Shown here: in pieces, positions 1 to 20,593 of the stretch | Position numbering within the stretch: position 1 is the first letter of the stretch | Layout: each line of letters opens with the position of its first letter | Sequence record: SRR2962707_660 | DNA: 20,593 nt | Reading direction: 5' to 3' (one strand) | Notes under the pieces: model-generated | Database searches by the model: none | What the model saw: only the letters and a program-made list of their open reading frames with translations | What the model was told of the DNA's origin: nothing | Made by a program: the position numbers and the translations under genes

Positions 1-33
1 GGCTTCGCTTTCACGGAGACGATCCCGGCCTGA
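1..33 (+). CDS. 3' end of an upstream CDS, truncated by the window edge (...GFAFTETIPA*)
   Basis: Frame 1 reads GGC TTC GCT TTC ACG GAG ACG ATC CCG GCC TGA, with mostly G/C-ending codons. Too short to assign a product. Confidence 0.45.
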   Translation, partial: GFAFTETIPA

Positions 34-156
34 GGGCGGGCGCCCTGTTCAGGCCCGCAAACAGGCAGGAAACTTCAAAGACACCTGCGCACCAAGAGCA
101 GTCTTTCGCCCCCGCGCCTTGAGGTCTAATCTCCCCCGCAATAGTGGAGGGAAGCC

Positions 157-432
157 ATGAGCGACGCGGTTGGGCCCGGCGATCTTGTTCTTTGCGTCAA
201 TGCCGCCCCGAACCATGTGACGGGCCAGCCTGTGCCGTTGCAGGCGGGCGAGACCTATCGTGTTCTCGACGTTCTGGAATTTGCCTGCCCGTGCGGGCGC
301 TCCGATGCGCTGCTCGATGTGGGCGTCGATTTCGCGTGGTGCCAGTCGCGCTTTCGTCTTCTGCCGAAACCCAAAATGGAGGCGAAGCCCCGGCGCGCGT
401 CGGTACCGAAGGAAAAAGAGACCGTCAGGTGA
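157..432 (+). CDS. Small hypothetical protein (91 aa) with an SH3-like pattern, four Cys and a basic C-terminal tail
   Basis: GGAGGG RBS at 146-151 before ATG 157. Pattern GPGDLVLCVNA...LQAGETYRVLDV...FAWCQSRFRLL. Codon usage is host-like. Confidence 0.7.
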   Translation: MSDAVGPGDLVLCVNAAPNHVTGQPVPLQAGETYRVLDVLEFACPCGRSDALLDVGVDFAWCQSRFRLLPKPKMEAKPRRASVPKEKETVR

Positions 433-481
433 ACGGCCGGGCCAAGGGTGCCAGGAGCCGTCGCGAACGCGATCATCCGAT

Positions 482-510
482 AAAAAAGGCCGGGCATCGC
501 TGCCCGGCCT
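482..510 (-). terminator. Rho-independent terminator of the Slam/cargo operon
   Basis: Minus strand reads AGGCCGGGCA-GCGA-TGCCCGGCCT-TTTTT: a perfect 10-bp stem, a GNRA loop and a U-tract, 30 bp after the stop at 541. Confidence 0.85.
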
Positions 511-540
511 GAAGTTTGAGTCTCATCCCGAGGGAGGGGA

Positions 541-2889
541 TCAGTTGAGCGTCTGCGTGAAGACGCCGTTGCCGGTGATGCCGGCATTGCCGAAGCCGAT
601 CAGGTAACCGATGCCAATGGTCTTGCCGCCCTGGCCGAAGGCCTGGCCGCTCATCGAGGCATTGCAGCTACCGGGGTTCGGGCAGGCCGCGCCGGTGCCC
701 GCGCCGTCCGCCGTGAAGGTGACGGGAAGCGAGCCGCCAAAGCTGCCATCGACGCCCATCGTGAACTCCGAACTTGCCGGATTGGCGGCGCCGCCCGTCG
801 TGACGAGGTGGTAGACGGCGTCGCCCGCCATCGCCACGTCGAGATCGGTGCCGATCTTCGTCGCACCGGCGCCGCCCCACGCGACGGTCATCGCGCCGGT
901 GAGCGTACCGGGAGCCGAACGTCCGTCATTGAAGACGGGCGCGCTGTAGCCGGCAAGTTCGTACTCCGCCGAGCCGGTGGTGGGAAGGTCGGACGCCGGG
1001 TTGCCCACCATCCAGTGCATGCCCTTGTTGCCGGAAAGGTCCGCGCTGACATAGCCGTTGAAGGAGCCGGTGCCGCCCGTTTCGCCACCAGTCCAGCGGC
1101 CCCACATGGCGTCGTCGGAGCGGCCGAGTTCGGCCATGCCGTTGGTACCGATATTGGGCGTCGATTCCGACCCGACATTGGTGCGGACCTGGTAGCTGAT
1201 GAGCTCGCCATTCTCGCCGAACACCGCCGCCTTGTCGGTATAGGTGGCATTGCTGCCTTGCTTGGTGACGAGCGCCGTGTAGTTGCCGTCGGCGAAAGGC
1301 GTGTCGAGCGGATCGGACAGGGACGCGACTTCCGCGCCGTTCGTGGTGAAGGCGGCCGAGCCGGTGATGGCCTGCGACAGATAAGCGCTCTGCCAGATCA
1401 TGTAGTTGAGCGCGGCAGACGAGCCGCCTTCGCCTGAAACGAAACCGTAGAGCGAGAAGAAGCAGCTCCCGTTTGACGGGCAGCTACGGCCACCATCGTC
1501 GATGGTGAAGGTGCCCATGCCGGTCTTGATGATGCTGTTCGTCGGATAGGCCGCACCCGTCGTGTAGACCACGAAGGGCGAGAGATGCGGCGTCGTAAGC
1601 CCGCCCGGCGTCTGCACGAGATAGATGTGGTCGTCCGGCATGTCGATCGCGAGATCGAGGCCGACATTCGGCATGCCGCCGCCATAGCCGATGGACATGC
1701 CGCCGGTGAGTGTCCCCGGCAAGCCGCCGCCATCGGCGAAGGTCGGCGCTGTCGCCGCCGCGAGATCGTAATAGGCGATGCCGTAGGTCGGCAGGTTCAC
1801 CGCCGCCGTGCCGACGGCGTAGTGATAGCCATCGACCAGCGGATCGAGTTGCTTCGCGAGATAGCCGGTTGTCGTGCCATCGTTCCAGCGGCCGATTGTG
1901 ACGTCCTCGTTGCCCCAGAGTTCGGCGACCGAGGCCGTTCCGCGATCCGATCCGTCCCCGCCGGTGTAAAGGTTGACGAAGGATTCGAGGGCACCGTCTT
2001 CATCGAGTTCGATGGTCGAGGTGTCGACAAAGCCACCGTTGAACGCGACGAGATAAGGCCCGTCGCCGAGCGGCGCTTCGATCTCGCCGCTGGAGGAAGG
2101 CGGCGGCGGATCGCCCGGCGTGTAGGAGCCTTGCGTAAAGACCGCCGTGCCGGAAATCCGCTTGCCGCGATGGTACTGATCGCTCGGCACCGAGAAATCG
2201 ATGATCTGATAGGCGACACCGACATCCTCGCCCTCGTCGCCGGCGAAGAGGCCGTAGACGATAGCCTGGCAGCCGGAAGAGGGACACGCGGCGCCGCCCT
2301 GCGCGACCTCGATATTGCTGAGGCTGAAGACCCCGCGCGGCGCATTCAGGCTGGCGAGCCCGGAAGGCGCCGCCGCGCCGCCCGCCGTCAGGATCGAATA
2401 GACATGGTCGCCCGGCATGTCGATCGTGAAGTCGATGCCTACTTTGAAGATGGGGCCGAACAGAACGCCAAACTCGCCGGTAAAGGTGCCGGGTGCGAAG
2501 CTGCCATCGTCGATGGTCGGGCTCGTTGCCCCGACGAGATCATAGGTCGCCAGCCCGCCCGTCGGAATGTCGCCCTGCGCGGTCGGCTGTCCGTATACGG
2601 AGTGGAAACCCTGATAGCTGGTGCGGCCGAGCTCGGCGGTGGTCGTACCGTTGAAGCTGTTGTAGTAGTTGCCGTGCGTCTCGCCACCCGCCCAGCGCTC
2701 GATGAAGACGTTGCCGTTCGAGTTGGCGCGTTCGAGCGAGTTGTTGGAGTTGCGTTCGAGGTCTTCGTTCGCGCCGTCGCCGACCTTGTAGCGGTTGAGT
2801 TCGCCCTCCGCGCCGGTGGTGACGGTGACGTCGTAGCGCATGTCGATGCCGATCGCGTCGGCCGCATAGGCGATGACATAGCCCGTGTC
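541..2889 (-). repeat. Three diverged intragenic ~250-aa repeats (nt 2128-2889, 1342-2064, 541-1290; aa ~230-483, 505-745, 763-1011)
   Basis: Aligned by eye: ERWAGG/GRWNDG/GRWTGG; GFHSVYG/GYHYAVG/GMHWMVG; IPTGGLATYDL/LPTYGIAYYDL/LPTTGSAEYEL; DMPGDHVY/DMPDDHIY/AMAGDAVY; CPSSGC/CPSNGSC/CPNPGSC; ISGTAVFT/ITGSAAFT/ITGNGVFT. Confidence 0.9.
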
Positions 2890-3576
2890 CTCGTCGCCCG
2901 TGACGGGCACGACGACGCCGGTGACGGGCGGTGTTCCACCGTATTTCGGGCCGCCGGAACCGCCCGCGGCCTCCTCGACGATTTTGGAGCCTTCCGAGCC
3001 CTGGTCATCGGCGGGCGAATAATTCGTATCGTCCGGCCCCGGTTGCGTCATTTGCGTCGTGTTGACCGGCGGCGGCGTGAAGGTGCCCGCAATCGTGGTC
3101 TCGCTTGCTTCATAGCCCTGACCGGCTGCGAAGTCGCGGCTACCCGACCCGTTCGCTACGGTCGCCGTGCCCTGATTGACGCGGCCGGCAAGCCCGCCAT
3201 CCTCGCCCTCGAAGGCCGAGAAGGCCCCGCCTGTCGTGGAGATCGTGACGCCGCCCTTGGAAATCGAGATCGGCGTGCCGTTGGAGGAAACGCGCATCGC
3301 ACCCGAGACGAGTTCAAACGAAATGTTGTCGCCCTCGCCCGTCAGCGTGAAGACGGAGCCGGGTTCGATGGTGATGATGCTGCCATCGGGCGCCTCAAGC
3401 TGGAGCAGTGTGGTCGCGGTGACGGTCTGGCCGGGCTCGATGTTAGCGGCAGAAGCGCCGTCGACGCTTGCCCCGCCGAACAATACCGGCAGCGCCATCG
3501 CGCCACCCGCCGAAAGGGAAAGAACTGCCGCCAGCGCCGTGGTTGCCAGAAGCCTGTTGAAAGAAATGCTTTTCAT
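541..3576 (-). CDS. Large secreted protein (1011 aa): Sec signal peptide, FecR-like domain and three tandem TbpB/hemophilin-like handle+beta-barrel repeats; putative Slam/T11SS cargo
   Basis: AAGGAG RBS. Signal peptide MKSISFNRLLATTALAAVLSLSAGGAMA has no lipobox Cys. FecR-like motifs PDGSIITIEPGS, ELVSG and RVNQGTATV (aa ~46-160). Three repeats share RWxxG, GxHxxxG, PTxGxAxYxL, PGTxTG, CPx3-4C and a terminal I(S/T)GxxxFT. Lies 17 bp downstream of the Slam-like gene. Confidence 0.85.
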   Translation of the reverse strand: MKSISFNRLLATTALAAVLSLSAGGAMALPVLFGGASVDGASAANIEPGQTVTATTLLQLEAPDGSIITIEPGSVFTLTGEGDNISFELVSGAMRVSSNGTPISISKGGVTISTTGGAFSAFEGEDGGLAGRVNQGTATVANGSGSRDFAAGQGYEASETTIAGTFTPPPVNTTQMTQPGPDDTNYSPADDQGSEGSKIVEEAAGGSGGPKYGGTPPVTGVVVPVTGDEDTGYVIAYAADAIGIDMRYDVTVTTGAEGELNRYKVGDGANEDLERNSNNSLERANSNGNVFIERWAGGETHGNYYNSFNGTTTAELGRTSYQGFHSVYGQPTAQGDIPTGGLATYDLVGATSPTIDDGSFAPGTFTGEFGVLFGPIFKVGIDFTIDMPGDHVYSILTAGGAAAPSGLASLNAPRGVFSLSNIEVAQGGAACPSSGCQAIVYGLFAGDEGEDVGVAYQIIDFSVPSDQYHRGKRISGTAVFTQGSYTPGDPPPPSSSGEIEAPLGDGPYLVAFNGGFVDTSTIELDEDGALESFVNLYTGGDGSDRGTASVAELWGNEDVTIGRWNDGTTTGYLAKQLDPLVDGYHYAVGTAAVNLPTYGIAYYDLAAATAPTFADGGGLPGTLTGGMSIGYGGGMPNVGLDLAIDMPDDHIYLVQTPGGLTTPHLSPFVVYTTGAAYPTNSIIKTGMGTFTIDDGGRSCPSNGSCFFSLYGFVSGEGGSSAALNYMIWQSAYLSQAITGSAAFTTNGAEVASLSDPLDTPFADGNYTALVTKQGSNATYTDKAAVFGENGELISYQVRTNVGSESTPNIGTNGMAELGRSDDAMWGRWTGGETGGTGSFNGYVSADLSGNKGMHWMVGNPASDLPTTGSAEYELAGYSAPVFNDGRSAPGTLTGAMTVAWGGAGATKIGTDLDVAMAGDAVYHLVTTGGAANPASSEFTMGVDGSFGGSLPVTFTADGAGTGAACPNPGSCNASMSGQAFGQGGKTIGIGYLIGFGNAGITGNGVFTQTLN

Positions 3577-3593
3577 GGGGATGGCTCCTTGGA

Positions 3594-4967
3594 TCAGAAA
3601 TCGAGACTGAGGGAGACGGAAGCGACGACGCGGTCGTACTCGTAGAGCACGATGTTGCTGTCGGAGCGCGTATAGGCGACTTCGCCGCCAAGGGTGAGAT
3701 CGTCGCGCAGCGAATACCGAAGTCCCGCCGACGCATCCGCCCGCACCACCGAACGTTCTTCGAGGAAGAGGGGATCGGGTTCCTCATATTCGGAGACTTC
3801 GATCGCGGCGACGGCGTAACCGCGCAGGCGCGGCATCAGCGTGAGTTCGCCACCGACCCGCAGCCCCCCAAAGACATAGGAGAGATGGTCGAAGGTGCTG
3901 TCGGTGAGCTTTTCGTAGCCCGCATAAGCACCGCCATAGACGTAAGGCTCGCTCGACCCGCCGAGCGACTGGCCGAGGGTGGCGCCCGCCGTGTAGCGGT
4001 TCGCGTTCTGGACGCTGTTCTTCGGATAATTGAGCTTCGCGTATTGGAGATAGACGGCGTAATCGGTCATGCCCGCCGTGCGATAGGTCCACTGGCCGAG
4101 AGCGCCGTAAGTGTAGCGATAGGCTTCATCATCGACCCAGTAGGACTGGATCTGCGCCGAAAGCGCGAAGGTGCCGTGATCCGGCGTGCGCTGCGCGATG
4201 CCGATATTGATGCCCGCAAGGCCCTGGTTGAACTGATCGAAATCCTCGTTCGCGCGGTAGGAGGCATTGAGGTCGACCAGAAGCTGCCGGTCGATCGACA
4301 GGCCATGGGTGAGTGAGGTGCGGCCCGAGACTTCGCCGAAGAAATCTTCTTCCGACGTGGCGCCCGCGCCGAGCGTCGCGAAACCGAGACCGGCGAAGGC
4401 CGGGATCAGGATACGGCTGTCGCTCGTCGAATTGTTGACGTTGGTGTCGTAGCCTGCCTTGAGCGTGACGCGGTTTTCGATGGTCGTGCCGCCGCCCGAA
4501 AGCCCGGTATCAAGCGCCGCGACATAGCGGTCGATGGTGGCGCGCACGCTGTCCGGCACGCCGGGCTGGCCTTCGACGGTGGCGAGTTCGCGGCGCGCGG
4601 CTTCGGGCTCGTTCATGGCGATATAGGCGCGGCCGAGTTCCGCGCGGGCCTGAAGGTGGGAGGGGTCGACAGCGAGCACGCGCTCGAAAGCGGCGACCGC
4701 TTCCGCCGGGCGGCCTGAATCGATGGCCGCAATGCCGAGCGTGTAGTCGAATTCGGGATTGCCAGCGCGGGCACGCTCTTCGGGTTTCAGAATCTGATAG
4801 GCGCCTGCGGCATCGCCCGCGCCGAGCTTCTGCTGCGCCTCCTCGACGGAACCCGCCGTCGCCGCACCCGCCGCCGCGAGCGCCAGCGCGCCCGCGAGAA
4901 CAAGCGGCCTGATCCGGCTTTGCCCGAATTGAAATAGCGGCCTCGCGGCCCCCCGTGTCACCCTCAT
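3594..4967 (-). CDS. TPR + outer-membrane beta-barrel protein, Slam / DUF560 (type XI secretion) family, ~457 aa
   Basis: Likely start at ATG 4967 (GGGGTGA RBS-like), followed by a signal peptide. TPR segment PEFDYTLGIAAIDSGRPAEAVAAFERVLAVDPSHLQARAELGRAY. Barrel opens with AGYDTNVN, has a late SNIVLYEYDR motif and a C-terminal beta-signal VSLSLDF. Confidence 0.85.
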   Translation of the reverse strand: MRVTRGAARPLFQFGQSRIRPLVLAGALALAAAGAATAGSVEEAQQKLGAGDAAGAYQILKPEERARAGNPEFDYTLGIAAIDSGRPAEAVAAFERVLAVDPSHLQARAELGRAYIAMNEPEAARRELATVEGQPGVPDSVRATIDRYVAALDTGLSGGGTTIENRVTLKAGYDTNVNNSTSDSRILIPAFAGLGFATLGAGATSEEDFFGEVSGRTSLTHGLSIDRQLLVDLNASYRANEDFDQFNQGLAGINIGIAQRTPDHGTFALSAQIQSYWVDDEAYRYTYGALGQWTYRTAGMTDYAVYLQYAKLNYPKNSVQNANRYTAGATLGQSLGGSSEPYVYGGAYAGYEKLTDSTFDHLSYVFGGLRVGGELTLMPRLRGYAVAAIEVSEYEEPDPLFLEERSVVRADASAGLRYSLRDDLTLGGEVAYTRSDSNIVLYEYDRVVASVSLSLDF

Positions 4968-5167
4968 CGCTTCACCCCGTTTTATGCACGTGCAACAGAC
5001 CCGATCCGCCGATGGCCGATGAATCGGACGCGCGATTCCCGCGCTTTCGAGGCGAGAGTAGGGAGAGGGGGCGGCAGCCCGCATGACCCAATTGGACTAA
5101 GGCGCGCTTCCGGGAGCGGTTTGGGGGCGCAAAAGAGCGGAAGCTGGGCTAAGTTCGCGGGCGCGGA

Positions 5168-5182
5168 GACATATATAATGTC
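5168..5182. promoter_or_regulatory. AT-rich inverted repeat GACAT-ATATA-ATGTC containing a perfect TATAAT (5174-5179); candidate gmhA -10 element or operator
   Basis: Directly visible AT island in the GC-rich divergent intergenic region, ~30 bp upstream of the gmhA start. No clear -35. Confidence 0.45.
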
Positions 5183-5211
5183 CACCATCACGAGACGCGG
5201 AGACGCACCCC

Positions 5212-5790
5212 TTGGGCGCACATGACATTTTCCGGGCTGCTTTCGACGAACACCACAGGGTGGCGCACGAAACAGCGAAGAAACTCGAAGACGATTTCGC
5301 GAGCCTCGCGGCTGCCTGTTCGGAAGCGGTGGCGGGCGGCGGCAAGCTGCTCTTCTTCGGCAATGGCGGCAGCGCGGCCGACGCGCAGCACATCGCGGCG
5401 GAACTTTCGGTGCGTTATGTGAAGGATCGCCCGGCGATTGCGGCGATTGCGCTGACGACCGACACATCGGTGCTGACGGCGGCGGCGAACGACATGGGCT
5501 ATGAGCGCGTGTTCGAGCGGCAGGTGGAGGCGCTGGGACGGCGCGGCGACCTCGCCATCGGCATTTCGACTTCGGGCAAAAGCCGCAATGTCGTGCTGGG
5601 CCTTGAAGCGGCGCGCAAACAGGGCCTCGTAACGGCGGCCTTCGCGGGCGCGGACCCGAATCTGATGGCCGGACTTGCCGACCACATTCTCTGCGTGCCG
5701 TCGACCACGACCGCGCGCATCCAGGAAATGCACATCACGCTCGGCCACATGCTCTGCGCGGCCATCGAGACGCAGCTCGGCTACGTCTGA
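5212..5790 (+). CDS. gmhA: Phosphoheptose isomerase (sedoheptulose-7-phosphate isomerase)
   Basis: Motifs FFGNGGSAADAQHIAAEL, ALTTDTSVLTAAANDMGYERVFERQVEALG, ISTSGKS and TARIQEMHITLGH. TTG start with GGAGA RBS. Confidence 0.95.
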   Translation: MGAHDIFRAAFDEHHRVAHETAKKLEDDFASLAAACSEAVAGGGKLLFFGNGGSAADAQHIAAELSVRYVKDRPAIAAIALTTDTSVLTAAANDMGYERVFERQVEALGRRGDLAIGISTSGKSRNVVLGLEAARKQGLVTAAFAGADPNLMAGLADHILCVPSTTTARIQEMHITLGHMLCAAIETQLGYV

Positions 5791-6611
5791 ACGCCGGCGA
5801 GCAGCGTGAGCGCAACGGGTCCGAGCATGATTGCGTTGTAGGACATGTGAAGAATCGCCGCAGCCCGCAGTGACCCGGCCCATCCGGCAGCCATCGCCAA
5901 AAGCACCCCGACAAGGAACAGTAGTCCGGTGATCACCCACGCCGCTACGCCGGTTAAAATGAACAGATGGCCGTGGATCAGCGAAAACAGACATGACGAA
6001 ACGACAACTGCAGCCGCAATTGGCAAATGACGCTTCAGAACTCGCAGCATGATGCCGCGGAAATAAATCTCCTCGGCGAGCGGTGCCATGACGATGGCCA
6101 GAATCAACAGCAGGACAATTGCCAGAGGATCGGACGGTATGAGACGCAGTTCCTGCTCCTCGAATTGCCTTTGAGCATCCGCCGGCATAATCGACATGAG
6201 ATAGAGGACCGCGAGCGCGGTCACGACGCCGACGACAACCGCAAGCACTTCAGCTTGCCAGCCGATTGGCGCGAAGTAGGCTTTCGAGATGGATCTTCCC
6301 CGGAAGTAGAAAAGCATTATCGCCATCAGAATGACGATCACATAAAGGAAGATCATCAGCGCCTGGCCGACATATTCCTTTCCGGCCCAAATCAAGAGGA
6401 TGTCCTGCAAGTTGTCCGGCGCTACGCCCCGGCTGAGGGCGATGAGGCCAAGCACAAACCCAAGAACGACCATCAATCCTGCCGTCATGGCGATGGCGAC
6501 AACCGGTACAAGGAACAAGTCCCACCAGCGCTCCGGCGGGCGCGGCGCGGGCACAGGCTCCGCAAATTCGGGATGATCGCGCGGCTCCGCGTCCGGGCCC
6601 CAGACCACCAT
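5781..6611 (-). CDS. CPBP family (CAAX/Abi) intramembrane glutamic endopeptidase, ~276 aa
   Basis: Motifs LAEEIYFRG, FSLIH and HMSYN, with multiple TM helices. Start at ATG 6611, 5 bp after the hldE stop. 3' end overlaps the convergent gmhA by 10 bp. Confidence 0.9.
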   Translation of the reverse strand: MVVWGPDAEPRDHPEFAEPVPAPRPPERWWDLFLVPVVAIAMTAGLMVVLGFVLGLIALSRGVAPDNLQDILLIWAGKEYVGQALMIFLYVIVILMAIMLFYFRGRSISKAYFAPIGWQAEVLAVVVGVVTALAVLYLMSIMPADAQRQFEEQELRLIPSDPLAIVLLLILAIVMAPLAEEIYFRGIMLRVLKRHLPIAAAVVVSSCLFSLIHGHLFILTGVAAWVITGLLFLVGVLLAMAAGWAGSLRAAAILHMSYNAIMLGPVALTLLAGVQT

Positions 6612-6616
6612 GAGGC

Positions 6617-8089
6617 TCAGCGCCCGAGACGGGCGATGGTGCCCGTGGTGCTGAAGCCCGGCACGATGTCGACGATCTCGACGCGGCCGCCATTCGCCTG
6701 CACGAAATCCGCGCCGACGATTTCCGATACCTTGTAGTCGCCGCCCTTCACGAGGAGATCGGGACGCAGCGCCTCGATCAATCGCGCGGGCGTGTCTTCC
6801 TCGAAGACGACGACGAGATCGACGGACTGCAGCGCCGCAAGCACTGTCGCGCGTGCGATATCGGGCTGCACGGGGCGGCCCTCGCCCTTGAGACGCTTGA
6901 CCGAGGCATCGCTGTTCAAACCAACGACGAGCCGGTCGCAAAGCGCGCGCGACTTGTCGAGCAGCGTGACGTGGCCGGGATGCAGCAGATCGAAGCAGCC
7001 ATTGGTGAAGCCGACGCTGAGCCCGCGCGCGCGCCAGCCCTCCACGATATCGCGCGCGGCATCGAGGCCCGCGACTTTCGCTTCCAGCGCCGAGAGCTCG
7101 CGCTCGCGAAGTTTCGCTGCAAGTTCTTGCGCATGAACAACCGCAGTACCGACCTTGCCGACGACGATGCCGGCGGCGGAATTGGCCAGCGCGGCGGCTT
7201 GCGGCAGAGAAAGCCCGCTGCCAAGCGCGGCGGCGAGCGTGGAGACGACCGTGTCGCCCGCGCCGGAAACATCGAACACTTCGCGCGCTTCGGCTTTCAG
7301 ATGCGTGACGTCTTTGGCTGTAACGACGCTCATGCCCGCCTGCGCGCGCGTGACAACGACAGCGCCGATGCCGTGCGCGACGATGAGCGCGCGCGCGGCG
7401 GCAACGATCTCCTCGTCGCTATCGACCAGAAGCCCCGTCGCCTCGCCGAGTTCCTTGCGGTTCGGCGTCACGACATCCGCTTTCGCATAGCGCGCGTAGT
7501 CGCGGCCCTTCGGATCGATCACGACGGGAAGGCCCTTCGCGCGCGCAGCGGCGATGGCGGCGGCGAGCACGGCGGGCGTGAGTACGCCCTTGCCATAGTC
7601 GGAGAGGACGAGCACGTCCTTCTGCCCAAGGGCTGCGGTGAGCGCGGCGATGAATTTTTCCGATGGAGCGGCACCGAGCGGTAAGCTCGTCTCGCGGTCG
7701 ACGCGAAGCACCTGCTGACCCATCGCGACGAAGCGCATCTTCACCGTCGTCTCGCGGCCGGGAACGACGGTGAGCGAGGAGGCGACGGCTTCGGCATCGA
7801 GCGCGGCCTTCAGTTCCACGCCCGCCTCATCGTCGCCGACCACGGAAAGGAAATCGACCCTGGCGCCGAGCGCGGCGAGATTGCGCGCGACATTGCCCGC
7901 GCCGCCCGGCATCGCCTTCTCGTCGCCGACGCGCAGCACCGGGATCGGTGCTTCGGGCGAAATGCGGCTGACCTCGCCATAGACGAAGCGGTCGAGCATG
8001 ACGTCGCCCGCAAGCGCCACGCGGGCACGCGCCAACCCCTCCACCAGCGCCTGAATATCCGGGCCGTTCGCGGTCTCTTTATCGGTCAT
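6617..8089 (-). CDS. hldE: Bifunctional heptose-7-phosphate kinase / heptose-1-phosphate adenylyltransferase
   Basis: PfkB kinase motifs [28 protein letters not shown] and DVSGAGDTV. Nucleotidyltransferase motifs [26 protein letters not shown] and GFSTT. Confidence 0.96.
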
Positions 8090-8191
8090 TCACTGGTCCC
8101 GGATCGTGCGGTTTGTGTCATGGTGGCGGAAAGCGGCTCAAGATAGCGTAAAAATGCCGCCCTGTTCCGGCCCGATGCTGAAGCTCGCCTC

Positions 8192-8821
8192 ATGACCATA
8201 CCCCCCGATATCTGGCTTTCGACGGCGACCCCGCCCCGGCGGACGGGCGCGCCCGCCCTCTTTCTCGACCGGGACGGGGTTCTCGTCAAGGAAGTCAACT
8301 ATCTGAAAAACAAGGAAGATGTGGCGCTGGAGGCGGGCGCGGCGGAGATTGTCGCCTGGGGCCGGGCGAAGGGGCTTGGCCTTGTCTGCGTCACCAACCA
8401 GTCCGGCATCGCGCGCGGGCGGATCTCATGGGCGGAATTCGAGGCGGTGGAAGTGGAAATCGCGCGCCAGCTCGGGAAGCGGGACGCGGCGCTCGACCTC
8501 ACCATCGCCTGCCCCTTCCACCCGGATTTCACCGAAGGCTACGGAGCGGAACAGGACCGCTGGCGCAAACCCGGCCCCGCGATGATCGAACGGGCGGGCA
8601 CGCTGATGGACCTCGACCTCGCGAGAAGCTGGCTCATCGGCGACAAGGCCGCCGACATCGAAGCGGCAAAGCGCGCGGGTCTCAAAGGCGCGGTGATCGT
8701 GCTAACCGGCTACGGCGTGGAAGAGCGCGAACCCGCGATGGCGCATGAGGGCGACGGCTTCACCGTGCTGACGGCGGCGACGCTCAATGAGGCGCGGACG
8801 CTGCTGGAGACGGCGTTCTAG
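8192..8821 (+). CDS. gmhB: D,D-heptose 1,7-bisphosphate phosphatase (HAD superfamily)
   Basis: Motifs FLDRDGVL, VTNQSGIARG, CPFHP, RKPGPAM and IGDKAADI. Adjacent to hldE. Confidence 0.9.
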   Translation: MTIPPDIWLSTATPPRRTGAPALFLDRDGVLVKEVNYLKNKEDVALEAGAAEIVAWGRAKGLGLVCVTNQSGIARGRISWAEFEAVEVEIARQLGKRDAALDLTIACPFHPDFTEGYGAEQDRWRKPGPAMIERAGTLMDLDLARSWLIGDKAADIEAAKRAGLKGAVIVLTGYGVEEREPAMAHEGDGFTVLTAATLNEARTLLETAF

Positions 8822-8855
8822 TCTGCGGCTTCCCCGCACGGGAAACGGCAGCCCC

Positions 8856-9596
8856 TCAGCCCCAAGGGCCGCGCCGTCCGCTTGCCCGCGCATCGAAGAC
8901 CTTCGGTTGTGCCTTGTGGAATAGCGGCACGTCGCGGCGCTTGAAGAACGGCACGAGCACCATGCCCGCAACGAAGCCGCCGACATGCGCCCAGAAGGCG
9001 ACGCCCGCTTCCTCGACCGGGCTCATGAGCCCGCTGAAGACCTGTATCGCGAACCAGAGCCCGAGCACGATGATGGCAGGCACATAGAAAGTGCGGAGCA
9101 GGATGATCGGGAAGGGAATGAAGAGAACGCGGACGCGGCCCCTCGGATAGAGCAGGAGATAGGCGCCGAGCACGCCCGAGATCGCCCCGCTCGCGCCGAC
9201 CAGCGGCACCGTCGAGGCGGGCACGAGAAAGGCATGGGTGAGCGCGGCGGCGATCCCCGTCACGACATAGAAGACGATGAAGCGGACGCGCCCCATGGCG
9301 AGTTCGATATTGTCTCCGAAAATCCAGAGATAGAGCATGTTGCCGCCAAGATGCGCGAGCCCGCCATGCATGAACATGGAACTGATAACGGTCGCCCAGG
9401 CGGGCACCGGCGCATCGCTCATTTCCGTCGAGCCGAACAGGACGCCCGGAATGAGGCCGTAATGATAGACGGCGAGTTCCGCCTCGCCGGGCGGCAGCGA
9501 ATACTGAAAGAAGAAGACGGCGACGCAGGCGGCGATCAGTCCCCAGGTGACGAACGGCACGCCGGGTTCGGGATTGTCGTCGGAAATGGGAAACAT
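8856..9596 (-). CDS. Rhomboid family intramembrane serine protease, ~246 aa
   Basis: Start MFPISDDNP with GGAG RBS. Motifs SMFMHGGLAHLGGNMLYLWIFGDNIE, VGASGAISG (catalytic Ser) and AHVGGF (catalytic His). Confidence 0.95.
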   Translation of the reverse strand: MFPISDDNPEPGVPFVTWGLIAACVAVFFFQYSLPPGEAELAVYHYGLIPGVLFGSTEMSDAPVPAWATVISSMFMHGGLAHLGGNMLYLWIFGDNIELAMGRVRFIVFYVVTGIAAALTHAFLVPASTVPLVGASGAISGVLGAYLLLYPRGRVRVLFIPFPIILLRTFYVPAIIVLGLWFAIQVFSGLMSPVEEAGVAFWAHVGGFVAGMVLVPFFKRRDVPLFHKAQPKVFDARASGRRGPWG

Positions 9597-9673
9597 CGGG
9601 GCTCCGTCAGCCGGGAAAACGCCCCGAAGCCTACAGGCATTCTCCGCCGCGCGGCCAGCCTTATGGGCGCGCG

Positions 9674-10327
9674 TTAGCGGGGACGAAGCACGTGGTTCGA
9701 GAATTCGGCCGTTTCGGCCTGCGAGAGTTCGCGCTGGCGCGTCTCGCCCTGCTCCTTCAGCGAGGAGGCAGCCGCAACCGCCGCTTCCCCGGAATCCTGC
9801 TTGAAGAAGGTGTAGGAGAGCGTGATCGCCTTGATGCTCTTCGTGTCGATGTCTTCCGTCATTTCCGGGTCGAGGAAGAAGACGATAGGCATTTCGGCGG
9901 TTTCGCCGGGCGCGAGCTTCTGCTCGGTGAAGCAGAAGCACTCGGTCTTGTTGAAATAGTAGCCGGCTGCGTCCGGCGTCACATTATATGTGGCGCGGCC
10001 GACGACCGTCTGATCGCTGTTGTTGGTCGCCCGGTAGAACACCGTCTTCGGCACGCCGACATGAACCTCGACCTGGCGCTCGACGGGCTCGAACGTCCAG
10101 TCGAGCCCCGGCGAGACATTGGAGTCGAAGCGCACCGCAACCACGGGACCGACAGCCGAGCCGGGGCCGGGCTTCAGTTCCTTGTTCACGCTCACCGTGC
10201 CGCCATAGCCGGTCGCCTCGCAGAACATCCGGTAGAGCGTCGGCGAATAGGCAACCGCCGTTGTCGCGACGGCAAGCAGCGCCACGGAGAGCGCGACCGG
10301 CGGGATGGATGTTCCGAGAATTTTCAT
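9674..10327 (-). CDS. ctaG: Cytochrome c oxidase assembly copper chaperone CtaG/Cox11, ~217 aa
   Basis: N-terminal TM helix, then PTLYRMFCEATGYGGT, GRATYNVTP, YFNKTECFCFTEQ (Cu-binding CFCF) and ITLSYTF. Start at ATG 10327. Confidence 0.93.
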   Translation of the reverse strand: MKILGTSIPPVALSVALLAVATTAVAYSPTLYRMFCEATGYGGTVSVNKELKPGPGSAVGPVVAVRFDSNVSPGLDWTFEPVERQVEVHVGVPKTVFYRATNNSDQTVVGRATYNVTPDAAGYYFNKTECFCFTEQKLAPGETAEMPIVFFLDPEMTEDIDTKSIKAITLSYTFFKQDSGEAAVAAASSLKEQGETRQRELSQAETAEFSNHVLRPR

Positions 10328-10337
10328 GACGGACGGG

Positions 10338-10367
10338 ACTTTAGCGCCCCGCCGCCCCTTGCCGCAA
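10338..10367 (-). promoter_or_regulatory. Candidate sigma70 promoter for ctaG (TTGCGG-N18-TAAAGT) implying a very short leader
   Basis: Minus strand reads CTTGCGG...GCTAAAGT, ending 10 nt before the ATG. No Shine-Dalgarno is visible. Confidence 0.35.
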
Positions 10368-10547
10368 GGAAACCCGGACCGGGGCCCGGCGTGGCCGATT
10401 GCCGCGCTTTTCTCCGTCGCAGCCGCGCGAACGGGGGGGAGTCGACCTGAGCGCCTGGAATGGTAACAATGAGGGAAAGCGGCCAGACGACAGAGCCGCA
10501 TGTTCGAGGGAGCAAACGGGGCTGAGGCCTCGGGGGAGCGTTTCAGG

Positions 10548-12659
10548 GTGACTGGTTTTCGGTATGCGTACCGCACGCGCGGCAAGGCGGGTTCGTCCTT
10601 CGTTTTCATTTCATGGCTGCTGGGGGCCTCTCTTGCCGCTTCGGGCGCGATGGCGCAGGAGGCGGGCGGCAAAAGCCTACTGCTCGACGAACTTACCGTC
10701 ACGACGACCGGCATCGGCACGCCGCGCGCGACCCATACCGGCAACATCTCCAAAATCCCGGAAGCTGAAGTCGACTTCGTGAAGCCGCTGCAGCCCGCCG
10801 AGGTGCTGAGCCGCGTCCCCGGCGTCGGCATCCAGCAGGGCAGCGGCGCCGAACACCTGACCGCCATCCGCTCGCCGGTGCTGACCGGTGGCGCAGGCGC
10901 AGGCTCCTTCCTCTACCTCGAAGACGGCGTGCCGATGCGCGCCGCAGGCTTTGCCAATGTCAACGCACTGATGGAAGCGATGGACGAGGTGTCGGGCGGC
11001 ATCGAGGTGGTGCGCGGGCCCGGCGGCGCGCGCTACGGCTCGAACGCCGAACACGGCCTCATCAATTTCCTGAGCCGCCCGCCCGCGCCGGACGAAGACG
11101 GCGAGCTGACCGTATGGGGCGGCCCGCACGACCTCTTCGAGGTGACGGGCACCGCGAGCAAGACGCTCCGGGGCGAAGGCGCGGTGAACCACGGCTTCCG
11201 CGGCAGCTTCTCCGTGCTGCATGACGGCGGCTTTCGCGCCGATTCCGGCCTTGAGCAGCAGAAGGCTCGCTTCCGCTACGACTACGACGCGCCGGGCACC
11301 CGCATCGAGGCGACGCTGACCGCCGTAAATACCCAACAGGAAACGGCCGGCTTCGTTGTCGGCCCCGACGCCTACAAGAACCCCGCGCTCTACAAGACCA
11401 ACCCGGACCCGGACGCCTATCGCGACGCATGGGCGCTGCGCACGGCGGTTCGCATGGAGCGCGATCTCGACGACGATCTGATGCTCGTGCTGACGCCCTA
11501 TGCGCGCAAGAACGACATGAAATTCCTGATGCATTTTCTGCCCGGCGACCCGGTGGAGGAAAACTCCCATTGGAGTGGCGGCCTCCTTTCGAGCCTCGTT
11601 GCGCAGCTCGACGGCGGCCACAGCGTCATCTTCGGCTTCGATACGGAGTACACGGACGGATCGCTCACCGAAACCCAGTATAACGCCACGCCGCCCTTCC
11701 CCGCGCCGCCGAACGACTCGCCGCAGGGCGTTCACTACGACTACACGGTGAAGGCGATTGTGCTTGCGCCCTACATCCACAGCGAATGGCGGCTTGCGCC
11801 GAAGACACTGTTCACGGCGGGTCTGCGTTTCGAGTACACGCGCTACGACTATGAGAACAACGCGCCGAACGGCGTCTTCGGGCGCTATTTGCGCGTGCCG
11901 AGCAGCGTCGACGAATTCGCAGACGTGACGCCGAAGATCGGCCTGCTGCATGAGTTCAACGACAGCCTCACAGGCTATGTGAACATCGCGCGTGGCGCGC
12001 GTGCGCCCCAGACGACTGATCTCTACCGGCTGCAATATCTCCAGGTTCCCGGCGAGGCAAAATCGGAGGAACTGGACAGCATCGAAGTTGGTGCACGCGG
12101 GCGCTTCGCGGACATCTCCTGGGAAACCAATCTCTTCTACATGGAGAAGAAGAACTACTATTTCCGCAACGCCAACGGCTTCAACGTGTCGAACGGCAAG
12201 ACCGATCACGCAGGAATCGAGCTCGAACTGGCCGCCCCCCTTCCGCTCGGCTTCGACATTGCCGCCGCAGGCACCTATGCCCGCCACACCTATGCCTTCA
12301 CCAACATAGCGGCGACGGAGACCATTCTCGACGGCGACGATGTCGACACCGCGCCGCGCACTCTTGCCAATGTCCGTCTCGGCTACGGTTTCGGCGACGG
12401 CGCGGGCCGGGCCGAGCTCGAATGGGTCCATATGGGCGACTATTGGATGGACGCGGGCAACACCGTCCAATATGGCGGGCACGATATTTTCAACCTGCGC
12501 CTCGACTATGAAATCGGCGAGAACCTTGCCTTGTTCGGCAAGCTGACCAATATCTTCGATACGCGCTACGCGGATCGGGCCGATTTCGCCTTCGGCAGCG
12601 AACGCTATTTCCCCGGCGAGGATCGCGGCCTCATTCTGGGCGTAACCCTGCGCTACTAG
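10548..12659 (+). CDS. TonB-dependent outer-membrane receptor, ~703 aa
   Basis: Likely GTG start at 10548 (GGGGGAG RBS); the ORF is open from 10500. Signal peptide ending AMA, TonB box DELTVT, plug motifs LSRVPGV and IEVVRGPGGARYGSNA..GLINF, and C-terminal NIFDTRY...GVTLRY. Confidence 0.93.
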   Translation: MTGFRYAYRTRGKAGSSFVFISWLLGASLAASGAMAQEAGGKSLLLDELTVTTTGIGTPRATHTGNISKIPEAEVDFVKPLQPAEVLSRVPGVGIQQGSGAEHLTAIRSPVLTGGAGAGSFLYLEDGVPMRAAGFANVNALMEAMDEVSGGIEVVRGPGGARYGSNAEHGLINFLSRPPAPDEDGELTVWGGPHDLFEVTGTASKTLRGEGAVNHGFRGSFSVLHDGGFRADSGLEQQKARFRYDYDAPGTRIEATLTAVNTQQETAGFVVGPDAYKNPALYKTNPDPDAYRDAWALRTAVRMERDLDDDLMLVLTPYARKNDMKFLMHFLPGDPVEENSHWSGGLLSSLVAQLDGGHSVIFGFDTEYTDGSLTETQYNATPPFPAPPNDSPQGVHYDYTVKAIVLAPYIHSEWRLAPKTLFTAGLRFEYTRYDYENNAPNGVFGRYLRVPSSVDEFADVTPKIGLLHEFNDSLTGYVNIARGARAPQTTDLYRLQYLQVPGEAKSEELDSIEVGARGRFADISWETNLFYMEKKNYYFRNANGFNVSNGKTDHAGIELELAAPLPLGFDIAAAGTYARHTYAFTNIAATETILDGDDVDTAPRTLANVRLGYGFGDGAGRAELEWVHMGDYWMDAGNTVQYGGHDIFNLRLDYEIGENLALFGKLTNIFDTRYADRADFAFGSERYFPGEDRGLILGVTLRY

Positions 12660-12706
12660 CCGGTCCCGCCGCGGCGGCGAGGCGGCATCGGCTGGTCTGG
12701 AGGCCT

Positions 12707-14155
12707 ATGGAAACGGGATTCTGGGATATCTGGCCCTTCGTGCTCGCGCTTGTCCAGTTCGGGGGAATGGGCGGCGCGGCCCTTCACGTATTGCTGACCA
12801 AGACGGATGAACGCGCGGCCGCAGGCTGGGTCGGCTTCGTCGTGCTCGTGCCTTTCGTGGGCTGGATCGTCTATCTCCTCTTCGGCGTGAACCGCATCCA
12901 GCGCCGCGCCCGCGAGCTGCGCGGCCAGAAGCACGACATGCTGCTCCTCGCGCCGCTTCCTGCCCGCAGCCCCGCACGTGCGGGCGAGGGCGTGGTGCGC
13001 CTTCTCGAACTCGAGGGCCTCGCCCGCTTCGGTCAGAAAATTCTCCCCGAAAGTTTCGAGCAGGGAAACGCAATCGGCATTCTCATGAACGGCGACGAAG
13101 CCTATCCCGCGATGATTGCCGCCATAGAAGGCGCGACGCGCTCCATCGCCATCTCGACCTACATTTTCAACAATGACGAAACGGGCAGGCGCTTCGTAGA
13201 CGCGCTGTCGGCCGCGATGGAACGCGGCGTGCGAGTGCGCCTCCTGATCGACGGCGTCGGCGCCTGGTATTCGCACCCCTCGCTGATCCCCCTGCTGGAA
13301 GATCGTGGCATCGACTATGCGCGCTTCCTGCATTCGTTCATGCCGTGGCAGATGCCTTATCTCAACATGCGCAACCACCAGAAGATATTTGTGGTGGACG
13401 GCCGCCATGGCTTCACCGGCGGCATGAACATCGCGGAGGGAAACGTCAACGACGCCAATCCGCGCAAGCCCATCAAGGATTGCCATTTCCGCGTCGAGGG
13501 GCCCGTCGTCGCGCACCTCATGCACACTTTCGCCTATGAGTGGAACTTCACCACCGGCGAACTTCTCGAAGGACAGGACTGGTTTCCCGAGATCGAGCCC
13601 GCGGGCGATGTCGTCGCGCGCGGCCTTCCTGCAGGGCCGGACATGGGCCTCAACCCGATCCGCTGGACGCTGCTCGGCGCGCTCGCCGAGGCGCAGCACA
13701 ATGTCCGCATCGTCACGCCCTATTTCATCCCGGACGGCACCTTGCGGACGAACATCTCGCTCGCGGCGATGCGCGGCGTCATCGTCGACATCGTGCTACC
13801 GGAAACGAACAATCTGCCCTTCTGCGACTGGGCCGCGACCCCGCAACTCGAATGGCTCGCCCGCGCCGGTTGCCGCATCTGGAAGACGAGGGGCACCTTC
13901 GACCATTCCAAGATGATGACGGTCGACGGCATGTGGGCGATGGTCGGCTCCGCCAACTGGGACGACCGCAGCCTTCGCCTCAATTTCGAGTTCAATCTCG
14001 AATGCTACGGCGCGACCTTCGCGGGCGAGCTCGACGCCCTGATCGAGAGGAAAATCTCGACCGCCCGGCCGGTTTCCTACGACGAACTGGCGGGACGCGG
14101 CCTCCCCATCCGCCTGCGGGACTCGCTTTTCAGGCTTGCTTCGCCTTACCTCTAG
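12707..14155 (+). CDS. cls: Cardiolipin synthase (phospholipase D family)
   Basis: Two N-terminal TM helices (PLDc_N-like) and two HKD motifs, RNHQKIFVVDG and DHSKMMTVDG...GSANWDDRS. GGAGG RBS at 12699-12703. Confidence 0.92.
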   Translation: METGFWDIWPFVLALVQFGGMGGAALHVLLTKTDERAAAGWVGFVVLVPFVGWIVYLLFGVNRIQRRARELRGQKHDMLLLAPLPARSPARAGEGVVRLLELEGLARFGQKILPESFEQGNAIGILMNGDEAYPAMIAAIEGATRSIAISTYIFNNDETGRRFVDALSAAMERGVRVRLLIDGVGAWYSHPSLIPLLEDRGIDYARFLHSFMPWQMPYLNMRNHQKIFVVDGRHGFTGGMNIAEGNVNDANPRKPIKDCHFRVEGPVVAHLMHTFAYEWNFTTGELLEGQDWFPEIEPAGDVVARGLPAGPDMGLNPIRWTLLGALAEAQHNVRIVTPYFIPDGTLRTNISLAAMRGVIVDIVLPETNNLPFCDWAATPQLEWLARAGCRIWKTRGTFDHSKMMTVDGMWAMVGSANWDDRSLRLNFEFNLECYGATFAGELDALIERKISTARPVSYDELAGRGLPIRLRDSLFRLASPYL

Positions 14156-14168
14156 TTTCGGCGTGCGG

Positions 14169-14197
14169 CTTGTTTGCGGCCTGCGACGCGCTATCCT
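14169..14197 (+). promoter_or_regulatory. Candidate sigma70 promoter for the yqjD-like operon (CTTGTTT-N16-TATCCT)
   Basis: Fits the alphaproteobacterial CTTG...GCTAT pattern, ~60 bp upstream of ATG 14258. Confidence 0.35.
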
Positions 14198-14257
14198 TGT
14201 TACGGAACGAGGCAGCACTCGAAATTCACAGTAATTCCTGTTCCGGAGGCATGCGGT

Positions 14258-14518
14258 ATGGCCGAAAAGAAAACCGACGAAAAAGCATCCATCGAAGAGC
14301 TCAGGGCTCAGGTCGAGGCACTTCAGCAAGCCCTGGAGGATGCCCGCGCGGCAATGCCCGAAGAAGCAGAAGGCGTTCTCGCCGAAGCGGAAGCGATCCG
14401 CGAGCGCGTGCAGGACGGCTTGCAGGACATCCAGCAGCAGATCGATGCGCATCCCGTACCGAGCGCGCTGCTCGCGTTCGGCCTCGGCTTCCTCATCGCC
14501 CGGCTGATTTCGCGCTAG
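14258..14518 (+). CDS. DUF883 / ElaB-YqjD-like tail-anchored membrane protein (86 aa)
   Basis: GGAGG RBS. Coiled coil followed by IDAHPVPSALLAFGLGFLIARLISR, the typical tail-anchor helix of this family. Confidence 0.85.
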   Translation: MAEKKTDEKASIEELRAQVEALQQALEDARAAMPEEAEGVLAEAEAIRERVQDGLQDIQQQIDAHPVPSALLAFGLGFLIARLISR

Positions 14519-14529
14519 GAGATTGCACG

Positions 14530-15030
14530 GTGATCGATCCAACCCCTCACGTCCGCAAGCTCGCCGAAGCCGAACTTTATCGCGCCGAACTTGAACTGCG
14601 GCGCCTGACGCACCGGGTGCAGCTTCTCGCCGCCGCCTACTTCATCGCCTTCTTCGCGCTCGCGATGTTCGGCCTTGCGGGCTTCTTCGCGCTCTCCGAG
14701 CTCTACGGTTATCCGGTCGGCGCGCTCATCACCGGCGCTGTGCTCGGCGCTCTCGCCATTCTCGCTTTCATCTTTGCCGCGAAACCGCGCGGCCGCGCCA
14801 ACCGTCTCGAACTCGAACTCGCAACCCGGAATGTCGAACAGGCCCGCGCGGAAGTGAAACGCGACTTCGACAAGGCCGAACGCATGCTGAACGATTTGAC
14901 GCTCGGGGCGCTCGGCATCGTCAAGGGCTCCGCCGGCAGCTTGCCGATGATCTCCATCGTGATCGGCGCCATCGCGGCCCTGAGCCCGGCGCTTCGCCGC
15001 TTCCTCATGCCCTTCCTGAGAAAAGACTGA
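14530..15030 (+). CDS. YqjE / phage-holin-like membrane protein (166 aa)
   Basis: GTG start with AGGAGA RBS overlapping the previous stop. AELELRR, two TM helices, a coiled coil and a C-terminal hydrophobic helix. Sits downstream of a DUF883 gene, as in yqjDE. Confidence 0.75.
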   Translation: MIDPTPHVRKLAEAELYRAELELRRLTHRVQLLAAAYFIAFFALAMFGLAGFFALSELYGYPVGALITGAVLGALAILAFIFAAKPRGRANRLELELATRNVEQARAEVKRDFDKAERMLNDLTLGALGIVKGSAGSLPMISIVIGAIAALSPALRRFLMPFLRKD

Positions 15031-15509
15031 TGCGCACGCTCATCGCCGCCACCGCTCTTCTCGTTTCGGCCTGCGCGCAGCAGAGCCTGCCGCAGCCGGA
15101 CGTCACCATGCGCGAACCCGACACACTGATCGACGCGCCCTTCGACGATGGCGGCACCGGGCTTGCGGGCCCGAGCGGCGGCGCCCTTCTCGGCATGGCG
15201 ATCGGCACGGGCTCTGGAACGCAATGGGCGGTGGCGGCCGGCGTCGCCGCGGGCTACGCCATGGGCGGCTCGCAAGGACCGGCGCTCAACGGCATGGCCG
15301 CGCAGGCGCGCCGCGAGGCGCTCGCCAAAATGATGACGGTGCCGCTCCGCGAGCAGGTGACCTGGTTCACGGCGCAGGACAAGGCGAGCGGCAAGATAAC
15401 GCCGACTCGCGACTTCTCCGACGAGAAGGGTCGCACCTGCCGCGACTTCGTGGAATGGCGCACCGTGCGCGCCATGAACGGCCATACCTCCGGCATTGCC
15501 TGCCTCTGA
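15030..15509 (+). CDS. Glycine-zipper surface lipoprotein (17-kDa antigen / RT0821-Lpp0805-like)
   Basis: Lipobox LVSA-C. Glycine zipper GGALLGMAIGTGSGTQWAVAAGVAAGYAMG, plus VTW, SGKITP, CRDF and GIACL. TGATG stop/start coupling. Confidence 0.85.
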   Translation: MRTLIAATALLVSACAQQSLPQPDVTMREPDTLIDAPFDDGGTGLAGPSGGALLGMAIGTGSGTQWAVAAGVAAGYAMGGSQGPALNGMAAQARREALAKMMTVPLREQVTWFTAQDKASGKITPTRDFSDEKGRTCRDFVEWRTVRAMNGHTSGIACL

Positions 15510-15576
15510 GTCGCACCTCCCCTTCCGCCGCGAACGCAGCTAGGATGCGCCGCGTTCCAGCCGGAAGGATTGTCCC

Positions 15577-16179
15577 ATGAAGCTCTATTGCTCCCACACC
15601 TCGCCTTTCGCGCGAAAGGTGCGTGTCCTGATCCGCGAGAAGGGCGCGCTCGCCCGCGTGACGGAGGAAGTGTCCGCCGCGATGGAAGACCCGGCGGCGC
15701 TCCACGGGGCAAACCCGCTCGGCAAGGTGCCCGCCCTCATCCTCGCCGACGGCTCGTCTTATTTCGACAGCCCGCTCATCTGCGACTATCTCGACGTGGC
15801 GCTCGAAGGCCCGCAGATGATCCCGGCTTCCAATGTCGAGCGCTTCCGCGTGCTGCGCCATCAGGCGCTGGCCGACGGCATCATGGACGCCGCCGTCTCG
15901 CTCGTTTTCGAGCGCGCGCGGCCGGAGGCGCAACGCTCGGACATGTGGATGGGCCGCTGGCAGCGCGCCATCACGCGCAGCCTCGCCGTGCTGGAAGATG
16001 AAGTCGTCTCTCTCGACGGGCCGGTCGACCTCGGCAGCATCGCCGTCGGCGCGGCGCTCGGCTATCTCGATTTCCGCCACGCCTCACTCGACTGGCAGGA
16101 GAGCCAAACCGAACTTGCCGGCTGGTGGCGCGACTTCGCCAAGCGCCCGTCCTTCGCCGAAACCGCCCCGCCCGCTTGA
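15577..16179 (+). CDS. Glutathione S-transferase family protein
   Basis: Motifs SHTSPFARKVRV, NPLGKVPAL, DSPLICDYLD and ALGYLDFR. Confidence 0.93.
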   Translation: MKLYCSHTSPFARKVRVLIREKGALARVTEEVSAAMEDPAALHGANPLGKVPALILADGSSYFDSPLICDYLDVALEGPQMIPASNVERFRVLRHQALADGIMDAAVSLVFERARPEAQRSDMWMGRWQRAITRSLAVLEDEVVSLDGPVDLGSIAVGAALGYLDFRHASLDWQESQTELAGWWRDFAKRPSFAETAPPA

Positions 16180-16183
16180 GCGC

Positions 16184-17278
16184 TCAGCGCCAGGGCTCGA
16201 CCAGAATCTTCGCGTGCTTTTCGGGGCTGCCGAGTTCGGTAAAGGCTTCCTTCACGCCATCAATGCCGACCTTGCCGGTGACGAGCGGCGAGCCGTCGAT
16301 CTTGCCGTCGGCGAGATGCGTCAGCGTCAGCGCGAACTCCTCCGGCGTATAGCCGAGCACGAACTGCACGTTCAGTTCCTTGTTGATGCCGAAGAACGGC
16401 TCGAACCGGTCCTGCTCCATGCAGACGCCGACCACGACCACACGCGCGAAGCGCGGCGCGCCTTCGAAAATCTGCTGGATGACGCCCGGCACGCCGACGC
16501 ATTCGAAAATGACACCGGGGCGCATCTTCGGGCCCATACCGAGCAGCGTCATGATGTTTTCCGGGTCAAAGCCTTCCGGCGTCGCTTCCTGCGTCCAGCG
16601 CGCGTAAGGCGCATCCACTTTCGGATCGAGCACGATGTCGGCGCCCATCTGTTCGGCGAGCTTGCGCCGCGCGGGGCTGAAATCCGCCGCGATGATCGGG
16701 TGGACGCCCTTGATCTTGAGGCCGGCGATCACCGCAAGGCCGACGGGCCCGCAGCCGATCACCAGCGGAACATCTTCCTTCGTCAGGTTTGCCTTCTCGA
16801 CCGCATGCCAGCCGACCGCCATCGGCTCGGTCAGCGCCGCCTGCTCCGTCGGCAGCCCGTTCGGCACTTCGAGCAGCATCAGCTCGTTCAGCACCATCTG
16901 CTCGGCAAAGCCGCCGGGCTTGTCGTTGGAATAGCCGACGGGATGCATCTTCGCCTTCTCGCCGTTCATCGTGATGGCGATGGGCATGGAGCAGATCCGC
17001 GTACCGGGCTTCAGCTTCTTCTCCGTGCCGGGCCCGTGGTCCAGCACCTCGGCGCAGAACTCATGTCCGAACACGATGTCCTTCTTCGTGTCCATGCCGA
17101 AAGCCGAACCGGAACGCTTCGCCTGTTCCACCATCTTGTCGGCATGGTGAAAGGCGTGGAGGTCGGAGCCGCAAATGCCGCAGGCAAGCGTCTTCACCAG
17201 CACCTGCCCCGCGTCGGGGGTGGGTTCGGGCATCTCGTCGGCGACGAGATCGCCGTTGCGGAAAATGGCTGCACGCAT
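16184..17278 (-). CDS. Zinc-dependent medium-chain dehydrogenase/reductase, ~364 aa
   Basis: Start MRAAIFRNG with GGAGG RBS. Catalytic Zn motifs CGICGSDLH and GHE, TEPMAVG, and Rossmann GCGPVG. The four-Cys structural Zn lobe is absent. Confidence 0.92.
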   Translation of the reverse strand: MRAAIFRNGDLVADEMPEPTPDAGQVLVKTLACGICGSDLHAFHHADKMVEQAKRSGSAFGMDTKKDIVFGHEFCAEVLDHGPGTEKKLKPGTRICSMPIAITMNGEKAKMHPVGYSNDKPGGFAEQMVLNELMLLEVPNGLPTEQAALTEPMAVGWHAVEKANLTKEDVPLVIGCGPVGLAVIAGLKIKGVHPIIAADFSPARRKLAEQMGADIVLDPKVDAPYARWTQEATPEGFDPENIMTLLGMGPKMRPGVIFECVGVPGVIQQIFEGAPRFARVVVVGVCMEQDRFEPFFGINKELNVQFVLGYTPEEFALTLTHLADGKIDGSPLVTGKVGIDGVKEAFTELGSPEKHAKILVEPWR

Positions 17279-17346
17279 GGGGACGGTCCTCCGGATGTTC
17301 TGTTTTGCCGGTATGCAAGCAGGCAGAGGGCCCCTGTGCAAGCAAT

Positions 17347-17655
17347 TTATAGACTACGGTCCAGTAATCGCGCGGCTGCCGCAGCGGCGCGCAGGCGTCG
17401 TCGTGCAGCCAGCGTATTCCCCGCCACGATGATGAGGATCGGCAGGGCGAGAAACAGCGTCACGCTGTTCGCGCCGATCAGCGCATAGTCGCCGAGATGA
17501 AGCCCGTGCAGTAGCCAGAAAACGATCCCCGCCGTCATGCAGGCATACATCGCAAGCGAGACGCCCGACGTATCGCGCGTCTTTATTGTCTTCACCGCCT
17601 GCGGCAGAAAGGCGAATGTCGTGAGGAAGGCGGCGATGTAGCCAATATTGTCCAT
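17347..17655 (-). CDS. SemiSWEET (PQ-loop / MtN3) sugar transporter, 102 aa
   Basis: IGYIAAFLTTFAFLPQAVKTIKTRDTSGVS, conserved Trp (FWLLHG) and Asn (GANSVT), and three TM helices. Confidence 0.9.
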   Translation of the reverse strand: MDNIGYIAAFLTTFAFLPQAVKTIKTRDTSGVSLAMYACMTAGIVFWLLHGLHLGDYALIGANSVTLFLALPILIIVAGNTLAARRRLRAAAAAARLLDRSL

Positions 17656-17729
17656 GATGAAGGCACCGGGCGAACGGGAAACGATGCCGCGCATATGATG
17701 CCCGGCCGTCATGCTTGGCAAGCGCCGTC

Positions 17730-18827
17730 CTAGTCCGCCGCCACCCAGCCTTGCATCGCCGCCGCCTCGTGGCGCACGCGCTCGGGCGACCCCAGCAACT
17801 GCCGGTCGAGCCCGATCCGCTTGAACCAGTAGTGAAGCCCGAGCAGGTCGGTAAAGCCCATGCCGCCATGAACTTCCGTCGCGGTGCGCGCGACGAAGCG
17901 GCCGATTTCCGCCGTATGCGCCTTGGCATGGGCCGCCATCAGGCTCGCCTCGTCGGGCATCGCGTCGAAGGCATGCGCCGCATACCAGACGAGCGAGCGG
18001 CAAGGCTCAAGCTCCGCCGCCATCTCCGCGCAGAGATGCTTCACCGCCTGGAACGACGCAATGACGCGGCCGAACTGCTTGCGCTCGCCCGCATACTCGA
18101 CCGCCTTGTCGATCATCATCCACCCGGCGCCGAGCGTATCGGCGGCAAGCATCACCCGGCCCGCATCGATCACACGGCGAAGTGTCGCCGCGGCATCGCC
18201 GGACGAAAGCGCTTCCGCTTCCACATTTTCGAACTGAAGTTCGGTAAGTGTCCGCGTGAGGTCGATGGAGGTAAGCGCCACTTTCGTGAGCCCCTTCGCG
18301 TCGCCCTTCACGAGATGAAGCCCGCCCGCCTTGTCGGCGACGACGAGGACGTCAGCCTCTGCCGCGTCGAGCGCGAACAGCGCCTTGCCGCTGAGCTTGC
18401 CGCCCGCCGCCGTCACGCCCGCGCCGTCACGCGCACCGGCAGCCGCTTCGGCAATCGCGACACCGGCAATCGCCTCGCCGCTCGCGAGCTTCGGCAGCCA
18501 TGCCTCCTGCTGCGCCTTCGATCCTGCGCCCGCAATTGCAATCGGCGCCATCACGCTTGTACCGATGAAGGGCGCAGGCGCGACATACCGCCCGAGCATC
18601 TCTGCAACAAGCGCCGCATCGAGCAGCGTCATGCCCATACCGCCATGCGCCTCCGGCACCAGCATGCCCGGCACACCGAGTTCCTTCAGCGCGGCCCAGA
18701 TGTCATCCGCATGAGGCTCCCGTGCTTCCGCCACCTTCCGCACGCGCTCCAGCGGCGAGACTTTCTCAAGTGTGCCGCGCACGCTCTCCTGAAGCAGCTT
18801 CTGGTCTTCCGACAATCCGAATTCCAT
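17730..18827 (-). CDS. Acyl-CoA dehydrogenase family protein (short, likely non-catalytic partner subunit)
   Basis: MEFGLSEDQKLL, YAGERKQFGRVIASFQAVKH and EVHGGMGFT. Lacks the canonical EPxxGSD and NGxKxW motifs. Confidence 0.9.
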   Translation of the reverse strand: MEFGLSEDQKLLQESVRGTLEKVSPLERVRKVAEAREPHADDIWAALKELGVPGMLVPEAHGGMGMTLLDAALVAEMLGRYVAPAPFIGTSVMAPIAIAGAGSKAQQEAWLPKLASGEAIAGVAIAEAAAGARDGAGVTAAGGKLSGKALFALDAAEADVLVVADKAGGLHLVKGDAKGLTKVALTSIDLTRTLTELQFENVEAEALSSGDAAATLRRVIDAGRVMLAADTLGAGWMMIDKAVEYAGERKQFGRVIASFQAVKHLCAEMAAELEPCRSLVWYAAHAFDAMPDEASLMAAHAKAHTAEIGRFVARTATEVHGGMGFTDLLGLHYWFKRIGLDRQLLGSPERVRHEAAAMQGWVAAD

Positions 18828-18838
18828 ATGTCCGCTCC

Positions 18839-20032
18839 TTACGCTTTTGCCGGCTTCGGCTCGCGCGGCATGCCGAGCCCGCGTTCCGAAATGATGTTCT
18901 TCTGAATCTGCGCCGTGCCGCCGCCGATGATGAGACCGAGGTCGAACATGTAGCGTTGCTGCCAGCTCCCATGCGCGCGCAGATGCGGGCTGTCGCCGTA
19001 AAGCACGCCGATTTCGCCGAGTGCGTCGATGGCAAGCGCCGCAAGTTGATGATTGATCTCGCAGCCCTGCAGCTTCACGATCAGCCGCGCAATGCCCGGG
19101 TCTTCGCCTTTCGATGCGGCGGTGAGCAAGCGCAGCCCGTGAAACTGCATCGCGAAAACCCGCGCCTGCAACTGCATCAGCCGGTCGCGATAGACGGGAT
19201 GATCGATCAGCCGCGCGCCGTCCACCGTCTCCTCATGCATCAGGTCGACGATTTCCTTCAGCCGCGTGCCCGCCTGGTTTGGATCGCCGAGCATACCGCG
19301 CTCATGCTTCAGCGTGGCGTTGGCAACGAACCAGCCCTGCCCGCGCCCCGCGACAATGTCCTTCTGCGGCACGCGCACATCGGTGAAGAACACTTCGTTG
19401 AACTCGGCATGGCCCGTCATCGTGGTCAGAGGCCGCACCTCGATACCCGGCGTCGTCATCGGGAAGATGAGATACGAAATCCCCTCATGCTTCTTCGCGT
19501 CGGGTTCCGTCCGCACGAGGCAGAAAATCATGTCGGAGGCATGCGCCGTCGATGTCCAGATTTTCTGTCCGTTGATGATGAAGTCGTCGCCGTCTTCCGT
19601 CGCCTTCGTCTGCAGCGAGGCAAGGTCCGAGCCCGAGCCCGGCTCGGAATAGCCCTGGCACCAGACCACCTCGCCTTTCAGCGTCGGTTCGATCCATTTC
19701 TTCTTCTGTTCTTCCGTGCCGAGTTCCAGCAGCGTGGGCACCAGCATCGAGATGCCCTGGCTCGCGAGCCCCATCGGCAGCTTCGCGCGCGTGAACTCAT
19801 CCGCGATGATCCGCGACTTCAAAATGTCGGGCTCCGCGCCATAGCCGCCATATTCCTTCGGGATCGTCCGGGCGGCATAGCCATGCTCCATCAGCAGCTT
19901 CTGCCACGCGATCGACTCTTCGGAGGGCCGCGACACGCCGAAGCGTTTAGGCGCCTTGTCCTTGTTCTTCGCGATGAAGTCGCGCACTTGCGTGCGGAAG
20001 GCCTCGTATTCGGGCCCGTAGGCGAGATCCAT
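18839..20032 (-). CDS. Acyl-CoA dehydrogenase family protein (likely catalytic subunit)
   Basis: Motifs WCQGYSEPGSGSDLASL, INGQKIWTS, FNEVFFTDVRVP, TLKHERG and GGGTAQIQKNIISER. GGGAGA RBS. Confidence 0.93.
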   Translation of the reverse strand: MDLAYGPEYEAFRTQVRDFIAKNKDKAPKRFGVSRPSEESIAWQKLLMEHGYAARTIPKEYGGYGAEPDILKSRIIADEFTRAKLPMGLASQGISMLVPTLLELGTEEQKKKWIEPTLKGEVVWCQGYSEPGSGSDLASLQTKATEDGDDFIINGQKIWTSTAHASDMIFCLVRTEPDAKKHEGISYLIFPMTTPGIEVRPLTTMTGHAEFNEVFFTDVRVPQKDIVAGRGQGWFVANATLKHERGMLGDPNQAGTRLKEIVDLMHEETVDGARLIDHPVYRDRLMQLQARVFAMQFHGLRLLTAASKGEDPGIARLIVKLQGCEINHQLAALAIDALGEIGVLYGDSPHLRAHGSWQQRYMFDLGLIIGGGTAQIQKNIISERGLGMPREPKPAKA

Positions 20033-20092
20033 ATGACGTCTCCCGGCGGCGCGGCGTCGTGGCCCGCGCTCTGTTCTGGTTTGCTGACCGGA

Positions 20093-20120
20093 AGCTTAGC
20101 CTCCCTAACGTTCTCGTGAA
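20093..20120 (-). promoter_or_regulatory. Candidate sigma70 promoter for the acyl-CoA dehydrogenase operon (TTCACG-N16-TAAGCT)
   Basis: Minus strand reads TTCACG AGAACGTTAGGGAGGC TAAGCT, ~60 bp upstream of ATG 20032. Confidence 0.35.
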
Positions 20121-20184
20121 AGAGCCGCCCGCTCGCGAGGAAAAATCGCGCGGTGCCGCAACGTCGGATTGGGAGAAGAAGAGA

Positions 20185-20592
20185 TCAGGCGACCGAGCCC
20201 TTGGGGCGCTCTGAGCTCTTGGGGCGCTCTGAGCCTTTGGGCGCTTCCGCGATTTCCGCGGAGCCTTCGATGACCGTTCTGCGAAGCCCGGCTGCGGGCG
20301 AATTGCGCAGGAACACCTCGAACTCCGCCGCCGGCATCGGCCGCCCGGCGAAATAGCCCTGCACTTCGTCGCAGCCAAGCTCGCGCAGCACATCGTACTG
20401 GTCCGCTGTCTCGACGCCCTCCGCGATAACCTTCACGCCGAGCGCATGCGCAAGGTCGATGATGACCTTCGGAATGACATGTCCGTCGCGACGGTCCGCG
20501 ACATCCTGCACGAAGCTGCGGTCGATCTTCAGCCGCTTCACGGGGAAGCGCTTGAGATAAGCGAGCGATGAATAGCCGGTGCCGAAATCGTC
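20185..20592 (-). CDS. EAL-domain c-di-GMP phosphodiesterase, C-terminal part (5'-truncated by the window edge)
   Basis: Frame reads DDFGTGYSSLAYLKRFPVKRLKIDRSFV...AEGVET...GCDEVQGYFAGRP. Confidence 0.93.
   Translation of the reverse strand, partial: DDFGTGYSSLAYLKRFPVKRLKIDRSFVQDVADRRDGHVIPKVIIDLAHALGVKVIAEGVETADQYDVLRELGCDEVQGYFAGRPMPAAEFEVFLRNSPAAGLRRTVIEGSAEIAEAPKGSERPKSSERPKGSVA
20195..20245. repeat. 18-bp tandem repeat, ~2.8 copies, in frame in the tail of the EAL gene
   Basis: GAGCCCTTGGGGCGCTCT / GAGCTCTTGGGGCGCTCT / GAGCCTTTGGGCGCT, encoding PKGSER-PKSSER-PKGS. Confidence 0.85.
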
Positions 20593-20593
20593 G

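Follow-up and report, generated by a model that had tools for sequence, protein, structure and literature searches.

The window analysed here, a 20.6-kb stretch of DNA, contains two adjacent minus-strand genes, one encoding an outer-membrane protein (OMP) and the other a large, putatively secreted protein. The question raised by this locus is whether the OMP exports its neighbour, and what kind of protein that neighbour is. A first-pass annotation had described the pair as a self-contained Slam-like operon whose cargo combined three handle-barrel modules with an N-terminal FecR-like domain, and had put forward a multivalent ligand scavenger, an adhesin or a surface-layer-like protein as candidate functions. 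We consider it probable, at roughly three chances in four, that the pair is a two-gene type 11 (T11SS, Slam-type) secretion operon belonging to an alphaproteobacterium of the Parvibaculum clade, in which the OMP exports the three-lobed protein, hereafter called the cargo. The features of the locus are listed in Table 1.

Table 1. Features of the OMP-cargo locus, in order of position in the window
Feature	Position	Strand	Basis
Intrinsic terminator, stem 510..487 then T-run	482..510	-	sequence, terminator scan
Cargo gene, 1011 aa, stop included	541..3576	-	ORF and translation
Module 3, C-terminal predicted handle + barrel, residues 762-1011, Cys965/Cys971	544..1293	-	AF2, Foldseek, VIA-align
Module 2, predicted handle + barrel, residues 505-750, Cys699/Cys705	1327..2064	-	hhalign
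Module 1, predicted handle + 8-stranded barrel, residues 226-486, Cys431/Cys436	2119..2901	-	hhalign
Gly/Pro-rich disordered linker, residues 166-225	2902..3081	-	pLDDT
FecR-like beta-sandwich head (probable), residues 29-165	3082..3492	-	Pfam FecR, homologues, hhalign
Cargo Sec signal peptide, residues 1-28, AMA|LP, no lipobox	3493..3576	-	read from sequence
OMP/cargo spacer, 17 nt, with cargo RBS AAGGAG at 3585-3590	3577..3593	-	sequence
OMP gene (Slam/T11SS-like), 457 aa from Met40, stop included	3594..4967	-	SlipAM PF04575
OMP DUF560/SlipAM beta-barrel domain, residues 208-456	3600..4346	-	Pfam PF04575
OMP periplasmic TPR repeats, residues 74-131	4575..4748	-	TPR_19, TPR_16, TPR_2
OMP signal peptide, residues 1-38, ...AAGAATA|GSVEE	4854..4967	-	read from sequence
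Divergent intergenic region OMP gene/gmhA	4968..5211	.	presumed promoter region
gmhA	5212-5790	+	SIS_2 at 78.7 bits

The two-gene unit and its outer-membrane protein

The OMP gene lies 5' of the cargo gene. Its stop codon (3594-3596) and the cargo ATG at 3576 are separated by 17 nt, as the first-pass annotation had it, and the translation of the downstream gene begins with a signal peptide. The strong terminator reported at the end of the unit was found again as a GC-rich hairpin with a 10-bp stem (8 GC pairs), a 4-nt loop and the run TTTTTAT, and was the strongest of seven terminator-like sites in the interval 300-5400 (mean for shuffled sequences, 3.6). Since the upstream gmhA gene is divergent, the pair forms a self-contained two-gene operon. 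We presume that its promoter is located in the OMP gene/gmhA interval, where an AT-rich stretch, TTATATAT, occurs at approximately 5171-5178; no site with a sigma-70 consensus was detected in 300-5400.

The longest ORF for the OMP extends from 3594 to 5084, and the start at 4967 corresponds to Met40 of this ORF. This start agrees with those of the homologues, whose first residue is the corresponding Met and which share the hydrophobic stretch, and it leaves a Sec-type signal peptide. The TPR repeats scored 47.1 bits for TPR_19, 35.0 for TPR_16 and 29.8 for TPR_2, each over its Pfam cut-off. Against SlipAM (PF04575) the OMP scored 29.2 bits (E 8.8e-7) over profile positions 44-287 of 288, the Pfam cut-off being 22 bits. 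SlipAM was also found in 19 of 22 OMP homologues at E<=0.01, and the nearest Atlas clusters are annotated as TPR_19 plus SlipAM, with SlipAM in 78-94% of their members. These matches support the assignment of the OMP, by its sequence, to the TPR + SlipAM/DUF560 proteins, in agreement with what had been expected of it; a Slam-type translocon would be expected to have a barrel of 14 strands. The SlipAM score itself is modest, and PF24575, the TPR model specific to Slam, remained under its cut-off in the OMP (18.5 vs 35.2 bits) and was present in 17 of the 22 homologues only at E<=0.01. BBP2_2 was likewise found in 19 of the 22 homologues, and in the window's OMP it covers the last 48 residues only. 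A phmmer search of the OMP against the PDB returned no Slam structure, the matches being TPR proteins only. The predicted complex of the mature OMP with the last cargo module, computed with no alignments and no controls, scored 0.00, which is no evidence either way.

The cargo, its head and its three modules

The cargo has 56 homologues, approximately 45 of which are full-length (1005-1038 aa). The AF2 model of the whole protein (mean pLDDT 80.8) is all-beta, with values below 50 at residues 1-26 and 166-211. The protein is very acidic and, because no Cys occurs before residue 431, it is not a lipoprotein. No NCBIfam family matched it, and in Pfam nothing besides FecR was obtained at E<=1. For P0008, the JGI name 'trimeric autotransporter adhesin' was rejected, as no autotransporter family matches.

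The FecR-like domain claimed for the N-terminus fell short of Pfam's own threshold, with 20.2 bits for PF04773 against a cut-off of 24 (profile positions 10-95 of 97), whereas comparison with relatives supported it in part. The FecR match recurred at E<=0.01 in 37 of 43 cargo homologues (best E among the 43, 6e-5), and hhalign aligned the head with those of two relatives, P0168 and P0173, at a probability of 87.8% and E 3.3e-6 over 112 columns; these two heads score 54 and 52 bits for FecR. The same two were not reached at E<=1e-3 in an hmmsearch with the profile of the cargo head. An Atlas look-up of the head (scores 0.88-0.90), in which FecR was annotated on only 13% of one cluster, was taken as a mere lead. 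The head is probably FecR-like, though under the Pfam cut-off. Its mean pairwise identity of 64% places it with the best-conserved parts of the cargo.

Beyond the linker, the protein consists of three repeats. Comparison of the modules with one another by hhalign gave E 4e-47, 2e-48 and 9e-47 (probability 100%, 213-226 columns), the first two values being those of module 1 against modules 2 and 3. A BLASTP self-comparison of the cargo revealed no repeats, which are visible only with profiles. One conserved Cys pair is present in each barrel. Module 1 is the most conserved, with mean pairwise identities of 67% in the handle and 57% in the barrel, and module 2 has 42%.

Residues 755-1011, comprising the C-terminal module, were modelled by AF2 with pLDDT 87.3 and pTM 0.88, and the model contains 8 long strands between its residues 114 and 254. 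With the whole cargo model, the best Foldseek match was intact TbpB (E 1.1e-9, ~620 aligned columns), LbpB and hemophilins being matched as well. With the C-terminal module, the top matches were HphA, hemophilin, TbpB, fHbp, HpuA and LbpB, at TM-scores of only 0.35-0.47. VIA-align of this module gave Z 12.7 with the TbpB C-lobe (195 aa, 4.1 A), 12.6 with NHBA (143 aa, 2.5 A), 11.6 with fHbp, 11.5 with HpuA and 11.1 with hemophilin. Ranks 1-16 were Slam/T11SS cargo without exception (Z 10.1-12.7), with alignments spanning model residues 8-257. Profile searches of the PDB with the whole protein and the module yielded chance matches only (E 0.11 or weaker). The modules have no sequence similarity to solved cargo or Pfam families, and their link to known cargo therefore rests on predicted fold. 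Taken together, the profile homology (E ~1e-47) and the modelled fold support the reading of the repeats as three handle + 8-stranded barrel modules of the TbpB/hemophilin fold, as the earlier annotation had proposed.

Barrels of eight strands also occur in membranes, and the OMPs OmpW, NspA, PagL and OmpA did align to the barrel half of the module (Z 8.7-9.5). The three barrels might accordingly be membrane-embedded. The cargo would then be a BAM-assembled OMP, and the TPR-barrel protein encoded upstream would be a porin or an assembly factor with no relation to it. We give this reading a very slim chance. Generic 8-stranded OMPs reached Z of about 9 against the barrel half, below all cargo matches, and the 16 top matches were soluble Slam-cargo lobes in which the handle, a part that membrane barrels do not have, was covered too. 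The conserved Cys pair of each barrel and the very acidic character of the protein also argue against membrane insertion, and strict pairing with a SlipAM protein suits a cargo.

Conservation of the pairing and neighbouring genes

In all 22 related loci, a homologue of the OMP gene lay directly upstream of the cargo gene on the same strand. The relatives and related loci support an environmental, marine and free-living alphaproteobacterium of the Parvibaculum clade as the host, consistent with the environmental origin first suggested. A literature search with the locus tags of the Parvibaculum loci retrieved no papers. In each of five genomes searched, the three module matches fell in one gene, and three Parvibaculum genomes each had a single SlipAM match, beside the module-bearing gene. 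The module was also found in seven other Pseudomonadota genomes (one in a class sample of 300 and six in a phylum sample of 400). In six of these seven unrelated genomes the module gene begins 0-30 bp past a Slam-like OMP gene, so that the OMP-then-cargo order holds within and outside the clade. The three single-module partners among these genomes have a true FecR domain (39.7-43 bits).

Gene order is the sole link between OMP and cargo, and the two could be co-transcribed for an unrelated reason, for example with the OMP serving other substrates and the cargo leaving the cell by another route or staying in the periplasm. This is very unlikely in our judgement. The pairing survives where all other neighbours have changed, in the 22 loci as well as in the six genomes, the C-terminus of the partner has the predicted fold of T11SS cargo, and the lone SlipAM match of each of the three Parvibaculum genomes is adjacent to its one module-bearing gene.

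Other neighbours were less constant. The nearest TonB-dependent receptor gene in the window is separated from the pair by 5.4 kb and six unrelated genes, and its orthologue was within 8 kb of the pair in one of the 22 loci; a different TonB-dependent receptor was present at L019. Thus, no consistent partner of this type was seen across the window and the 22 loci. Neither FecI nor a receptor with a signalling extension was found near the pair in the window, nor did the window contain any kinase, cyclase, sigma or anti-sigma gene. At L019, L021 and L022, three distant loci that belong to different genera, orthologous HisKA_3 histidine kinases (38-55% identity) and a NarL-type regulator are encoded divergently, directly upstream of the pair. 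The same query did not find the kinase in the three Parvibaculum genomes, and a universal link of the pair to it was dropped. The outer-membrane receptor NsrA (~1200 aa), described in the available portion of PMC7529298 as working with CHASE2 cyclases, is a distant analogy only, because the window has no cyclase.

These regulators bear on a further reading, in which the pair is a trans-envelope tether or sensor. The FecR-like head would be periplasmic, like FecR's own domain, or docked there on a partner, and the lobes would be on the surface, so that the pair passes events at the surface on to a signalling protein of the inner membrane, in some lineages a histidine kinase, rather than releasing a scavenger. 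The strong conservation of the FecR-type head, which ranks as the best-conserved part and is found again N-terminally in partners from other lineages, agrees with such a role, as do the kinase and regulator genes of the three distant loci. We nevertheless regard the sensor as unlikely, both in general and with the kinase as partner: the window lacks any such signalling gene, the Parvibaculum genomes gave no kinase with that query, the adjacent regulators may just control transcription, and known T11SS cargo is wholly surface-exposed or released. If it were true, the T11 secretion family would gain a sensory role in free-living bacteria.

For the preferred reading, Slam-type export, the following sequence of events is proposed. 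Both proteins would cross the inner membrane via Sec. The 457-aa OMP would insert in the outer membrane by its DUF560/SlipAM barrel, with the TPR repeats in the periplasm, and would then move its 1011-aa non-lipidated neighbour across that membrane. The exported protein would consist of the FecR-like head, the disordered linker and the lobes, three in tandem, and each lobe would combine a beta-sheet handle with a soluble barrel of eight strands held by a single Cys pair. The C-terminal lobe is presumed, by comparison with known cargo, to be the T11SS recognition domain, that is, the address read by the translocon. Because the head and the first lobe are the best-conserved parts, they are the likely working end and would probably bind an extracellular ligand or partner.

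Relation to known type 11 systems and cargo

The hemophilin-type systems (HrpB/HrpC of Xenorhabdus; Hpl, HphA/HsmA) likewise have a DUF560 OMP gene beside a gene for a Sec-secreted, non-lipidated cargo with a handle and an 8-stranded barrel, and hemophilin and HphA structures were among the best fold matches (7re4, Z 11.1; 8gm3, Z 10.9; Foldseek ranks 1-3). Their cargo has one lobe, in contrast to the three lobes and FecR-like head found here, and sequence similarity between the two is undetectable. Unlike in these systems, neither a TonB-dependent receptor gene nor one for haem utilisation adjoins the window's pair, and its host is a free-living marine alphaproteobacterium. The Neisseria proteins Slam1 and Slam2, which serve TbpB, LbpB, fHbp and HpuA, share the TPR + DUF560 translocon, and their cargo is also built of handle-barrel lobes. 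However, the cargo of Neisseria is lipidated, has one or two lobes and binds iron proteins of the host, whereas the window's cargo has no lipobox, three lobes, no Pfam TbpB_B_D and no host. The head resembles FecR (PF04773), the periplasmic domain of an anti-sigma factor, in matching the profile, under its cut-off, and, with hhalign, the true FecR heads of single-lobe relatives; unlike that factor, the cargo has no transmembrane or anti-sigma part, and the domain forms the N-terminus of a secreted protein.

Searched at large, the module family comprises 1399 clusters at 50% identity, and the 150 best representatives have 1-6 lobes per protein. No Pfam family was found on the modules of any of 46 sampled relatives, nor above cut-off on those of six further partners, where one weak match to Phage_TTP_11 (17.2 vs 28.4 bits) was obtained.

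The architecture had been called unlike any characterised cargo. This stands for experimentally characterised proteins, but not for predicted ones, as two- to three-lobed cargo is already in print (PMC12282271, available portion) and 52 of our 150 representatives have three modules. According to that portion of Grossman et al. 2025 (PMC12282271), surface proteins of Sphingomonas and Psychrobacter, some from environmental Alphaproteobacteria, are predicted to be T11SS cargo and have two to three pairs of handle and barrel; they were found via TbpB_B_D and their N-termini are Pro-Thr or PTD repeats. By this description the window's family would be set apart by the absence of Pfam matches on its modules and by the FecR-like head; a relative of the cargo, P0048, also has Pro-Thr repeats. 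FecR and Parvibaculum cargo are absent from the text and cargo tables of PMC12282271 in their available portion, and in the papers retrieved on FecR with T11SS or Slam, FecR appears only as a neighbouring regulator. Published cargo catalogues do not list this probable type of cargo. What is new is a predicted cargo family recognisable by structure only and without a Pfam model, together with its FecR-like head.

To our knowledge, all experimentally verified T11 cargo comes from animal-associated bacteria. The latest catalogue, in its available portion, identifies cargo by sequence similarity to verified cargo and reports many environmental translocons without recognisable cargo; it suggests that part of the cargo may score under the threshold for sequence similarity (PMC12282271). 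The locus described here is a concrete example of a putative cargo family that is invisible by sequence to Pfam and to solved structures, yet is encoded behind a Slam-like gene in Parvibaculum and in unrelated Pseudomonadota, and its module family supplies a profile for finding missing cargo. The recurring FecR-type head, predicted from sequence, would be of interest for its extracellular role. The pair, with a single translocon and a single cargo in each genome, would also be a simple system in which to ask what the translocon recognises among three candidate address domains.

The outer-membrane protein and predicted cargo genes

The first-pass annotation had proposed a self-contained operon of two adjacent genes, closed by a strong terminator, in which a Slam-like outer-membrane protein (OMP) gene precedes a secreted cargo gene. 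The observation was confirmed by the ORFs and the sequence. The region 541-5084 of the window, where G+C is 62-69%, is occupied by two ORFs, both on the minus strand. The gap between the OMP stop codon and the cargo ATG is 17 nt, and an AAGGAG motif lies 8 nt 5' of this ATG. Since the upstream neighbour, gmhA, is divergent, the pair forms a self-contained two-gene operon. The OMP homologues begin at a methionine equivalent to Met40; next come a basic and then a hydrophobic segment, the latter ending in ...AATA before a G. A start at this methionine gives the precursor length listed in the table. No sigma-70 consensus promoter was found for the operon in a consensus-site search of 300-5400. An AT-rich, partly palindromic stretch, GGACATTATATATGTCTCC (minus strand), is located at 5165-5183, upstream of the OMP gene and between it and the divergent gmhA, and could be a candidate -10 element or operator.

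Features of the operon and of its surroundings in the window
Feature	Position	Strand	Details
Cargo ORF	541..3576	-	1011 aa; downstream gene of the pair
OMP ORF	open from 5084; start taken at 4967 (Met40)	-	457-aa precursor
Terminator hairpin	30 nt past cargo stop		10-bp stem (8 GC pairs), 4-nt loop, TTTTTAT
gmhA	5212-5790	+	SIS_2, 78.7 bits; divergent upstream neighbour; in LPS heptose-pathway cluster (5212-8821) adjoining the operon
Rce1-like/CPBP intramembrane protease ORF	5781-6941	-	PF02517, 57 bits
hldE-like bifunctional gene	6617-8089	-	PfkB + cytidylyltransferase
gmhB-like HAD phosphatase	8192-8821	+	
TonB-dependent receptor	10500-12659	+	Plug + barrel, 719-aa ORF

The assignment of the OMP to DUF560 was borne out by the Pfam SlipAM/DUF560 profile (PF04575), which it matched at 29.2 bits (E 8.8e-7, profile positions 44-287 of 288) against a curated cut-off of 22 bits. 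Several generic TPR models scored over their cut-offs on residues 74-131, and the Slam-specific TPR model PF24575 remained under its own (18.5 vs 35.2). SlipAM was matched at E<=0.01 by 19 of 22 OMP homologues. The related porin model BBP2_2 was also matched by 19/22, and on the OMP of the window it covered the last 48 residues only. The closest ESM Atlas clusters consisted of TPR_19 + SlipAM proteins; 78-94% of their members carry SlipAM. No Slam structure was found for the OMP by a sequence search of the PDB copy.

Modules, predicted fold and head of the cargo

The signal peptide of the cargo ends in AMA, directly before LP. The protein has its first Cys at residue 431 and is therefore no lipoprotein. 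The mature cargo contains 17% Gly and is very acidic (Asp+Glu 10.4% vs Lys+Arg 3.2%). BLASTP detected no repeats within it. In profile-profile comparison, with the profiles taken from 43 aligned full-length homologues, residues 226-486, 505-750 and 762-1011 proved mutually homologous (E 4e-47 to 2e-48, probability 100%, 213-226 columns). The Cys pairs 431/436, 699/705 and 965/971 are conserved, one in each module. Profile-profile comparison gave no homology of the N-terminal head to the modules. The handle of module 1 and the head are the best-conserved parts (67% and 64% mean pairwise identity), with modules 2 and 3 at 42-45%.

The AlphaFold2 model of the whole cargo, built from 43 sequences, is all-beta (mean pLDDT 80.8), with disorder limited to the signal peptide and residues 166-211. 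In a Foldseek search of the PDB the top match of this model was intact TbpB (3hol; E 1.1e-9, about 620 aligned columns), followed by LbpB and the hemophilins/HphA, all at probability 1.00. The last module was also modelled alone (residues 755-1011; pLDDT 87.3, pTM 0.88) and is predicted to form a short-strand handle followed by eight long strands, as had been anticipated from the sequence. Its Foldseek matches were HphA, hemophilin, TbpB lobes, fHbp, HpuA and LbpB (E 4e-6 to 3e-4, TM 0.35-0.47). VIA-align of this module against 48,161 representative chains returned cargo of the Slam/type 11 secretion system (T11SS) throughout ranks 1-16, including the TbpB C-lobe (Z 12.7, 195 aa, rmsd 4.1 A), the NHBA C-domain (Z 12.6, 143 aa, 2.5 A), fHbp (Z 11.6, 175 aa, 4.0 A), HpuA (Z 11.5, 176 aa, 3.3 A) and hemophilin (Z 11.1, 168 aa, 3.5 A). 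Generic membrane 8-stranded barrels ranked lower, at Z about 9 and over the barrel half only. Profile searches of the PDB found no sequence-level similarity of the modules to the structurally matched cargo.

The sole Pfam match of the cargo was FecR at residues 57-137, where the score of 20.2 bits falls below the cut-off of 24 bits. Pfam FecR was matched at E<=0.01 by 37 of the 43 homologues (best E 6e-5). Two single-module relatives, P0168 and P0173, carry FecR domains at 54 and 52 bits; the head profile aligned with their heads at 87.8% probability (E 3.3e-6, 112 columns), and a plain hmmsearch with that profile did not reach them. The proposed N-terminal FecR-like domain is probable, though under the Pfam threshold.

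Gene order and neighbourhood in related loci

The cargo homologue search gave 56 matches, about 45 of them full-length, including Plav_1899 of Parvibaculum lavamentivorans DS-1 and one P. indicum protein. Sphingomonadales have longer relatives, of 1244-1641 aa. Related loci were collected with one genome per species (n=22), mainly from Parvibaculum, together with Rhodobiaceae, Rhizomicrobium, Euryhalocaulis and one MAG labelled Hoeflea. The pairing was kept in all 22, the gene directly upstream of the cargo and on its strand being that of an OMP homologue (53-92% identity). Conservation is higher for the OMP than for the cargo, as in locus L004 with 77% vs 47%. Three Parvibaculum genomes had one SlipAM match apiece, and five searched genomes had exactly three module matches each, all within one gene. 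The module was present in 22 of 73 genomes of the order, 19 of them with three matches; G338, G348 and G358 had just two full-length matches each.

The OMP homologue of locus L022 (6639-7905) is not contained in one reading frame: tblastn recovered it as pieces 73-156 and 146-496 in two frames, and it is a pseudogene or else the MAG has a frameshift here. The 609-aa relative P0054 starts with Slam-like TPRs, continues into the first residues of the barrel and then passes straight into two cargo-type modules; it may be an OMP-cargo deletion fusion or an assembly chimera.

The neighbours of the pair are not conserved, and none of the window's neighbour genes is present in the most distant of the 22 loci. 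The gmhA, hldE-like and gmhB-like trio flanks the pair in 5/22 loci, and Rce1-like homologues lie upstream of it in 14/22. The Rce1-like ORF and the hldE ORF overlap in their listed extents, and the Rce1-like gene therefore probably begins later. The TonB-dependent receptor ORF, as listed, overlaps a long opposite-strand CtaG ORF. No signalling extension was detected on this receptor. A distance of 5.4 kb, with six unrelated genes, separates it from the operon, and its orthologue was found <=8 kb from the pair in 1/22 loci. No pointer to a ligand of the cargo emerged. After about 150 bp, the cargo gene of loci L008 and L009 is followed on its own strand by a gene (11217-13016 and 11197-13023, respectively) for a 600-aa protein that carries an alpha/beta-hydrolase domain at its C-terminus; the two proteins are 57% identical, and the window has no such gene.

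Divergent genes, for an orthologous HisKA_3 kinase and for a NarL-type response regulator, lie directly upstream of the pair in L019 (3606-6463), L021 (3436-6695) and L022 (3479-6366), three distant loci that belong to different genera. The kinase has 700-853 aa, of which about 520-650 aa form a sensor part without a Pfam family. The corresponding place in L008 is taken by a different hybrid kinase and regulator. With that HisKA_3 kinase as query, no counterpart was found in three Parvibaculum genomes. The HisKA_3 kinase may regulate the operon; that it receives a signal from the pair is less likely.

The wider module family

A family profile built from 39 modules matched 1399 clusters (50% identity) at E<=1e-3; the count falls to 865 with a threshold of 1e-10 and to 319 with one of 1e-30. 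The module ends <=25 aa from the C-terminus in 92 of the 150 best representatives; a window-type head was found in 14 of these 150 and a lipobox-like motif in 8. Among 46 sampled members, none showed a Pfam family over the module. The module family was detected in 1/300 other genomes of a class sample (E<=1e-10) and 6/400 genomes of a phylum sample (E<=1e-8), and is rare per sampled genome. In six of these seven genomes a Slam-like OMP gene ends 0-30 bp before the module gene and has the same orientation; three of these OMPs were found by PF04575 and three by the OMP profile. In the seventh, G714, module matches were weak, partial and on short contigs, and the OMP was not found. The three single-module partners have a true FecR domain (39.7-43 bits), and none was seen in the three multi-module partners.

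Relatives of 1500-2400 aa, among them P0050, P0052 and P0048, have a long helical repeat insert between head and lobes; their Phage_int_SAM_1 and DPC2 matches are spurious, produced by this repeat region. The Pro-Thr repeats of P0048 resemble those of published 'Sphingomonas surface proteins'.

In the available portions of the literature, environmental Sphingomonadaceae OMPs fall, with no cargo, in subcluster 1C (Grossman et al. 2021, PMC8406197), and Sphingomonas and Psychrobacter cargo with two to three handle-barrel pairs was predicted through TbpB_B_D, recognisable cargo being missing for many environmental OMPs (Grossman et al. 2025, PMC12282271). The supplement of the latter, as far as available, lists FecR solely among the Pfam domains that co-occur (201 neighbourhoods, FDR 0.24, excluded) and Parvibaculum confined to housekeeping clusters. 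In the available text of two 2023 preprints, FecR appears solely as a neighbouring regulator. The literature searches found nothing that names the Parvibaculum locus tags and nothing on FecR-fused T11SS cargo.

Family assignments, fold prediction and the conservation of gene order support well the reading of the window's genes as a Slam/T11SS pair with an unusual predicted cargo, to which we give a probability of about 75%; export itself is predicted. The architecture of three lobes plus a FecR-like domain had been regarded as unlike that of any characterised cargo. Three modules are present, but their number is not unusual: among the 150 best representatives, 18 have one module, 58 two, 52 three, 17 four, four five and one six. 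Judged from these sequences, having three lobes is common within a large, unannotated family of predicted cargo and is not peculiar to the window.
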